Translations under genes and position numbers: made by a program | Shown: piece by piece, positions 1-64,000 of the stretch | Position numbering within the stretch: position 1 is the first letter of the stretch | How the letters are laid out: each line of letters opens with the position of its first letter | The notes under the pieces: model-generated | Databases searched by the model: none | Seen by the model: the letters and a program-made list of their open reading frames with translations, nothing else | What the model was told of the DNA's origin: nothing | Virus record (IMG/VR): IMGVR_UViG_3300021400_001516 | Length of the DNA: 64,000 bases | Strand: one strand, 5' to 3' | Origin: an uncultured virus (IMG/VR IMGVR_UViG_3300021400_001516) | Taxonomy: Duplodnaviria > Heunggongvirae > Uroviricota > Caudoviricetes

Positions 1-239
1 GGATTGGATTTTAATAAGAGTCTCACTAATTCTCCTATCTCAAACCAAACAGTGTCGTGTCGACTATCACTAACCTGAGCTTTATACCCGAAACAGCCTA
101 AAATCTCTTCTTTAGTTCCTGCAAAAACACCACTAGTATCTATATCCGAAGTTTCTGTATTAAGTCCATATAGTTGACTTCCACGAATATATTCATACAG
201 TAATCTTCCTTCTTTTCTTATCTTTTCAAAATCTGTCAT
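1..239 (-). CDS. Predicted nucleotidyltransferase (Nuc-transf/RlaP-like), partial at window edge
   Basis: Own translation (not in ORF track): MTDFEKIRKEGRLLYEYIRGSQLYGLNTETSDIDTSGVF...LLKSN; GS-x2-YGLxTxxSDxD Pol-beta-type motif; promoter motif on - strand at 261-266. Confidence 0.8.
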   Translation of the reverse strand, partial: MTDFEKIRKEGRLLYEYIRGSQLYGLNTETSDIDTSGVFAGTKEEILGCFGYKAQVSDSRHDTVWFEIGELVRLLLKSN

Positions 240-318
240 AAATCTATATTTTTGTTCAATTATAAGAAAACAAAAGGAAAAAGAAGAGAGAATAAATATT
301 TATTCTCTCAGTTTTATA

Positions 319-690
319 TCAATCAAGTTTAGTAGGTTCAGATCCTTTCAGGAGCTCAAATCCGCCTAGTCCAGGTTCTCCCTCAACCATGCGAAATTTA
401 GTTCCCTGTTCATCCTCAAACCTCACACAAAAAGCGTCTTCGTAGGGATATCTTGAAGCCCATACATCTAAAACCTTAAACTGTACAGGTCCATCAGCAG
501 TATTTCTTATAACAGTACTACCAATGGGAAATCTTTCTAGGCCCCTCTTTGTAGCTCGAGCCCATTTCCTTTTGTTCTTTATCCACCTGATTAGTTTAAA
601 TAAACTCCATACAAGTGCAAATAATACAATATATGCTAAAATAAACATAAGACATATTTGTAAATCTGTCATTTCTTTTATTTTCATCAT
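319..690 (-). CDS. Hypothetical protein with N-terminal TM helix
   Basis: ORF track; hydrophobic N-terminus; promoter motif at 722-727 (-). Confidence 0.6.
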   Translation of the reverse strand: MMKIKEMTDLQICLMFILAYIVLFALVWSLFKLIRWIKNKRKWARATKRGLERFPIGSTVIRNTADGPVQFKVLDVWASRYPYEDAFCVRFEDEQGTKFRMVEGEPGLGGFELLKGSEPTKLD

Positions 691-796
691 AGTAATAAAA
701 TATTTAAATGTTAACTTCAGATATAAGGTGAATGGAGGAATCGATTTTGATAGTCTCCTTTATTTTCCTTATACCTAGAAAAATTTATTAAGAAAA

Positions 797-1225
797 ATGA
801 AAGTTGGAATATTTTTAATAATTATACTTAGCATGCTCGGTATTTCTCTTATCGTACATGTTATTGTAGCAAAGAAATTCAAGAGAGATGTAAGTCAGGA
901 TTTATATAAACTTGCTGTTATTCGTCTTCTTGCTAAAAGAATAGTTCGAATTAAAGGACAAAATAAATCTAAAGTCAAAAAATTAGCATACAAAGTACTT
1001 AGTTTGACAGAAGAAGAGAAATTATCTAAAATTGCTGATGGAAGCAAAACCTGGATAAAGTACTATACAGGTACTACATTAGAGATTGAAAATTTTCTCG
1101 ATGAACTTTTAGTTGTCATTCAAGAACCTGGAAGCGAATTTAAACTTAGGGTTGAACTTGCTTGGTCAATGTGGATGAAATATGATGGCGGAGATACTCT
1201 TGGAAAAACTGAAGGAGGAAATTAG
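797..1225 (+). CDS. Hypothetical membrane-anchored protein
   Basis: ORF track; N-terminal TM; CTTATA at 768-773; followed by terminator. Confidence 0.6.
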   Translation: MKVGIFLIIILSMLGISLIVHVIVAKKFKRDVSQDLYKLAVIRLLAKRIVRIKGQNKSKVKKLAYKVLSLTEEEKLSKIADGSKTWIKYYTGTTLEIENFLDELLVVIQEPGSEFKLRVELAWSMWMKYDGGDTLGKTEGGN

Positions 1226-1237
1226 TCTTCTTTCTAA

Positions 1238-1281
1238 TGTTATAGGGGACCTAGGAGATTCCCTATAACATCTTTTTTTTT
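1238..1281 (+). terminator. Intrinsic terminator
   Basis: tgttataggg...ccctataaca stem followed by T-run. Confidence 0.75.
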
Positions 1282-1601
1282 ATATTGAATTATATAAATT
1301 AATCCGAGCTGTCCCCAGACAAGCGAGGATTTCCATTAACAGGAAAAAAGAAAGAGTATAATAAAATTTCTTTTGGCTTTTCAAATCTATCCCAGGCCTT
1401 CATTTTATATTCCGGCCTGGGCAAATTAGATTTAAATTATTTATAGTTTCCTTTTCTAAAAAAATAGTATAGAATATTCTATATTACTTTTCCCAAGATA
1501 ATGACGTATTTATAAGAAAAAATTCCTCTATTTTCCCTTACTATTTTTATATAAAAGAGTACCTCAGGGATACTCCTTAGTCAAATATTTTATAGAAAAT
1601 T

Positions 1602-3623
1602 ATGAAGGAAAAAGTTATTTTACAAGTACCGAAGGGAATAAGGTACATTAGTGATTATGAAAAACAGGGATTTAGGTTAGAAGATTTCCCCTATATTCTT
1701 GATAAAAAAATACCAGGTTGTGGATTTACTTCCTGGATTCTTACAAACTCTCAGAATATTATCTTAGCTTCTCCAAGAAAAATGCTAATGGAAAATAAGG
1801 AAAGACAAATAAATGGAGAAGGCAAGGATAGACAAGAATTAGTTTACCTAGTTCAGACTGCTTTCTGTGATTATGGTGTTGACAAGGATCTCAACAGGTA
1901 TTCTAGGGAAAGTAAGGATGATACACAAGTACCTACAGATTGGGTAGAACTTAAACATGAAATTAGTAAGTACGTATTACAATGTCAATTTGATAATCGT
2001 CCCGTTAAGATTATTGTAACTTATGATTCCTACCGAAAAGTAAAGGAGGTACTTGAAGATATGGGATTCTTTGATACCTTTCATACAGTAGTGGATGAGT
2101 TTCAAAGTATCTTCACAGACTCTAGGTTTAAGTCCTCTACTGAAATGGAATTTGTTGAAGTTTTAAAGGGGGTTCAGAAGGTATGTTATGTCAGTGCTAC
2201 TCCGATGATGGAAGAATATCTGAATATGATGGATTACTTCAAAGATCTCCCTTACCAAGAACTTGACTGGGGAACTTTAGATCCTGGTCGTATTAAAAAG
2301 CCCGATATAGATGTTAGATCTCTTAAGTCTGTTAATACTGCAATTAAACCAGTAATTGAAGCTTATAAGGCTGGGAAATTCGAACATAAATTAGTAAATG
2401 ACTATGTAAATCATACTTTAAAAGATGTAGAAAGTAGAGAAGCAGTTATTTATGTAAATTCAGTAACAAACATTATAGGTATTATTCGATCTTGTGGATT
2501 AATGCCCGACGAAGTTTGTATCTTATGTTCTGATACTCCTAATAATCAGAAAAGAATATCTAAGAAGCTTGATAAGAAGAGACAGGGAATAGAATATAAG
2601 ATTGAGAAAGTTCCAACTAGAGATGAACCAAGGAAGATGTTTACTTTCTGTACTAGGACGGTATATCTTGGGGCTGATTTTTATAGTGATAATGCAAGAA
2701 CTTTTATTGTTAGTGATGCTAATATAGACACCCTTGCGGTTGATATTACACTAGATCTTCCTCAGATTATGGGCAGACAAAGATTAGAAGAGAATCCATG
2801 GAAAGATGAAGCTATTCTGTATGTTCGTCCTCTAATGAAAAGTAAGGCTATGGATATCAAAGAATTCCGAGCATGGATAGAAAAGAAGGTAGAGGAGACT
2901 AATGATCTTCTGGATTCTTATGATAACTCTCCTACTGAAAAATCAAAAGCCAGTCTTATCAATGTTTATAGCAGAGAAGTTAATGGAAACAACTATAGAT
3001 ATAATTATGTTTCCGTTAATCAGCATGCAGGGAGTAAACCTATACCTGCGTTTAATTCTCTTGTCTTGATTGCAGAACAGAGAGCTTTTGATATACAACA
3101 ACTTGATTATGCTGACAGATTTACGGTATTTAGTCGAATCTTAGATCAATGTAATATAACACAAACTCAGTCTATGGAAGTTCAGATGTTTATACAGAAA
3201 TTTAACTCTCTTCCAACGGTGAATAGGTTAAAATTTTTATGTACATCCGAAGAAAATTTTACTGCAGAAGAGTGGGAGTTTATATTTTCAGAGATACCGA
3301 ACTTTTATAGAAATGTTTATCTTGGTATTGGTCCTGAGAGGTGTAAAGCTTTAGGATATAATTATTCTAGGGCTAAAGCTGAATATGAAACTAAATTCTT
3401 TAATACTGATATCGTAAAGAAAGATATTCTCTCTAGTTTTTCAGTAGGAGATAAAATTTCTAATAGTTATGTTAAAGAAAAGCTTAAAGAGATTTATAAT
3501 AAGCTAGGATATAAAAAAACTCCAAAAGCTAATGCATTAGAAGAATTTTTTGAAATAAAATATACTAAAATCAAGGAAAATAATTCTTGGGTTAATGGAA
3601 TTGAAATATTAAAACAGAAATAA
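1602..3623 (+). CDS. SF2 helicase-fold protein with degenerate Walker A (possible origin-binding/replication protein)
   Basis: KIPGCGFT (motif I without Lys), VVDEFQ (II), SATP (III), YVNSV (IV), TRTVYLGADF (V), QIMGRQR (VI). Confidence 0.65.
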   Translation: MKEKVILQVPKGIRYISDYEKQGFRLEDFPYILDKKIPGCGFTSWILTNSQNIILASPRKMLMENKERQINGEGKDRQELVYLVQTAFCDYGVDKDLNRYSRESKDDTQVPTDWVELKHEISKYVLQCQFDNRPVKIIVTYDSYRKVKEVLEDMGFFDTFHTVVDEFQSIFTDSRFKSSTEMEFVEVLKGVQKVCYVSATPMMEEYLNMMDYFKDLPYQELDWGTLDPGRIKKPDIDVRSLKSVNTAIKPVIEAYKAGKFEHKLVNDYVNHTLKDVESREAVIYVNSVTNIIGIIRSCGLMPDEVCILCSDTPNNQKRISKKLDKKRQGIEYKIEKVPTRDEPRKMFTFCTRTVYLGADFYSDNARTFIVSDANIDTLAVDITLDLPQIMGRQRLEENPWKDEAILYVRPLMKSKAMDIKEFRAWIEKKVEETNDLLDSYDNSPTEKSKASLINVYSREVNGNNYRYNYVSVNQHAGSKPIPAFNSLVLIAEQRAFDIQQLDYADRFTVFSRILDQCNITQTQSMEVQMFIQKFNSLPTVNRLKFLCTSEENFTAEEWEFIFSEIPNFYRNVYLGIGPERCKALGYNYSRAKAEYETKFFNTDIVKKDILSSFSVGDKISNSYVKEKLKEIYNKLGYKKTPKANALEEFFEIKYTKIKENNSWVNGIEILKQK

Positions 3624-3624
3624 T

Positions 3625-3669
3625 ATGATTTATTTAATTAAAGGATATGAAATTTTAAAGTTAAAATGA
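3625..3669 (+). pseudogene. 15-codon ORF MIYLIKGYEILKLK, possible remnant of a GIY-YIG/T5orf172-type gene
   Basis: ATG 1 nt after helicase stop; MIYLI start typical of GIY-YIG-like N-termini; stops before terminator. Confidence 0.3.
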
Positions 3670-3675
3670 AAACAA

Positions 3676-3706
3676 AAGAGATCCCAACAGGATCTCTTAT
3701 TTCTTT
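3676..3706 (+). terminator. Intrinsic terminator
   Basis: aagagatcc-caaca-ggatctctt followed by T-rich tract. Confidence 0.7.
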
Positions 3707-3727
3707 GCTCCTAAAGAACCCTTATAT
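3704..3727 (+). repeat. 24-nt promoter-containing direct repeat, copy 1 (copy 2 at 4451-4474)
   Basis: tttgctcctaaagaacccttatat identical at both sites; partial copy taaagaacccttatat near 47404. Confidence 0.85.
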
Positions 3728-3761
3728 ATGGAATATTAACTTTAACTTTAATCCATGCTAT

Positions 3762-4133
3762 ATGAAAGAAAAAAACGAAGAAAAGAAAGTAACAGGAAAT
3801 AAAATTAATTTTAAATCATTTAGAAATTGGTTAGTTAATTTTATGATTTACCTTTTTGTAGGAATTTTTCTCATATATGGTTCTTTAGGAGTCCATAAAG
3901 TATATCCTGAGTATTTTAAGGAAAGACGAAAAGGTCCAGTAGATAATATGAAGATACTTGCCGAGATTATCGAATACGGTTTTGTTTCAGCCGCGCTTAT
4001 AATATTCATAATGCCAATAATTTTTAATATTGCATCATATATTATAGCGGGGTGGAAGATAACAATGTTTCTTCAGTTGGGCCTCTACCTTACTCTTCCT
4101 TATTGGGAAAGAGTTTGTGGATGGCGAGAGTAA
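3762..4133 (+). CDS. Multi-pass membrane protein (start reassigned to MKEKNEE)
   Basis: Track start at 3666 overlaps terminator and promoter (3721-3726); ~3 hydrophobic segments. Confidence 0.6.
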   Translation: MKEKNEEKKVTGNKINFKSFRNWLVNFMIYLFVGIFLIYGSLGVHKVYPEYFKERRKGPVDNMKILAEIIEYGFVSAALIIFIMPIIFNIASYIIAGWKITMFLQLGLYLTLPYWERVCGWRE

Positions 4134-4200
4134 GACCATATATTAACCGAGCACTGTTGGTGCTTGGTTTTCTTTTTAAAACCAATAGAATCCTTATATA

Positions 4201-4276
4201 TGTATAGACAAACATTACTAAGGACCGACAAACAAATCAAAAAATTCTCCTAACTCATCGTCGGTCTATTTTTTTT
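4201..4276 (+). ncRNA. Candidate small RNA 1 (~75 nt)
   Basis: Preceded by terminator 4145-4177 and CTTATA 4193-4198; gaccgac/gtcggtc stem (4223-4229/4260-4266) plus T-run; no ORF. Confidence 0.5.
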
Positions 4277-4332
4277 ATTATTTTAGAGCAAAAAAAAAAT
4301 ACCGCCTGAAAAGGCCTAAAAAGCCTTATATA

Positions 4333-4453
4333 TGTAGAAAGAAGAGTTAGGAGTAAGTATCTGACATACTTTAAAAATCCTGGAAAAAAAGAAAGGCCAA
4401 TAAACGGCCAAGAACAATAGCCAGGGAGGAGTCGGAGGCTCTTCTTTTTTTTT
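4333..4453 (+). ncRNA. Candidate small RNA 2 (~120 nt)
   Basis: Own CTTATA at 4325-4330; ends pair (aagaagagtt/ggctcttctt); internal aagtat/atactt and cctgg/ccagg stems; T-run at end. Confidence 0.5.
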
Positions 4454-4476
4454 GCTCCTAAAGAACCCTTATATGT

Positions 4477-4770
4477 ATGAATAAGAAGGTAGAAACAATC
4501 AAGAAGAAAGCAGAACAAATTTTGAGTGTTCTGCAGGAACAAGAATTGGAACACGTTGCTGGTATATCGAGATATATCTTAGCTCGAGATTATCCTGACA
4601 GTAACGAAGCAGAGCAAGACTGGGAAGAACTTTTGGATGAGATCAATTATATATCAAGAATTCAGAAAGTCTTTCCAGTAGATATGGAAGATATCATTAA
4701 TAAGATTCAAAGAATTATTGATGAAGAAACAACAACTGGAGACAAGGAAGAAAATTCTTCAGAGTCTTAG
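4477..4770 (+). CDS. Hypothetical protein
   Basis: ORF track; ATG 3 nt after CTTATA. Confidence 0.6.
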   Translation: MNKKVETIKKKAEQILSVLQEQELEHVAGISRYILARDYPDSNEAEQDWEELLDEINYISRIQKVFPVDMEDIINKIQRIIDEETTTGDKEENSSES

Positions 4771-5017
4771 GGAAGAACTTAAAAGAGCATGGCTCCCACA
4801 GGTTCAGTCAGTGATCCAGGATTTGATTGAAGCTCATACTCAGGCTATAAATCTTATTGAAAAGGATATGTATTCTGGAAAAATAGAGATAGATATTGAA
4901 TCAAGAATAAATGGGTTGACTCATGTAAGGGAGCAGTTCATTTTCCCTGAGAAATTCGGGGAAGCTTTAGTTCTTATTAGATTAACCCTTATGGGTTATG
5001 GAGATAAGGAGGATTAA
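4718..5017 (+). CDS. Hypothetical protein
   Basis: ORF track; overlaps upstream gene. Confidence 0.55.
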   Translation: MMKKQQLETRKKILQSLREELKRAWLPQVQSVIQDLIEAHTQAINLIEKDMYSGKIEIDIESRINGLTHVREQFIFPEKFGEALVLIRLTLMGYGDKED

Positions 5018-5044
5018 TCCTCCTTTCTTTTTCTTATATATGTT

Positions 5045-5557
5045 ATGGAAGAATTAAGAGAACAGATAAAAAGAAAACTTAGAGTATTAAGTGAATCGAA
5101 TATCGCATATTATGATCTTTTTCCACTGCTTGTTTTTATAGCTAAATATTTTCCATCTATATCCGGGCAAAAAGAAAAAATTAGTATGAGCGTAGAGTGG
5201 TATGATGATGATGTATTAATACTTACTTATGTGATTTTGCCAGAAGATGATGATCTAGATTCACCAACCCCCGCTAAGGAATCGAGAATATATTTTGAAG
5301 TACCAGAGGAAGTAGATCTTCAGATTGGAGGACAATTAAGTGGATTAGCAGATGAAGAAACTTTTGATTCTTGTTTAGATCAATTATTTGCTTGTGGTAT
5401 TGATAAGTTAAATGATTTTTTACTTGACTATTTTCCTGCTTCACAGTTAATCTATATTTGTGAGGATGAAAATGATGAAAAAGTCTATTTTACTGATATA
5501 GATGCGGTGATATTAGTTACAGGGAGTGTGGTTTGTGAACGAGAATTAATAATTTAA
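5045..5557 (+). CDS. Hypothetical acidic protein
   Basis: ORF track; CTTATA at 5033-5038. Confidence 0.6.
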   Translation: MEELREQIKRKLRVLSESNIAYYDLFPLLVFIAKYFPSISGQKEKISMSVEWYDDDVLILTYVILPEDDDLDSPTPAKESRIYFEVPEEVDLQIGGQLSGLADEETFDSCLDQLFACGIDKLNDFLLDYFPASQLIYICEDENDEKVYFTDIDAVILVTGSVVCERELII

Positions 5558-5636
5558 GGGAGGGTATTTTCTCTTCCTATTTTTTCATCCCTTAAAATCC
5601 TTAAAGTTAGATTAAAAGATTTTAAATTATAGAAAA

Positions 5637-6815
5637 ATGAATAATGAAAAAATTGTAAAGCAAAAATGGGTAGATGAAAATGGAACATTTTTTCCAATTT
5701 CAGGTAGTGCTAAGTTATATGAAACTCCTGGAAAGGGAGTATTTCAGTTATACGAACAGCCCACTATGGGAGGTTCTCGTATAGGTCTACGCCCAATAGC
5801 TGATAAATTTACTTTCGGATTCAAGATATATGATCTTGGCATAGAAAATATCATGAATCTGGTTAAAACGGATTGGGCTAACTCCGATCCTAATATGGTA
5901 AATAATCTTGGAGTAATTTTCAATGGACTTAAGGGAACTGGTAAGACTATTGCATCTAAACTCCTGGCTAATGAATTTGATCTCCCCGTGATAATAGTAG
6001 GAGGACCCTGCAAGGGTTTAGTTGAATTTATGCAGTCACTATGCTTTGAGTGCGTAGTTCTTATTGATGAGGCTGAGAAGACATTTAGAGAAGATGGTGA
6101 AATGTTGTTGAGAATGATCGACGGCGTTTATAATGAAACCCGGAAGCTCTATATCCTAACGACTAATCAGCTTTCAATTGACCCAAATCTTATAGATAGG
6201 CCCAGCCGAATTATGTATATTCAGAAATTTGGTAATCTTACTGAAAAAGCCGTAGCAGATTATGTAAAAGATAATCTTAAGGATCAAAGTAAGACTCCAC
6301 TGGTTATGAATACAGTAGATCTCCTTGATTTCTCCACTATCGATATCTTGAAAGCTATCGTTAGATATGTAAATATTTTTGGAGAGATTGATGAGAAGTG
6401 TCCGCTGAATATTCCAAGGGCTAATTATAAGTTTGATGTAATAGCTTTCTTTGGTCTTCCTAAAGAAGATTATAAGGAAATTAAAGAAGCTATTCATTCC
6501 GCTAAAGAAAATGGTAAAACTGTCTTACAGTGGTGGAATCAAAGTTGGGTAGATCCGGATAGTCCAGAAGAGAAAGATCTTACTAACGAAGATTACGTTA
6601 GACGCACGTTTGACTGTTATGCTGATGATACCGTCATAACTTCTAATTATAGTAATCTGATTCGGGGACAGCATACTCGAATAGGAGATATTGTAGAGGA
6701 AGTAGACGAGGATGGATTCTTTGTAGTAAAGTCCGACAGCGATAATGAGATATTATGTGTGATAACCAGTTATTATGATGCACCTTCATTGTATCGCGGT
6801 AGACTTTTATACTAA
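5637..6815 (+). CDS. AAA+ ATPase
   Basis: Walker A GLKGTGKT, Walker B VLIDEAEK, SRH LTTN...IDRPSR. Confidence 0.85.
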   Translation: MNNEKIVKQKWVDENGTFFPISGSAKLYETPGKGVFQLYEQPTMGGSRIGLRPIADKFTFGFKIYDLGIENIMNLVKTDWANSDPNMVNNLGVIFNGLKGTGKTIASKLLANEFDLPVIIVGGPCKGLVEFMQSLCFECVVLIDEAEKTFREDGEMLLRMIDGVYNETRKLYILTTNQLSIDPNLIDRPSRIMYIQKFGNLTEKAVADYVKDNLKDQSKTPLVMNTVDLLDFSTIDILKAIVRYVNIFGEIDEKCPLNIPRANYKFDVIAFFGLPKEDYKEIKEAIHSAKENGKTVLQWWNQSWVDPDSPEEKDLTNEDYVRRTFDCYADDTVITSNYSNLIRGQHTRIGDIVEEVDEDGFFVVKSDSDNEILCVITSYYDAPSLYRGRLLY

Positions 6816-6820
6816 AGATT

Positions 6821-7168
6821 ATGAAAGAGAAATTAATGCCGATATTTGAAGTAGGGGATCAAGTTATTAAAGAAAGTTTTAATCCTACAACACCAGTTAC
6901 GATATCAAAGATAGATGATACTTTCTATTATACCGAAGAGGGTATTATCATTGCTATTGAATCTCAAAGTGATTGGAAGAAATATGGCAAGTTTACTGCA
7001 GGAGATGAAGTACTAATTCCTGGTAAGATAGTACAATCTTCTGGAAATACTTATCATATTGTATTTCCCTGGTCAAATAAGGGACATATCTGTAGGTCCT
7101 TTGAAGATAGCTGGATAGTTCCGAAAAAGGAAGGAGATAAAATGTTTAAAAAGAATACTCAGGAATAA
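6821..7168 (+). CDS. Hypothetical protein (two small SH3-like repeats FEVGDQV/FTAGDEV)
   Basis: ORF track; internal repeat motif. Confidence 0.5.
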   Translation: MKEKLMPIFEVGDQVIKESFNPTTPVTISKIDDTFYYTEEGIIIAIESQSDWKKYGKFTAGDEVLIPGKIVQSSGNTYHIVFPWSNKGHICRSFEDSWIVPKKEGDKMFKKNTQE

Positions 7169-7247
7169 TATCCTGAGTTATTTTTTCCAAAAGAAGCCTT
7201 ATATATAGAATAATTAACATTATCAACTATTAAATTTTATTAATATT

Positions 7248-8078
7248 ATGATTGTATCAACAATGAATGATCAAGAAATTCTTGAAGAACTTTTTCGAGA
7301 ATATGATGACGGTTTATTACGAAAAATCGGAGAAGTTCATGAAAAAATGACTTCGAAGTATTATCGTATCTATCGCAGAAAAGTAGGAGCTTATTATCCT
7401 ACTCCTCAAGAGTTGAGGACAGTGAAAGGTAAGAATTTATTTGTAGTAATTCCAGCAATTTTCTCAGACTTAAGAGGAAATGTCGAAGTTTTTATTAGAG
7501 TTTTTTTAAAGATGCCAAAAGAGTACCTCTATAAAACTGATAAAAAGGATGATAGAGGTGTCAAAAGATGTGGGTATCAGTATATCAAGTTTCCAGTACG
7601 AGAAGATGATGCCTTTTCAATTCGGTATGCAACTATTAAAATTACTCCGCATTATTTAGATAGGATTTATCAACGTTGCCCTAAATTTAAGAATTTGGTG
7701 GACTCAGGTTTTAGTTCTATCCAAGCTTTAAGTATTTTATCTGGAACAAAACATATTGTTGGAGATGAAATGATAGAGTCTAATCATGAGATTGATATTA
7801 ATAATATGACTCCTGAACAATTTAGTTTTATTATAAAATCTATAAGTGACGGAGAAGTATATTCAGGATTTGCCGGAGGGTATAATGTATTATACTTGGC
7901 TCATCGTGAAGATATCGATAATTGTTTAGGTGCTTTTAAAACTTTTTTAACCGTCGACCAAGCTGAGAAAAGAGGATTGACTACACAGACCGGTAGATAC
8001 CTTCGTTATATGGCAAGATTGTCTGATGATGAAAAAAGAAAGTTCTTGCAAGAAATGCAAAGCAAATTACAACATTAA
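7248..8078 (+). CDS. Hypothetical protein
   Basis: ORF track; own promoter (7198-7203) and terminator (~8083-8118); TPHYLDR motif. Confidence 0.65.
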   Translation: MIVSTMNDQEILEELFREYDDGLLRKIGEVHEKMTSKYYRIYRRKVGAYYPTPQELRTVKGKNLFVVIPAIFSDLRGNVEVFIRVFLKMPKEYLYKTDKKDDRGVKRCGYQYIKFPVREDDAFSIRYATIKITPHYLDRIYQRCPKFKNLVDSGFSSIQALSILSGTKHIVGDEMIESNHEIDINNMTPEQFSFIIKSISDGEVYSGFAGGYNVLYLAHREDIDNCLGAFKTFLTVDQAEKRGLTTQTGRYLRYMARLSDDEKRKFLQEMQSKLQH

Positions 8079-8169
8079 TTTCAAGGGGATTCACTTATAG
8101 AATCCCCTGAATTTTTATTCCAGAAAAACCTTATATTTAAATAGTAACAATTAAATTTTAGTTTATATT

Positions 8170-8382
8170 ATGCATATTTTAGTAGCTTTTTTAATAACAG
8201 CAATAGTTTTATATTGTACTATAGGCTGTTTGATGATTAAGAAGTGTATAAGAGAGATGAAGGATTCTATATTAGAATTAGATGTTCCCACACTTTTTCT
8301 CTTAGTACCGCTATGTGTAATAGTGGTATTCATCTTTTGGCCTTTCGTATTGGCTTGGGAAAGTATAGAGAACACTAAATAA
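8170..8382 (+). CDS. Small two-TM membrane protein
   Basis: Two hydrophobic helices; CTTATA at 8130-8135. Confidence 0.55.
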   Translation: MHILVAFLITAIVLYCTIGCLMIKKCIREMKDSILELDVPTLFLLVPLCVIVVFIFWPFVLAWESIENTK

Positions 8383-8387
8383 AATAA

Positions 8388-8420
8388 ACCCTCGGAGAAA
8401 TAAATCTCCGAGGGAATTTT
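8388..8420. terminator. Bidirectional terminator
   Basis: ccctcggaga-aataaa-tctccgaggg between convergent genes. Confidence 0.75.
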
Positions 8421-8750
8421 TTATTTAATTACAATTTCTTTATCATATTTTTCTATGTCCTTTTCAATATCAACTTGAAGAATTCCGTCTTCAAGTTTTG
8501 CAGAGATTCCTTTAACTTTTAGTCCGCCGGGAATTCTATATTGATATCCAAGTCTAGCTTTGAAAGATTTATTTTCTTTTTGTTCTTTTTCTTTTATTTC
8601 TAGAATTCCATTTTCAAGTGTAACCTGGATATCTTCTTTCTTATATCCCCATGCTGGAACTTTCAGAATAACTCTATCTTTTTCATTATCAATTCTATAT
8701 TCTTTTTCCCCATAAAACTCAGGAAATGATTTGTAAAACATATCAAACAT
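8421..8750 (-). CDS. Small heat-shock protein (Hsp20/alpha-crystallin family)
   Basis: VPAWGYKKEDIQVTLENGILEI and ISAKLEDGILQV motifs, C-terminal I-x-I; start set to MFDMF with AAAGGAG upstream. Confidence 0.88.
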   Translation of the reverse strand: MFDMFYKSFPEFYGEKEYRIDNEKDRVILKVPAWGYKKEDIQVTLENGILEIKEKEQKENKSFKARLGYQYRIPGGLKVKGISAKLEDGILQVDIEKDIEKYDKEIVIK

Positions 8751-8798
8751 TTTTATTTCTCCTTTCTTTAATTTTAAAAAGTTATACATAATAGTAAT

Positions 8799-8814
8799 TG
8801 CAAATTCTATGCCA
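8799..8814 (-). promoter_or_regulatory. Sigma54-type (-24/-12) promoter for hsp20
   Basis: - strand reads TGGCAtagaatTTGCA, exact TGGCA-N6-TTGCW spacing. Confidence 0.7.
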
Positions 8815-8836
8815 CCCGTAAAATTCTTATAAAAGT

Positions 8837-9331
8837 ATGACAAAAGATATTATAAGAAAGACGCTAGAACTAGTAAAAACTGACAAGATGTCAGATGAAG
8901 GTAATATTATTTATGATGTACCAGTTTTTCTTGATTATCTATTTGGTACAATTTTAAGAGCGAGATATAACGTACGTTGGGATTCTGTATTTAAAGTTTT
9001 TATAGTTCAGTTACATGATGAAGGACAGGAATTATCAATTAATGTTCCGCATGACTCTCGAACTTATTACTTAGATAATGATAATTATTTCGATCCTTAC
9101 GGAAAATTAGAAGAACCCGGACTTTTAAGATTTATTGATCAACTTTGTTTTATACTTAATAAAAAAGAAGATGAAGAGGATATTGAAACTCTTCTTCCGA
9201 TAACAAAGAAAGTTTATGAAATAGATTTTATAAGAGGGAAAATTCTAGTATCTGATCTTGAAATAGTACCTTATTTGTTAAGAAGAGAAAATAATTTATT
9301 ATATTCATATAAAATTCGTTTAGTATTATGA
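8837..9331 (+). CDS. Hypothetical protein
   Basis: ORF track; CTTATA at 8826-8831. Confidence 0.6.
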   Translation: MTKDIIRKTLELVKTDKMSDEGNIIYDVPVFLDYLFGTILRARYNVRWDSVFKVFIVQLHDEGQELSINVPHDSRTYYLDNDNYFDPYGKLEEPGLLRFIDQLCFILNKKEDEEDIETLLPITKKVYEIDFIRGKILVSDLEIVPYLLRRENNLLYSYKIRLVL

Positions 9332-10431
9332 CCACTCTTTATGAATTAGAGGATGTAGTTCTATTACCGAGTCAACTTAATAATGGACATCCGGGAGATA
9401 AAATCGAGTTTAGAATAAAGGATATTGCAGATATAACAGGAATGGCAGTATCTCTTCCGATATTCACTGCCCCTATGGAATCCATAGTGAGAGGACTTAA
9501 TGTAGAAACTTTTGCAAGACAGGGAATTAAACCTGTGCTGCCTGGATCGGAAGCTATTGATATTAGAATGAAGTGGTGTGAGTTCGTCTTTTGTGCTTTC
9601 TCTTTACAGGAAGTTCATGAGATATTTCTTCAACAAACTCCACTTCGTAGTCAGAATCAGTTTCATATTTGTATTGATGCAGGAAACGGCCATGATAAGG
9701 AGATATTCTCTACTGCTCAAGCTCTTAGGAGAACTTATGGAACACAGGTCCTCTTGATGGGAGGAAATGTAGGTCTTCCTGAGGTCTATAAAGATTATTC
9801 TCTTGCAGGATTTGATTACATGAGAGTTGGGATAGCAAGTTCTTCTCTGGCAGACGAGGATAAATATGGATTTCATTATCCTATGGCGTCTCTTCTCAGT
9901 GATATTAAGACTTTTCAGACTGGCGGCCCAGGCAAGGGGCTTAAGCCTGTAAAGATTATTGCTGATGGAGGTATTGCCAGTCATTCTGATATTGTCAAGG
10001 CTATAGCATGTGGAGCTGACTATGTTATGATAGGACGACAGTTTGCTCATACCGTAGAGGCAGCTGGAGAAATCTATAAAAGAGAACAAGGACAGCAAGA
10101 CGTTCAAATTAATCTCGGTTCAATTCAAGGATGGAATCGTGAACGTCTTATCACAGAGGGTTTAAATCTTTATCGTGGATATTATGGGAACACTACAGGA
10201 GAGATTCGAGCAAAACGTGGAGGATTCGGTAGTGTTTCTGAATGGGAAGCAAGTCAGACAGGAATACTAGTTTCAGATACTAGTAATAAACCAAACTGGA
10301 TCCTTGTAGACTGCTCTCTTGAAGAATGGATTGATGATTTTAAAGAATGTGTTTACTATGCTTTTATGATGACAGGATCTCTTGGTTGGAATGAATTTAA
10401 GAAAAATGTACGTTATAGCATTAGGGGGTAG
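9328..10431 (+). CDS. IMPDH/GMP-reductase-like TIM barrel, catalytic Cys motif absent
   Basis: DVVLLP, PIFTAPM, IDAGNGH, GGNV, IIADGGI, KAIACGADYVMIG; GIASSSLAD replaces GIGxGSxC. Confidence 0.8.
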   Translation: MTTLYELEDVVLLPSQLNNGHPGDKIEFRIKDIADITGMAVSLPIFTAPMESIVRGLNVETFARQGIKPVLPGSEAIDIRMKWCEFVFCAFSLQEVHEIFLQQTPLRSQNQFHICIDAGNGHDKEIFSTAQALRRTYGTQVLLMGGNVGLPEVYKDYSLAGFDYMRVGIASSSLADEDKYGFHYPMASLLSDIKTFQTGGPGKGLKPVKIIADGGIASHSDIVKAIACGADYVMIGRQFAHTVEAAGEIYKREQGQQDVQINLGSIQGWNRERLITEGLNLYRGYYGNTTGEIRAKRGGFGSVSEWEASQTGILVSDTSNKPNWILVDCSLEEWIDDFKECVYYAFMMTGSLGWNEFKKNVRYSIRG

Positions 10432-10482
10432 AAACCTTATATATGTGAAAGAGTCAATTAACATGTTTAATAATAAAACACT

Positions 10483-11661
10483 ATGATTAAAGAAATGGCT
10501 AAGACAAAATTTCACCGCGAACGTCGGACGCCGGCGTTCTTTAAAACATTCGCCCGTTTACTCGAGGAGTACAGAGTGGCGAACGAACAAGATTGGATCG
10601 ACAGTCCGATCCTGATGAAACTTTTCAATCAGGCATGTGCGGCTGTCGGCGGAGAACCTATTGTAGACAATGGGTTCGTTGAAAATGGCCGGGTCTGCCA
10701 AAACTTCTATGCAGCCCTGGCAATTACGAAAGAAAATCTCCGCATCTTAGGTGCGGACAGCTACCTACTGATTGAAGGGAACAGAAATGAGACCGGAGGG
10801 TTTAATTTTGTACTTGAATATGATAATTTCATCAAGTACATCGACTCTATCGGTGACACTGCCCTCAAAATAAAGGCAGCTAGGAAAGGTACTTCTTCTG
10901 GTAAGAAGAAGAAACCTTCAACGGCAAAAAAGGAACCGCAGGTAATAGCTCCTATTGTAGAGGAGAAACCCGTGGTAACTAAAAAGCGTGATCATGCTAA
11001 AAAGGATACTTCCTTTGATAAGAAGAGGGTTCCTATGAGGCGTGAGTTGCGAATGGCATTGTACGCCGGAGCTTTGGTTAACCATCTTGGTAATCAGGCC
11101 GATTACGGCGCAATCGCTAAAATTCTCGGTAACAACGATTACTGTTGTTTTAAGGAGTTTGATCGTCCCCGAGATGAACAACTTGCTTTCCAGTTTTGGA
11201 GCAAGGCACCAGGTTCGCTTGGTAATTATTTCAAGCTGGAAGGCGACATCGTAACCTTTCAGGAAGGCTGGGATTATCCTCGCCTTCTCGAAACTTACAT
11301 GTGTTGCACAGATCGAACAGAGGTATTTTGTGTACTTCCGATTTCGAAGGCTGCGCAAGAATTGTGCAAGTCAAAATACGTAAATGTCAACGGAAGCAAG
11401 GTATTCCCCGACAATGGAATCATTGCTCTGACACTCGTATTGCCCAACTATTTACCTAACACCCTTCGCGATGTTAGTAAGTACAGGGATGTCCTCAAGG
11501 ATGCAGTTTGCGTAAAGAACAAACTTAATTTCATCTTACCTGAGGATTATGATGATGAGATTGACGAAAAACAGTTGATTAATCTCTATCTTGGATTATC
11601 AACGAACATATCGGAGAGAACGTTAAACAATAAAATATTGTTTGACGCAATGTCGATGTAA
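10483..11661 (+). CDS. Hypothetical protein with Lys-rich linker
   Basis: ORF track; CTTATA 10436-10441; terminator ~11692-11726. Confidence 0.65.
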   Translation: MIKEMAKTKFHRERRTPAFFKTFARLLEEYRVANEQDWIDSPILMKLFNQACAAVGGEPIVDNGFVENGRVCQNFYAALAITKENLRILGADSYLLIEGNRNETGGFNFVLEYDNFIKYIDSIGDTALKIKAARKGTSSGKKKKPSTAKKEPQVIAPIVEEKPVVTKKRDHAKKDTSFDKKRVPMRRELRMALYAGALVNHLGNQADYGAIAKILGNNDYCCFKEFDRPRDEQLAFQFWSKAPGSLGNYFKLEGDIVTFQEGWDYPRLLETYMCCTDRTEVFCVLPISKAAQELCKSKYVNVNGSKVFPDNGIIALTLVLPNYLPNTLRDVSKYRDVLKDAVCVKNKLNFILPEDYDDEIDEKQLINLYLGLSTNISERTLNNKILFDAMSM

Positions 11662-11782
11662 TCGATGTAAGTCTTATCAGCACAGGGGATACTACCACCA
11701 ATCCCAATTGGTGGTAGTTTTCTTTTCCCCCAAAAACCTTATAGATGTAACTTAAATTAAAAACATTTTAAAGTAAAGAAAA

Positions 11783-11989
11783 ATGAGAAAGATCAAATTA
11801 CCGTGGCTCATAGCTGTTGTAATAGCTATAGCATTAGTATTAGTCGGAGCAAAGTGGCCCGATGAAGTAAATACCGCAAAGGACACGACGATCGCCGGCG
11901 CAAAGACTGCGTGGGATAAGATCGTACTTTGGATCAAGTACCTTACGGGAAAGATCAACAAGAAAACAGAAGAAATTACTGAAGAGTAA
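11783..11989 (+). CDS. Small membrane protein
   Basis: N-terminal TM; CTTATA 11738-11743. Confidence 0.6.
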   Translation: MRKIKLPWLIAVVIAIALVLVGAKWPDEVNTAKDTTIAGAKTAWDKIVLWIKYLTGKINKKTEEITEE

Positions 11990-12033
11990 CGAATATTTTA
12001 TTAACATTTATAAACTTTTTAATTCAATCTTAA

Positions 12034-12225
12034 ATGAATAAGACGTGGATTTGGATTGCACTTGCAGCAGTTGTAGGTGCAGTACTCGGCTGGTTTGGCC
12101 GGGGTTGCCGTAAAGGCAACGACAAGAAAGTCAAGGACGAAGTTAAGGAACTTGCTGAGGAGGCTAAGGAGGGAGTCGAGGAGACTGCCAAGAAGGCCGC
12201 CGACGCTGTAAAACCTGAGAAGTAA
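12034..12225 (+). CDS. Small TM plus charged helix protein (YtxH-like architecture)
   Basis: AAVVGAVLGWF then E/K-rich helix; terminator gtggaccc/gggtccac 12257-12283. Confidence 0.6.
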   Translation: MNKTWIWIALAAVVGAVLGWFGRGCRKGNDKKVKDEVKELAEEAKEGVEETAKKAADAVKPEK

Positions 12226-12333
12226 TTAATATACTTCAATCGTCTAGACGACTTCGTGGACCCCTGGGGTCCACTTTTTTTTTATCCCCTCGTTTCCTTA
12301 TAAGAGAAATTAAATATAAATAAAGATAGAAAT

Positions 12334-12492
12334 ATGAACAAAAATTGGTTTGAATTTTTTCAAGTAATTGAAGAAGGAATTAGAGGTACTCTTAAGGGTA
12401 TCAGTAAAGTATTCTTTGTCCTGGCGTGTGCAGGCTTGGCGCTGGGAAGTGTATTAGATCGCCTGAAAAAGAAGAAAAATAATAACAACTAA
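12334..12492 (+). CDS. 52-aa membrane peptide (not in ORF track)
   Basis: MNKNWFEFFQVIEEGIRGTLKGISKVFFVLACAGLALGSVLDRLKKKKNNNN; CTTATA 12297-12302. Confidence 0.6.
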   Translation: MNKNWFEFFQVIEEGIRGTLKGISKVFFVLACAGLALGSVLDRLKKKKNNNN

Positions 12493-12509
12493 TCTAAATC
12501 ATTGAAAAA

Positions 12510-12779
12510 ATGGATAAAATTTTAGCAATCCTTCAGAATTGGCTGAAGGGAATTTCGAAAGGAAATTCTGGTGAATCCGAAGTAGGTAAAACTATTAAAG
12601 CCCTTATTCGGGCAGTCTATTGGATTCTCGCCGCAGTAGGTCTCGGACAGGTCTGGTTATGGATCAAAGAGGGATCTTCTGATGATGACGACGACAGAAA
12701 AGATCGTCGTAGCGAACAAAATGGTCGTTCGGGTAGGTTTTCCCGTTTTGGCGGGAATAGGCCTCCTCGGCGAAATTAG
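12510..12779 (+). CDS. Small membrane protein with RG-rich tail
   Basis: ORF track; TM YWILAAVGLGQVWLWI. Confidence 0.6.
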   Translation: MDKILAILQNWLKGISKGNSGESEVGKTIKALIRAVYWILAAVGLGQVWLWIKEGSSDDDDDRKDRRSEQNGRSGRFSRFGGNRPPRRN

Positions 12780-12809
12780 TATATATAAACTTAAACACTA
12801 TGATTTAAC

Positions 12810-14006
12810 ATGAGTAAACCTTTAGATCATGGCGGATTATTGGTCGCAGCACTAATAGCCGCAGGAATTTTCTTAAAAAATTGCTTTAGTGCAAGAAGAA
12901 AATCCGAAGTTAACACCACCTCAGTGTCATTAACCAATAATGCTAAGGATGGTACTGGTTCTGAAAATTCACTGGAAGAAAGTGAAAAAGAGGACAAAGG
13001 GGAGACGGTAGTTATGGAAGAAAAAGAGCCCACTTTCATGGAAGAAGCAATTCTTCAGGCAATCGAAGAGGGAGTTGATCCTAACTATTTCCGTCCCTGC
13101 TTGGACGATGATGACAGAAGTCTGAGTCCAACTGTGAAGATTTCTCGTTTCTTTGATAGGAATACCCACAAGGAAGCAAGAAAAGTTGATATACTGTTCC
13201 CGATTCCGATCTCAATTGCAATGAGTAGTATGGATATGGGAAAGTATCAGTTTGTTACTGGGGATACTAAACTCCCTGGACCTTCGGCAAAGCAATTTAA
13301 CCAAAAACTTTTCTGGTCGGCATTTAACTTCAAAAATGGTTATGTGATCGACAAGATAATGAGGTTGTTGCCGTGTCTGGATGAGTCTTATATCGATACC
13401 GACATTGAAGGTCACTATTTTGTGAATTACTTTGTGTGGGATCGAGAATCATCTAGATATTTTTACCAACAGAAAATTATCTGTGGAGTAAATCATTGGA
13501 GGCGTCAAGAACTCGATAATGCTTGGGAAGGAAAGAGTAAATTCAACGAGCCGATCAAACAGTATCTTACTAAGGTATTTGAGAAGTTTGTTCTGGATAA
13601 GTCTTCCCTCACAAGTAATGTCATTAATCCTCTTTCCCTGGAAAGAGGAAGAAGGGTAGAAGACATTGACATTGACTACGTCATTCTTGATCATCGAGTA
13701 TCAATCGTTATTGCTGACGATGATCACCCGACTGGAATTACTCCGTATCAGCTGGCACTTCTGTTCAAGTATTTTGAATCAGATCTGGAAATCAGCGATG
13801 GATTACCGAATTCCAACAAGTTTGAGTATAAGAACCCAACTATTTACGACGAGGAAGCACTCTCTGCAGGACGTCTTGCAGTCTATTCAATAGATTCTGA
13901 GGATGAAAGTGAATGCCCTAGGATCAATCTTGAATGGATTGATGACGACTATGTAGAGGAAGAGGAGGAAAGGAAAAATTCCGAGTCTAAACCTGAAGAC
14001 AAGTAG
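12810..14006 (+). CDS. Membrane-anchored acidic hypothetical protein
   Basis: ORF track; N-terminal TM. Confidence 0.65.
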   Translation: MSKPLDHGGLLVAALIAAGIFLKNCFSARRKSEVNTTSVSLTNNAKDGTGSENSLEESEKEDKGETVVMEEKEPTFMEEAILQAIEEGVDPNYFRPCLDDDDRSLSPTVKISRFFDRNTHKEARKVDILFPIPISIAMSSMDMGKYQFVTGDTKLPGPSAKQFNQKLFWSAFNFKNGYVIDKIMRLLPCLDESYIDTDIEGHYFVNYFVWDRESSRYFYQQKIICGVNHWRRQELDNAWEGKSKFNEPIKQYLTKVFEKFVLDKSSLTSNVINPLSLERGRRVEDIDIDYVILDHRVSIVIADDDHPTGITPYQLALLFKYFESDLEISDGLPNSNKFEYKNPTIYDEEALSAGRLAVYSIDSEDESECPRINLEWIDDDYVEEEEERKNSESKPEDK

Positions 14007-14059
14007 TTGGAACAAAAAAGAAGAAAGTGAGTACCTATTTGGAGGTGCTCACCTTCTTT

Positions 14060-14257
14060 TTAAACTCTAACACGAAGAACTTTTTTACCAAGTCTTCCTT
14101 TATAGACGATTAAATCAAATTTTTCAAGATCACTCATTACAAAACCAACAGAACTAAGTTTTATATCTTCGAGTTTTATCTCTTTTTTTTCTTTTCCTTT
14201 CCTACACTCTAAGTCATCGTCATTAACTATTAATGTACTCAACATCCTTCTTTCCAT
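14060..14257 (-). CDS. Hypothetical protein
   Basis: ORF track. Confidence 0.5.
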   Translation of the reverse strand: MERRMLSTLIVNDDDLECRKGKEKKEIKLEDIKLSSVGFVMSDLEKFDLIVYKGRLGKKVLRVRV

Positions 14258-14882
14258 GTTCTTTTAAGTTTACTGTTTTTCCTTTCTCTAAGTTAACTCC
14301 TCTTTCTCCTGGGTTTTTTAAAGGAGCCTGTTCTCTGATTGTCTGTAAGAATTGAAAATTATCAAGAGGATATTTTCCTACTTTCCCTTGATCCATAAAA
14401 TTACGAATCTGAAGGGAGAGATAATATAAAGGATCGTTCTTAGCTCTATGTCTAATATTATCCCATAGTTTTCCTAAAACTTTTTCTATAGTTCCTGCTT
14501 CTGAACGGTATCTAAAATCTTTTTGCTCAAGAACAATAAGAATAATTTTTCGAGCTATTGTGATAACCGTATCTGCTCTTGACAGTCTTTTCTTTGTAAG
14601 TCTCTTGAATTCACCCACTAAGAGAGGTTTAAATAGGTATAAGATCTTGCAAAAAACCTCAGTATCTTGTATAGTTCTTCCGACATAAATTTTTTGAAAT
14701 GCCGTATTTAAATTATTAAGATATATTTTTACAATTCCTTTAAGTCTATTCTCCCTCTCTAAAAATTTCTCTAGTTCTACAATAAGAAAGTCTACCATAT
14801 TCAAAAGTCCTATTGAATATTGGTCGACTGGTACTTTTATAGAACTGTCAATACGTCTTTCTAGTTCTTCTACCTTTATCAT
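14223..14882 (-). CDS. Hypothetical protein
   Basis: ORF track; promoter motif at 14911-14916 (-). Confidence 0.6.
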   Translation of the reverse strand: MIKVEELERRIDSSIKVPVDQYSIGLLNMVDFLIVELEKFLERENRLKGIVKIYLNNLNTAFQKIYVGRTIQDTEVFCKILYLFKPLLVGEFKRLTKKRLSRADTVITIARKIILIVLEQKDFRYRSEAGTIEKVLGKLWDNIRHRAKNDPLYYLSLQIRNFMDQGKVGKYPLDNFQFLQTIREQAPLKNPGERGVNLEKGKTVNLKEHGKKDVEYINS

Positions 14883-14968
14883 AATTATATAAATTTATTA
14901 AAGTTCTTTATATAAGGAGAAAAATGGATCTCTTAAGAGTTCTTCTCCTTATAAATATATAATTTGAT

Positions 14969-15499
14969 GTGTATTATATGCATGAAGTTTTATTAAATTG
15001 GTTAGTTACAAAATCTCAAAGTTATAAAGAAACCGTAACGTTACATGATGAAATAGAATCTCTAGTAACAGAAGAACATGATAGTGGGTTTCCAGCTTTT
15101 ATTTCTCAAAATAAGGTTGAATTAGAATATCAAGATACTATCTGGCCTCTAAATTATAATCTTTTGTATGCTAAGGATGCGACATCGTATAGTTGGGCTA
15201 AACCTGCATTTCAACAATTAAGAGAGAGTACTCATTTGTTTGTAAATATCCCTTATCATACGTTATTTAGAATGGTAGGTATTAGAAGTAATGATATTCC
15301 TTATTCGATTAGGTGTTCTAAAGATATCCCATCTAAAAATAAACTTGAAAAACTTCTTGAGAAATATATTGATTCTATTAATAAAACAATGCAGGAAATA
15401 GAAATACTGGTAAAAAAATTAGGAAATTCTAAATATTCAAAAGAAGAAATAAGTAAAATAATTAATAAATATACTTTAGCTGATGAGGTTAAACTTTAA
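14969..15499 (+). CDS. Hypothetical protein (pair member A)
   Basis: ORF track; same length and similar C-terminus as 16157-16687. Confidence 0.6.
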   Translation: MYYMHEVLLNWLVTKSQSYKETVTLHDEIESLVTEEHDSGFPAFISQNKVELEYQDTIWPLNYNLLYAKDATSYSWAKPAFQQLRESTHLFVNIPYHTLFRMVGIRSNDIPYSIRCSKDIPSKNKLEKLLEKYIDSINKTMQEIEILVKKLGNSKYSKEEISKIINKYTLADEVKL

Positions 15500-16163
15500 A
15501 CATAGAAGATATATAGCAGGACAGTTTATAAAAGATCAACTTGATGGTGGAGGTTATGATGTATGGTCAGTAAGAAATTCTATTACTCGAAAATACTCAA
15601 AAGAAATTCGAGAGTTAATTCTTCAATGTATGGAACTCGTAAGAGGAGAGGGATTTGTTGAGTATTTTAAGAGAAATGAGGGAATGTTTAAACAGATGTG
15701 GAGCGGTACTTCCATAAGTCCTAACGCTATAGGAATTAAACTGGAGACTATAGTGGAATGTATAAAAGATAAGGTGAAGATTCCAAAACAAAGATACCCC
15801 GGATGGGAGCTTAGTACTTTGAATATTGGAAGATACATTCCCAATATTAACCTACAGGGTGCAGGGATAGTTCCGGATCTTTCTGAATTCTGTCATGATT
15901 ATGAAATGTATTTTCCTAAGTCAGTTCATAACAGTGAACCTTTTAGAGAAATTCAGAATACATATCTTAAGCTTTGTGTAGAGTACTGTAGTTCCCCTGC
16001 AGAATTAGTTGATTACTTCTGTGGGTCCGATTGGGATGAATTTAGACTAGACCTTAGAACATTCCTAATGCCTCAAGGGATTAAAACTACGGAGGATCTT
16101 AAGAGAGAATTTCCTAAGTACTACGAAATACTTGCTACTGATTTTAGGAGAGAGATATGCTAA
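15483..16163 (+). CDS. Hypothetical protein (pair member B)
   Basis: C-terminal FLMPQGIKTTEDLKREFPKYY shared with 16659-17327. Confidence 0.6.
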   Translation: MRLNFKHRRYIAGQFIKDQLDGGGYDVWSVRNSITRKYSKEIRELILQCMELVRGEGFVEYFKRNEGMFKQMWSGTSISPNAIGIKLETIVECIKDKVKIPKQRYPGWELSTLNIGRYIPNINLQGAGIVPDLSEFCHDYEMYFPKSVHNSEPFREIQNTYLKLCVEYCSSPAELVDYFCGSDWDEFRLDLRTFLMPQGIKTTEDLKREFPKYYEILATDFRREIC

Positions 16164-16687
16164 CGAACACTGATATTAATAATCTATTTAATTTTTATCT
16201 AGAGAATTACTGTCCAGAGGAATTAATTATATTATCAGAACTTCGTTGTGAACTCTTAGTAGAAATGGAGAAGGCATCAACTCTTCTAAAGGATACTGTT
16301 TTTAAAGATTTTTCAACTGAATCTTTATATAAACAACAAAGTCTTGATGTTGTAGAATTAATTAGAAAAAGACTTAATGATACTTTCCTCGTTGATGTCT
16401 ATCGCGGGTATTACTGTGATGGGACTCTTAGGGATCTCTTTAATATCATAATAAAATCAAGCTTAATACGTGTTATTGATGCAGATACCATGGAGGTGAC
16501 GGGAAAGAGGGATTCCTTACCTGAGTTGAATAATATCTGGTTTAGGTATTTAAGTTTCTCTTCTAATCTTATGATGGGAATGATAAATTTTCTTATTTGT
16601 CTGGAATCAAATAAAAATATATTTACTGAAGGAAAAGTAAAAGAAATAATAAAAAAATATGGACCTAACAGAAGATATAAGATATAA
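16157..16687 (+). CDS. Hypothetical protein (pair member A')
   Basis: ORF track; overlapping start/stop. Confidence 0.6.
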   Translation: MLTNTDINNLFNFYLENYCPEELIILSELRCELLVEMEKASTLLKDTVFKDFSTESLYKQQSLDVVELIRKRLNDTFLVDVYRGYYCDGTLRDLFNIIIKSSLIRVIDADTMEVTGKRDSLPELNNIWFRYLSFSSNLMMGMINFLICLESNKNIFTEGKVKEIIKKYGPNRRYKI

Positions 16688-17327
16688 ACTTTATCACCTA
16701 ATTAGAGGAAATATCACAGAAAGAAAAAAAAGTATAGTAGACCAGACTTCCCTTGAGATGAGAGACCTAGTAGCTGCATGGATTACTGGAAGACTCGATA
16801 AAAGTATTCTTAAGATTTCTAGATCTTCTTCTTATTCGGATCAGGTATATTACTTACAGAATTTTTCTTTTTCTAAAAAAGAGTTAGAGATTGAAGATAA
16901 TGAGATTTTTGATAAATATTATAAGATATCAAAACGGTGTTATTTTAACATAAGTGTTAATCTTTGCGATAAGAAAATTCCATATTTTCCTTGGATGAGG
17001 GATTTTAATAAATCTCCAAAAAAATTTATAAACTCTATCCAAGAAGAAATGATGTTCCGAGAGCTCCAAAACCTAGCCTTAAAGTGCTATTTTGAAGATT
17101 TTAAGTTAAAAGAATTTGATTATACCTATAGTGGAGAAGGTACTGGGTGGGGGTACGATCCAGCTTATTATTTCTTAAAGCCTCAGGGAATAGAAAGTAT
17201 TGAAGATTTACGAGATAAGTTTCCTGAGTGGTATGATAAGTTCTATATTCCCGAGTTTCTGATCAATAATTCGGAAAGACTAAGTACTGCAGGATGGGAA
17301 GGACTTATAAAAGTATTAAAAAAATAG
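16659..17327 (+). CDS. Hypothetical protein (pair member B')
   Basis: C-terminal FLKPQGIESIEDLRDKFPEWY. Confidence 0.6.
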   Translation: MDLTEDIRYKLYHLIRGNITERKKSIVDQTSLEMRDLVAAWITGRLDKSILKISRSSSYSDQVYYLQNFSFSKKELEIEDNEIFDKYYKISKRCYFNISVNLCDKKIPYFPWMRDFNKSPKKFINSIQEEMMFRELQNLALKCYFEDFKLKEFDYTYSGEGTGWGYDPAYYFLKPQGIESIEDLRDKFPEWYDKFYIPEFLINNSERLSTAGWEGLIKVLKK

Positions 17328-17365
17328 TAGAGAGAGATAGATTAATTTCTATCTCCCTCTTTTTT

Positions 17366-17983
17366 TTACAATCGGTAACCGCAATTACATGAATTTCCAT
17401 TTTTATTTCCACTTCTGTAATTTTGCGTAGTTCCTAGGTCATATACTCCATATTCTTCGTCTTCTGGATAGATTCCGCTACTCCAAGATTCCCAGTTTTT
17501 CCATGTTTCTCCTTCAGATCCACAGCAACATGGACAACCTTGAGACACAGTTTCCGTAAGAAGACTTGCATAAGTCAATTTCAATCGAGTTACTAGACAA
17601 CTAAGTATATTAGTCCACGAAAATATAAATCTGTCTGAATAGTAAGGGATATAATTTTCATCATCAGAATTATTCTCTGAGAGATCCATTCCAACTTCTT
17701 CAGCTAAGACATTTGATTCAAGTCCTACAATAAGATCTGCACCATAAGAGAAAATATCAAAAATCTCATTAAGTTTTTCAATGATATCTGCATCGTCTCC
17801 TAAAGCAATTAATCGTTTGTCTAGATATTCGAGTATTTCAGTTATGTATGGGGCTAATTCAGGTCTAACCTCATAATCTACTGCTCCAATTTTTAATCGT
17901 GTTTTTAAATTATCGAGGGAGACTTTATATCTTGTATAGCCCTCTTCAGCATTCCAAATCATATTACCACTCTCCTCCGTCAA
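17366..17983 (-). CDS. Hypothetical acidic protein with Cys clusters
   Basis: ORF track; GCPCCCG and CNCG. Confidence 0.6.
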   Translation of the reverse strand: MTEESGNMIWNAEEGYTRYKVSLDNLKTRLKIGAVDYEVRPELAPYITEILEYLDKRLIALGDDADIIEKLNEIFDIFSYGADLIVGLESNVLAEEVGMDLSENNSDDENYIPYYSDRFIFSWTNILSCLVTRLKLTYASLLTETVSQGCPCCCGSEGETWKNWESWSSGIYPEDEEYGVYDLGTTQNYRSGNKNGNSCNCGYRL

Positions 17984-18317
17984 TTATTCCACTACCTTCT
18001 GTTTCTTTCCAGCAATTTGTATCTAGCCAATTTTCTCCTACATACATATATTCTTTCCATCCAGTCGAGCTTAAAAATCTTAGTCTAATTCCCAATACTC
18101 TTCGTTTTTCTGGAACTTGTGGAAGAATTTGTTCAAGTGTATATATCCTATTCGGTTGATTATCTTCTACATTAGGATTAATATATTCCATTAGAAAATT
18201 ATTTGTAACTGCTGCATTATGATTAATAGTGGAATTTAAATTATTCATTGTTTGACTCCCAAGACTTTGACCAGGAGTAAAATATCCAATTCCCGTACCC
18301 TCTGTTAACTGTTTCAT
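17964..18317 (-). CDS. Protein with Bacteroidota-phage tail-fibre-associated-like domain
   Basis: YTLEQILPQVPEKRRVLGIRLRF...WKEYMY.G..W....W pattern, recalled from Bacteroides phage structural proteins. Confidence 0.45.
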   Translation of the reverse strand: MKQLTEGTGIGYFTPGQSLGSQTMNNLNSTINHNAAVTNNFLMEYINPNVEDNQPNRIYTLEQILPQVPEKRRVLGIRLRFLSSTGWKEYMYVGENWLDTNCWKETEGSGIIDGGEW

Positions 18318-18499
18318 TCTAGTATAATTTGATCTTTATCTAGTTTATATCCATCCAAACCACTTCCAGGCGCAACATTATATTGAGGTTTACGTGAGCG
18401 AGTCCATTCTAGAGCTCTCTGTCTTCTTTTAGGATATCCAGGCCTTCTATTAGATGGGGCCATTTGATCAACTCTTCTAACTACTCTTCCTTTAGCCAT
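18314..18499 (-). CDS. Small basic hypothetical protein
   Basis: ORF track; coupled overlaps. Confidence 0.55.
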   Translation of the reverse strand: MAKGRVVRRVDQMAPSNRRPGYPKRRQRALEWTRSRKPQYNVAPGSGLDGYKLDKDQIILE

Positions 18500-18779
18500 T
18501 ATTCTCTTCGTTTAATGATTCTATTTCAATATCCTTTAGGAGAAAAGTATTTTCAGGACATTCTGCTAAAGTAACTAAAGCATAACATTTACCGTCGAGT
18601 AGTATTCTAAATTTTACGTCTTGAATAGTATATAGGATATTTTTTCTACCTATCCATTGAGTTACTCCTGATATTTGTTTTACTCGTACTTTAGCACCGA
18701 GGAGTTGTGTATAATCTATTAGACCACTTGCTTCATCAAATTTGATTAGTCTTCTATTATCTTTACAAAATCCTTTCAT
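18492..18779 (-). CDS. Hypothetical protein
   Basis: ORF track; coupled overlaps. Confidence 0.55.
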   Translation of the reverse strand: MKGFCKDNRRLIKFDEASGLIDYTQLLGAKVRVKQISGVTQWIGRKNILYTIQDVKFRILLDGKCYALVTLAECPENTFLLKDIEIESLNEENNG

Positions 18780-19237
18780 TCTCCTTTAGCCAATTTATCT
18801 ACGTAGTTATTCCACTTAGCCTTAGGATCCATAACACTCTTACTTTGATGACCCTTAACCCAAAGAAATTTAATTTTTTTATCAAGTTTTTTCTTTTTTA
18901 TTTCTCCTTGGATTAAGTCATGGAGAATTTTAATATATGGTTTATTAATTTTCCACTTTCCATTGAGCCAACTACTTACTCCTTCATAGTCTGTATATAC
19001 ATTAATTTCAGTTGCTCCTTGAGGAATTTTAAATTTTCTAAGAGCTTGTAGTACTCCCATCATCTCTGTAGTAGGATTACTTACGTCAGATGTATGTATA
19101 ATTTCCTGAAGATATGCTGTAGTAAGCTCTAAGGAAAATTCATCTATTAATTTTCCATCTACTAATATAACTCCTCCACAACCAAGCCTCCCCTTTTGTT
19201 TAAAGTGAGATCCATCGGTATAAATATCTACTATCAT
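18776..19237 (-). CDS. rnhA: Ribonuclease HI
   Basis: IYTDGS, SNPTTEM, VYTDY, WVKGH, NNYVDKLAK. Confidence 0.92.
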   Translation of the reverse strand: MIVDIYTDGSHFKQKGRLGCGGVILVDGKLIDEFSLELTTAYLQEIIHTSDVSNPTTEMMGVLQALRKFKIPQGATEINVYTDYEGVSSWLNGKWKINKPYIKILHDLIQGEIKKKKLDKKIKFLWVKGHQSKSVMDPKAKWNNYVDKLAKGE

Positions 19238-19653
19238 ATTTCAATCTGTTTAATCCTAGAAGAATATTGGATTGGCGGAAATTCAGGGTATTCTTTTCTA
19301 AAAGCCGTAGTTCCTATTTTACATATAGTTCCAAGTACTTCTAAGATATTATTTTTTGTCATTAATTTTTCTTGAAGCTTTGTCATCCAGTAGATAAGCT
19401 TTTCCACATTGTCATTCTTCTTCGGTAGTATTTCAAAAACTTTATGTCCAGAGTGAACGAAAAGTTGACCGAAGAAATCTATCCATTTCCAGGGAATTGT
19501 TATAGAAGTTCCGGAATGTAGGTAATATACTTGATATCCTTCTTTCCAAGTTCTCCCTATAACTAAGTTTTCTATTTCAACATCACTAGGGCGTAATGGG
19601 GGCTTATTTTCTTTATATCCTAGTTCTAGAAATTCTTTAATTATTTTTCTCAT
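19234..19653 (-). CDS. Hypothetical protein
   Basis: ORF track. Confidence 0.55.
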   Translation of the reverse strand: MRKIIKEFLELGYKENKPPLRPSDVEIENLVIGRTWKEGYQVYYLHSGTSITIPWKWIDFFGQLFVHSGHKVFEILPKKNDNVEKLIYWMTKLQEKLMTKNNILEVLGTICKIGTTAFRKEYPEFPPIQYSSRIKQIEI

Positions 19654-19898
19654 AGTAAGTAATATTTCATCAATCCTTGACCAGTTAAAACTATAGTTCT
19701 GTTTTCTGGAAATATATCATACCCAGAAGTGTCGCATAAATTTTTATATTCAAGAATATCAAGAAAATCATTTAAATCGTCTTCAATAAAAAAGGTTATA
19801 GATAATGCACCCGATCCAATAACGTCAGTAAAAAAAACTGAAAAAGGATATATATTATGTTCCTCTAAGAATTTAATTGTTTTTTCCTCTATTCCCAT
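19650..19898 (-). CDS. Hypothetical protein
   Basis: ORF track. Confidence 0.55.
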   Translation of the reverse strand: MGIEEKTIKFLEEHNIYPFSVFFTDVIGSGALSITFFIEDDLNDFLDILEYKNLCDTSGYDIFPENRTIVLTGQGLMKYYLL

Positions 19899-20314
19899 GG
19901 ATACTCTGTTATTTTATTTTTTAAAAGTCCAGAGTTATTTAGATACTCTGCTAAAAAAGTTCTATGACATCCTACAGGATTACCTCCATAACTCATTAAA
20001 ACTATTCCTTTAGCCCCACTTATATCCTTTAGATTAATAAGACGTTTTATAATTTGATTAAAGTCAATGTGTTTTATCTCATCTAGATATCTTTGCTTAT
20101 ATTCTTCAATTTCTATTTTTCTATCTCTCCTTGCTTGAAATAGTTCATTACTGGGAGAGAGATCTTTAAGATGAACTGCACTATCACTGTATTTTCCTAT
20201 AAGTTTTGAGTTATGTATACTTCTAAGAATAAAAATTGGAAGAAAATCATTCTTTATGAAGTATTTAAGAGTATAGGGGGTAACAAATGATGTGATTATT
20301 TCTATATCATACAT
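19889..20314 (-). CDS. DUF488-family protein
   Basis: LSPSNELF, YKQRYLDEI, CHRTFLAEYL motifs. Confidence 0.7.
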   Translation of the reverse strand: MYDIEIITSFVTPYTLKYFIKNDFLPIFILRSIHNSKLIGKYSDSAVHLKDLSPSNELFQARRDRKIEIEEYKQRYLDEIKHIDFNQIIKRLINLKDISGAKGIVLMSYGGNPVGCHRTFLAEYLNNSGLLKNKITEYPWE

Positions 20315-20320
20315 TTTTAA

Positions 20321-20716
20321 TTAAAATCCTGATCCTCCAAATTTTTTATATGCATTTCTAAATCCCGTAGCACTTCCTAATCCACTACTCCTAGTCTTTT
20401 TTCTTTTGTCGGAAGTTGAAGGATCCTCATTAAATTTTTTTCCTGACATTTGAAATCCTGAAGGAGCTTGATTAAGGCGCTTTACTAATTTTAGATTTCC
20501 TTCAATAATTCCCCGTATTGTGTATGAGTCTAGGTGGTAAGATATATCAGGGGAATTTAATAAATCTGTATTAGTAAGTCCTGAATCAAGAAGAAACTGA
20601 TTTAAGGTTACTAATGCTTCAGTTAAATTATTAGAAACCATTAAGGAATCAGTACTAGGTTCATATATTTTAAATATTTTTTGAGTTGGATCATAATTGA
20701 TTACAACCTCTATCAT
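20321..20716 (-). CDS. Hypothetical protein
   Basis: ORF track. Confidence 0.55.
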   Translation of the reverse strand: MIEVVINYDPTQKIFKIYEPSTDSLMVSNNLTEALVTLNQFLLDSGLTNTDLLNSPDISYHLDSYTIRGIIEGNLKLVKRLNQAPSGFQMSGKKFNEDPSTSDKRKKTRSSGLGSATGFRNAYKKFGGSGF

Positions 20717-21126
20717 CTTCTTCTACCACCTCCTCCGGAACTTCCTCCACGTGTTCCATGATTGTTGTTTCTCCCTCCAGGATTTCCAGGTCTTACACCA
20801 GGATTAGGGTTTCTATTTCCTCCTCCGGGCCTTATTCCTCCAGGATTATGATTTCCAGGCTTTGGAGGTTTTACATGACCTCCTCCATGCGGTTTTGGGG
20901 GTGGTGGCGGAGTAGGATGATGATAATAGATTGGGGGGCGTACGTGATATCTTCTTCCATAAAGATAACGACCCGTTTCCCAGTCATAATAATAATATCT
21001 ACTCCAATATGGTCTACTCTCTACTATTACAGTTGTAGTAGTTTCGGGAGTTTCTTCGACAATAGTTCCACAGCTTGATATTCCTAGTAAGAGGATAAAA
21101 GCTAAAAAAATAAAAGTCTTTTTCAT
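20713..21126 (-). CDS. Pro/Gly/Arg-rich lipoprotein
   Basis: Signal peptide with lipobox ISSC; Tyr-rich then PG/RG low-complexity tail. Confidence 0.7.
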   Translation of the reverse strand: MKKTFIFLAFILLLGISSCGTIVEETPETTTTVIVESRPYWSRYYYYDWETGRYLYGRRYHVRPPIYYHHPTPPPPPKPHGGGHVKPPKPGNHNPGGIRPGGGNRNPNPGVRPGNPGGRNNNHGTRGGSSGGGGRRR

Positions 21127-21548
21127 TTTAATAATAATGATGTGAGTAACCCTACTACTATACCTACAGCTCCACTAACTCCCGCACCAATGATAAATTT
21201 CTTTTTATATTTTTCATTTTTTATTTTAAGTTTATCATTTTCAGTTAGTAAGTTAGAAACTTTATCAGTATAGTAAACTTCTTTTTTTGCTTCTCGTTGT
21301 TCGATAGTTTTAATCTCTTCCCCCATTAAAGAGATACGAACAGAATCTGAATTTGATTTTTCCTTAAGTAGTCTATTTTCTTCTTTTGTCCATTTCCATT
21401 CTTCTATAATTCCGTTTATTTTTCCTAGTTGTTGTGGAGTAATTTGAATAATTGTATCTCCATTAACGACAGTCATAGTCTGGCTTTTAAGAGTTTGGGG
21501 GAATGAAAAAAAGAGGAATAATATGGAAATCAATAATTTAGTTTTCAT
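21123..21548 (-). CDS. Exported coiled-coil protein with C-terminal TM anchor
   Basis: Signal peptide, coiled coil, C-terminal hydrophobic helix. Confidence 0.6.
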   Translation of the reverse strand: MKTKLLISILFLFFSFPQTLKSQTMTVVNGDTIIQITPQQLGKINGIIEEWKWTKEENRLLKEKSNSDSVRISLMGEEIKTIEQREAKKEVYYTDKVSNLLTENDKLKIKNEKYKKKFIIGAGVSGAVGIVVGLLTSLLLK

Positions 21549-21867
21549 ATTTTCCTAATATCTCCCTTAAGTAATTTAAAGCAGAGTCGGTTGGGAGATT
21601 TTTAACACTATCGACTCTTTCATATTTTAGCCTTGCAATGGTCATAATACTGTCCATTAAAGCCTCTGATTTTATTTTCTCTTCTTCTGCAACTCTTCTC
21701 AAGGAATCAATTTTTTGATTTTCTTCCTGTATTAAAGAATCGGGAATCACAACAGCCGTGCTAGTCGGCTTGGGATTAATGACATACTTATCAAGAAGTA
21801 CACCACACCCAAGACCAACTAGTAAAGCTATTATGATGGCGAAGATGAGATTTTTATTGTTGTTCAT
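21538..21867 (-). CDS. N-terminal TM coiled-coil protein
   Basis: TM followed by coiled coil with IDSL/DSI motifs. Confidence 0.6.
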   Translation of the reverse strand: MNNNKNLIFAIIIALLVGLGCGVLLDKYVINPKPTSTAVVIPDSLIQEENQKIDSLRRVAEEEKIKSEALMDSIMTIARLKYERVDSVKNLPTDSALNYLREILGKYEN

Positions 21868-22441
21868 CTTCTACAAATATACCAATTCTGTACTCAATAT
21901 TCGAATCTGGGTCTTTTTTGTAATTTAAGCGAAGATGATAGATTCTATAATCTTCGTCTGCCCTGATGGCGTGAGTACCCCAACCATCTGATTCTTCTAG
22001 CTGGTTATTGAGATATGTAAGCTTATTCAACTTTCCACTAATCTCTACTAGCTCTGCTTGACTGGTTTTCGGGTCTTTAGACTTTTCTACCAGTTGTGAA
22101 ATAGTCTCTAAAACTTCATCACGATTCATCAATCCTTCGCTGTTCCCCTCATCAAGGGGATACTGTTGGATAGGATCAGCGCCAGTAAGATAATTAAGAT
22201 AGATTCCTCCGATCTTAATACTTCCCAGCTCAGCTACTCTAGCAGTATACCCCTTGCAGCGGGAAATTGCAGAAGTAATATCTTGAATTTGTTTCAGAGA
22301 AGTTGTCATTCCAAGGCTTATGAATATACCTAACGGTTTTGTAAATTCTTCACCATCAGTACTATTTACATTAAAAAGTTTGTACTTAGACTTTTGGTAG
22401 AAGATACTAACAAGTTCGTTTACAGCTTCTCTATTTACCAT
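21854..22441 (-). CDS. Hypothetical protein
   Basis: ORF track. Confidence 0.6.
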   Translation of the reverse strand: MVNREAVNELVSIFYQKSKYKLFNVNSTDGEEFTKPLGIFISLGMTTSLKQIQDITSAISRCKGYTARVAELGSIKIGGIYLNYLTGADPIQQYPLDEGNSEGLMNRDEVLETISQLVEKSKDPKTSQAELVEISGKLNKLTYLNNQLEESDGWGTHAIRADEDYRIYHLRLNYKKDPDSNIEYRIGIFVEDEQQ

Positions 22442-24270
22442 GATGAATACTCCCTTGCGCTTTTATTAAAGTTCCTTACCTTAAGGTATTTAAACTTCTG
22501 GGAGTAGTTCTGGCAACCGTAATTAAAACCATACATCGCATACTTAGGCATCTTATCTGATACATCAGCCCATTCCTGTAGATAATCCTCAAAGTCTGAA
22601 ATTACTACCAGGATTGCATTTTCATCATAATGATCCCTAAAGTACTTAATACCTCTTGCTATAGAGGTACCTCCTCCGGTAGAAATTCTGGGAACGCCCT
22701 TCTTAGGATCGATGTCCCTGAGGTGTTCTCCAAGTCTCGTATTCCAGGAGATGATGTCATACTTCAAACCTCTACCCGTTCCACACTTTCTCATCTTATT
22801 AGCGATAGTATTCAGAATTCTATCTACAAGACGAGTGTTCATTGATCCAGAGATATCGATAAGATATACGATCTTAGGTTCATAGGTAATGGTTATCTTG
22901 GAATTGAGTGAGGGAGCAATTACGCCCTTCACCACACCACGGTTATGGTTCTTCATTACGTCTCGAACAAATTCGCGTTTAACTACTCTGCTCTTGAAGT
23001 TTCGAATAACCTCATCAATAGCTTCGTCCACGGGATCAGTGTTCTTTTGAACTTCTCTGGTTCCGTAAGAACCTCCACTATTGCCACAGCCAACTCCACC
23101 TCCGGCGGATATTTGACCGAGTTCTCGTTTCTTGTCAGTGGAATCTCGTTCCTCTGATCGATGATCTTGGAATCGATTGGTCGAGCCATCTCTAAGTCCA
23201 AGCCTAGAAGAAGTCTGTTTTTGATTGGACCCCTTATAGCCTCCGACATTAGAAGTATCATTGGGACCAAGTTCAGTAGCGTCATTAGGATTATCTCCGT
23301 TAGGAGTTCCTCCTTGACTTTGACCTTGACCCTGTCCTTGATTAGGCTGTCCCTGTCCTTGACCCTGCTGAGGATCTGCCATTCCCATTTGTTTCATGAG
23401 TTCGTCTAATCCCATAGAGGAATTTCCGTTACCCATTTGGTCTAGCATATCCTTAACGTCTTGATCTGATACTTCAGAAGTATCACCCATACCGCCCTGT
23501 TGAATGTTTACGAGCATCTTGACAAATTGATCAAGATTCTCAATAATCATCATAAGGTACTCTGGATAAGTCAATCCGTCGGGAAAAGGTTCATCAGGTT
23601 TTCCAGGCATGTGATACCTGCAAGGGAGAATAAGTTTTATCTTACTCTCATTTTCAATCTTTTTGAGAACATCCTCTAACTGCTTTTTTTCCTCATCCGT
23701 AAGTTGGACGTTTGGATCTCCAAGAACTTTCTGAATATGTTCTTTTTCGACCTTGGAAAAGAGTGAGGTAATGTCTGCTTCCATTTCCTCCACATCATCT
23801 TTACTTAGGATTTTGGAATTAACTTCCATATCCATAGCAATATTATGAAGGCTATGGTTTAAGACGGGATCGTCAATAACTCTTTCGATGAGTTTGTCGG
23901 CGAAATCGATTCCACAACCGGAGTTGATTCTTTCTATCAACTCCCCTCTGTAATATTGAAAAACATTACAGATTTGGGTATCGAGCTCTTCATAAAGGCC
24001 GTCGAGATGGGCAAAGTAAATATGCCCATACTCATGCATCTTAATTCTATAATCAGTACGTTCTATCCCAGTGGGAAAACATACAATATTATAGACAGTA
24101 AGTTGCCTTCCATTACTAGAATCTACGGTTCGGTATCTGAATGAATATCCGAGTTCCGCATCTTCCAGTGAGAAAGGTTTATCGTCCTTTATTCTGAGTG
24201 AGTTTCCAAAGTTATTGTAAGCTCCCTTAACGAAGTTCTCGATAGCCTCTAATTCAGCTCGACTCTTCAT
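22435..24270 (-). CDS. Metallopeptidase-like (HExxH) plus VWA domain protein (DUF2201-type)
   Basis: MHEYGH, NIAMDMEVN, Q/G-rich linker, MIDAS DISGSM, GGGT, ISD. Confidence 0.8.
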   Translation of the reverse strand: MKSRAELEAIENFVKGAYNNFGNSLRIKDDKPFSLEDAELGYSFRYRTVDSSNGRQLTVYNIVCFPTGIERTDYRIKMHEYGHIYFAHLDGLYEELDTQICNVFQYYRGELIERINSGCGIDFADKLIERVIDDPVLNHSLHNIAMDMEVNSKILSKDDVEEMEADITSLFSKVEKEHIQKVLGDPNVQLTDEEKKQLEDVLKKIENESKIKLILPCRYHMPGKPDEPFPDGLTYPEYLMMIIENLDQFVKMLVNIQQGGMGDTSEVSDQDVKDMLDQMGNGNSSMGLDELMKQMGMADPQQGQGQGQPNQGQGQGQSQGGTPNGDNPNDATELGPNDTSNVGGYKGSNQKQTSSRLGLRDGSTNRFQDHRSEERDSTDKKRELGQISAGGGVGCGNSGGSYGTREVQKNTDPVDEAIDEVIRNFKSRVVKREFVRDVMKNHNRGVVKGVIAPSLNSKITITYEPKIVYLIDISGSMNTRLVDRILNTIANKMRKCGTGRGLKYDIISWNTRLGEHLRDIDPKKGVPRISTGGGTSIARGIKYFRDHYDENAILVVISDFEDYLQEWADVSDKMPKYAMYGFNYGCQNYSQKFKYLKVRNFNKSAREYSSW

Positions 24271-24272
24271 TT

Positions 24273-25820
24273 TTAGGAGTTAGTAAAACTTTTGATTTGT
24301 ACAGTTGCTTCAGCCAGGTCGGGATGAGTCTTGGTCAGAATCTTCTGGATAGTCTTCAACTTGAAGGCTGCTCTTCTCAACTTGGTGGCCGTATCTCTCA
24401 GATAGGTCTTAGTATCCTCATCATAACCACGACTGGGTTCATTGATGAGCTTAGAATACTCAGTCATCAAAGATGAGATGATATTCCAGTGTGCTACATC
24501 ACCGGCGAATTGTTCCGGAGTGATGGGGCAAGAGAACGAATCCGAGTTCGGATTGGTATCCACTTTGTACTTAACGAACTTGTCTGAAGACTTAACAAGT
24601 CTGTCGCCGATCTGCTGGACCATAGACGGATCAATGGGACGGGCAATGTTAGCCATCTCACGATCTCCTGCAAGTTCGTTGATCTTGTTGATCATGGCAT
24701 TCATAGTGGGAACGTCGAACGACTTACCCTTTGCAATACACTCAGCGAAGAATGCCTCGTACTCGGGAAGTTTGCTGTTGCTCATTTTTTCAATGTCATT
24801 AACAACATCAACCATCTGATCAACATATTCCTTTGTTACATAGGATTTCTTCAGTTCACCCTTCCTTTCACCACTAGTTTCGCGGGAAAGGGACAAGCCT
24901 ACAAGACCGTAAACCATTTCCTGATAAACATCAGAAGTGATTCCAGCCTTACCGAAGCATACGTAGAATGCCTTAGTGATCTCAACCAAGTAGTTGAGGG
25001 ATCGATAAGTAATGATACCGGGAAGAGGTTCATCGTTTTCGAGGTCAGAATAGAGGTTTCCAAGTTCAGTTACCTTGGGATCAAACTCTTTCTTACTGGC
25101 CTCGCCGAGCTGCTTAGTTACAAGCTTTACACGTCTCTCGATGTATTCTCCAATCTTGTCGAGAATTTCGGGACTGTAACTCTTCTCTTGGGCATCAATG
25201 TCCTTCATCAGCTTTTGAAGAGTTTCGTTGACATAATCAACTCTCTTTCCAGCGATGGAGCCCTCGTACCTACACAGGAAGGTATCAAGATCCTTCAATT
25301 TAGGTACCACATTGTAGATGCAAAATCTGTTCATCAGAGGCGCCAGCATGATCATTGAGTTACTCAAGTTGCTCGCATAGTTACCTGCCGAAACAATCAA
25401 AGTTGAATCGGGAAGTTTTTCGCGGCCAACCATACGCTCAATCACCAGGTGGAGCAAGGCTGCCTGAACAAGGTCAGGAGCTGTAGTAATCTCATCCAAG
25501 AAGAGCAAGGATTTCTTTCCCTGCGCCTCATTGTCCAGAATTGATTGAAACCAGTCCGGGCGAAGACGAATAGTTGCAAGGTTTCCCTCTGACATGTTGT
25601 CAGGAGTAGTGGGATAGCCCAGAATACTATCGTAACTCTCAGAGTTGCCTCGAACGATGACTACTTCATAGCCTCGTACCTTAGCGAACATGTTGACAGT
25701 TGCGGTCTTACCTGTACCGGGATTGCCAATTAAGAACAGCGGACAAGCATCTTTGGCTTTCTCAGCTACTTTAAGAGCTGCGAAAATTTTTGCATTCAAT
25801 GAATCTCCTAATTTTGCCAT
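24273..25820 (-). CDS. MoxR-like AAA+ ATPase
   Basis: GNPGTGKT, LFLDEIT, VQAALL, AGN, PLMNRF; adjacent VWA partner; promoter motif 25863-25868 (-). Confidence 0.85.
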   Translation of the reverse strand: MAKLGDSLNAKIFAALKVAEKAKDACPLFLIGNPGTGKTATVNMFAKVRGYEVVIVRGNSESYDSILGYPTTPDNMSEGNLATIRLRPDWFQSILDNEAQGKKSLLFLDEITTAPDLVQAALLHLVIERMVGREKLPDSTLIVSAGNYASNLSNSMIMLAPLMNRFCIYNVVPKLKDLDTFLCRYEGSIAGKRVDYVNETLQKLMKDIDAQEKSYSPEILDKIGEYIERRVKLVTKQLGEASKKEFDPKVTELGNLYSDLENDEPLPGIITYRSLNYLVEITKAFYVCFGKAGITSDVYQEMVYGLVGLSLSRETSGERKGELKKSYVTKEYVDQMVDVVNDIEKMSNSKLPEYEAFFAECIAKGKSFDVPTMNAMINKINELAGDREMANIARPIDPSMVQQIGDRLVKSSDKFVKYKVDTNPNSDSFSCPITPEQFAGDVAHWNIISSLMTEYSKLINEPSRGYDEDTKTYLRDTATKLRRAAFKLKTIQKILTKTHPDLAEATVQIKSFTNS

Positions 25821-25962
25821 TTTTTCTAAATTTTAAAATTTTACATGAAACTTAATGTCTTATATAAGAAATTCGGGGGTTTTGAAGAGAATTAACTTTA
25901 TTAAAAAAAAAAGATTTCCGGAATAGTGGATTTCCGGATATCATTGATTCATTATTTTTGAT

Positions 25963-26577
25963 TTATTCTTCGAATTTTTCTCCATTAATAGAGACCATTC
26001 TGTCATAGGATATAGTAGCAGTGTAATATTTCATTACTCCCTCGATCATAGTATTGAACTCTGGAAATTCAATTTTTGTAATTTTGGGTTCGTAGTATCG
26101 TGTAGAGACGCGTATAATATCAGAATCGTCTCCATACTCAGAAAATTCAAACCACTCGGGAGAATTTTGATTAAAATCGTTTACTAAATCTATGATTTCT
26201 TGATCTAATTTGAAATTAGTATATTCACTAGGTTTTCCAAAGTAGTGTTTTGCATCTACCATTGTAAAGGAGATTTTAAATTCATGTTCTACTTTTGAAT
26301 TACTAATATCATAACTAGGTTTAGTTACAATAAATATTTGATCAGGCTTAATGAAGCAGTCCGCTTTTTCAAAACGTGCTGAAAAAGTATTTAGAAGAAT
26401 ATAATCTTCTTTTGCAGGACCTAGCCCCGGATGAGTATTATTTTCTTCATTTTCTTCAGGTTTGATTTCTGCTTTAATCTGATCTTTTAAATTATTGTTT
26501 TCTTTTTGTACTTTTTCATTTAGTACAGTCTTAGGAAGTTGATCTTTAATACCTTTTAATTTATCAATGATGCTCAT
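25963..26577 (-). CDS. Hypothetical protein, C-terminus resembles tail-tube (T4 gp19-like) fold
   Basis: PKITKIEFPEF...YTATISYD pattern; weak. Confidence 0.4.
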   Translation of the reverse strand: MSIIDKLKGIKDQLPKTVLNEKVQKENNNLKDQIKAEIKPEENEENNTHPGLGPAKEDYILLNTFSARFEKADCFIKPDQIFIVTKPSYDISNSKVEHEFKISFTMVDAKHYFGKPSEYTNFKLDQEIIDLVNDFNQNSPEWFEFSEYGDDSDIIRVSTRYYEPKITKIEFPEFNTMIEGVMKYYTATISYDRMVSINGEKFEE

Positions 26578-26599
26578 ATGATTTAAAATTTATGAAATT

Positions 26600-26730
26600 A
26601 ATTTAAGGTTCGGAGACTTAGCTGGGAGTAACTCAAGAATATAGTAAAATATTCAAGTCCACCAAAGTTACTCCCAACGTATCTCCTTAGGTACGTACAT
26701 ACCGATTCCGCACAAAAGCGAAATTCCTCA
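26600..26730 (-). promoter_or_regulatory. Structured 5' leader of 25963-26577
   Basis: Promoter motif 26733-26738 (-); perfect 11-bp tgggagtaact/agttactccca stem with flanking and internal helices. Confidence 0.5.
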
Positions 26731-26819
26731 GATATAAGGAGGTAGGCGGATTTCAAGGGAAAATTTTTCCAAAAGTAACCTTATATATGTATTATTAACA
26801 ATTTAATATTTAAGATACT

Positions 26820-27137
26820 ATGTTATTTACTGAAACAAACGAAGAACAATTAAAAAACCTACTCCTTAGGGAGCAGCTGGAGAAAGGATTACGTCCTTTT
26901 ATCGAAGACTCAACTTTAAATATTATAGTCGAGGGCCTCGGTAATGATGAGAATGAACGGAATCGATCATTCTTCGATCAAGTAAGTCAAAGTTTAACTC
27001 ACTTTATAAAGGAGAAGAAGACACTTCCGATTCTCGGCAAATACCGCTTTGCAGGTGAGACAGTTGATCTCATTAAGTATGACGAGATCGTATATACGGA
27101 GGACTCGGCGTCTTTATTTATAGAGGCGTCTGTTTAA
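26820..27137 (+). CDS. Hypothetical protein
   Basis: ORF track; CTTATA 26780-26785; terminator ~27155-27188. Confidence 0.6.
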   Translation: MLFTETNEEQLKNLLLREQLEKGLRPFIEDSTLNIIVEGLGNDENERNRSFFDQVSQSLTHFIKEKKTLPILGKYRFAGETVDLIKYDEIVYTEDSASLFIEASV

Positions 27138-27223
27138 TAAAAGGACAAGTTGATAAGGGTATACATCAAGGTATGCCTTTTCTTTTTTCCTTCTCATTAG
27201 GCCTAAAAAACCTTATATATATA

Positions 27224-27760
27224 GAAATAAGTTAGTCTTATTTCAAAACCACGTATCTGAAACGTATGATACTAACTTGCTTAGGCAAACTAAAGGTGTC
27301 CCACGGGAACCTAAGCAAGGACAGACAGTAGAGGTGGCTACTGAGTTCGTCTAGGCGAACAGAAAATAGGTGGGAGTATCTATAGCATTTTGGTTATGAT
27401 ATATAGATATATAGGCCTAGAGCGTTAAAGGTATTAGAAGACAAGTCTGAGAACGGCACCAAATTTAAGCTTAGTATCGGACAATCAAAAAATTAACAAA
27501 ATAATAAATGCTCTAACTGAAGAAGTTAAGGGCGCCGGTGTGAGCCGGAGTATGAAGAATATTCCTAAGCAGCACCAAAACCGAGGTAGTCAGTGTACAC
27601 TGATGAACTCAGAAAAGGATTTTTAGATTAACTGTATTATCTAGATTTCCCCAGTAAGAGGTCGGGATGTTTAGGGGAGAAGAATACAGTTCTCTACTAA
27701 GGATGACTAGAAAGGCCGAAGAGGTATCCGGATGGCACCTTAGTTAAACATCATAAATCC
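27224..27760 (+). ncRNA. Large ornate structured non-coding RNA (~540 nt), family unassigned
   Basis: Own promoter (27212-27217) and terminator; no ORF >=60 aa; more than 10 helices incl. long-range 27341-27351/27602-27612 and crossing 27666-27673/27745-27752. Confidence 0.75.
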
Positions 27761-27791
27761 AAGAAAGAGAAATTCTTGGTATTATTTTTTT
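27759..27791 (+). terminator. Intrinsic terminator of large ncRNA
   Basis: ccaagaa-agagaaa-ttcttgg then T-run. Confidence 0.7.
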
Positions 27792-27846
27792 GCCCCCTCT
27801 ATCCCATTGTTTCCTTATAACTGATTAAGAAAAATAGATTAGAAAA

Positions 27847-28338
27847 ATGGAAAAAATTAATCCTGAAATTCAAGAGCATGTTTGTTTTTACAATGCGTGT
27901 ATTAGAGTCTTGAAAGAGGCTCACTCTGATTTAACGGATGAAAAATTAATGGAAATTCTTAAGGATATTGATTTCTTAGATACGAAATCTATTGCTATAA
28001 AAGCATTATTATGGCCTTTTGGAATTTCTAACCGAGAATTATTGTTTGCTCCTCTAGCAAGGTGTTTTAATTTTATTCGCAGAGTAGGGGACAATACTAC
28101 AAAGCTTGTTTGTAAATTATTTTCAATAGGAGTAGATTTATTATATACTCTTGGAGTATTCTATTTTATGTTGTCTTGGTTTTCTCCAGGACGTACTGAT
28201 GTTGGAATGCTATTTCTTCCATTAGGGTGCTCCTTTATTTATTATATGGCTTCAAGATTTTTTAATTATACCTACTTAGTTACTGAAGTAGAGTGGTATT
28301 ATCATCAAAAAGAAAAGTTAAAAGAATTGACAAGTTAA
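27847..28338 (+). CDS. Membrane protein
   Basis: Two C-terminal hydrophobic helices; CTTATA 27814-27819. Confidence 0.6.
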   Translation: MEKINPEIQEHVCFYNACIRVLKEAHSDLTDEKLMEILKDIDFLDTKSIAIKALLWPFGISNRELLFAPLARCFNFIRRVGDNTTKLVCKLFSIGVDLLYTLGVFYFMLSWFSPGRTDVGMLFLPLGCSFIYYMASRFFNYTYLVTEVEWYYHQKEKLKELTS

Positions 28339-28357
28339 TTATGAAAAAATTAATGTT

Positions 28358-29879
28358 ATGAATTGCGCTCTAGATAATTTAAGTTTAAAAGAGCGAGCTG
28401 ATTTAGTTTTAAAGAGAATAAGAAACATAATCTACTACCGATTAGAGGTAGAGCCTAAAGATCCAACGCGGAGAAGGTGTCAGTATTTACATGTTCTTCG
28501 TGAAATCCGAAAAGAGCTTGAGGAACTTACAAAGGATTCAAACTTTGAAAGACTTAAGGGTTATCTGTCCTGTATTCCTGAAAATATAGAAAGTGAGGAT
28601 GTATGGGACGCAATAATAGGTTTAAATGATTACGTTAGAAATGAACCCAAACAAGCAGAAGAAGTTCATTAAGAAATCACTTCAAGCAGCCGGGAGGAGA
28701 GAATTTGAATGTCCTCTCGGGCTTGTTTCTATTTTTTGGAGTGATATTCTTCTTAATGGGCATGAAATTACTGACTCTGGGGTTTTGAGTCGTATTATAG
28801 AAGAAATTAAAAACCCAAAGAATTGGTGGAATGATCTAGGTTGTCCTGAGTATAAAATTTATAAGTATCTTACAGAAGGAAGAGAATATGGAGAACTTGG
28901 ACTTCCTGAGATTGGAGGATGGAAAAAGATTGCTGCAATAAGGTCTGCTAAGACTGTTTATGTACAATCAGAATTTGGTATTACTGAATTTTTCTATAAT
29001 TTAACTCCAGAACTTCAAAGAGAAATACTAGAAGCCGTGGAATCTGCTGCACGGGGAATCGTAATGAAAAAATTTAAATGAAAGAGGAGAAATTTATTAA
29101 AGAAAACTATAATGGGGGAATGTATTCAAAAGAACAATGTATAGATTTTTCTAAAAGATTAGCTACTTCCTTAAGAGAGTCTTGGAAGGAGGGAACAGAT
29201 CAATTTATAAAAAGTATGTGGAAATGGAAAAAGAATATACAAAATCTTATTCTTCATTGGAATTCTGATCTCCCAATTATAAATTATCCTGAATATAGCT
29301 TTTTAAAATTTATTTTAGAAGCTTATTGGGATTATTTTGTTAGAGATAAAGACAAAGAAAAATTTTATAAAGAGGTAGGTAAATATGATAAATGATGATA
29401 TCTTAATAAAATATGTACGACAGGCTGATTATACTCAAGATTGGCCAGAACAAGTTAGAATAATAAAAAAACGTCTTGAAGAGCTTAAAGAAGGCTTTCC
29501 TGGACTTGGAAATGATTGTTTGTCATTAGTTCAATATAAAGATCTAAGGACAGGAGATATTTTCATAATAGATCCTTTTATAGATTCTGAACCTAGAAGA
29601 GAGACTGCAGCTCCCACTATGTTTTATTGGTTAACTCCAGATATTTTCAGAGTTGAGGGAATAGGTAGGGGACTTGATCTTGAACGTGATCCTGATCGAT
29701 TAAGATATAGATGGAAAGACTGTGTAGGACTAAAGATGGTAGAGGAGTGTTTTGGATATGCTCCATTCTATAAATTTGTTCTAAATTTTCCAATTCTTAA
29801 AGTAGATGTTCGTCCTACTCCAAATGGAGGCCCGGGATATTATTATTTCTATCGATCTCCTAGAGATTTAAGATACTAA
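28358..29879 (+). CDS. Four coupled hypothetical genes (28358-28672, 28626-29081, 29078-29395, 29385-29879)
   Basis: ORF track; overlapping start/stop codons; no recognisable motifs. Confidence 0.55.
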
Positions 29880-29966
29880 AAAAAAATATGAGCCGAGAGG
29901 CTCATTAATTTTGCTTTTTTTATCGCTCCGTTTTCTTATATTTGAATTTATATTGGTTAAAATAAT

Positions 29967-31277
29967 ATGAGATTAATTCAAACTAAATTGAATTTATATT
30001 TACCGAGCGATGATGTGGTTCGCAAAGAAAGACCATATAATATTTTTAGAAAATTTCCAAACTTAGTAATTGCTACGTTATCTACTACAAACAATAAAGC
30101 CGCTATTAGAAACTTAAAGTTTTCTATTTATAGTTCTAATTATACAAAAAAAAGCGGTAATACTGACGTAGATTATAATACCGTAGATCAATTTATTAGG
30201 GTTGAGGAAATAGATAATCAAGATTTTACATTAGAGTTTCTTTCTTGTGGTCTTGATTGTCCTATAAATTCTATACCATGTAGTTATTTTAATTACAGCA
30301 TTAATACTTATAATGCTGCAGTATTTAAAATATCGTCTCCAGAATTAGATAAAAAATTTCCTGGACTTGATATAGGAATTTTATGTAATCCTTCATTTTT
30401 AATGAAGCAACTTTCAGCTACTAGAACTTTAGATAATGGAAGATTACCCGTTAAATATTATTATGTATCTGGTGGACTTTTTCTTGACAAACTTCGTGTT
30501 TGGTTTGATGATATGAATAATATTAAGGGAAATCAACATCTCTTAGATTATAGTAGAAAAAGATCTGAGGATAGTTTTGTATCAGGAAAAAATTTGATTC
30601 CAGGAAAACTTTATTCTTCTACCAGAACTGACTATGGGGAATATTTTCTATATCTTGGGGAATTTGAGAAATGTCTTACTACAGTCAAATGGAAAAATAG
30701 TCTTATATTTGATTGGAGTAGTGCTTATTCTTCAAATTGTTATGGAAATCCTAAAGGTGGATTAAATCACGGTGGAAAATTAATATTAGAATTTTCTTGT
30801 TTTGATCACATTAATTTCGATCTTAAGGGACTTGACTATATGACTGCTATGAGAACGATAATATCTACACATAATAGAAAGGTTAGTGCTAGTCCTTGGG
30901 GTGGTTATAACATTAAGATAGTTCCTCCAGAGACCCGTCTTAGGGGAATTGAGTTAGATGATTTTATTAATGTAGATGAACAACTTAGTCCAGAAACTTT
31001 GGTAGAAAATTATATTAACGAAAACCTTTCATCTGGAAATTATGATTTTATTGGAAATAATATATTAACTTCTCTTGTGTGGGACAAATTTAAAAATAAT
31101 GGAAATTTAAAAAATATACTAATAGAGAAATTTGCAGCGTCCTTTCATTCCCAGGCTTCTACCTATGGTACAAAGTATGAGAACATAAGAGATAATTTTA
31201 AAACTATAACGGGACTTGATCCAAGTCTTCTTGATGTAAAAATTCAATTTTTTTCTAAGAAATCAAATAATCCCTAA
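29967..31277 (+). CDS. Hypothetical protein
   Basis: ORF track 436 aa; CTTATA 29935-29940. Confidence 0.65.
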   Translation: MRLIQTKLNLYLPSDDVVRKERPYNIFRKFPNLVIATLSTTNNKAAIRNLKFSIYSSNYTKKSGNTDVDYNTVDQFIRVEEIDNQDFTLEFLSCGLDCPINSIPCSYFNYSINTYNAAVFKISSPELDKKFPGLDIGILCNPSFLMKQLSATRTLDNGRLPVKYYYVSGGLFLDKLRVWFDDMNNIKGNQHLLDYSRKRSEDSFVSGKNLIPGKLYSSTRTDYGEYFLYLGEFEKCLTTVKWKNSLIFDWSSAYSSNCYGNPKGGLNHGGKLILEFSCFDHINFDLKGLDYMTAMRTIISTHNRKVSASPWGGYNIKIVPPETRLRGIELDDFINVDEQLSPETLVENYINENLSSGNYDFIGNNILTSLVWDKFKNNGNLKNILIEKFAASFHSQASTYGTKYENIRDNFKTITGLDPSLLDVKIQFFSKKSNNP

Positions 31278-31279
31278 CA

Positions 31280-31657
31280 ATGATTTTTGATGAAGATGCT
31301 TATCTTTTAGATGATGAGGAGGATGTTGAAGTGAGGTATTTTACTGTTATTATTAAAGTTTCCTGTTTGAAAGGAGAGGACGGAATTTCAGTAGTTACTC
31401 TTAGCGATCTTGATATGGAACTTATAGAACCTATCCTTCTTGATATAAAAAGTAGAAGGGGGTATTATCCAACAGGAAAATATGTTCAACCTGGATGTCC
31501 TACGCCAAAAGATTTGTATAGACATTATCCAGGATGGGATATACTTAGTACTATACTTCCTGAACCTTTATCAGGATTTCCTCAAATTTCTGAAGTTAGG
31601 GTTTATAAGGATGAACCTATGGTATTAGATATGTTAAATGATATTAAACAGTCTTAA
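31280..31657 (+). CDS. Hypothetical protein
   Basis: ORF track. Confidence 0.55.
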   Translation: MIFDEDAYLLDDEEDVEVRYFTVIIKVSCLKGEDGISVVTLSDLDMELIEPILLDIKSRRGYYPTGKYVQPGCPTPKDLYRHYPGWDILSTILPEPLSGFPQISEVRVYKDEPMVLDMLNDIKQS

Positions 31658-31659
31658 TT

Positions 31660-32214
31660 ATGTTAAGAGAAAATATTATAGTAGGTTATTTAAATAGTCT
31701 TAAAGGAAATTCAAGTGATGTAGTGATAAAAAGATTAACTGAACTTGGAGATTCTGTAAGTTCAGGAGAAAAAAATACTATATATTCCTATCTATTTCCC
31801 GGAAATCTTCTTGATGGAGAACTAGCAGAACAATATAAAGCAGCGGGCGGAGGGGGTTATAAAGGAAAACTAGAACCGAGTGAGGTTGACATACCTCTTC
31901 TTATGAATGCTTACGGCTCAAGACAGTATAGGGGTTATATTAGACATTTACTCCATACTTTTGTAAATGCAGGAGAGCAAGATTTATTTCTTCTTGATTC
32001 AGATGAAGTAACGGAGTGTGGACTATGTAAAGTGGGTGTTCATGGATTAAAATCTAATCCCCCCGATAAATCTCATCTTGCCTATGGGTCTCAAAGATCT
32101 AGTGTACTTCTATGCCCAACGTGTTTATTTCAGTTGCATATATTACATGATCTCCTAAGAAAGATAGAGGGAGATAATTACTTGATTTGGGGAAATGTTA
32201 TTGGAAGATTATAA
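31660..32214 (+). CDS. Protein with C4 zinc finger
   Basis: CGLC...CPTC. Confidence 0.6.
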   Translation: MLRENIIVGYLNSLKGNSSDVVIKRLTELGDSVSSGEKNTIYSYLFPGNLLDGELAEQYKAAGGGGYKGKLEPSEVDIPLLMNAYGSRQYRGYIRHLLHTFVNAGEQDLFLLDSDEVTECGLCKVGVHGLKSNPPDKSHLAYGSQRSSVLLCPTCLFQLHILHDLLRKIEGDNYLIWGNVIGRL

Positions 32215-32833
32215 TAAGATCTTCCAATTATATTTTAGTATGAAAAATAATAAAAAAGAGGAATTTATTTTTCCTGATATTCCTGGACAGAGTTATCCGG
32301 TTTATGCAGTGGGAAAAGGAGGGAATCTTGTAAATTTTAAAGCAATGGTATATCCAAATGCAACTTCTATAAAAAAATTTACAAGAAAGAGACAACTTCG
32401 TTATAGATCTCTCCAGGCCAAGATTTTTGATGCTATTATTAAGATAGGCTATTTTGATCCCTTAATAGTATATAGAGAATTCCCGATTATCATAGAGAAT
32501 AGCAGAAGATTGCCAGGAATGGATAATGGACTTTTCTGGCTTATTGATTATTATTTTCCTGAATTAAAATTAGCCGTAGAACTTGATTCAGACTATCATG
32601 ATGATGCTAAAGATTCTCTTCGTGATAGATATCTTAAAGAAGTTCATGGAATTGATGTTTTTAGGATTAAAGATCTACAAAAAGAAAAAGTACAAGAAAC
32701 TAGATTTAGAGAACTTACAAGTAAAATGAGAGGTATAACTCCCGTCAAAAATCCACTTCCCTTAATTTTTACTACAGACCTATATGATAAACTTAAAAGG
32801 GAAGCTGAAAAGACGAGAAATCCTAATAATTAG
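32195..32833 (+). CDS. DUF559/Vsr-like endonuclease
   Basis: IDYYFPELKLAVELDSDYH...RDRYL...GIDVFRI. Confidence 0.75.
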   Translation: MLLEDYNKIFQLYFSMKNNKKEEFIFPDIPGQSYPVYAVGKGGNLVNFKAMVYPNATSIKKFTRKRQLRYRSLQAKIFDAIIKIGYFDPLIVYREFPIIIENSRRLPGMDNGLFWLIDYYFPELKLAVELDSDYHDDAKDSLRDRYLKEVHGIDVFRIKDLQKEKVQETRFRELTSKMRGITPVKNPLPLIFTTDLYDKLKREAEKTRNPNN

Positions 32834-32853
32834 ATAAAATAAATTTCATTAGA

Positions 32854-33465
32854 ATGAAGATTGCACAATCAATAGATTTTTCGAGAAAGAGATTAGTGAT
32901 TAGTATAACAAGTAATCTCTTTACTGATTATTATCCTCACTTTGAAGGGCTAGTTAGGGATTCTTCAGGTAAGAAACTCCCTGATAAGACTGAAGTTGTA
33001 CGACAAGGAAGAGATACCGCAATTCTAAGTTTCCCAATTCCGATGACCCCAGAAACAGTCAAAGGAGGGGAAGAGAGTAATGGCGAGGATCAGGTTCAGA
33101 AAATTGGAGTCCCCATGGATCTCTTTAATTCTGTTATGGGATTTATCTATAACTTTACAGATAAAGCTGTAAAAAATATGGATAAAACTCGTGAGTGTTT
33201 ACCTCTTAGGGGATATCCGGAAGAGGAATTAAAGAAAGATATAGTAAAGGCTCTTAATGCTAAAAGAGATCTTCTTATTATTGATACCTTCCAAGCTTGG
33301 GTTAAAGGTATGAGAACAGGAGAAAGATCTTATAATCAGTACTTAGTTAAGTATAAAACGCAACAGTCTGAATACAGTGATATCGTACTGATGATAGTAA
33401 ATGGAAAATTTAAAGAGTGGAGAAAAAAATATAAAGGCCAATTGAAAAAAGTAGATTGGATTTAA
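32854..33465 (+). CDS. Hypothetical protein
   Basis: ORF track. Confidence 0.6.
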   Translation: MKIAQSIDFSRKRLVISITSNLFTDYYPHFEGLVRDSSGKKLPDKTEVVRQGRDTAILSFPIPMTPETVKGGEESNGEDQVQKIGVPMDLFNSVMGFIYNFTDKAVKNMDKTRECLPLRGYPEEELKKDIVKALNAKRDLLIIDTFQAWVKGMRTGERSYNQYLVKYKTQQSEYSDIVLMIVNGKFKEWRKKYKGQLKKVDWI

Positions 33466-33540
33466 AAACTAAAGAAAGATAGAATGATATTTTAGATGAT
33501 ATTATCCTATCTTTCTTTTTATTAATTTTGTTGTAATATA

Positions 33541-34128
33541 ATGGAACAAGTAAGTGAAAACGTAATTGTTTATTATCCCGGAGATCCCATAGGAGATGAA
33601 GCCTCTGGAACAGTGAAGATAGCTTTAATGGGTTCCTCATCCTATGATCCTAGTGGTGCTCATGATTGGGAAAGAAAATTTATAGAGGGAGTAAAGTATT
33701 ATGCAGATCGTTCTATGAACTCTACCACCGGATTAGTGATGTTTAAAAACCTAAATTACAGTATCCTGTGTGGAAAAGCTGCAAATCCTCTTCAAAATCC
33801 CCAGATGGATGTTGATAACCCTGAATTTATTACTAAGATGAAATCTAATTTAGATTTCTGTGATGCTGCAGATGGAATTATTTTTAATTTTCTAAAGAAG
33901 AGTCAGTCTCCTACTCCTCTCATGATGTTTGGTCACCTAGCTCAGTCAGGAAAAATGATTGTTAAGTGTCCTCAGGAGTATTTTGCATACCCGCTAGTAA
34001 AACTCATGTGTGAAAAGTATCAGATTCCTCTTTATCCGGGAAAGATGGTTAGTGTATTATTAATGCTCCAGGGATTATTTACATTACCCGCCTTCCAGCA
34101 GGTTCAGCAGTTTAACCTGCCTGAATGA
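33541..34128 (+). CDS. Nucleoside 2-deoxyribosyltransferase-like protein
   Basis: IALMGS...DWE, ADGIIFNF...SPTPLMMFG, GKMIVKCP; usual LLELG Glu replaced. Confidence 0.6.
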   Translation: MEQVSENVIVYYPGDPIGDEASGTVKIALMGSSSYDPSGAHDWERKFIEGVKYYADRSMNSTTGLVMFKNLNYSILCGKAANPLQNPQMDVDNPEFITKMKSNLDFCDAADGIIFNFLKKSQSPTPLMMFGHLAQSGKMIVKCPQEYFAYPLVKLMCEKYQIPLYPGKMVSVLLMLQGLFTLPAFQQVQQFNLPE

Positions 34129-35336
34129 GAACTCTTATTATTCTCAGAGGACTTTCCAGATTTGATAAAGATTCCTGGTTAAAAAAAGAGAAACTTTTAA
34201 ATTTTTCTATAGAACTTGAAACACTTAAGAGACTTTTTTATAAGCCTGAATATAAAGGTGGGCGTGATTTTTTAATACGCTCCCTAGATGACCTTGTATA
34301 TAGAAGAATGATTGAAATCTTGATAAGTAGAATGAACGGTTCATTAGTTGTTTTAGATTGGGGAACTGATTCTACAGCTGCGATAGAACAACTAGCTAGA
34401 GTTTTAGGATATACTGTATTCTATAAAGTCTTTAGTGTGCCGAAAGATTATCTCACGGACCCTAAGCGTTATCAAGATCCAAGATACTTACCTAAGTCTA
34501 AGGATCAACTTAAAGAGGAAGTTGAATCTTTTAAGAAAGAAGATTATTCGGATAAACTTCTTATCAATACTTATGAAGATTTAGAAAAATATTGGGAAAG
34601 TGCAACACCCATATTTAAAGTTAGAGATAGGTCGTCTGTAATACATGTATCTGATATTCATTCTCATTGGACTATCGTTCGAGATATTATTATTCCGAAG
34701 ATAGTTCATAAAGGCCTTACTATTTTTCTTGGAGATTATATAGATGGCCCTAACTCCGGGGGAAGTAGAGAAGTTATGGAGTTTATAATGCGTGAACAAC
34801 GTGATAATGTTATATTTCTAGAGGGGAATCATGAACAGAGACTCAGAAAATTTCTTGGGTGGAAAGCGCTCAAGGGAAATAAAAGAATTGTAAGTGAGTC
34901 TCTGTATTCTGAAATTCCACCTGATTTTTTAGAACACACTGCAAAGGAGTTCGATGATCTAACTGCTGCTGATGCGTGGAATTGGTTAGATGAATTAAAT
35001 GGAAAACTTCATGAATTTTTTATCTACGAAAGACAAGGATATCGTTTTATATGTAGTCACTGTGGATTAAAGTGGGCAGAACAAGTATGTCCAAAATATG
35101 TTGGGAGTCTTCTTAGCACGAATCGACATATAGAAAAGACTGATGAATTTTTCTCTAAGAGATATTCAGAGAAAAAGGTTTGGTCAATTCATGGACATTG
35201 TCACTATTCTGGTTATGAATTTAATAAGTTTCCTGGGGTATTCAATATTGATCCCCCAGATGAAAATAAAGTTATCATAATGGAAGGTAAACCAAATTTA
35301 AAATTTAATATTAGATGTTTAGAGCAGGACAACTAG
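34125..35336 (+). CDS. PNKP-like fusion: degenerate kinase-like domain plus calcineurin-like metallophosphoesterase
   Basis: LIILRGLSRFDK; SDIH, GDYIDG, GNHE, SH, HGH. Confidence 0.75.
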   Translation: MRTLIILRGLSRFDKDSWLKKEKLLNFSIELETLKRLFYKPEYKGGRDFLIRSLDDLVYRRMIEILISRMNGSLVVLDWGTDSTAAIEQLARVLGYTVFYKVFSVPKDYLTDPKRYQDPRYLPKSKDQLKEEVESFKKEDYSDKLLINTYEDLEKYWESATPIFKVRDRSSVIHVSDIHSHWTIVRDIIIPKIVHKGLTIFLGDYIDGPNSGGSREVMEFIMREQRDNVIFLEGNHEQRLRKFLGWKALKGNKRIVSESLYSEIPPDFLEHTAKEFDDLTAADAWNWLDELNGKLHEFFIYERQGYRFICSHCGLKWAEQVCPKYVGSLLSTNRHIEKTDEFFSKRYSEKKVWSIHGHCHYSGYEFNKFPGVFNIDPPDENKVIIMEGKPNLKFNIRCLEQDN

Positions 35337-35821
35337 TACAATTTACTATTAAAGGTGATTTAGAAAAAGTGATGAAAAGTCTGATGGAAACTTTTCCTGG
35401 GACAGAAGTTGCAGGGATTACTATTCAGATTAAAGAAGATTTTGAAGGAGAACTCCCAAAAGAAATTATAGGATTTGATATTGTTCAAGAAAGTACGGTA
35501 ATGGATGCTATAGAAAAGAGTACGGAACACTTAAAGGGGGATTCTCTCAGTCTTGTTCGAATTATAAAAACTTTATTTGACAGAAGAGGAAGCGATTCTG
35601 TTAAAATTTTTGATATTCCGGAACTTACCCTCCCTTTGGGATTTGAATATGCAGTTATACGAACATTTCTTGATGGATATTTCTTTAATACTCCAGAAGA
35701 TAAAAGAAAAGAGGAATTATTGAAGTTAGTAGGAGAGAAGTGGGAAGATCTCAAAATTACTGAAAATATTTTTGATTACGCAGGTAAGATTTTTGGCGTA
35801 GCTTTATATAATATGTCGTGA
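35315..35821 (+). CDS. Hypothetical protein
   Basis: ORF track. Confidence 0.55.
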   Translation: MFRAGQLVQFTIKGDLEKVMKSLMETFPGTEVAGITIQIKEDFEGELPKEIIGFDIVQESTVMDAIEKSTEHLKGDSLSLVRIIKTLFDRRGSDSVKIFDIPELTLPLGFEYAVIRTFLDGYFFNTPEDKRKEELLKLVGEKWEDLKITENIFDYAGKIFGVALYNMS

Positions 35822-35891
35822 AATTAAAAAAATGGAGTTATATTGCTTAAGTCATCTTATATCTGTGTTAATTAAAAGTTTTTATTAAAAT

Positions 35892-36149
35892 ATGAAAGCA
35901 ATAGGTTCAAAAATTTTAGTTAAAGAAGTAGAACAAGAAGTACTTCAAGAAAAAATTGGTAACCTTACTGTTCCTGTGGGTAATAGTAAAGAAAAGATGT
36001 TGTGCGAAGTTTTATCTGTGGGTGAGGAGATCAAAGGTCTCAAGCCCGGAGATAAGATTTACACCTACTATGATCCCGGTCATAAGTTTAGAGAGGCCGG
36101 TGAAGAATATAGAATTATTTCATTACCAGATATCTTAGTAGTACTTTAA
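35892..36149 (+). CDS. groES: Co-chaperonin GroES
   Basis: KILVK...EVLSVG...LKPGDK...DILVVL; directly upstream of groEL. Confidence 0.85.
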   Translation: MKAIGSKILVKEVEQEVLQEKIGNLTVPVGNSKEKMLCEVLSVGEEIKGLKPGDKIYTYYDPGHKFREAGEEYRIISLPDILVVL

Positions 36150-36162
36150 AAGAAAATTAAGA

Positions 36163-37800
36163 ATGGAAGGAAAAATTATTAAGCTTGGAGATTCGGCACA
36201 AGATCGAATTATTGAAGGTGTTAAAAAAGTTGCAGATGCCATTAAAATTACAATGGGACCTGCGGGTAAAGGTGTAGCTCTTGATACTGGATTCGGAGGA
36301 GTAGAGATTACACGAGATGGAGCTAGCGTTGCTAAGTTTATTAAGTTTAGTGATCCAGAACTTAATATGGGCGCTGACTTAGTAAGAAAAGCTGCAGAAT
36401 CTACTGAAAAGAGTGCAGGAGATGGTACCAGTACTACCTCTATTCTTATCAGTGAGTTTTGTCAGAAAGGTAAGAAGGCCGTTATTAATGGAGCCAATGT
36501 AAATGAGATTAAGTCTGGTATGTTGAAAGCTGGAAAGTGGCTGACGGAGTATATTAAGGCTAACTCAATTCAGGTAGATGGTGACCTAGAGAAGATCCGG
36601 AAGGTAGCCACTATTTCTGCCAACAATAATCCTGAAATTGGAGATTTTGTAGTTAAAGGTTTTCAGGAAGTTGGGATGAATGGCCTTATTACTGCCGACA
36701 TGGCTGCTGGTCTTGATACTGTAATAGATGTAACGACGGGCATGAAGCTTGATCGTGGCTGGAGTAGTCCTCAGTATATTAATCACCCTGAGGATGGAAC
36801 ATGTGTTCTTGAGAATCCCTACATCTTAGTAGTAGGAGAAACTTTGGATACTATTCCGAAAGTAATACCTTTCTTTAAAGACTATACCGAACATGGCGAA
36901 GGTCGTCCTCTATTGATTGTATGCGATGATATTGATGAGGCGGTTAATACTATGTTAGTTTTTAATACTATGCAAGGTGCCATTAAGTGCTGTGTAGTAA
37001 AGGGTATTGATTATGGCGATGCTAGAAAGAATATTATGGAAGATCTTGCTGTAGGGGTTGGAGCTCAGCACCTATGCCAGGAGAATAATATTCAAATGAA
37101 TCAGGCTACAGTTAACCATCTTGGAACTGCTTCACGAGTAGTGGTTAGTCGTGATAATTGTATTATTTATGAAGGTGGAGGTGATCCCGATGAAATACAG
37201 GCACGTGCAGATATTCTTCAGATGAGACTTAAAGATCCTCAGACTACAGACTATGACAAGACTAAGTTTGAGAAAAGGATTGCTAACTTAACGGGAGGTA
37301 TTGCTATTATCAAAGCAGGCGGTGCAAGTGAAGCTGAAAAGCAGAACTTAAAAGCTACCATTGATGATTCTATTCTCGCTGCAAAAAGTGCTATTGATGA
37401 AGGATGTGCTCCCGGCGGCGGTTATGTTTATTTCCATGCAGCATCAGCTCTCTTATCAGATAAGCCTTTCTGGAAACAACTTAAGGGTGATGAAGTCGAG
37501 GGTGCAAATATCGTTGTGAGCTCTCTTCCTATTATTATGGAGACTGTTATTAATAATAGTGGTGAATCTAGTGAAGTTATAATGAATAAGATTCGTTCCA
37601 GTAAGAAAGAAGGTAAGGGCTTTAATGCCAAAACTAAGAAAATAGAGAACCTAGTTGAGGGTGGAGTTCTTGACAGTTCTAAAGTTCTTAGAGTATCTCT
37701 TGAAAATTCTATCTCAGCGGCATCTATGATTCTCCTCATCGACTGTACTATCGTTGATGAGCCAGAGGAGAAGAAGTGTAGCTGTGGACATGAAGACTAA
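36163..37800 (+). CDS. groEL: Chaperonin GroEL (group I)
   Basis: TMGPAG, ITRDG, AGDGTSTT, GGIAIIKAGG, PGGG. Confidence 0.96.
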   Translation: MEGKIIKLGDSAQDRIIEGVKKVADAIKITMGPAGKGVALDTGFGGVEITRDGASVAKFIKFSDPELNMGADLVRKAAESTEKSAGDGTSTTSILISEFCQKGKKAVINGANVNEIKSGMLKAGKWLTEYIKANSIQVDGDLEKIRKVATISANNNPEIGDFVVKGFQEVGMNGLITADMAAGLDTVIDVTTGMKLDRGWSSPQYINHPEDGTCVLENPYILVVGETLDTIPKVIPFFKDYTEHGEGRPLLIVCDDIDEAVNTMLVFNTMQGAIKCCVVKGIDYGDARKNIMEDLAVGVGAQHLCQENNIQMNQATVNHLGTASRVVVSRDNCIIYEGGGDPDEIQARADILQMRLKDPQTTDYDKTKFEKRIANLTGGIAIIKAGGASEAEKQNLKATIDDSILAAKSAIDEGCAPGGGYVYFHAASALLSDKPFWKQLKGDEVEGANIVVSSLPIIMETVINNSGESSEVIMNKIRSSKKEGKGFNAKTKKIENLVEGGVLDSSKVLRVSLENSISAASMILLIDCTIVDEPEEKKCSCGHED

Positions 37801-37806
37801 AATATG

Positions 37807-37837
37807 AGCTAGGTCCTTTGGGACCTGGCCCTTTTTT
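37807..37837 (+). terminator. Intrinsic terminator
   Basis: gctaggtcc-tttg-ggacctggc plus T-run. Confidence 0.75.
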
Positions 37838-37891
37838 AATAAATTTTCCGGATAGAACGCCTAGAGTTCTTATTTATATAAATAACTTAGT

Positions 37892-38248
37892 ATGAAAGAG
37901 GATAAAGAAGATGAAGGATTAGCAATACCGAATCGTGAAGTTATTGAACACATTGATAGTTATTTCGATGGAGATGAAGAGTGTGTATTAGCTAGAAAAA
38001 TGGCTGAATCTTTGGCAAACTTAGATAAGCCGTTCGGTATATCCTGGGACTTCGAACTTGTACGAGATTTTTTAGAGAAAAGAGGTTATAAAGTTATTGT
38101 TCGAATTGATGGAGAAGGAGAGTATTATTCAGTATTTCCTAAAGATGGAGATAATGAATGTATTCCTGACGAACAGAACATTATGGATATTTTTTCTTAC
38201 GAAGTTCAGAAGTCCATACTAAAGTGGTTATTACAAATTGGAGAATAA
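37892..38248 (+). CDS. Hypothetical protein
   Basis: ORF track. Confidence 0.55.
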   Translation: MKEDKEDEGLAIPNREVIEHIDSYFDGDEECVLARKMAESLANLDKPFGISWDFELVRDFLEKRGYKVIVRIDGEGEYYSVFPKDGDNECIPDEQNIMDIFSYEVQKSILKWLLQIGE

Positions 38249-38257
38249 GAAAAAATA

Positions 38258-39769
38258 ATGGAGATTCAAGAGAGTATTTTACAGAAGTGGGCAGTTCTTA
38301 TAGATTGTGCTAAGAAGTATTGGATTGATTCAGTCCCTACGGGGATGCGTGACGACGAGTTTGATCGTCTCGAACTTCAAGCAGCACAAGAGGATGGGTT
38401 TTTCGTTAGAGATTACATATATCAAACATACCTGAAGGGAACTCGTTCTAAGAATGCCTACATAGAGAAGATTAAGAAATTTAAAGTAAACGGTCCAATG
38501 TATAATGCTTTTCTAGAGTCAGAAAAAGAACTTGGGGTTAGTTTATACTACACTCTGAAGTATGATGGCTCTAGTATTGCAATATATCTAGACCCTAAAA
38601 CAGGCCACCCCAAAAGAGTAGTTACTGTAGGAAACCTGAACATTGATGATTATGGTGTTGATCAAACCTGGAAACTTATGAGATTTATACCTCAAAGTTT
38701 TCCAAAGGGAATTGTAGCTATTCAGTGTGAAGCTCTTGTTGATACTAGAAGTCTCCCCGAAGGGACGGACCCCCAAAGAGCAAGACAAAAAGCGAATGGT
38801 CTTATAAATTCAGTAGATCGTGATGCTGATGTTCTAGGAATGTTAACCCTTAGAGCTTATAGATATTATACTGAAAATTCCCCTGAAGGTTGTGCTATTA
38901 GAAACAGTGATTATAGGGACGTTTTAGCAAAATTTCCAACTGTAACTTCCCCCATTGACGGAAGAATTATGTTTGCTCCAGCACAGGTGTGGTCTCTTCC
39001 AGAACTTGAAAAGGATCCATCTTACTGTGAAACTGACATAACTTCTACTGCTACTGGTACTTTTACCAATGATGGATGGGTACTTTACAATAAGCAGGGA
39101 ATTTGTCAGAGAGCATTGAAGTTCTCTGGTGCAGGTGAGGGTGAGCTTGTAAAGACAACTGTCAGAAGTATCCAATGGAATGATCAAACTCCAAAGGGAA
39201 AAGACTCCTGGTCTGCTAATGTAATAGTTGATCCTATTGTAGTTAAAGGATGTACTATTAAAAAACCTAGTGCAGGAAGCGTATCAAAACTTTTGAAGAA
39301 TAAGATAACTCCTGGTGCTGAGGTAAGTATTATTATGGCAAATTCTACTATTCCGATGGTCGGAGAAGTTTATAAAGAGGGTAACGGTGATTTTATGTGG
39401 CCGACCTGTAGCTGTGGACATTCTTTTGATCAGAATGATATATATGGAAGTCTACTCAAATGTGGAAATCCTATGTGTACTAGAAGAATAGAAAGAATGA
39501 GAGCATACTTGGCAGGAATTCAGGATCTTCTTGACATCGACTTGAATAAATTTCTAGTCCTTGATCGTTTTAAGTGGGAAAATACCAAACTTGATCTTCC
39601 AACTCTCTTAGGATATGTTCAAAGATATGATGAAGTTGGATATTATGAATACCTGAAGAGTTTCTTGAATACTCCTCTCCAAATACGAAATCTTGATTTA
39701 GTGTGGAAAGCAAGTTATTATGTCATACTTGAAGACAAAAGACTGCAGGGATTACCCACAGTTAGTTAA
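38258..39769 (+). CDS. ligA: NAD+-dependent DNA ligase (short, no BRCT)
   Basis: Ia-domain YW...DDEFD, KYDG adenylation motif, DG, OB fold IP, C4 zinc finger CSC...C...C. Confidence 0.85.
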   Translation: MEIQESILQKWAVLIDCAKKYWIDSVPTGMRDDEFDRLELQAAQEDGFFVRDYIYQTYLKGTRSKNAYIEKIKKFKVNGPMYNAFLESEKELGVSLYYTLKYDGSSIAIYLDPKTGHPKRVVTVGNLNIDDYGVDQTWKLMRFIPQSFPKGIVAIQCEALVDTRSLPEGTDPQRARQKANGLINSVDRDADVLGMLTLRAYRYYTENSPEGCAIRNSDYRDVLAKFPTVTSPIDGRIMFAPAQVWSLPELEKDPSYCETDITSTATGTFTNDGWVLYNKQGICQRALKFSGAGEGELVKTTVRSIQWNDQTPKGKDSWSANVIVDPIVVKGCTIKKPSAGSVSKLLKNKITPGAEVSIIMANSTIPMVGEVYKEGNGDFMWPTCSCGHSFDQNDIYGSLLKCGNPMCTRRIERMRAYLAGIQDLLDIDLNKFLVLDRFKWENTKLDLPTLLGYVQRYDEVGYYEYLKSFLNTPLQIRNLDLVWKASYYVILEDKRLQGLPTVS

Positions 39770-41170
39770 GAATATTTATGAGTACTTGAATCTGAAATAT
39801 GGTTCAAGTGCTCGTGTTTCAGATTTCTTTAATCTATGGCGAGATTCTTATGGAATAGAAGAATATGATTACTTTGATTATAAAGATCCAAGAATTCATG
39901 AATTTCTATCTTACATAATGGATCGAGCTATTGATTGGAATACTGGAAAAGAAGTAGATCTCCATGAACTTTATGAATCTCTTCTAACTTTTGGTAATTT
40001 TACACAAAAGGAGAAAAATACATTTGAGATTGGAGACCCTGATAAACATATGTGGGCAGTTATATTGTCCATTACAGATACGAATAATAGTAATAAAATA
40101 TATTAAAAAAATATGATTGAGGTAAATTTATATTCATTGCTTGAGAATAATATTAATGCTTCTGCAGGCTATTGTATAGATAGAATTAGATTCGATAAAG
40201 AAGCTCGTGGAATTAGCGTTATGGAATTCGTTAAAGGATTCCTAAGGAATAACCTAAGTCATTTTGAATCTGCACTTAAAAATAGTGATATTGTAGACTT
40301 TATTAATAGCGATATTACTATGAGAACTAAGGATTTTGCAAGTATTAATTATTACTTAGCTCAGGCAGGTTACTTAGTGCAAATTCAGAATGTTACTGAT
40401 GATGAAGATAATCCTGTATCAGTTCCCGCTGGCATTACTGAGTGGAACATTATTGATACTACTTTCCTTCAATATGATTATCCAACTACGATGAAAGTAA
40501 TTCCTGCCGATGGAATGGATGTAGTAGAAGTTCTTGATAAGATTATTGGTCAGCTTAGTTTCTTCGATCGTGATACTCTGGGGAGTGTTAGAAATCCCTT
40601 GAAAGAGTATGTAGAGAATATGAAGAAAGTAAAGAATCTTAATGGTTCAGCAAGTATCAGTCTTACCACTAAGATTTATGAGACTCTAGCAAATCTTGGA
40701 ATTAAAATTTTTACAGCACAAGGACCTGAAGGATGATTCAAGACGACTTAATAGAACTTTATAATAGTTTATTAGCTTTCAATAAAAATACAATAGTTAC
40801 TGATAATCCAATTCCAATTAAAGTTAGTTTTAGTAAAGAGTCAAATTCGTTAGTATTTGAACAAAAAGGAATTTCAATACATACAGCTTTACCTATCTAT
40901 TATAGTCTAGGACTTAATGAGATAAAGAAACCAACTTACTTGCTTCCCAGAGATTATGATTACTTAATGCAGTCTTTATCGGGAGTAATTGGAAGTGGAA
41001 AACTTTTAGAAGAAAAAGTTTGTATTAGTCCTGAAAATTATGGATTTGATATTTACTTGGTAGATTTTAGAGAATTTTGGAAAGGTCCCGATAAGATAGG
41101 AACAATCCGTTTTGTATCGGGAAATTCATGGATATTTAGACAAATAGTGAAATTTAAATTTAAATTATGA
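39720..41170 (+). CDS. Three hypothetical genes (39720-40106, 40113-40736, 40733-41170)
   Basis: ORF track; operonic spacing. Confidence 0.55.
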
Positions 41171-41613
41171 TTGAACTTGGTATAGTAAATAAGTCTGGAA
41201 ATTCTCTCCCTGAGTATAAAACTATGGGAAGCAGTGGAATGGATATTATGGCTGCGTTTCTCCCTGATTATGGTATATTACTTCAACCGGGGGAAAGAAT
41301 GCTTATTCGTACTGGACTTTATTTTGAAATTCCAGATGATTATGAAATACAAGTAAGATCGAGGTCTGGGTTATCATTAAACAGAGGATTGATAGTGTTG
41401 AATGAACCAGCCACTATAGATTCTGATTATAGAGGAGAACTTGGAGTAATTCTATATAATGCATCAGATAGGGAACAGCTTATCGAGAATGGAGATAGAG
41501 TGGCCCAGATAGTTTTAATGAAAGTAGAAAAAATAAAATTTAATGTTAAGAAAGAAATTAAAGAAGATACAGACAGAGGATCAGGTGGCTTCGGACATAC
41601 CGGAGAACGCTAA
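41167..41613 (+). CDS. dut: Trimeric dUTPase
   Basis: GMD, RSRSGL, TIDSDYRGE, GDRVAQ, RGSGGFGHTG. Confidence 0.96.
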   Translation: MIELGIVNKSGNSLPEYKTMGSSGMDIMAAFLPDYGILLQPGERMLIRTGLYFEIPDDYEIQVRSRSGLSLNRGLIVLNEPATIDSDYRGELGVILYNASDREQLIENGDRVAQIVLMKVEKIKFNVKKEIKEDTDRGSGGFGHTGER

Positions 41614-42064
41614 TATAATTGAAGAGGAAAGAAAAATGGAAGAGAATAGTGAAAATACAGTAGGATATTGTCAAACAGTTTACGGAGGTTGGAATAATGT
41701 AGATGAATGTGCTTCGGCTGTTTGGAGTAGTATTCATAGTTCTTTATTAGAGGGCGAATTAGTATTTGCCTATAAAAGTACTTCAGGGAAATCAGAGCTT
41801 CAACAATTTGTGCTTGTGAAAAATCTGTTGGGGAAAGAAGCTGATGGTTATGGAGACCTTAGGACATGTAAGAAGGCTGGATATGCTTTAGGAATGATTA
41901 CTTCAGGGTTTTCTGTATTATATCCTTATCTCTCAGAGAAATATCTACTGGAGACAGGATTAGATGACTTGAAGAAATATAAAGTGCCTGCCGATGTTAT
42001 TAAGGCCTATATAAATTTAGTTAATGCTGCTATAAAAAAGTATGGATGCGAAGAAGAGGAGTAG
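41543..42064 (+). CDS. Hypothetical protein (true start probably downstream, MEENSE)
   Basis: ORF track. Confidence 0.55.
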   Translation: MLRKKLKKIQTEDQVASDIPENANIIEEERKMEENSENTVGYCQTVYGGWNNVDECASAVWSSIHSSLLEGELVFAYKSTSGKSELQQFVLVKNLLGKEADGYGDLRTCKKAGYALGMITSGFSVLYPYLSEKYLLETGLDDLKKYKVPADVIKAYINLVNAAIKKYGCEEEE

Positions 42065-43070
42065 AATTCTTGCGATAGACTTGGGATTTTCTTCAGTTAA
42101 AGTTGCTTACTACAATGAAGAAGGAGTATTAGTACTGGAGAAATATATATCAGCGATAGCTAAAGTTCCAGAGCCTGAGATCCTAGAAGATAATGATGAT
42201 ACAGTTTTTAAGTTGGGATTAGAGTATTACGTTCTTAGTAGTGCCGCCCTTAAGGTTGCTAGAAGTTATCAATTATCTCTCGAAAGTTTTCAAGGTCTCT
42301 GTCAGGTATATCCTGCTTGGATTTCTTATCTCCTGAAGAAGTATGGTGGTGTTGAGAGGTTTGATCATGTAGCAATAGGTCTTAGTATGGCTTATGCAGA
42401 TAAAGCAGATGATCTCCTTAATACTCTCTACGATACTCTAATGATTGATAAACAGGGATACTTCATGCTATTCTCTCAGGGAAGTGCAGCAAAGAAGACT
42501 TATCAGACTTGTGCACTTAACATTAAAGAGACCACTACAAGAAATGATTATAAAATGAAGAATTATATAATCTGTGATGGAGGTTTTGAAACTATCGACA
42601 TCTGTAATGTAGTGGGAAACGCAGTAGCTGGAGCAACTGTAGGATTAGAAAATACAGGAGTTATAATGGTAGCCTATGATATCCAGGATTATCTCTATAA
42701 AAATTTCGAAATTAAAGAGAGTATAAAAGGATGTCAGGATATTCTGGATAATAATGGAATATTCATTAGGCGAGGACGTCGTTATGATATTAGTGAAGTT
42801 GTTGATGGACTAATTCAAAAATATCTAACCAATGTATTAAAACTTCTAGAAGATCGTTTTTCTGAATTTCTCGATGCTGCAGAAGGAATTCTAATGTGTG
42901 GAGGAATCTCATATCTCTTCAAAAAAGCCCTTAAAGTTGAAAGTTTTGTTAAAGAGGTAGAAAAACATTTTCCAGTATCATTTCTGCATTTTCCAACAGA
43001 AGATGCAGAGTATTATAATGTATTTTCTTATCTGAAGGTAGCAGAAAGTTTACTTGAGAAAGAAAATTAA
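42042..43070 (+). CDS. ParM/StbA-like actin-fold ATPase
   Basis: Phosphate-1 AIDLGFSSVK, phosphate-2 ICDGGFETID, adenosine MCGGISY. Confidence 0.8.
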   Translation: MDAKKRSRILAIDLGFSSVKVAYYNEEGVLVLEKYISAIAKVPEPEILEDNDDTVFKLGLEYYVLSSAALKVARSYQLSLESFQGLCQVYPAWISYLLKKYGGVERFDHVAIGLSMAYADKADDLLNTLYDTLMIDKQGYFMLFSQGSAAKKTYQTCALNIKETTTRNDYKMKNYIICDGGFETIDICNVVGNAVAGATVGLENTGVIMVAYDIQDYLYKNFEIKESIKGCQDILDNNGIFIRRGRRYDISEVVDGLIQKYLTNVLKLLEDRFSEFLDAAEGILMCGGISYLFKKALKVESFVKEVEKHFPVSFLHFPTEDAEYYNVFSYLKVAESLLEKEN

Positions 43071-43127
43071 ATCAAGGTAGTAGAATTATAGGTTGTCTTA
43101 TAGTTCTACTACTTTTTTAATATTAAT

Positions 43128-43673
43128 ATGAGCAATAATAGTAGTGATAATGTAATCAAAGGTCAAGCTTGGGTAAGTGGAAATGAATTACTTCAAGATC
43201 AGATAGTATTTCTAAATGGTATCCCAACAGAGAATACTGTAGTTTTAATTTCAGATATTTGGGACAACTTATTTAAAAATGGAGATAATAATTATACTGT
43301 AAAATCAAATAAGAAAGGTTATTTTTATTGGGAAGTCCCAGTTACCCCTATAGACAATGATAATGTTGGCCAATTAAATGAAAAGATGCTGATAGAATGT
43401 CCAAAGCCAAGAGAAGATCAATTCGACAGACTTAATGAAGTTCAAGTTGAAGAAGGAGAAGATGTCAGCGAGGTTTGGGCAAAATATTGGAAAAAGAGGT
43501 TTGATACTACCATGAAGAACGCAGAAGAGAAAATGACTATTCAAAGAAAAGAAGTTATTTTTGGTGGTTCTAATTATATAGATCCTAATGGAGAACCTAA
43601 GACTATTGAGGAAAAACATGTTCAGACAGATCATGAGCTCGGGAGTATTGCCAATCTTCTTATGATGTTTTAA
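43128..43673 (+). CDS. Hypothetical protein
   Basis: ORF track; terminator 43684-43721. Confidence 0.6.
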   Translation: MSNNSSDNVIKGQAWVSGNELLQDQIVFLNGIPTENTVVLISDIWDNLFKNGDNNYTVKSNKKGYFYWEVPVTPIDNDNVGQLNEKMLIECPKPREDQFDRLNEVQVEEGEDVSEVWAKYWKKRFDTTMKNAEEKMTIQRKEVIFGGSNYIDPNGEPKTIEEKHVQTDHELGSIANLLMMF

Positions 43674-43750
43674 TTATAACTAAGCCCTAGAGATAAAATA
43701 ATATCTCTGGGGCCTTCTTTTCCTTATATCTGCAAAAAAATAATATTTAT

Positions 43751-45919
43751 ATGCTTTTAGATAGAAATACTAGAGTACAAAAATTACAGGAAGCAAGGAA
43801 AATATTAAAAGAAGAATTTATAGGACTTGATTCTATTATAGATCAGGTAGTGAATTCAGTATCTCCTTGGTATATTACTCCTGAAATTTTAACTAGACCT
43901 ACCGTCGTATCTATCTGGGGTATGACAGGTACTGGAAAAAGTAGTGTAGTTAGAAGACTTACTGAACTTCTCTCTATAAAAGATGATACTCTTTTCTTTG
44001 ATTGTGGAGTTTGTACTGCAGAAAGAAAGGATATTATTGAGGAGATCAGTAATACTTTCGGCCACGATGATGAGGAAGAAACTAGAAGTTCTAAGAAAAA
44101 TATGGGCGGAAACTTAGTATTCGTCTTCGATGAATTTCAGTATGCTAAAACCATGAATGAGAATGGCGAAGAGGTTATAAATGCCAGTATTCGTCCTATC
44201 TGGGAACTTCTAGATTCTGGAATAATAAATATCAATGACAGATATGATTGGGAATTTGCTAGACTCTGTGAAGTTCTGGAAGACCTCGAGCCCGTGGTAG
44301 CAAAATTTTCTCATTTCAAGACCGCCGACGGAAAATTTACTGAACGTGAGGAAATTGGAGTTATTCTCGATGAAGTAGGATTTTGTTGTTATACTGAGAG
44401 AGTAGCTTTAAGAAACGGAGAAAGAAAAAAGAACTTTGGTTATAATGGTCCGGTACCAGTAACCGAAGAAGAAAAAGTTGAAGATCCCCTTGCTCCTCTT
44501 CCCATTGTAGATCCTGAACGAATTCGATATTTTCTTAAGAGGGCTAATAAAAGAGAGCCCGGTCTTGGTAAAAAGATGAATGAAGATCTTTTAAATGCTA
44601 AGACCTTTGGAGAATATTATAAGATTCTTAAGGGAGAATCTGTTATAGGGCGTGGGGGTAAAATTCTTGATTGCACTAAGTCTCTTGTCTTCGTTGTAGG
44701 AAATCTCGACGAGGCTTATCAGGTCAGCAAAGATATGAGTGCTGATGTTGATCCTGATATTTTCTATGATATCACTAAAAGAGTGAGTGTAGGGGATATC
44801 AAGAATGCACTTCTTAGGCGTTTTAGACCGGAACAGGTTGCAAGACTTGGGAATAATTTAATTAAATATCCGACATTTAAAGGAGAAGATTTTAAGAAAA
44901 TTATTGATGCAGAATTGAAGAAGTGTGTTAAGGAATTTGAAAAAACTATTCCTGAGATCAATGTAAAAATAGGGGATGAGATTAAAGATCTTATCTACCA
45001 TGAGGGAGTATTTCCTTCACAGGGCATACGTCCATTATTCTCAACTATCGGTATGTTCTTAACTCCTTACTTTTCAGAAATTGTGATGAAGAGGGAGAAT
45101 TCTAGTAGTGTATATATCGGAGTTAAAGATTATACCTCAGGATTTAGGTGCGAGACCGTCACTATTTATCTAAAGTTTGATGATGAAAGGATGATAGAAT
45201 ATCCTACTACCCTTCAGCTTGGAGAACTTAGGGACGTGAAAAATAGAAAAAAGAGATATGCAGCATCAGTACACGAGGCAGGACATGCGATAGTTCAGGC
45301 AATGACAACTGGATACGCACCCTCTAATATTGTAAGTGTTTCTGTAGATCGGGGAGGTTTTTGTGATACCTATATTAAAGATCAAGAAGGGGAAATTCAG
45401 AGTAAGCACGAACTTGAGTGTGAAATTATGGTAGGTCTTGCGGGCTACTATGCAGAAAAGATTATATTTGGGGAAGATAGACCAGAGATGATTCTTTTAG
45501 GTAGTAGTTCCGATATAGAAGAGGTTTGGGAGGCTTTTTCGACGGCCTGCTATGATGAAGGATATCTTTTTCCTTACAGTTTTGCTTCAAGGGAGACTGA
45601 AACTAATCGTAAATTTCCAAGTGGCTTTGATAGTAATGAAAAGCTTTGTACTCCCGCTGAGCCCGAATCCGTAGAATCAGCTGAGGCAATAATGTGGAAT
45701 AGATTTTCTAGATTTATAGAAGCTACTAAGAAAATTCTTAAGGATGAGGAGTTATTATTGAAAAAATTAGCTCTTCAATTAGGAGAGTTTGGATATATGA
45801 CGAAGGAAACTTTTCTACACTATGTTAGATCCTATGGGAATAAATTAACTATAGAGTCTATGGAAAAAACTCGAGAGGAATATAGTCCAGATTACTACCT
45901 TAATAAATTAATGAAATAA
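43751..45919 (+). CDS. Soluble AAA+ ATPase fused to peptidase M41 (FtsH-type) domain
   Basis: GMTGTGKS, VFDEFQ, FRPEQVARL; HEAGH, LAGYYAE, GSSSDI; no TM. Confidence 0.8.
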   Translation: MLLDRNTRVQKLQEARKILKEEFIGLDSIIDQVVNSVSPWYITPEILTRPTVVSIWGMTGTGKSSVVRRLTELLSIKDDTLFFDCGVCTAERKDIIEEISNTFGHDDEEETRSSKKNMGGNLVFVFDEFQYAKTMNENGEEVINASIRPIWELLDSGIININDRYDWEFARLCEVLEDLEPVVAKFSHFKTADGKFTEREEIGVILDEVGFCCYTERVALRNGERKKNFGYNGPVPVTEEEKVEDPLAPLPIVDPERIRYFLKRANKREPGLGKKMNEDLLNAKTFGEYYKILKGESVIGRGGKILDCTKSLVFVVGNLDEAYQVSKDMSADVDPDIFYDITKRVSVGDIKNALLRRFRPEQVARLGNNLIKYPTFKGEDFKKIIDAELKKCVKEFEKTIPEINVKIGDEIKDLIYHEGVFPSQGIRPLFSTIGMFLTPYFSEIVMKRENSSSVYIGVKDYTSGFRCETVTIYLKFDDERMIEYPTTLQLGELRDVKNRKKRYAASVHEAGHAIVQAMTTGYAPSNIVSVSVDRGGFCDTYIKDQEGEIQSKHELECEIMVGLAGYYAEKIIFGEDRPEMILLGSSSDIEEVWEAFSTACYDEGYLFPYSFASRETETNRKFPSGFDSNEKLCTPAEPESVESAEAIMWNRFSRFIEATKKILKDEELLLKKLALQLGEFGYMTKETFLHYVRSYGNKLTIESMEKTREEYSPDYYLNKLMK

Positions 45920-45937
45920 AAAAAAATAGAGAGGAAC

Positions 45938-47038
45938 TTAATTGTCCTCTCTTTTTTTTATTACTGTACCTATTGTATAGAGTTCAGTAGTTTCTAATGA
46001 TACCCATCTTCCATCATTACCTCTTACTAAATATGTAGACTCGTGACAATATCCGGGGATACTAGCTTTTATAAAGAAATCAGTTATGGTATTATATATT
46101 TTTGGATAAAATAATTTTGATTCTTCCCACTTATCATACAGCGACATTTCAATTAATACTGTATTTTTATCAAAATCTTTGGTAGGAATTTTTAAAATAA
46201 TATTCTTAGCATCTTCAATGGAAATTAGTTCTAGCGGAATAGTTTTAAATATTCCTCTTCCATGAAAATCTTTAAATTCATATTCTTCTTTGATATGTAA
46301 TACTGGAATAGCCCAATTCATTCCTCAAAAGGTATTTCTTCAATTCTAGCATAGGGAGGGTATCCATTAAAACTCTCCCATCTATACATCTTTCTTACAT
46401 CTTCTTCAGTCCATCTTCCGGGGAATTGATTATCAAGAATTTTTAGAGTTTCTCGTACTTCAATCTTTGGCTGTTGCTGTTCAAGATATTCTCCAACAAG
46501 TTTAGTTTGATCTTCAGTTCTTTTGTCTATTCCATAAGGAATATTATTATTATCTAAAAACTGCTTAAATCTAACTGCAAGAATATCTTGAGCCAAATTA
46601 CTAGCATTATCCCAGGCTTCAAACTCTTCTTCGGATTCAAAAAGATGCGGATTTTCATAAGATTTTTCAAGTTCTTCTTTAAATTTCTCAGCCTTAGATT
46701 TATCTCTAAAAGCTTTTATTGAACTTTCATAGTCGTTACTCCAATCCATGGATACCTCTACTACATTATAAATTTTATTTTCCATCATCAAATTTAATAT
46801 ATATTAATGAATTTTTAATATAGATCTCACTTATTTCTCCTTCAATTCCCTCAATTTTATTACCTACTGCAATAAAAGGGCCACCTGAGGGATCAAATGC
46901 AAATATCTTTTTTGGATCACTAGTATCATAACATACCCTCATGTAATCTAAGTTTTCATTTTTATTTGGCATAAAAAGAAATTCATTAGGATTTTCAGTT
47001 TCAATTAAAAAATAATTATTTAATTTAATTTCTTTCAT
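45938..47038 (-). CDS. Three coupled hypothetical genes (45938-46321, 46318-46791, 46775-47038)
   Basis: ORF track; first start reassigned to ATG 6 nt after promoter motif 47045-47050 (-). Confidence 0.55.
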
Positions 47039-47164
47039 TACATTTATAAGGATATGAAGTTTTCTAGAACCCATAAAATCCTTATATATGTAGATATATT
47101 GGAACGGACCCCCAAGATCTACATGGATAAAATTTTTATTGGGTCTATAAATTAAGTATAAGCA

Positions 47165-47329
47165 ATGAAGAAGCTTTTCTTGATTCTTGCAGGCGTGGCC
47201 TGCATTGGAGCCGCAGCTCTCATGGGCGACGGCAAGAAGGATAACTCAAGCGTTGATGACACCGTCATTCCCGCTGGTGATGGCGTTGGAGGTGATAACC
47301 CCGATGCCGATGATCAACCGGCTGACTAG
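47165..47329 (+). CDS. 54-aa signal/TM peptide with acidic tail (not in ORF track)
   Basis: MKKLFLILAGVACIGAAALMGDGKKDNSSVDD...; promoter 47081-47086, terminator ~47359-47388. Confidence 0.7.
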   Translation: MKKLFLILAGVACIGAAALMGDGKKDNSSVDDTVIPAGDGVGGDNPDADDQPAD

Positions 47330-47470
47330 GACAGGACGTGTCTATATCGCGCGACACTGGTTTCCCCTTAGAGGGGAACCTTCTTTTTTCCGTCTTAGAG
47401 TTATAAAGAACCCTTATATATAAGTAAAACTAGAAACCTCACGATAGTATAAGGTTAATCGCAAAAAATA

Positions 47471-47689
47471 ATGGAGAAGATTTTTCAAATCCTCCTTCAA
47501 GCCCTTCTAAATATGGGGCTTGATGTAACCTCTGCAATTTTTGTAGAGGTACTAATAATATTTCTAGGAGTAGCCGTGGTAGTCTGCTCCTTAGAGAAAG
47601 TGTTGACTACCACTACTCTCGGTCAGAGAATAACTAGAAAGGCCGAGGAAATTTTCAGTGAGGACGACACCTACCCCAAGGGGGAATAA
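47471..47689 (+). CDS. Small membrane protein
   Basis: TM helix; promoter 47413-47418. Confidence 0.6.
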   Translation: MEKIFQILLQALLNMGLDVTSAIFVEVLIIFLGVAVVVCSLEKVLTTTTLGQRITRKAEEIFSEDDTYPKGE

Positions 47690-47719
47690 AAATAGGGAGG
47701 TCGTCCTCCCTTTCGGTTC

Positions 47720-47956
47720 TTATGAACCTCTTTTTTTGCATCGAAAGTCTTGGGCATCTCGTCTTACGATATCAATACCATTATCAATCCTCTCAAGCAT
47801 AAGTTTCTCATCCTCCTCGCTAAGCTCAAAATCTTTTATACTTTTCTTAAGATTCTGAAGACCTTTTTCGGATTCCATACAAGCTTCTTCTGATATGCAT
47901 GTGTCTGCACTAATCAGATTTGCGATCATTATTATTAATACATCTTTTTTATTCAT
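47720..47956 (-). CDS. Hypothetical protein
   Basis: ORF track; ATG 6 nt after promoter motif 47963-47968 (-). Confidence 0.55.
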   Translation of the reverse strand: MNKKDVLIIMIANLISADTCISEEACMESEKGLQNLKKSIKDFELSEEDEKLMLERIDNGIDIVRRDAQDFRCKKRGS

Positions 47957-47997
47957 AACACATATAAGAAAAGAAAAGGGGCTGTGCCCCTATTTTT

Positions 47998-48381
47998 TTA
48001 CTTTTTCTTACCTTGGTGGTGTTTTGTTATCTTTCCCTTCCACTTCCCATGTCTTATGCTCGGAGATACTAAGAGATCTACCCAATTACGGTGTTTCTTA
48101 GAGGTTAAATCATGAATAACGTAATCTCCATCTAGATCTCCTGTTCCTTCGATATGAATAGTGTCCCCAAATTCATAGGGACCTCCATTCTTCTTGAGAA
48201 GGTCTGGACTAATAGCGCACCAATGTACTGTCTTATTTTTGACTTTTTGCCACGGAATTATCGATCCATCAGCAGTCTGTCTGCCTTCATTATAGACAGT
48301 GATTGTTACTGATCGGCTGTGTGCAGATAATACTAAGTTAACTGCAAGAATAGTGATCAGCAAAATAAAAAATTTTTTCAT
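47998..48381 (-). CDS. Secreted 3D-domain (MltA-like/RlpA-like) protein
   Basis: Signal peptide MKKFFILL; TVY, TADG, CAISPDL, FGD, VIHD, VDLL. Confidence 0.75.
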   Translation of the reverse strand: MKKFFILLITILAVNLVLSAHSRSVTITVYNEGRQTADGSIIPWQKVKNKTVHWCAISPDLLKKNGGPYEFGDTIHIEGTGDLDGDYVIHDLTSKKHRNWVDLLVSPSIRHGKWKGKITKHHQGKKK

Positions 48382-48447
48382 AATCTTTAAAAAATTAGAG
48401 GGTCTTTCGACCCTCATATTATTAATAAAAGTCTATATATAAGGTTT

Positions 48448-49383
48448 TTACTCGTATATATAGTATCCCTGCAGAAGATTAAATACATCTACATAGTCCA
48501 TTCCTACTTGATGGGCTGCTTGGATATCTCCATCAGACAGTCCATATTTTCCAGAATATATTCCGACATAAACGATTTCTTCGAGATTTTGCCACTCTCG
48601 ATTTACACTTAAAAGAAAGTTTTCCTTGGGCGTATGTTGTTGCATCTGTCGGAGAACTGAACAATCTCTTTCTGGAATTCTTAAGTACGCAGATAAAGAT
48701 CTTCGTAAGTAAGCTAGAGCTATGTCAGTTGAATTTTTACCTCCAAGACTTGGAATGAGATCGTAGTTTGGGAAGATTATATAAATTCGCATTGGATTAA
48801 AACTACGAATTTTTTCCCAAACATCAAACTTAGGCTTAAGGTCCCAAAGAGCTCGGGGAATTATTCCAGGTTTCCCAGCAGAATCATAAGACTCTACTAA
48901 ACAATCAAGAGCATCACATATGATTACTCTTTTTGTTTTTTGATTAGTTCTACAATCAATTCCCTGAGTTTGTTGGGTAGGAGTTTGCTGCGATTGTCCC
49001 CAGGGTCTTTGTTGCCCGGGCGTACTAAATCCCCTTCCACCATTTCCCCAGGTACCTCCACCCCAAGTAGTAGTTTGTTGTTGGGGCTTACTTTGTTCCC
49101 AGGGAAGTGTATTATTATTTCCTCCTATAGTTCCTCCTCCAAAAGTTGATTGTCCAAATTGTGGAGTAAATGGTGCATCTGCCATTCTTATAGGTTCCTC
49201 CTTTCCTTTTTGTTCCCGTGCTTGTTTATCGGCTGCCTCATCATTAAGAATTTTTTCTATTCTCGCATCTTCGTCACTGTCTTCGATGATTTCTTCCAGG
49301 GGATCATCATCTTCGGGGTGTCCGAAATAGTCTGGCGGAATAAGTTCTTTATTCTTTTCCTCCATCTTCAATTTCTGGATCAA
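48448..49383 (-). CDS. Disordered N-terminus plus HAD-like (PNK 3'-phosphatase-like) domain
   Basis: Q/G/T-rich N half; IICDALDCLV, YVG...SDGDIQAAHQVGMDY. Confidence 0.55.
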   Translation of the reverse strand: MIQKLKMEEKNKELIPPDYFGHPEDDDPLEEIIEDSDEDARIEKILNDEAADKQAREQKGKEEPIRMADAPFTPQFGQSTFGGGTIGGNNNTLPWEQSKPQQQTTTWGGGTWGNGGRGFSTPGQQRPWGQSQQTPTQQTQGIDCRTNQKTKRVIICDALDCLVESYDSAGKPGIIPRALWDLKPKFDVWEKIRSFNPMRIYIIFPNYDLIPSLGGKNSTDIALAYLRRSLSAYLRIPERDCSVLRQMQQHTPKENFLLSVNREWQNLEEIVYVGIYSGKYGLSDGDIQAAHQVGMDYVDVFNLLQGYYIYE

Positions 49384-49849
49384 CAGAATCCCTATGAATA
49401 TCTCTCTTCACTAGGATATCGTGTAACATACAATCCTGAACATCAGAAGTACATCTATGGAGATCTTTGCAGTACCTATCACACATGCCAGGGCATAAGG
49501 TATGAATAACTTCGCGAATATCAACAAGACTTCCCCTTTCGATTACGGGCTTGAACATATTTACGTCTCTCATACCTTCTTCAATAGTTCCCTTGGCTGG
49601 AATATAGTCTGCAAAGTTATCACCTTCCTCAGAGAGATCAAAACAGTAATCTTGAAAACATTTTTCAGGATTTTCAGGATCACGGGGGTCCGGCATTCTC
49701 GAACATTTATCTATTCCATAGGGACATTGAGTTTTACAGACGGGTTCGCTATTAGAATCGTCCGGAACTGCAGGCACAAATAAGAATTGTCTTTTCTTCT
49801 CTTCACCCGTTGAAGAATCTACTACTTTGAATGTTTTACCTTTTTTCAT
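49349..49849 (-). CDS. Cys-rich hypothetical protein (start reassigned to MKKGK)
   Basis: Two Cys clusters; promoter motif 49873-49878 (-). Confidence 0.6.
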   Translation of the reverse strand: MKKGKTFKVVDSSTGEEKKRQFLFVPAVPDDSNSEPVCKTQCPYGIDKCSRMPDPRDPENPEKCFQDYCFDLSEEGDNFADYIPAKGTIEEGMRDVNMFKPVIERGSLVDIREVIHTLCPGMCDRYCKDLHRCTSDVQDCMLHDILVKRDIHRDSVDPEIEDGGKE

Positions 49850-49909
49850 ATTATTTCTTAAAGTTTTACAGATATAAGAAAATTGAGGGCCGGTAGTTTC
49901 CATATATGT

Positions 49910-50251
49910 ATGAAGCAAGATTTTAATATAGAAGAAGTATTTGATCGAGTTAGTAGGATGTTTAAGGATCCTGAAAAAACTACAGCAGAATATATAAATA
50001 AGGTAACAGGAAAACTTCATCTTCCGGGGCTTACATTTAAACTTTTACCCAAGGAAGATAATGGGTGGTATGAGATTTATCCACATCCTGCTAATCCTAT
50101 CATCGGATACGGACTTGATAAGGAAACTATCGTAAGTGTATCCTTTCGAGGATTATTTATAGGAATTGGATATGAATTATCTGGGTGGATGGTTTCTGAA
50201 ATTGATTTTAAAGAAAATATAATATACTTAAAACTTCAGAAAAATGAATAA
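49910..50251 (+). CDS. Hypothetical protein (start MKQDF)
   Basis: ORF track; variant motif ccatatatgt immediately upstream. Confidence 0.55.
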   Translation: MKQDFNIEEVFDRVSRMFKDPEKTTAEYINKVTGKLHLPGLTFKLLPKEDNGWYEIYPHPANPIIGYGLDKETIVSVSFRGLFIGIGYELSGWMVSEIDFKENIIYLKLQKNE

Positions 50252-50615
50252 GGATAGCAGGACATCCCTATCAGAGTATACGACAGAAGAACTTAGGGCT
50301 GAACTTATGAAAAGAAGGAAGAAAAAAATAGTGAGAACTACTAAATATCTTGAGTGGGAAGGAATAGTTACTGCTGTTCATGAATGGGGCAAATTTTCTC
50401 AATTTCAATATACTGTTCAAACCGAGGATTCACGAGTCCCCAATATAGAAAGAGAGAAGAAGTTTCGATTATGCTCTAGAATAAAAAAATCTTCTCGTCC
50501 TAGACTTGGAGATAGAGTAGTTCTTAGAATTCGCTATACTAAAGCTATGGAAAGGGGGAAAACTCCTGTGTGGTGGTCTCTTGGAAAAATACAAAGAGTA
50601 ATTCCAACCCCCTGA
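50244..50615 (+). CDS. Basic OB-fold-like hypothetical protein
   Basis: ORF track. Confidence 0.55.
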   Translation: MNKDSRTSLSEYTTEELRAELMKRRKKKIVRTTKYLEWEGIVTAVHEWGKFSQFQYTVQTEDSRVPNIEREKKFRLCSRIKKSSRPRLGDRVVLRIRYTKAMERGKTPVWWSLGKIQRVIPTP

Positions 50616-50625
50616 AATTCTTATA

Positions 50626-50770
50626 AAAGACATTAATACTCAAAGAACTAGATAGTTGTTGGGCGCCATTAATATAATTTTTAATATGGATTGGGACGGC
50701 TTAAACCTACCCTCATAATTATTTGGTAGAGGGATCCCTGGCAACTCCCTCTAGTTCTTTTTTTTTTATA
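50626..50770 (+). ncRNA. Candidate small RNA (~140 nt)
   Basis: CTTATA 50620-50625; 11-bp end pairing 50642-50652/50750-50760; T-run; only a 10-codon ORF. Confidence 0.4.
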
Positions 50771-50848
50771 CCGTCTGAAACCACCAAAAAAGCCTTATAT
50801 ATGGAGTATAACAAACAATTATTAACAACAACTAAAACTTATAACGGT

Positions 50849-51001
50849 ATGAAGAAAACATTGTTAGTAATACTTTATTACTTTTTGCTGATCGTAGGAA
50901 TTGACTTCATTTTGAGAGGTCTGAGGTGGGCATGGGACGGCACTCCCATGGGCTACCGAAGCTTTTCGAAGAGCTCTGAGAAAAAAGAGCTTAAAAAGTA
51001 A
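50849..51001 (+). CDS. 50-aa membrane peptide (start MKKTLL)
   Basis: TM helix; promoter 50794-50799; terminator ccttcccc/ggggaagg ~51033-51062. Confidence 0.6.
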   Translation: MKKTLLVILYYFLLIVGIDFILRGLRWAWDGTPMGYRSFSKSSEKKELKK

Positions 51002-51094
51002 AGCCAGCCCTACATCACGAAACTCAAAGGTACCTTCCCCAGCGGGGAAGGGTTCTTTTTCTTCCTTCTAATAGCCCCCTTAAAACCTTATATA

Positions 51095-51500
51095 TAGAGA
51101 GAAATATCATAACCAAACTAAAGGAAAATGTATATTTCTCTTATTTTACCTACTATAAAATCTCCAGCGCCTCTACGTGGCATAGTGGACTACTACTACT
51201 AAAGATTAGGAAGCTAAGACTGGAGCGAAGGATTCTGTATAGACATACGAGGTATAGCGATATATCTCTTATACAGATCTGGAGTACAAAGATTAAAACC
51301 TTTTAGACATGAAACTTAAAAAGATAAAGGATAACATAAGACGACGAATTTTAAAAAAATGGAAGAACCTTATGACTATCGCTTTTCGTCACTGATGATC
51401 TAATTGTCATACGAAAAGAGGCGAGATTCATTTCTCAGTTGAGATCTGAACCTCAAAAAAAACAACAAGAAGATATTCTAATCTTCTCATTGTTTTATTT
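51095..51500 (+). ncRNA. Structured ~400-nt transcript containing a 28-aa cationic ORF (51309-51395)
   Basis: CTTATA 51087-51092; stems 51099-51107/51132-51140, 51162-51167/51220-51225, 51234-51241/51270-51277, 51382-51389/51411-51418. Confidence 0.5.
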
Positions 51501-51510
51501 TTTTTCGTTC

Positions 51511-52374
51511 TTAGTACTGCCTTCTTGTATCTACTGTCCAAGATATGATATGCATGACTGCCTCTTTTGCAGTTTCTTCATCCATATCATCGGACGAATA
51601 GAGGAAGTTATGCTCCATCATATACACCGTCATTGGAATCACTAGATCGTCGGAGTGAAGAACACACTTCTTAGGTCTATAGTCACTGACTTCAACTTCT
51701 ATCTCCTCTTCATCGTTAGCCCCAAGATCAATTTCTCCACATCCAGAACCTATTATCTTAGTTCCATTCTTCTGTGCTTCTTGAAGAATCTTTTTCAATT
51801 CTTCGGGTATTCCATCTAGATCCGAAGTTGGGGATTGTTTCTTTCGTTTTTCAATCTTAGTGAATTGATTCTTCCAGATGTTCCAATATTTCCACTCAAT
51901 TTTTCCGCTTTCGAGACCTTTAGGAATATCCTGTGATTCAATGTCTTCCATTTCTACTTCATCTATGTCATAGTCATTGAAGATCATTTCAATCTCAGGA
52001 AGGATCTTTTCTTCCCACAATCTATGAAGTGCGAAGGCTCCAGACTCACTTACCATAAGAACTATTCTATCTTGATTATCTACTGCAATAAGTTGACCAT
52101 CAAGCTTAAAACAGTTACCTGGTTTTAGTTCTGGTTCATCTCCAAGAAAATTTCTATTCTCTTTGTAGATATGAACGGTTGTAGTTACCGGCTTTCCTTC
52201 ATCATCGAGTGTTCCAGTATCTCGTTCCTCGTCGTGATCGAATTCTTGCGGGAAACTACACTTAGGCCACTCTATAACCATGTTTAGTTTGCTGAGAAGC
52301 CCGGGTTTTTCTAAATAATTTATTCCCCTTTCACATCCTACTTTATACTTCTGCGGTAAAACATCAATTTTCAT
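51511..52374 (-). CDS. Hypothetical acidic protein
   Basis: ORF track. Confidence 0.6.
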   Translation of the reverse strand: MKIDVLPQKYKVGCERGINYLEKPGLLSKLNMVIEWPKCSFPQEFDHDEERDTGTLDDEGKPVTTTVHIYKENRNFLGDEPELKPGNCFKLDGQLIAVDNQDRIVLMVSESGAFALHRLWEEKILPEIEMIFNDYDIDEVEMEDIESQDIPKGLESGKIEWKYWNIWKNQFTKIEKRKKQSPTSDLDGIPEELKKILQEAQKNGTKIIGSGCGEIDLGANDEEEIEVEVSDYRPKKCVLHSDDLVIPMTVYMMEHNFLYSSDDMDEETAKEAVMHIISWTVDTRRQY

Positions 52375-53312
52375 ATTGTCTTATCAATTAAAAGTTTCAT
52401 AAAATCTTCAAACGGAATTTGTGCTCCTGCTGCTGAAGCATGACCTCCGGCAGCATCACCAAATTTACTCTTTAGATATTCTCCAAGATTTAAATCTATC
52501 TTGTTGGGCTCTGAGTATAAAGATAGAGAATAAACTTCTTCTACCTCTCCATTTTCTTTTCTTCCATTTTTTCTATTAAAGACACAGAAAACATCATACT
52601 CAGAAAATACACTTTGAAATACTAATGAGGTAAAGGCAGTTCCGAGAATAGCTATTCCTTTATAATGCCCTGCAACGACAATTGGAAAAGCAAATCTTCC
52701 TACCTCCGACTTAAATCTCATAGCATCATACTTATTGAGGAGTTTTCCTGTCCTAATAAGTACATCTAACCCTTTCTCATTCATGTGAATTAAGTCGTTA
52801 AAGTTAGGCCAGATGTATTTCTCTCCAATCCCGTAAGTTACCTTCAGGGCTGCTTGGAGAGGAAGGACTTCATCTTCCCAATTAAATCTTGAACGATCCC
52901 AAACATCATATGCACTAAGACGTTGGATAATCATGGGGGCAGGTTGATCATAGAGATATCTCCAGCATAACTCACACGCAGCCGTTCCAATCTCCCTAAG
53001 ACCTTCCATATCAGAATATCCTTCGTTTTCAGAACTTTCTATAGCTGTGATGTGGTGGTCGATCCAAACTACTTTACCTCCAGTCCAAGCTTTTAGTTCT
53101 TGCATGAAAGATGGAGGAAAACTGATATCAACCATGAAGATTAGTGTATATCCCTGATTAAGAATGTCGGGAATCTGATCTCCATAATTCCATCCAAGCA
53201 TTGTAGGAGTTTTATCTACTCCAGAATCTATTAAGAATTTTTTGACAGTACATCCTGAAAAAATTCCATCATAATCTACTCTATGAAAAACTACTAATGT
53301 CTTTTCAACCAT
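52371..53312 (-). CDS. DHH/DHHA1 phosphoesterase
   Basis: HRVDYDG, MVD, WIDHH, GGHASAAG. Confidence 0.9.
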   Translation of the reverse strand: MVEKTLVVFHRVDYDGIFSGCTVKKFLIDSGVDKTPTMLGWNYGDQIPDILNQGYTLIFMVDISFPPSFMQELKAWTGGKVVWIDHHITAIESSENEGYSDMEGLREIGTAACELCWRYLYDQPAPMIIQRLSAYDVWDRSRFNWEDEVLPLQAALKVTYGIGEKYIWPNFNDLIHMNEKGLDVLIRTGKLLNKYDAMRFKSEVGRFAFPIVVAGHYKGIAILGTAFTSLVFQSVFSEYDVFCVFNRKNGRKENGEVEEVYSLSLYSEPNKIDLNLGEYLKSKFGDAAGGHASAAGAQIPFEDFMKLLIDKTI

Positions 53313-54557
53313 TATATATTATTTTTAAAAATTTTTCTCTAATTTCAGGAGAATTTTTGAATACTTCTTTAAGATAATATTTCCAAATTCCGTATTCGTA
53401 ACTGTATGAACCATTTATCATCATCTCCTTTATCTTTACTTTTAAGAATTCTAGGTCTTTTGAAGTTTTCCAAGCAATTCTCTTAGGCAGAAGTCTTCCC
53501 TGACTCCAATATACAATATGTGCTTCTAGAGAATCTTTTGTATAACCTAGATATTTATAACAAAATCTTCGAATAGTACATATTTCATATCCTTCAGATT
53601 TTAATAGTTCTATTCCAATCTTTTTATCTATATTGAAAGATAACGTCATTTCCTTCTGGGGATTTAATTTGGTCCTTAAGTTTTCTTAACATCTCAAGTT
53701 TAAATCTCTCTTTAAAATAGTATTTATGAGTTTCTAACCAAGAAAGATATTTATGAGTGTAGTAATAATTAATATATGCTCCCTCTCGTACAGGGGATTG
53801 TACTTCAAGACAGGACCAGATAAGTAAATCTGCCTCACAGGCTGATTGATGAAGATCGTGTCCTTTCTCTACTGATGTTTGAATTTTCTTAAAGAAAACT
53901 TTTAATCGATTTTCAAGATCAGTCCACTCTTTCTCACTTCCCCAACATACTTTTTTTCTAAGTATTCTTTCTGGAATCATATCTCTTATATATTGTTTGT
54001 AGTCGGGAAATAGAGAAAACAGTATTTTTCTAATACTCTTAGTCTGAATTCCGGCTTCCTTCAAAATCTCTTGTCCGTCTATATCGTCTATGCAAATCTT
54101 ATAGCTGAACGTTGCCATAATCTCCGTAAAGTAATTGAATTAATAAAAATAACCGTGTTATAGTTTCATCGGCCCCTTTTACTGTACATCTAACCTCTAT
54201 GCCGTTATAGAGAATTACAGATTCATTATAGAAAGTAAAAGATCCTACAAGTTCTTCTACTTTATCTCGTAAAAAAGGAGTATCGCTTCTTGAAGGGCCT
54301 ATCCACTCCCCATTAGCAAATTCTAGTAGTTTGAGAATAATAGCCCTGAGATTATATTCTGCCACTTGTCTAAGACGTTTTCCCTTAAACCCCGTAATGA
54401 GGTATGTGGTTTTTGTTTTGAGATAAGTTTCAGTAGTATCTCCAAGATTTTCTAAGAAATCATATGCATCACGCACACTTCTGTTTCCACTTTTCCAGTA
54501 AAACCAGTAAAGTATCTGTAATACAAGTTTTTTAAAAAATAATTTTATCGAATTCAT
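53305..54557 (-). CDS. Three hypothetical genes (53305-53649, 53624-54118, 54099-54557); first two are paralogs
   Basis: ORF track; shared N- and C-terminal motifs; promoter motif 54564-54569 (-). Confidence 0.55.
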
Positions 54558-54603
54558 AACACATATAAGGAACTCGAGTGAATAATCCTGCAATAAAAGT
54601 AAC

Positions 54604-56074
54604 TTATGCGGGATAGTATGCTACCGACTCTACTCTTGAGTTTTTAAGAATATCTCGAAGAAGGTCCCAGTGTTGTCCCCCAACTACTTCTAGTCTTGGT
54701 TTATCCTGTTCATTTATTGGGGGATCAGTTATTGTTGGAAATTTTTCTCCAAATGATAATATAAGATCTCTAGTCGGTTCATCTACTTTAAATACTTCTA
54801 CGTCCTGTTTAAAGTATTGTCGTATAATCTTATCTAGGTCTTCCATATTAGAAATTCCAGTGATAAGAATTTGATATGAAACTATATGATAGCTCTCTGT
54901 TCTGACGTGATATTTTTCATAGTTTGGATTTTCCCAATTTATTACAAAAATATCTTTTTTATTTGAGAGTTTACTAGTACTATTTGTATAATAGTCCATA
55001 ATTTTTGTTCCACATATATCTCCAATAGTTTTAAGGGCAGTAAGTTCATCTGAAATACCCTCCTCTTTAATCATATCTAAAAGTATATTAAAGAGTTCTT
55101 CTATTTTGTTCTTAATTAAAGACCTAGACATACTACAGGAATGTAATCTACAAAAGAATGTTCTAATATTTCTGCCACTCTATCCTGGTCCCAAGGTTCA
55201 ATTATAATACAGCTTGGGGCTCTATATTCATATTCCGATATAAAATCTCGTAAAGATGAAGTATATTCCTCTCTAACTCTGTATATATTTACTTTATCAG
55301 TATTATAAAAGTTTCTATAAACTACTTTTTTTATATCTTCTACTGACTGTATTCCCGTTAAGAGACGTCCAGTCTCTACACAAACTCCATCGGGAGCCCA
55401 AACGCAGTCAGGCCTGTTTAGGTTAGAGGTTTGTGGTATTCTAGAAATTACATAAATATCTTGATAACTAAAACGTAAGTTGTATTCTCCCCTAACCTTA
55501 AGTATTTTCTCCTTACATGCAGATCTGATAGAACTTAATATATCTATTCTAGTATAATCTGTATCTTCGAATACTTCAATTATATCTTCAATACATTCAG
55601 ATATAAGCTTTCGTTTTTTGACAAGTTCCAAAGTAGATTTATCCTCTATCATGCTTTTACAGTTAGTATTGGAGTTTTTTCGCAGGTAAGAATTAATCCG
55701 GATAGCTGTATATCTCCCGGAAATGTATACCAATTTCCTTTAGGATTAGCACCGATTCTTCCTGTTTTCATAGTATCGGCGTCAATTTCATGTTTTATCT
55801 TCAGTATACCATAATCTCCTGCTCGATCTACTCCCCTCAACACAACTCGTCTAAGTTCTTGAACATCCTCTATACCAGTAATAAAATCTTCGTCTAATAT
55901 TCCTCCCTTAGTTAAATCTTCTATTACAAAGACTTCATCAGGTTTAATGAGGACTAGACTATTGATTTCCTTCTCTAGTAAGTCTATTATTTTGATTATG
56001 CTTCCAACCTTTTCACTTTCTGTGTAGTGATTCGGAAGTACATCTAATATTGATTCAACAATAGCTTTTTCCAT
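54604..56074 (-). CDS. Three paralogous hypothetical genes (54604-55131, 55116-55733, 55649-56074)
   Basis: Shared (L/F)(I/L)TGI-x2-(M/V)E(D/E)(L/I)-x2-(I/V) motif. Confidence 0.6.
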
Positions 56075-56174
56075 TTTATTTTTTTTTTATCTCTAAGTGT
56101 AAGGATTTAAAAAGCCTTGAATTCCCCACCAAAGTCTTATACAAAAGAAACAGTAATATAAAGAAAATAATAAT

Positions 56175-58190
56175 ATGAATGAAGAAGTAATTAGATACTT
56201 ACCGTTTCCCGACAACGTAAGGAAAAGACCCTCTATGTATTTAGGAGGACTAGAAAATGCATCAGTCCCCTTACGAGAGATTTGTGATAATAGTTGTGAT
56301 ATTATTGCGGAATCTGGAATAGGGGATACGATTTTGGTAAGTAACGACTTTAATGGTTTTTTATTTGTTGCAGATAATTCTTTGGGAATACCAATCTCAA
56401 TGAGTATTGATAAACCAGAGATGACTCAAGCTGCTCTTAGTATTCTATCTCTTCATTCCGGTTCAAAGTTTGAGGCAGGCGATACGACAAGAGTAGGACT
56501 TAATGGTGTAGGTTCTGCTGCGGTATCGGCTTGTAGTGAAGTATATTGCCTCTTATCTAAAATCCATGAAGGGAACTACACAGGTTCAACAAAAGAAGTT
56601 TATGATTGTTGGATGAATGCAGGTCCAAGAGATAGGAAAAATCTCTATTACATTGTAGTCTGTGAGAAAGGTATCAAGACTTATGAAGGGGCAGGAAAAT
56701 TAAAAGACTTAGAGAAAATGATCTTTAGAGGAATTAAGAATTATATTGAAATTCCAAAAGGGATGAGTACAATAGTCTTGTTTAAACCTGATCCTGAAAT
56801 TTTTGAATCAACGCAGGCAGAAATTCCAGAAAAAAATCTTCAGTATTACTTATTAATACAGGAAAAGTTTTATGGAAGAAAAGTAAATGTGGTAGTAGAT
56901 GGGGGAAAACTTGGAAATTCTATGACACCTTATAAGTTCGAGGTACTTAGAACTATTATTCCAAAAGATACTTCAATGAATAAACAGGTTGGAGTATATT
57001 TGACCTTTGAGGTAGATCCTTCACTTGGACCTAAGGTTGAAACGGGATCAGTGAATGGACTCGATACTAATAGAGGACAACATATAACTATTGCAGAGAG
57101 TGTTCTTAAGACAGCATTAAAAGATTATTATAAAATTAAACATGACTGTCTTTTGAATGGAATGCAATTTAGGATGGTTGTTTTAGCAAATGAATGTCAG
57201 TTTAATAGTCAGACGAAAGAAAATCTTAAGGCTATTTCAAAAGTAAAATTGACAGACTTTGCTCCTTTAGTGAAGGATATTGAAAAAATTTTTAAGAAGA
57301 ATCCGGAGTATTGGGACTTAGTAGTAGAAAAGCTTAATCAATTAGCTGACTCTATGAAGTCTATTGGGGCTATGGATAAAGCTGCAAGAATGATGGATTC
57401 TCTTAGTGGAGTTGCACAGTATAGAGCAAAAGCCGATTATCCAAAAACTTTTGCTGATGCGACTGGAAAGAATAGAGTCGACTGTGAATTATTTTTAGTT
57501 GAGGGTAATTCAGCACAAGGATCTCTGGTGATGGGAAGACCTGATACTAAAACTCATGCTATTTTAGGTTTGAGGGGTAAGATCTTAAATGTAACCGATA
57601 AAGGTGTAGATCGAGCACTTGAATCTAAAGTTATTGGGGATATATTTAATATTATAGGTCTTGGTCTTGATATTAATTGGGTTGGAAGTAATGCATCTTC
57701 TTTTGATGAGGAGCATGAAATAATAATGAAGAAAACAAGATACGGAAAAGTAATTATTGCGACAGATGCAGATCCTGATGGATCTCAGATCTGTAATGAA
57801 ATTATGTATCTATTTTCGAAATTTGCACGATTCCTAATTGATCATGGAATGGTGTATAGAGCACTATCTCCGTTATTTAGAGGAATTAGTAAGACGACTG
57901 GAAAAGTAACTTATTATTATCCTGACGACCCGATTGATCCTTCCACACAGTTTCCGATAGATCTTGATACAAAGAAGCACTACGATAGGTGGAAAGGACT
58001 TGCATCGCTATCGCCAGAAACAGGAGAAGTTTACGATGCATTCTTTAATCCAGCAACAAGGAGATTAGTACAGATAACTCCTGATGGCTTGGATTATGGA
58101 AGACAGCTTAATGAAGATATTAACGAGAGAAAGAAATTATTGTTTAATCAGGGAATTCTTAGTAATCCCTATAACTTTACAGATCTCTAA
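56175..58190 (+). CDS. Type IIA topoisomerase subunit B (GyrB/ParE-like)
   Basis: VRKRPSMY, EICDNS, LHSGSKF, GLNGVG, EGNSA, LRGKILNV, DADPDG, KGL. Confidence 0.93.
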   Translation: MNEEVIRYLPFPDNVRKRPSMYLGGLENASVPLREICDNSCDIIAESGIGDTILVSNDFNGFLFVADNSLGIPISMSIDKPEMTQAALSILSLHSGSKFEAGDTTRVGLNGVGSAAVSACSEVYCLLSKIHEGNYTGSTKEVYDCWMNAGPRDRKNLYYIVVCEKGIKTYEGAGKLKDLEKMIFRGIKNYIEIPKGMSTIVLFKPDPEIFESTQAEIPEKNLQYYLLIQEKFYGRKVNVVVDGGKLGNSMTPYKFEVLRTIIPKDTSMNKQVGVYLTFEVDPSLGPKVETGSVNGLDTNRGQHITIAESVLKTALKDYYKIKHDCLLNGMQFRMVVLANECQFNSQTKENLKAISKVKLTDFAPLVKDIEKIFKKNPEYWDLVVEKLNQLADSMKSIGAMDKAARMMDSLSGVAQYRAKADYPKTFADATGKNRVDCELFLVEGNSAQGSLVMGRPDTKTHAILGLRGKILNVTDKGVDRALESKVIGDIFNIIGLGLDINWVGSNASSFDEEHEIIMKKTRYGKVIIATDADPDGSQICNEIMYLFSKFARFLIDHGMVYRALSPLFRGISKTTGKVTYYYPDDPIDPSTQFPIDLDTKKHYDRWKGLASLSPETGEVYDAFFNPATRRLVQITPDGLDYGRQLNEDINERKKLLFNQGILSNPYNFTDL

Positions 58191-59527
58191 TGGGAAGAAA
58201 AAAGAAAGTAGAGGAGAACTTACCCGAATTTAGACAGATAGAAGTTCTTCCGATAGGACAAGCAACAGAAGAAGCAATTCTTGATGCAGCTGGGTATATT
58301 GATAATCATAGAGTACTTGCAAGTGTTTATGATGGATGTAAACCGTCGTATCGAAGATTAATTTGGTCTGGACTTCAATTTCCGAAAGGTAAGATGCAGC
58401 CCAGTGTTCAGATAGTAAGCACTGTATCCAACTACCATCCACATTCGACGGACTCAATGAAATTCTTATTGGGTTCTATGGTTAAAAGTGGAATCTTCAG
58501 TGGAGCAGGCGCTTTCGGTATGACTTCTATTCTTGGAGATACAAAAGAACCGGGTGCATTGAGATATACTAAGTCTTGTTTATCAGACTTATATTATGAT
58601 GCCCTAATGCCGCTTCTTCAGTGTGTCCCTAGAGTAGAATCTCCTGTAGGACCTGAAGAAATTCCTTACATACCTTTGCCTTTCCCCCTGGCATTAAGTT
58701 TTAAAGGACTTGTCAGCGGAATTGGCCTTGGGATTAGTACGGTGTATCCAAACTTTTCACCAAAGTCACTGTATCTGGCTTATGTGAACGATGACCCAAA
58801 TCTCTTGGAACCTAATGTAAATTTGATTCTGGATAAACAAAATTCAGAACTTAAAAAACTTTGGGAGACGGGGAAAGGAAGAGTTATTTATTCATATAAA
58901 CTATCAAAACATACAGCAGAGGATGGAAAACAGGGATATCTGTTTGAAGGAGATACTGAAATCTTTACTCCATCCTTGAGGAGAATTAATAAATATGTAG
59001 AGTCCGGTCATGTATTTATTGAAGACTTAACTGATATTCATGGACCTAAAATGTTTGTAGGTCTTGTTAATGGTAGGGGATTTAGTCTTCAAGATTTAGA
59101 GACTTTATGTAGACAGTGTTGTTATGATTCAACTGTTTACACTCTTAATGTGACGGATGGAAAGACGGCTTTTAGGATTCCTCTCAAAGATTGGTTAGAT
59201 TTTACTTATAAAAATTACATTGATCTCCTACAACAAGTCAATGTAAGGAAGATAGATAAAGTGAAATTTGATATATCGGTTCAAGAAGCTTTACCTATTA
59301 TAGCAGATTATATACTCAATAAAAATCCAAAAGCGACAGACAAAGAGATCTGTAATGTCTTTGGAATGCCTGAAGAAATTGTTGAGGCCGTCATGAGTAA
59401 ACCTATCAGTCAACTTAGAAAAAATAAAGATAATTCAGCAAGGATTAAAGCTTTGAAAGATAAACTAAAGGAATTGAAAAAATTTAATCCTGTAACTTAT
59501 GTAGAAGAACTTGTAGGAAAATTATGA
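58190..59527 (+). CDS. Type IIA topoisomerase subunit A, no C-terminal beta-pinwheel
   Basis: DGCKPSYRR, YHPH, ALRYT active-site Tyr, GIGLG; 445 aa. Confidence 0.9.
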   Translation: MGRKKKVEENLPEFRQIEVLPIGQATEEAILDAAGYIDNHRVLASVYDGCKPSYRRLIWSGLQFPKGKMQPSVQIVSTVSNYHPHSTDSMKFLLGSMVKSGIFSGAGAFGMTSILGDTKEPGALRYTKSCLSDLYYDALMPLLQCVPRVESPVGPEEIPYIPLPFPLALSFKGLVSGIGLGISTVYPNFSPKSLYLAYVNDDPNLLEPNVNLILDKQNSELKKLWETGKGRVIYSYKLSKHTAEDGKQGYLFEGDTEIFTPSLRRINKYVESGHVFIEDLTDIHGPKMFVGLVNGRGFSLQDLETLCRQCCYDSTVYTLNVTDGKTAFRIPLKDWLDFTYKNYIDLLQQVNVRKIDKVKFDISVQEALPIIADYILNKNPKATDKEICNVFGMPEEIVEAVMSKPISQLRKNKDNSARIKALKDKLKELKKFNPVTYVEELVGKL

Positions 59528-60371
59528 AATATTATAGAATATTAAACCCAGCAGATCTAAACTCTGAGGAAGAAGATGATTCTGTTTTCCTTGGGTGGAA
59601 AGAGATAATTAATCCATGTTTAGAATTTTTAATAGAGGAAAATATAGATTTCCTCTATTATTTATTGATAAACTTACCCTTTGTGGAAGAGGATGGAAAA
59701 ATTGCAGAAAAAACCGTCTTAATGGCGCAACCTGTCTCAGAATTAGAGTTTTGTAATAGTGATATTCAAATCTCAATCTCAGATGATCTTAAAATTTGTT
59801 ATGACTTATGATAAAACAATGGGTATCTGAAAATGGGATTGATTCTTTTCTGGAGGCAGCTTATCTTGGTATTCCAGTATCTGCAAGGGGAGAAGAACGT
59901 TTTATTTATGTAAACCCCACTGCATATCACTATCTTCATGGAAATGTTGTGATAATAAGTAATCCCGACTACCCCAAAGAGAGGATTGAGTGGCTCCTAA
60001 AAGAAGAGATCAAAGTTATCTTCAGGAACGTTAATGAATTTTCTAAGCCCGATCCCTATATTCTTAGAATAGAATTTGGGGTAATGTGGAATGGAGATGT
60101 ATTAAAGTGTCCAGAAGGTTTATCTTTTTCTGAGGTATTGGAGTTTCTCAAGAAATGCTGTGAGGTAGATCCGGTTGATACTGGAATCCCGATGAGAGTA
60201 TTCCTCCCCAAGATTTATGAGATTCCGAAAAATTATCTCTTAGATTCTGATGGGAACTTAACTATCTTAGGTTGGGCGATGCATCAGGTGGGAATTAATA
60301 TGGGAAGTCAATTTCCTTATCAAGATTTAGATCTATATAAAACAGGAAAAATGCTTCCATTCCCCCAGTAA
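59524..60371 (+). CDS. Two hypothetical genes (59524-59811, 59808-60371)
   Basis: ORF track; ATGA overlaps. Confidence 0.55.
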
Positions 60372-60428
60372 TTCCTTAAATAAGAATAAGCGTATATAAA
60401 AGCGTGAAATTCTTATAAATACAAAAAC

Positions 60429-60533
60429 AACTTTCTGGTGTGTGAAAGTTCTATATATATTTACACAATTTTATAAATTTTAAATAATTTTATTTTAATT
60501 TAATTTCAATTTTATTAATTTTTAGATTTTATT
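60429..60533 (+). promoter_or_regulatory. Putative translational operator: H-type pseudoknot plus AU-rich unstructured leader
   Basis: aactttc/gaaagtt stem; loop tgtgt pairs with acaca 60463-60467; ~65 nt almost all A/T before ATG. Confidence 0.5.
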
Positions 60534-61817
60534 ATGTATACAGTTGATTCATTTTTAGAAAAACTTAGTTCAATTTCTCCCAGTACAAAGAAAAGAAATT
60601 TTGAGAGTAAGAAACTAATTCAAAGAGTTTACTGTAATTTCAAGGGAAATTTTGGAAAATATCAGATCCTTCCCTTCCCTAGTGCAATTACTAACTATCC
60701 CTTTGTAGTTCTTGAGAATACAAGAGAGATCAATATTCCAAGAAAAAATATTGCAGCTGATGGTACAGTTTCGCAGTACAATGCTTGGATTAAGATACTT
60801 CCTGTATCTGCTTATCAGGTAAAAGATCCTTCAAGTGGTCGTGTGACTAATAGTCTTACGGCAGAGGAGGAAGCTCAGCTTAAACAAGTTTATGCTGTTT
60901 GGGAAGAGCTTTACAAAGAGGTAGATGGTAAGAATAACACGATCGATCCGGTAATCAGTAAGTTGATTCGTAGAAAGAATTATACGATTTTCCATGGATA
61001 TTGTGTTAATATGTTCGAAGAAGGGGATCCTAGAAAAGCTGCTAGGCAGAATTTCAGCGCACTTTTCATTATGACCGCGAAGAATTTTGTTGACATTGTA
61101 AGTAACAATATTGTTGACAATAACATTATGAACGGTAATAACCCCGGTTGGCTGAATGACATCTATAGTTCAGACCTTACCGGAAGAAAGGGTTTCATGA
61201 TGATGTCAGTATCTCAGAATGTAGGAGGTCCTGGTTTCAATATCTCGGTAAATCATGTTTTAAATGATACTTTCCTTCAGGGCGTAACGATTCCTGAGGA
61301 GGAAGCAGCTGAGATGCAGAACCCAGTGGAGACTTTTCTGGGATGGCAGGCACGTACAGAAGATGCTGATGTTCCTACAGAGGAAAGAAGACTGTATAAT
61401 GCTAAGATCATGCAGGAGGCAATCGATTATATGACTGATCTTCTTGCTCGAATTAGAATGGGTAAGCAGAATAACACTAGTATCCAGGAGGCTATTAGTG
61501 CTACTACTAAGTTGTTGATGGAAAATCAACAGCCCACCGATACGAGAGGAAATCAGTTTAATGATCCTGTCTTAGCAGACTTGGCTGAGAAACAGCAGCC
61601 GGCAGCAGGTTATGGATTTGCTAATGTACCTAATAATCCCGAACAAGTTCAAGAGAAGAACTTTAGTTCGGATCCCTTTAGCAATCCCGCAGTAAGCCAT
61701 CAAGATCCTATTACGGGATCTCCGGTAGCGGCAGAGCCTACAAGAGAGGTACCTTTCAATAGGCCTTCATTTGCAGGTGGTACTGATTCTGGATTTCCAT
61801 TTTCCAGTAATAAGTAA
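60534..61817 (+). CDS. Probable single-stranded DNA-binding protein (gp32-like)
   Basis: N-terminal GKYQILPF pattern, disordered P/acidic tail ending in FPF, replication-gene context, gene-32-like leader. Confidence 0.45.
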   Translation: MYTVDSFLEKLSSISPSTKKRNFESKKLIQRVYCNFKGNFGKYQILPFPSAITNYPFVVLENTREINIPRKNIAADGTVSQYNAWIKILPVSAYQVKDPSSGRVTNSLTAEEEAQLKQVYAVWEELYKEVDGKNNTIDPVISKLIRRKNYTIFHGYCVNMFEEGDPRKAARQNFSALFIMTAKNFVDIVSNNIVDNNIMNGNNPGWLNDIYSSDLTGRKGFMMMSVSQNVGGPGFNISVNHVLNDTFLQGVTIPEEEAAEMQNPVETFLGWQARTEDADVPTEERRLYNAKIMQEAIDYMTDLLARIRMGKQNNTSIQEAISATTKLLMENQQPTDTRGNQFNDPVLADLAEKQQPAAGYGFANVPNNPEQVQEKNFSSDPFSNPAVSHQDPITGSPVAAEPTREVPFNRPSFAGGTDSGFPFSSNK

Positions 61818-61901
61818 TAGAATTTAGTTAGTTAATAAGAATTTGGACGAGGGAGTAATTTTTGGAATATAGAATCTACTCCCTCATCTTTTTTACAAAG
61901 A

Positions 61902-62963
61902 ATGATTGAAAATAAATTTAAGTATGCTATAATAGATCTTAGCATGCTTCTTTATAGGAATAGCTGGGTTGTTAGTAAAGGAAAAAACCCAGGTGAGTAT
62001 TCTGCTGGTGAAATAATTCAGATGACAATATGGTCCCTGAATAAATTCGCTAGAGATTACGGAATTACGGCAGATAAATTTGTTTTTGCCGTAGATAAAT
62101 GGGATCCTGCTTGGAATGGATACTATACTACTTATCTTCTTGGTGGAGCTTATAAAGACTCTAGAGGAGATATTGAAAGTGCAAAGGGGAAAGCAGATCC
62201 CCTCAGTACTTATATGACTCGAGAAAAATTCGAAGAACTTAAAAAAGATCCTTCAATTACTTCCGAGATCTTAGAAGAGGCAGAGAAGAAAGTATATTTT
62301 AATGAAACAAAGCAGTCTGCAAAGTTCGCATTAATGTACGAGATGGGAAAGTTTGGTGTTCCGTCAATATTTCTTCCAGGATATGAAGCTGATAATCTTA
62401 TGTATCTCGCCTCCATGCTTTTATATGATCCAGCGGATAAACCGAGTGTGATGATTACTAAGGACTCAGATATTAGTTATTGTACTTCTCCAAAGATGTT
62501 ACAATTCAAGATGCCCGTAGGAAAATCAGAACCAAAGTTTATTACATACGAAGAGATGTATTCAGAGATGCCACAAGAAATAAAAGATATGGGTATTTCT
62601 CTTTATCAATACAAAGCTTTTTTGGATTCTATGGGAGCCGAAGGTCATAATGGAATGAGAAAATCCGTTAAGGATAGAGTTAATGCAGTAGAGGCTATTC
62701 AACATATCATGAACGGAGATTATTCAGACCTAGAAGATTATGATCTTTTTGCAAGACAGATGGAAACTTTTGATATTTCTAAGTATCCGAGATTTGAAGA
62801 AGCTAAGAGACAGATTCTTGATATTCTTCCGACTACAGGTAACTTAGGAACTCTTCAGGATTTCCATAAATTCTGTGATAAATACGGTATTACTAAAGTG
62901 AGTGATCGATATTACACAGAATTCATTAGTAGGTTTGATCCTACGTTATATTGTGGTCGTTAA
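61902..62963 (+). CDS. 5'-3' exonuclease/flap endonuclease (T4 RNase H/PolI N-terminal family)
   Basis: IIDLS, YKDSR, GYEADN, TKDSD. Confidence 0.8.
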   Translation: MIENKFKYAIIDLSMLLYRNSWVVSKGKNPGEYSAGEIIQMTIWSLNKFARDYGITADKFVFAVDKWDPAWNGYYTTYLLGGAYKDSRGDIESAKGKADPLSTYMTREKFEELKKDPSITSEILEEAEKKVYFNETKQSAKFALMYEMGKFGVPSIFLPGYEADNLMYLASMLLYDPADKPSVMITKDSDISYCTSPKMLQFKMPVGKSEPKFITYEEMYSEMPQEIKDMGISLYQYKAFLDSMGAEGHNGMRKSVKDRVNAVEAIQHIMNGDYSDLEDYDLFARQMETFDISKYPRFEEAKRQILDILPTTGNLGTLQDFHKFCDKYGITKVSDRYYTEFISRFDPTLYCGR

Positions 62964-63177
62964 TATGGAAGAATTCGTAAGTGGAAAAGATTACTATCAA
63001 TTTGACCCAGAAAAGGAAAGAATTTATAAGAACAATACCCTCCTTCCCTCTTATGAAGTAGAGCCTGTCTATGATGGGGGAGGAGGATTTGTAGGAATTC
63101 ACTATAAAGGGTCTAGTAATTTAATTACTAAATCTGGAAAAGTGATTGTCTTAACTTCTGATGCAGAAATTAGTTAA
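62902..63177 (+). CDS. Hypothetical protein (true start probably MEEFV)
   Basis: ORF track. Confidence 0.5.
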   Translation: MIDITQNSLVGLILRYIVVVNMEEFVSGKDYYQFDPEKERIYKNNTLLPSYEVEPVYDGGGGFVGIHYKGSSNLITKSGKVIVLTSDAEIS

Positions 63178-63182
63178 ACATC

Positions 63183-63704
63183 ATGGCTAATATAATTGAT
63201 AAAATTTTTAAGCCAAGATATACAATTTCTGAGTTATTATCCATAGATCAGGGGAGACAGGCAAGAGCTGCAAATTGTAGAGTGACTTTGATAAATACTT
63301 TCTATTCCATTAAGGAGGAAACTCTGATGGATAAAGTTAGGTCTTTTTTAAATAAATCTCCAAGAAGACAAGTATTTTATATAACTTTTAAATTTCAAGT
63401 AAAATCAGATACTGGAAATGTACATAACGTATATATCCAGGTTGATCCAGACTTTGATCTTAATAAAGGAGGATCAAATCATGTAAGAATATATTGTGGT
63501 TGTGCAGATTTTAAATATAGATCTGCATATGCCCTTGGACAAAGAAATTCTTTATTTTTAAACGGTAGGACTCTAAGTGATCTAGGTGATTCTTGGAAAA
63601 CTGCAGGAACTGGAAAAGCGGGACAATCTTTACTCTGTAAACATGCTTTTGCTTCGCTTAACTGGTTAATGAGTCACTACTCTAACATAATGAGAAATAT
63701 ATGA
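63183..63704 (+). CDS. SWIM zinc-finger protein
   Basis: CGCADF...LCKH. Confidence 0.75.
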   Translation: MANIIDKIFKPRYTISELLSIDQGRQARAANCRVTLINTFYSIKEETLMDKVRSFLNKSPRRQVFYITFKFQVKSDTGNVHNVYIQVDPDFDLNKGGSNHVRIYCGCADFKYRSAYALGQRNSLFLNGRTLSDLGDSWKTAGTGKAGQSLLCKHAFASLNWLMSHYSNIMRNI

Positions 63705-64000
63705 GTAAAATTCTGGCTATATCAGATATTCACATTCACGATTATCCACAGAGAAACCCAAGCGAAAAATATAGATTATATCAAACTAAATTAGTAACTC
63801 AAAATATTTTAGAAGTAGCTCAACGAGAGGGGACTGAGATTCTTGTAATTGCAGGAGATGTTATGGATAAGTGGAACCCCCGTCCGTATGTGCAGGCGGA
63901 GATTAAACTTTTCCTTGATACTCTCATGTCTTATTTTAAAGAAGGTTACATTATTTGGGGAAATCATGATCAAGATAATAAAACTGAAAATTCTGATTTC
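63701..64000 (+). CDS. Mre11/SbcD-like metallophosphoesterase, partial at window edge
   Basis: Own translation: MSKILAISDIH...IAGDVMD...WGNHD. Confidence 0.8.
   Translation, partial: MSKILAISDIHIHDYPQRNPSEKYRLYQTKLVTQNILEVAQREGTEILVIAGDVMDKWNPRPYVQAEIKLFLDTLMSYFKEGYIIWGNHDQDNKTENSDF

Follow-up and report, generated by a model that had tools for sequence, protein, structure and literature searches.

Large, intricate RNAs are rare in bacteria and phages, and the few known classes (ROOL, GOLLD, OLE and raiA) have unknown functions, some of them forming RNA-only assemblies. OLE is ~600 nt long and the oapA gene adjoins its own. Published accounts describe a partner membrane protein, OapA, for OLE RNA (PMC3413148) and report that OLE forms a dimer (PMC12286853). 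They also give an average length of 581 nt for ROOL (Rumen-Originating, Ornate, Large; Weinberg et al. 2017, PMC5737381; cryoEM in PMC12286853), a covarying loop–loop contact of which proved to be intermolecular (PMC5737381, PMC12286853), and present GOLLD as a phage-associated RNA of more than 800 nt with two unequally conserved regions and a variable linker, the 3′ region being the conserved one (PMC12286853).

We analyzed a 64,000-nucleotide stretch of DNA from an uncultured tailed phage (hereafter, the window). Our best explanation for one of its loci, which we put forward tentatively and at slightly less than even probability, is a gene of an uncatalogued family for a large structured non-coding RNA, the RNA itself being the product, with an architectural role and a capacity to self-associate. 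The locus would add a further, unrelated class from an uncharted giant-phage lineage of ruminant guts. The fold model, with its two pseudoknots, one loop–loop contact and one conserved palindrome, is specific and open to testing. The RNA is a compact new target for cryoEM and structure probing and could show what such RNAs do for phages.

Relationship to known large RNAs

No Rfam family reached its gathering score anywhere in the 64-kb window and none matched the RNA core at E ≤ 10 (positions 26900–28100 scanned), ROOL, GOLLD and OLE included; the models of these three found no match in five to six homologous loci either. Group I and group II introns, RNase P and tmRNA also went unmatched at E ≤ 10, and ARAGORN returned no tmRNA and 0 tRNA genes in the window. 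We discarded rli53, GibS, the L13 leader, two miRNAs and SprD as weak chance Rfam matches at the region edges or in neighboring ORFs. As the RNA lacks an Rfam match, yet is conserved in five lineages with abundant compensatory changes, we consider it a new class. The initial annotation had left two options for a large structured phage RNA, a new class or a divergent member of a known one; the former is supported and the latter is not.

The RNA resembles ROOL in size (540–570 nt versus 581 nt), rumen origin and phage association, as well as in its several multistem junctions, three pseudoknot-type contacts, variable linker and covarying loop–loop contact. It departs from ROOL in matching no Rfam model at E ≤ 10, in the absence of tRNA genes from the 64 kb (ROOL usually lies near tRNA genes, in phage or prophage genomes from Firmicutes and further phyla) and in its carriers, which are ~370-kb jumbo phages with A-rich leaders devoid of Shine-Dalgarno sequences, whereas ROOL occurs in Firmicutes prophages. 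ROOL forms an RNA-only homo-oligomeric cage; the only hint of anything similar here is a conserved 16-nt palindrome. GOLLD is likewise a large phage RNA whose two regions differ in conservation and are connected by a variable linker, but our RNA is smaller, its 5′ domain is the better conserved one, and it has neither an Rfam match nor neighboring tRNA genes. The likeness to OLE lies in the large ornate RNA, in a small hydrophobic ORF downstream in four of the five types, as a candidate counterpart of OapA, and in the palindromic segment as a possible counterpart of the OLE dimer. Unlike OLE, however, the RNA has no Rfam match, is encoded by a phage rather than an extremophilic Firmicute, and is followed by mutually unrelated peptides.

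Genomic locus and homologues

Positions 27138–27846 contain no usable reading frame (10–22 stops per frame, with all three kinds of stop in all six frames), bearing out the initial annotation of an ORF-free unit. The unit is bracketed by an upstream terminator and its own promoter motif on the 5′ side and by a hairpin with a T-run on the 3′ side (Table 1). The motif CCTTATATA occurs in 13 exact copies in the window, compared with 1.5 expected and with 0 of 100 shuffles reaching 13; these copies lie mostly upstream of genes or of ORF-free gaps, and the motif also precedes the RNA in L001, L022 and L054. The promoter first annotated as CTTATA (27212–27217) was partly right, the recurring motif being the longer one. 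A search allowing one mismatch detected no enrichment (44 found, 36 expected) and we accordingly do not claim the look-alike CCTTATAAC at 27813–21 as a promoter. Hairpins like that at 27224–44 follow other copies of the motif too and are thus probably a general transcript feature. Of the annotated terminator (27759–27791), the 3′ hairpin (27759–79) covaries in relatives; with the T-run that follows, it is terminator-like in the window. No ORF inside the RNA is common to the five types, and the ATG at 27266 was rejected as a conserved start as it opens 20–21 codons in two types and only 5 in L022.

Table 1. Features of the RNA locus in the window, with the pairing support obtained from its relatives
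Feature	Positions	Strand	Description
Terminator-like hairpin and T-run	27155–27188	+	Stem 27155–27180, tail TCTTTTTT; closes upstream 105-aa ORF (26820–27137); left edge of RNA unit
Promoter-like motif	27211–27219	+	CCTTATATA; extended form AAAAAA-CCTTATATA-TATAG; putative promoter role
Whole RNA unit	27224–27791	+	Conserved core 27249–27779 (531 nt); nhmmer matches in six other contigs; no conserved ORF
5′ hairpin	27224–27244	+	GAAATAAG/CTTATTTC; variable; different-sequence hairpins at same place in L001, L022, L032/L054
Pseudoknot PK1	27249–27337	+	CCAC 27249–52 with GUGG 27334–37 in P4 loop; 4/4 pairs change on both sides
P2	27253–27272	+	Hairpin GUAUC/GAUAC, 10-nt loop; nearly invariant block
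P3	27276–27319	+	10-bp hairpin; conserved apical ACURAAGGUG...GGGAA; 7/10 pairs compensatory, 95.7% paired
P4	27326–27343	+	Hairpin CAGUAG/CUACUG; 6/6 compensatory, 82.5% paired
P5	27345–27360	+	Hairpin GUUCG/CGAAC; 100% paired, 2 compensatory; variants GUUCG/CGAAC, GAUCG/CGAUC, CCUCG/CGAGG
Pseudoknot PK2	27350–27421	+	P5 loop UCUAGG 27350–55 with CCUAGA 27416–21; 92.9% paired, 3 compensatory
P6	27376–27410	+	Hairpin GUAUCUAUA/UAUAGAUAU; complementary arms, different in sequence, same place in all five types
P7	27445–27482	+	Variable hairpin at domain boundary; hand-read arms 5–7 bp per type; length and sequence vary
Linker	27483–27510	+	A/U-rich, ~20–28 nt, between domains; least conserved around here in L032/L054
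P8	27511–27531	+	Hairpin, conserved loop YGRAGAR; 84.4% paired, 5/6 compensatory
P9 and P9a	27537–27576	+	P9 (GGUG/CACC) encloses P9a (GGAGUAU/AUAUUCC, loop GAAGA); P9a 83.3% paired, 6/7 compensatory
P11	27581–27665	+	CCGA 27581–84 with UCGG 27662–65, around P10 and P12; 4/4 compensatory, 92.9% paired
P10	27589–27604	+	16 nt, fully self-complementary, GUCAGUGU then ACACUGAU; flanks conserved GUA, GAAC; 6/6 compensatory, 100% paired
P12	27624–27643	+	Hairpin UAGAU/AUCUA; conserved loop with CUGUAUU; 71% paired, 3 compensatory
Loop–loop contact	27632–27689	+	CUGUAUU 27632–38 (P12 loop) with AAUACAG 27683–89 (P13 loop); 95.9% paired
P16	27666–27752	+	GAUGUUUA/UAAACAUC; nested helix closing three-way junction around P13, P14; 83.9% paired, 4 compensatory
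P13	27677–27694	+	Hairpin GAGAA/UUCUC; 5/5 compensatory, 82.9% paired
P14	27696–27744	+	ACUAAGG/CCUUAGU, encloses P15; 5/7 compensatory, 79.6% paired
P15	27715–27725	+	Small hairpin, loop GAAGA; 100% paired, 2 compensatory
3′ hairpin	27759–27791	+	CCAAGAA/UUCUUGG, conserved loop AGAGARR, then UAUUA and T7 run; 6/7 compensatory, 93.9% paired

The nhmmer search called for initially recovered homologues on six further contigs of metagenomic or viral origin, giving with the window seven sequences of five diverged types that are 46–65% identical (window and L027; L001; L022; L032 and L054; L029), so that five independent lineages only stand behind the covariation evidence. All the metagenome homologues were retrieved with patterns from conserved blocks. 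The candidates L003, L005–L019, L021, L024–L026, L028, L030, L031 and L033–L035 were discarded after nhmmer as chance matches of the pattern scan, as were 36 of the 38 loci of a second scan. One match, at E 4e-45, is to a phage whose neighboring MoxR protein is only 60% identical, and L027 carries a near-identical relative of the window RNA (3 differences). Each record holds one copy of the RNA, and its gene neighbors differ among the window, G001 and G002, the last having a different neighborhood. The other ORF-free gaps of the window exhibit no nucleotide conservation within the 80 kb of G001 and G002 examined.

The carriers are uncultured jumbo phages of ruminant guts, with genomes of roughly 370 kb by extrapolation, and the lineage is present in ruminant-gut metagenomes of 12 studies. 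GenBank phages yielded no DNA match to the RNA, to the 20 kb around it or to the L032 RNA, and protein matches reached no more than 29% identity, indicating a jumbo-phage lineage without a close GenBank relative. IMG/VR locus searches with two flanking small ORFs found no locus, two IMG/VR contig identifiers are absent from six supplementary files of Fremin et al. 2023, and the Jug-phage paper (PMC12880540) contains none of the terms on non-coding RNA that were sought in it. As a general trait of the carriers, their leaders are A-rich and lack a Shine-Dalgarno sequence.

Architecture of the RNA

The + strand folds at −153.7 kcal/mol, compared with −125.7 ± 6.3 kcal/mol for 100 shuffles (z −4.44), none of which folded as well; the + strand thus did better than shuffled controls, a comparison proposed at the outset. 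The − strand has a z of −2.72. RNAalifold, run on a structure-blind MAFFT alignment, predicted 101 pairs, of which 62 showed compensatory change, and such changes support ~17 helices, two pseudoknots and one 7-bp loop–loop contact. Of the cells in the 5′-domain model, 89.2% are paired, versus 30–42% with slid partners, and 27 of 44 pairs have compensatory changes, versus 3–8. The 3′ domain gives 83.1% versus 38–46% of cells and 46 of 68 pairs versus 10–19. Compensated pairs well above those of slid or shuffled controls, along with the absence of a shared ORF, identify the locus as one encoding a structured RNA.

A strict scan, in which a helix had to be paired in all five types, with four or more consecutive base pairs and no fewer than two compensatory ones, returned six helices, all inside the model. 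P6, P7 and P9 rest on hand-read arms; re-alignment of P8–P10 with the covariance model R1 gave back the MAFFT seed, with the register of P8 (in L032/L054) and of P9 uncorrected. The strand assignment derives mainly from promoter and terminator orientation and from the fold scores, as the excess of G-U over A-C cells in the model is modest (29 versus 19).

Covariation shows a predicted fold of two domains, spanning 27249–27432 (5′) and 27511–27779 (3′). This two-domain layout, whose halves are connected through a variable hairpin plus an A-rich linker, is new relative to the initial annotation. The 5′ domain is better conserved than the 3′ domain, and between L032 and L054 conservation is lowest in the 50-nt segment that takes in the linker and the beginning of P8 (84% versus 94–100%).

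The 5′ domain is predicted to be held by two pseudoknots, revealed by covariation, each formed between a hairpin loop and a remote strand. PK1 is paired in 100% of cells through the variants CCAC/GUGG, UCAU/AUGA and UAGU/ACUA, and PK2 forms 6/6 pairs in all five types (with UUUGGG/CCCAAA, UGCCGG/CCGGCA and UCAGGG/CCUUGA among them). The 5 pairs of P2 never vary, so covariation cannot test this helix, and its invariance is in part an ascertainment effect because most homologues were retrieved with a pattern from the P2 block. P6 is only 64% paired (5 compensatory pairs) because MAFFT misaligns it.

The 3′ domain, according to the same covariation evidence, would comprise two stacked junctions tied by the 7-bp loop–loop contact. 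This contact passes the strict scan; its 3 compensatory pairs all come from L029. It may form within one molecule or between two. P9 was read by hand only, as five different complementary arm pairs, the automatic alignments being out of register (37.5% paired). In L032/L054, P12 underwent a single double change that kept the pairing (columns 435 and 455 of alignment A2).

Every complementarity listed in the initial annotation is present in the sequence at the coordinates given, and its local hairpins cttgcttagg/cctaagcaag, tatctata/tatagata and ggagtat/atattcc (P9a) are confirmed by conservation or covariation in relatives. Its long-range pairings fared unevenly, three being right and about half wrong. 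The pairing 27630–38/27683–91 is real, with a core corresponding to the loop–loop contact of two hairpins, and 27696–702/27738–44 covaries as P14. The supposed pseudoknot 27666–73/27745–52 also pairs, as the nested helix P16 rather than as a pseudoknot. For 27617–22/27755–60, 75.7% of cells pair with 0 compensatory pairs. The helix 27341–51/27602–12, in turn, is broken in 3 of 7 sequences, where a competing local hairpin covaries, 27418–26/27507–15 overlaps a covarying pseudoknot strand, and a second proposed pseudoknot (27388–94/27574–80) is not conserved in relatives.

A conserved palindrome and possible self-association

P10 pairs as 8+8 nt with no unpaired center in all seven sequences and all five types, its central positions reading GUAC, AUAU, CAUG, GUAC and UAUA, that is, four different tetranucleotides, all palindromic. 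A duplex of two copies is computed to be 12–17 kcal/mol better than two hairpins. The conserved palindrome, a new finding, hints at RNA–RNA dimerization; short-loop hairpins are all near-palindromic, so P10 is a hint of dimerization and not a proof.

In the mechanism that we favor, transcription of the window RNA probably starts from a CCTTATATA-type promoter of its own and would end at the hairpin and T-run, yielding a transcript of ~540–560 nt. The RNA itself would be the product, an architectural RNA associating with copies of itself in the manner of ROOL, GOLLD and OLE. The 16-nt self-complementary segment could form an intermolecular duplex, and three or four conserved purine-rich GRAGA-type loops could serve as docking or binding sites. 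We also envisage, with rather low confidence, a new self-assembling giant-phage RNA in which P10, and possibly the loop–loop contact, joins copies, and the small membrane peptide that most lineages encode just downstream tethers the particle to the host membrane. If true, it would form a dimer or larger RNA-only particle of the ROOL, GOLLD and OLE kind, membrane-tethered during infection.

Downstream genes and transcripts

A small hydrophobic ORF of 36–82 aa begins 32–40 nt past the 3′ hairpin in L001, L022, L032/L054 and L029, and the intervening spacer is partly conserved, AGACAAYAAY being common to three of these four types. The 3′ hairpin, terminator-like in the window, is not flagged as such in L001, L032 and L029, in which no terminator-like site was found between the RNA and the ORF. 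With a small ORF close behind and no such site, those phages probably make the RNA as the 5′ part of a longer transcript. In the window and L027, a run of T7–T10 follows the RNA and, in L027, the next elements are another promoter motif and a soluble, unrelated ORF. The description of the RNA as stand-alone hence applies to the window type, L027 included, and probably not to the other four types.

These data bear on the idea that the RNA chiefly belongs to a small membrane-protein gene, as its very long structured leader or as the 5′ portion of a transcript with two functions; its fold would then control translation or stability of the ORF, or else the peptide would anchor the RNA at the membrane, as OapA does for OLE. 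The position of the hydrophobic ORF, the shared spacer motif and the lack of a terminator-like site agree with it, as do the hydrophobic C-terminal segments that we read in the sequence of the 163-aa protein downstream of the RNA in the window. We nevertheless judge it unlikely, since the small proteins are mutually dissimilar across types (BLASTP E > 1), the RNA of the close pair L032/L054 is much better conserved than the ORF just downstream (~97.5% versus 76–84% identity), and a T-run comes after the RNA in both the window and L027, in the latter ahead of a new promoter motif and an unrelated gene. To our knowledge, cis-acting leaders are also rarely so large or complex as an RNA of ~17 helices, two pseudoknots and a loop–loop contact.

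The stretch occurs in 20 runs, 6 of which are metatranscriptomes. RNA-library contigs (4 RNA runs from 4 studies) cover 27237–27753 in pieces; they are uninformative on transcript ends, strand, level and depth of the RNA relative to its flanks, and may include DNA carry-over. None of the contigs listed extends from the RNA into the gene downstream, and breaks fall at 27237 and 27431–34, which may be strain branch points rather than RNA ends because the data are assembly contigs.

Purine-rich loops and remaining alternatives

The recurrence of GAAGA as a hairpin loop, pointed out in the initial annotation, extends to the relatives. GAAGA- or GAAAA-capped hairpins recur three times in the RNA, and several loops are conserved on stems that covary: P8 has YGRAGAR, P9a has GAAGA or GAAAA in four of the five types, P15 has GAAGA, GAAAA or GAGGA, and the 3′ hairpin has AGAGARR. 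The P9a loop of L032/L054 is AUAGUUUAA, outside the GAAGA/GAAAA pattern. In lambda, the boxB hairpins are capped by GAAGA or GAAAA pentaloops, adopt a GNRA-like fold and bind the N peptide. Each boxB consists of one 15-nt hairpin within a short nut site and acts in cis on RNA polymerase. The capped hairpins described here share this likeness to the lambda nut boxB, but their loops are parts of a 540-nt fold and we identified no N-like protein.

Such loops would also suit a protein-binding scaffold or decoy, with the GRAGA-type loops (three or four) and AGAGARR as repeated sites on which a phage or host RNA-binding protein is sequestered or assembled during infection. The retention of loop sequences above covarying stems, and the match of GAAGA and GAAAA to the pentaloops of N-binding boxB, point in this direction. 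We give this proposal the same low probability as a leader function: we could link no candidate binding protein to the RNA, whose neighbors differ in the window, G001 and G002; the purine-rich loops equally suit RNA–RNA tertiary contacts; and the AUAGUUUAA loop falls off the pattern.

A ribozyme or other catalytic or processing RNA (self-cleaving, ligating or intron-like) is far less probable still. The size, the pseudoknots and the highly conserved unpaired blocks do resemble those of large ribozymes, and L022 has a weak Pistol-ribozyme match over P4–P5 (20.7 bits, E 4.4), but this match lies under the gathering score of 34.5 and is absent from the other sequences. The window RNA matches no group I, group II, RNase P or small-ribozyme model (E ≤ 10), it interrupts no gene, and an upstream terminator and a promoter motif flank it.

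That there is no functional RNA, and that a decayed gene or a DNA-level element (an origin or protein-binding palindromes) merely bears incidental hairpins, is scarcely credible: hairpins abound in the AT-rich intergenic DNA of phages and the − strand also beats its shuffles, but the locus retains no trace of a shared reading frame, its kept G-U pairs are not palindromic at the DNA level, and double substitutions preserve pairs at dozens of positions, including pairs 70–90 nt apart.

An ORF-free unit between putative transcription signals

Each of the six reading frames of 27138–27846 contains 10–22 stop codons of all three kinds, leaving no usable frame, as the initial annotation had claimed; an altered genetic code would thus not rescue a gene. 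The RNA unit (27224–27791, + strand) is bracketed by two hairpins, and the promoter-like motif CCTTATATA precedes it. This motif occurs in 13 exact copies in the 64-kb window against 1.5 expected, mostly upstream of genes or ORF-free gaps, usually with an A-rich run on its 5' side and TR on its 3' side. In several units (e.g. 47080, 51086, 4324 and, on the - strand, 48444), a stable hairpin immediately follows. CCTTATATA appears to represent a phage-specific class of promoter accompanied by 5' hairpins; no RNA polymerase gene was found among the ORFs scanned. We infer both the use of this promoter by the RNA unit and the ends of its transcript. In two contigs carrying RNA homologues, L032 (1458–1487) and L022 (RNA strand, just 5' of the core), the hairpin between motif and core is followed by a T-run and scores as terminator-like; it could be an attenuator-like element ahead of the RNA.

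Homologues and family membership

Homologues were sought through the locus of the neighbouring MoxR protein, by nhmmer, by conserved-block pattern scans and by profile nhmmer. The first, L001, was found through its MoxR (60% identical to that of the window), and its match to the ORF-free region has an nhmmer E of 4e-45. Pattern scans and profile nhmmer added L027, L022, L032, L029 and L054; the remaining pattern-scan matches were discarded as chance. The RNA is thus carried by six other contigs, in one copy per record. The seven sequences form five types with 46–65% identity between types: the window with L027 (3 positions differ), L032 with L054 (14 positions and one 1-base indel), and L001, L022 and L029 singly.

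Using cmscan against 4227 Rfam families, nothing in the 64-kb window reached the gathering score and no match overlapped the RNA core at E≤10. ROOL, GOLLD, OLE, intron, RNase P and tmRNA families had no match in the six homologous loci, the search yielding just a Pistol hit below threshold in a single relative, and ARAGORN found neither tRNA nor tmRNA genes in the window. The RNA represents a new class of large phage RNAs with pseudoknots, as initially suggested, although its fold departs from the proposed one in important respects.

A covarying two-domain fold

The + strand of 27224–27791 folds at -153.7 kcal/mol, compared with -125.7 +/- 6.3 for 100 dinucleotide-preserving shuffles (z -4.44), none of which was as stable; the - strand gave z -2.72. 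RNAalifold, applied to a structure-blind MAFFT alignment, returned 101 pairs, 62 of them with compensatory change. We wrote a fold model by comparative reading and counted its pairs on MAFFT alignments, with partners slid by 1–3 columns as a control. The 44 pairs of the 5' domain are formed in 89.2% of cells (30–42% when slid) and 27 change on both sides (3–8 when slid); the corresponding values for the 68 pairs of the 3' domain are 83.1% (38–46%) and 46 compensatory pairs (10–19). After covariance-model realignment, the P8–P10 segment is paired in 79.9% of cells versus 37–51%. A strict blind scan, limited to helices paired in every one of the five types with 4 or more consecutive pairs and 2 or more compensatory ones, retrieved six helices, all already in the model, and a double substitution between L032 and L054 preserves a P12 pair (alignment A2, columns 435 and 455). 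P6, P7, P8, P9, P9a and, in L029, PK2 were out of register in MAFFT, and their hand-read arms were checked by script; these helices have a different complementary arm pair at the matching place in each of the five types, which is weaker evidence as it was fitted by eye.

Features of the RNA unit and its surroundings
Feature	Position	Strand	Description
Terminator-like hairpin	27155–27180	+	3' of upstream 105-aa ORF; left bracket
CCTTATATA motif	27211–27219	+	between upstream hairpin and RNA
CCTTATATA copies	3720, 4192, 4324, 7197, 10435, 14917(-), 26779, 27211, 47080, 47412, 48444(-), 50793, 51086		exact copies
5' domain	27249–27432	+	PK1, P2–P6, PK2
PK1	27249–27252	+	CCAC with P4 loop; 4/4 pairs covary
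P2		+	5'-domain hairpin; invariant
P3		+	5'-domain 10-bp hairpin; conserved apex ACURAAGGUG...GGGAA
P4, P5		+	5'-domain hairpins
PK2	27416–27421	+	with six P5 loop bases
P6		+	5'-domain hairpin; hand-read arms
P7		+	variable hairpin at domain boundary, then A/U-rich linker
3' domain	27511–27779	+	P8–P16 and 3' hairpin
P8		+	3'-domain hairpin; loop YGRAGAR
P9		+	encloses P9a (loop GAAGA or GAAAA)
P11		+	encloses P10 and P12
P16		+	directly 3' of P11; encloses P13, P14, P15 (P15 loop GAAGA)
Loop–loop contact		+	7 bp, P12 loop CUGUAUU with P13 loop AAUACAG; preserved by three double changes in L029
3' hairpin	27759–27779	+	loop AGAGARR; then UAUUA and seven T; right bracket

Every complementary segment listed in the initial annotation is present in the sequence at the coordinates given there, and the comparative fold retains its three inner hairpins, the 3' hairpin, the recurring GAAGA loops and the helix 27696–27702/27738–27744. 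The pairing 27630–27638/27683–27691 is also supported and corresponds to the loop–loop contact, and 27666–27673 does pair with 27745–27752 but as a nested helix rather than the pseudoknot proposed. The long-range helix 27341–27351/27602–27612 is broken in L032, L054 and L029 exactly at the covarying positions of the local P5 hairpin, its middle owing its conservation solely to the resemblance of CGAAC to UGAAC. The pairing 27418–27426/27507–27515 clashes by overlap with the PK2 strand, and the second claimed pseudoknot (27388–27394/27574–27580) is unsupported in relatives. The proposed helix 27617–27622/27755–27760 may form; it is paired in 75.7% of cells, with zero compensatory change.

Self-complementarity of P10

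P10 (27589–27604) is exactly 16 nt long and fully self-complementary in all seven sequences (8+8, with 1–2 G-U pairs and no unpaired base at the centre). It is flanked by conserved GUA and GAAC, and its central tetranucleotide varies across types (GUAC, AUAU, CAUG, GUAC, UAUA). Self-complementarity is needless in a hairpin loop and required in a duplex of two copies. The placement of the G-U pairs points to selection acting on the RNA rather than on the DNA. A two-copy duplex is computed to be 12–17 kcal/mol better than two hairpins, as expected of any palindrome. According to PMC12286853, ROOL and OLE multimers are held together where identical sequences from different chains meet, and also by loop–loop contacts that had initially been noted as covarying "tertiary" pairs. 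By analogy, P10 hints at RNA self-association, which is speculative, as is any role for the GRAGA loops.

Autonomous RNA or leader of a hydrophobic peptide gene

We infer that the unit acts as an RNA product. The main rival is that it serves as leader or partner of a downstream hydrophobic peptide gene: in L001, L022, L032/L054 and L029, a hydrophobic ORF of 36–82 aa begins 32–40 nt past the 3' hairpin, after a spacer common to three of these types, and L001, L032 and L029 have no terminator-like site in between. However, the RNA ends in T7 in the window type and T10 in L027, which carries a new CCTTATATA motif and an unrelated ORF of 86 aa downstream. Its neighbours also change in two related phage contigs: in G001 the RNA again follows the MoxR block but the genes beyond differ from those of the window, and in G002 it adjoins a homologue of window ORF 1602–3623. 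Moreover, between L032 and L054 the RNA is 94–100% identical outside the linker window, whereas the next ORF is 76–84% identical. Since the downstream peptides have no detectable similarity to one another, we consider the leader or partner reading rather improbable. Autonomy and a leader arrangement would be compatible if the RNA and the membrane peptide formed a pair of the OLE/OapA kind; any role for the peptide is speculative.

Past the 58-aa ORF of L001 (~3440–3620, - strand), another ~200 nt of GC-rich hairpins without ORFs precede a hairpin and T-run (GATACA...TGTATC TTTATTTTTT), and a CCTTATAAT look-alike then fronts the next ORF; the L001 transcript carrying the RNA may be ~1 kb long.

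Presence in RNA libraries

In four RNA libraries, each from a different study, contigs span 27237–27431 and 27434–27753 in pieces; two of these runs also partly cover the flanking genes. The contigs show presence in RNA libraries and are silent on ends, strand and level, with DNA carry-over possible. Adapter remnants adjoin 27236–27237 in two runs, which is weakly compatible with a 5' end near the promoter motif. Overall, the RNA is shown to be non-coding and conserved, with a covarying fold, a single copy per record and a presence in RNA libraries.

RNA-library contigs from two studies (runs X17 and X19) match from 27434 on, that is P7 and the 3' domain, with 0 and 15 differing letters, respectively. 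They are joined 5' to unrelated sequence ending ...TTTTTTATAACCT and lack the conserved 5'-domain end (AGCGUUAAAGGU), which suggests that some strains have the 3' domain but lack this 5' domain, or that the arrangement is split. Contigs of X15 and X17 over the downstream 163-aa gene no longer match the window immediately 5' of 27830, indicating that in other strains this gene has a different sequence in front of it instead of the RNA.

Phage genome and sample setting

The window is a piece of a large phage genome. Its genes include those for a GroEL-like chaperonin, an NAD-dependent ligase-like protein, an actin/MreB-like protein, an FtsH-like protease, a MoxR-type AAA ATPase adjoining a VWA protein, and both type II topoisomerase subunits. 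Two related IMG/VR contigs (156.5 and 94.4 kb; completeness 42% and 25%) extrapolate to genomes near 370 kb. The window sequence searched had no DNA-level match among GenBank phages, and the best protein identity to these was at most 29%. The stretch or near-identical sequence occurs in 20 of the 24 public runs listed, from 12 studies; where labelled, these are gut metagenomes (sheep, bovine or unspecified), and the set includes six metatranscriptomes. Start codons are preceded by A-rich leaders without Shine-Dalgarno sequence, tentatively suggesting a Bacteroidota-like host.

Further ORF-poor gaps (4133–4477, 11661–12810, 47074–47998 and 51001–51511), three with 1–2 CCTTATATA copies, could hold more non-coding RNAs; they show no nucleotide conservation within the 80 kb of G001/G002 compared. 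In the MoxR–RNA gap, 26598–26756 (- strand) is 75% identical to G001 118441–118574 and overlaps a 52-aa ORF, and may be a small conserved gene. Identity between the window and G001 reaches 91% for the actin/MreB-like protein (42042–43070; Pfam MreB-like_C, PHROG 'partition protein'), compared with 45–72% for its neighbours; this protein is unusually constrained.
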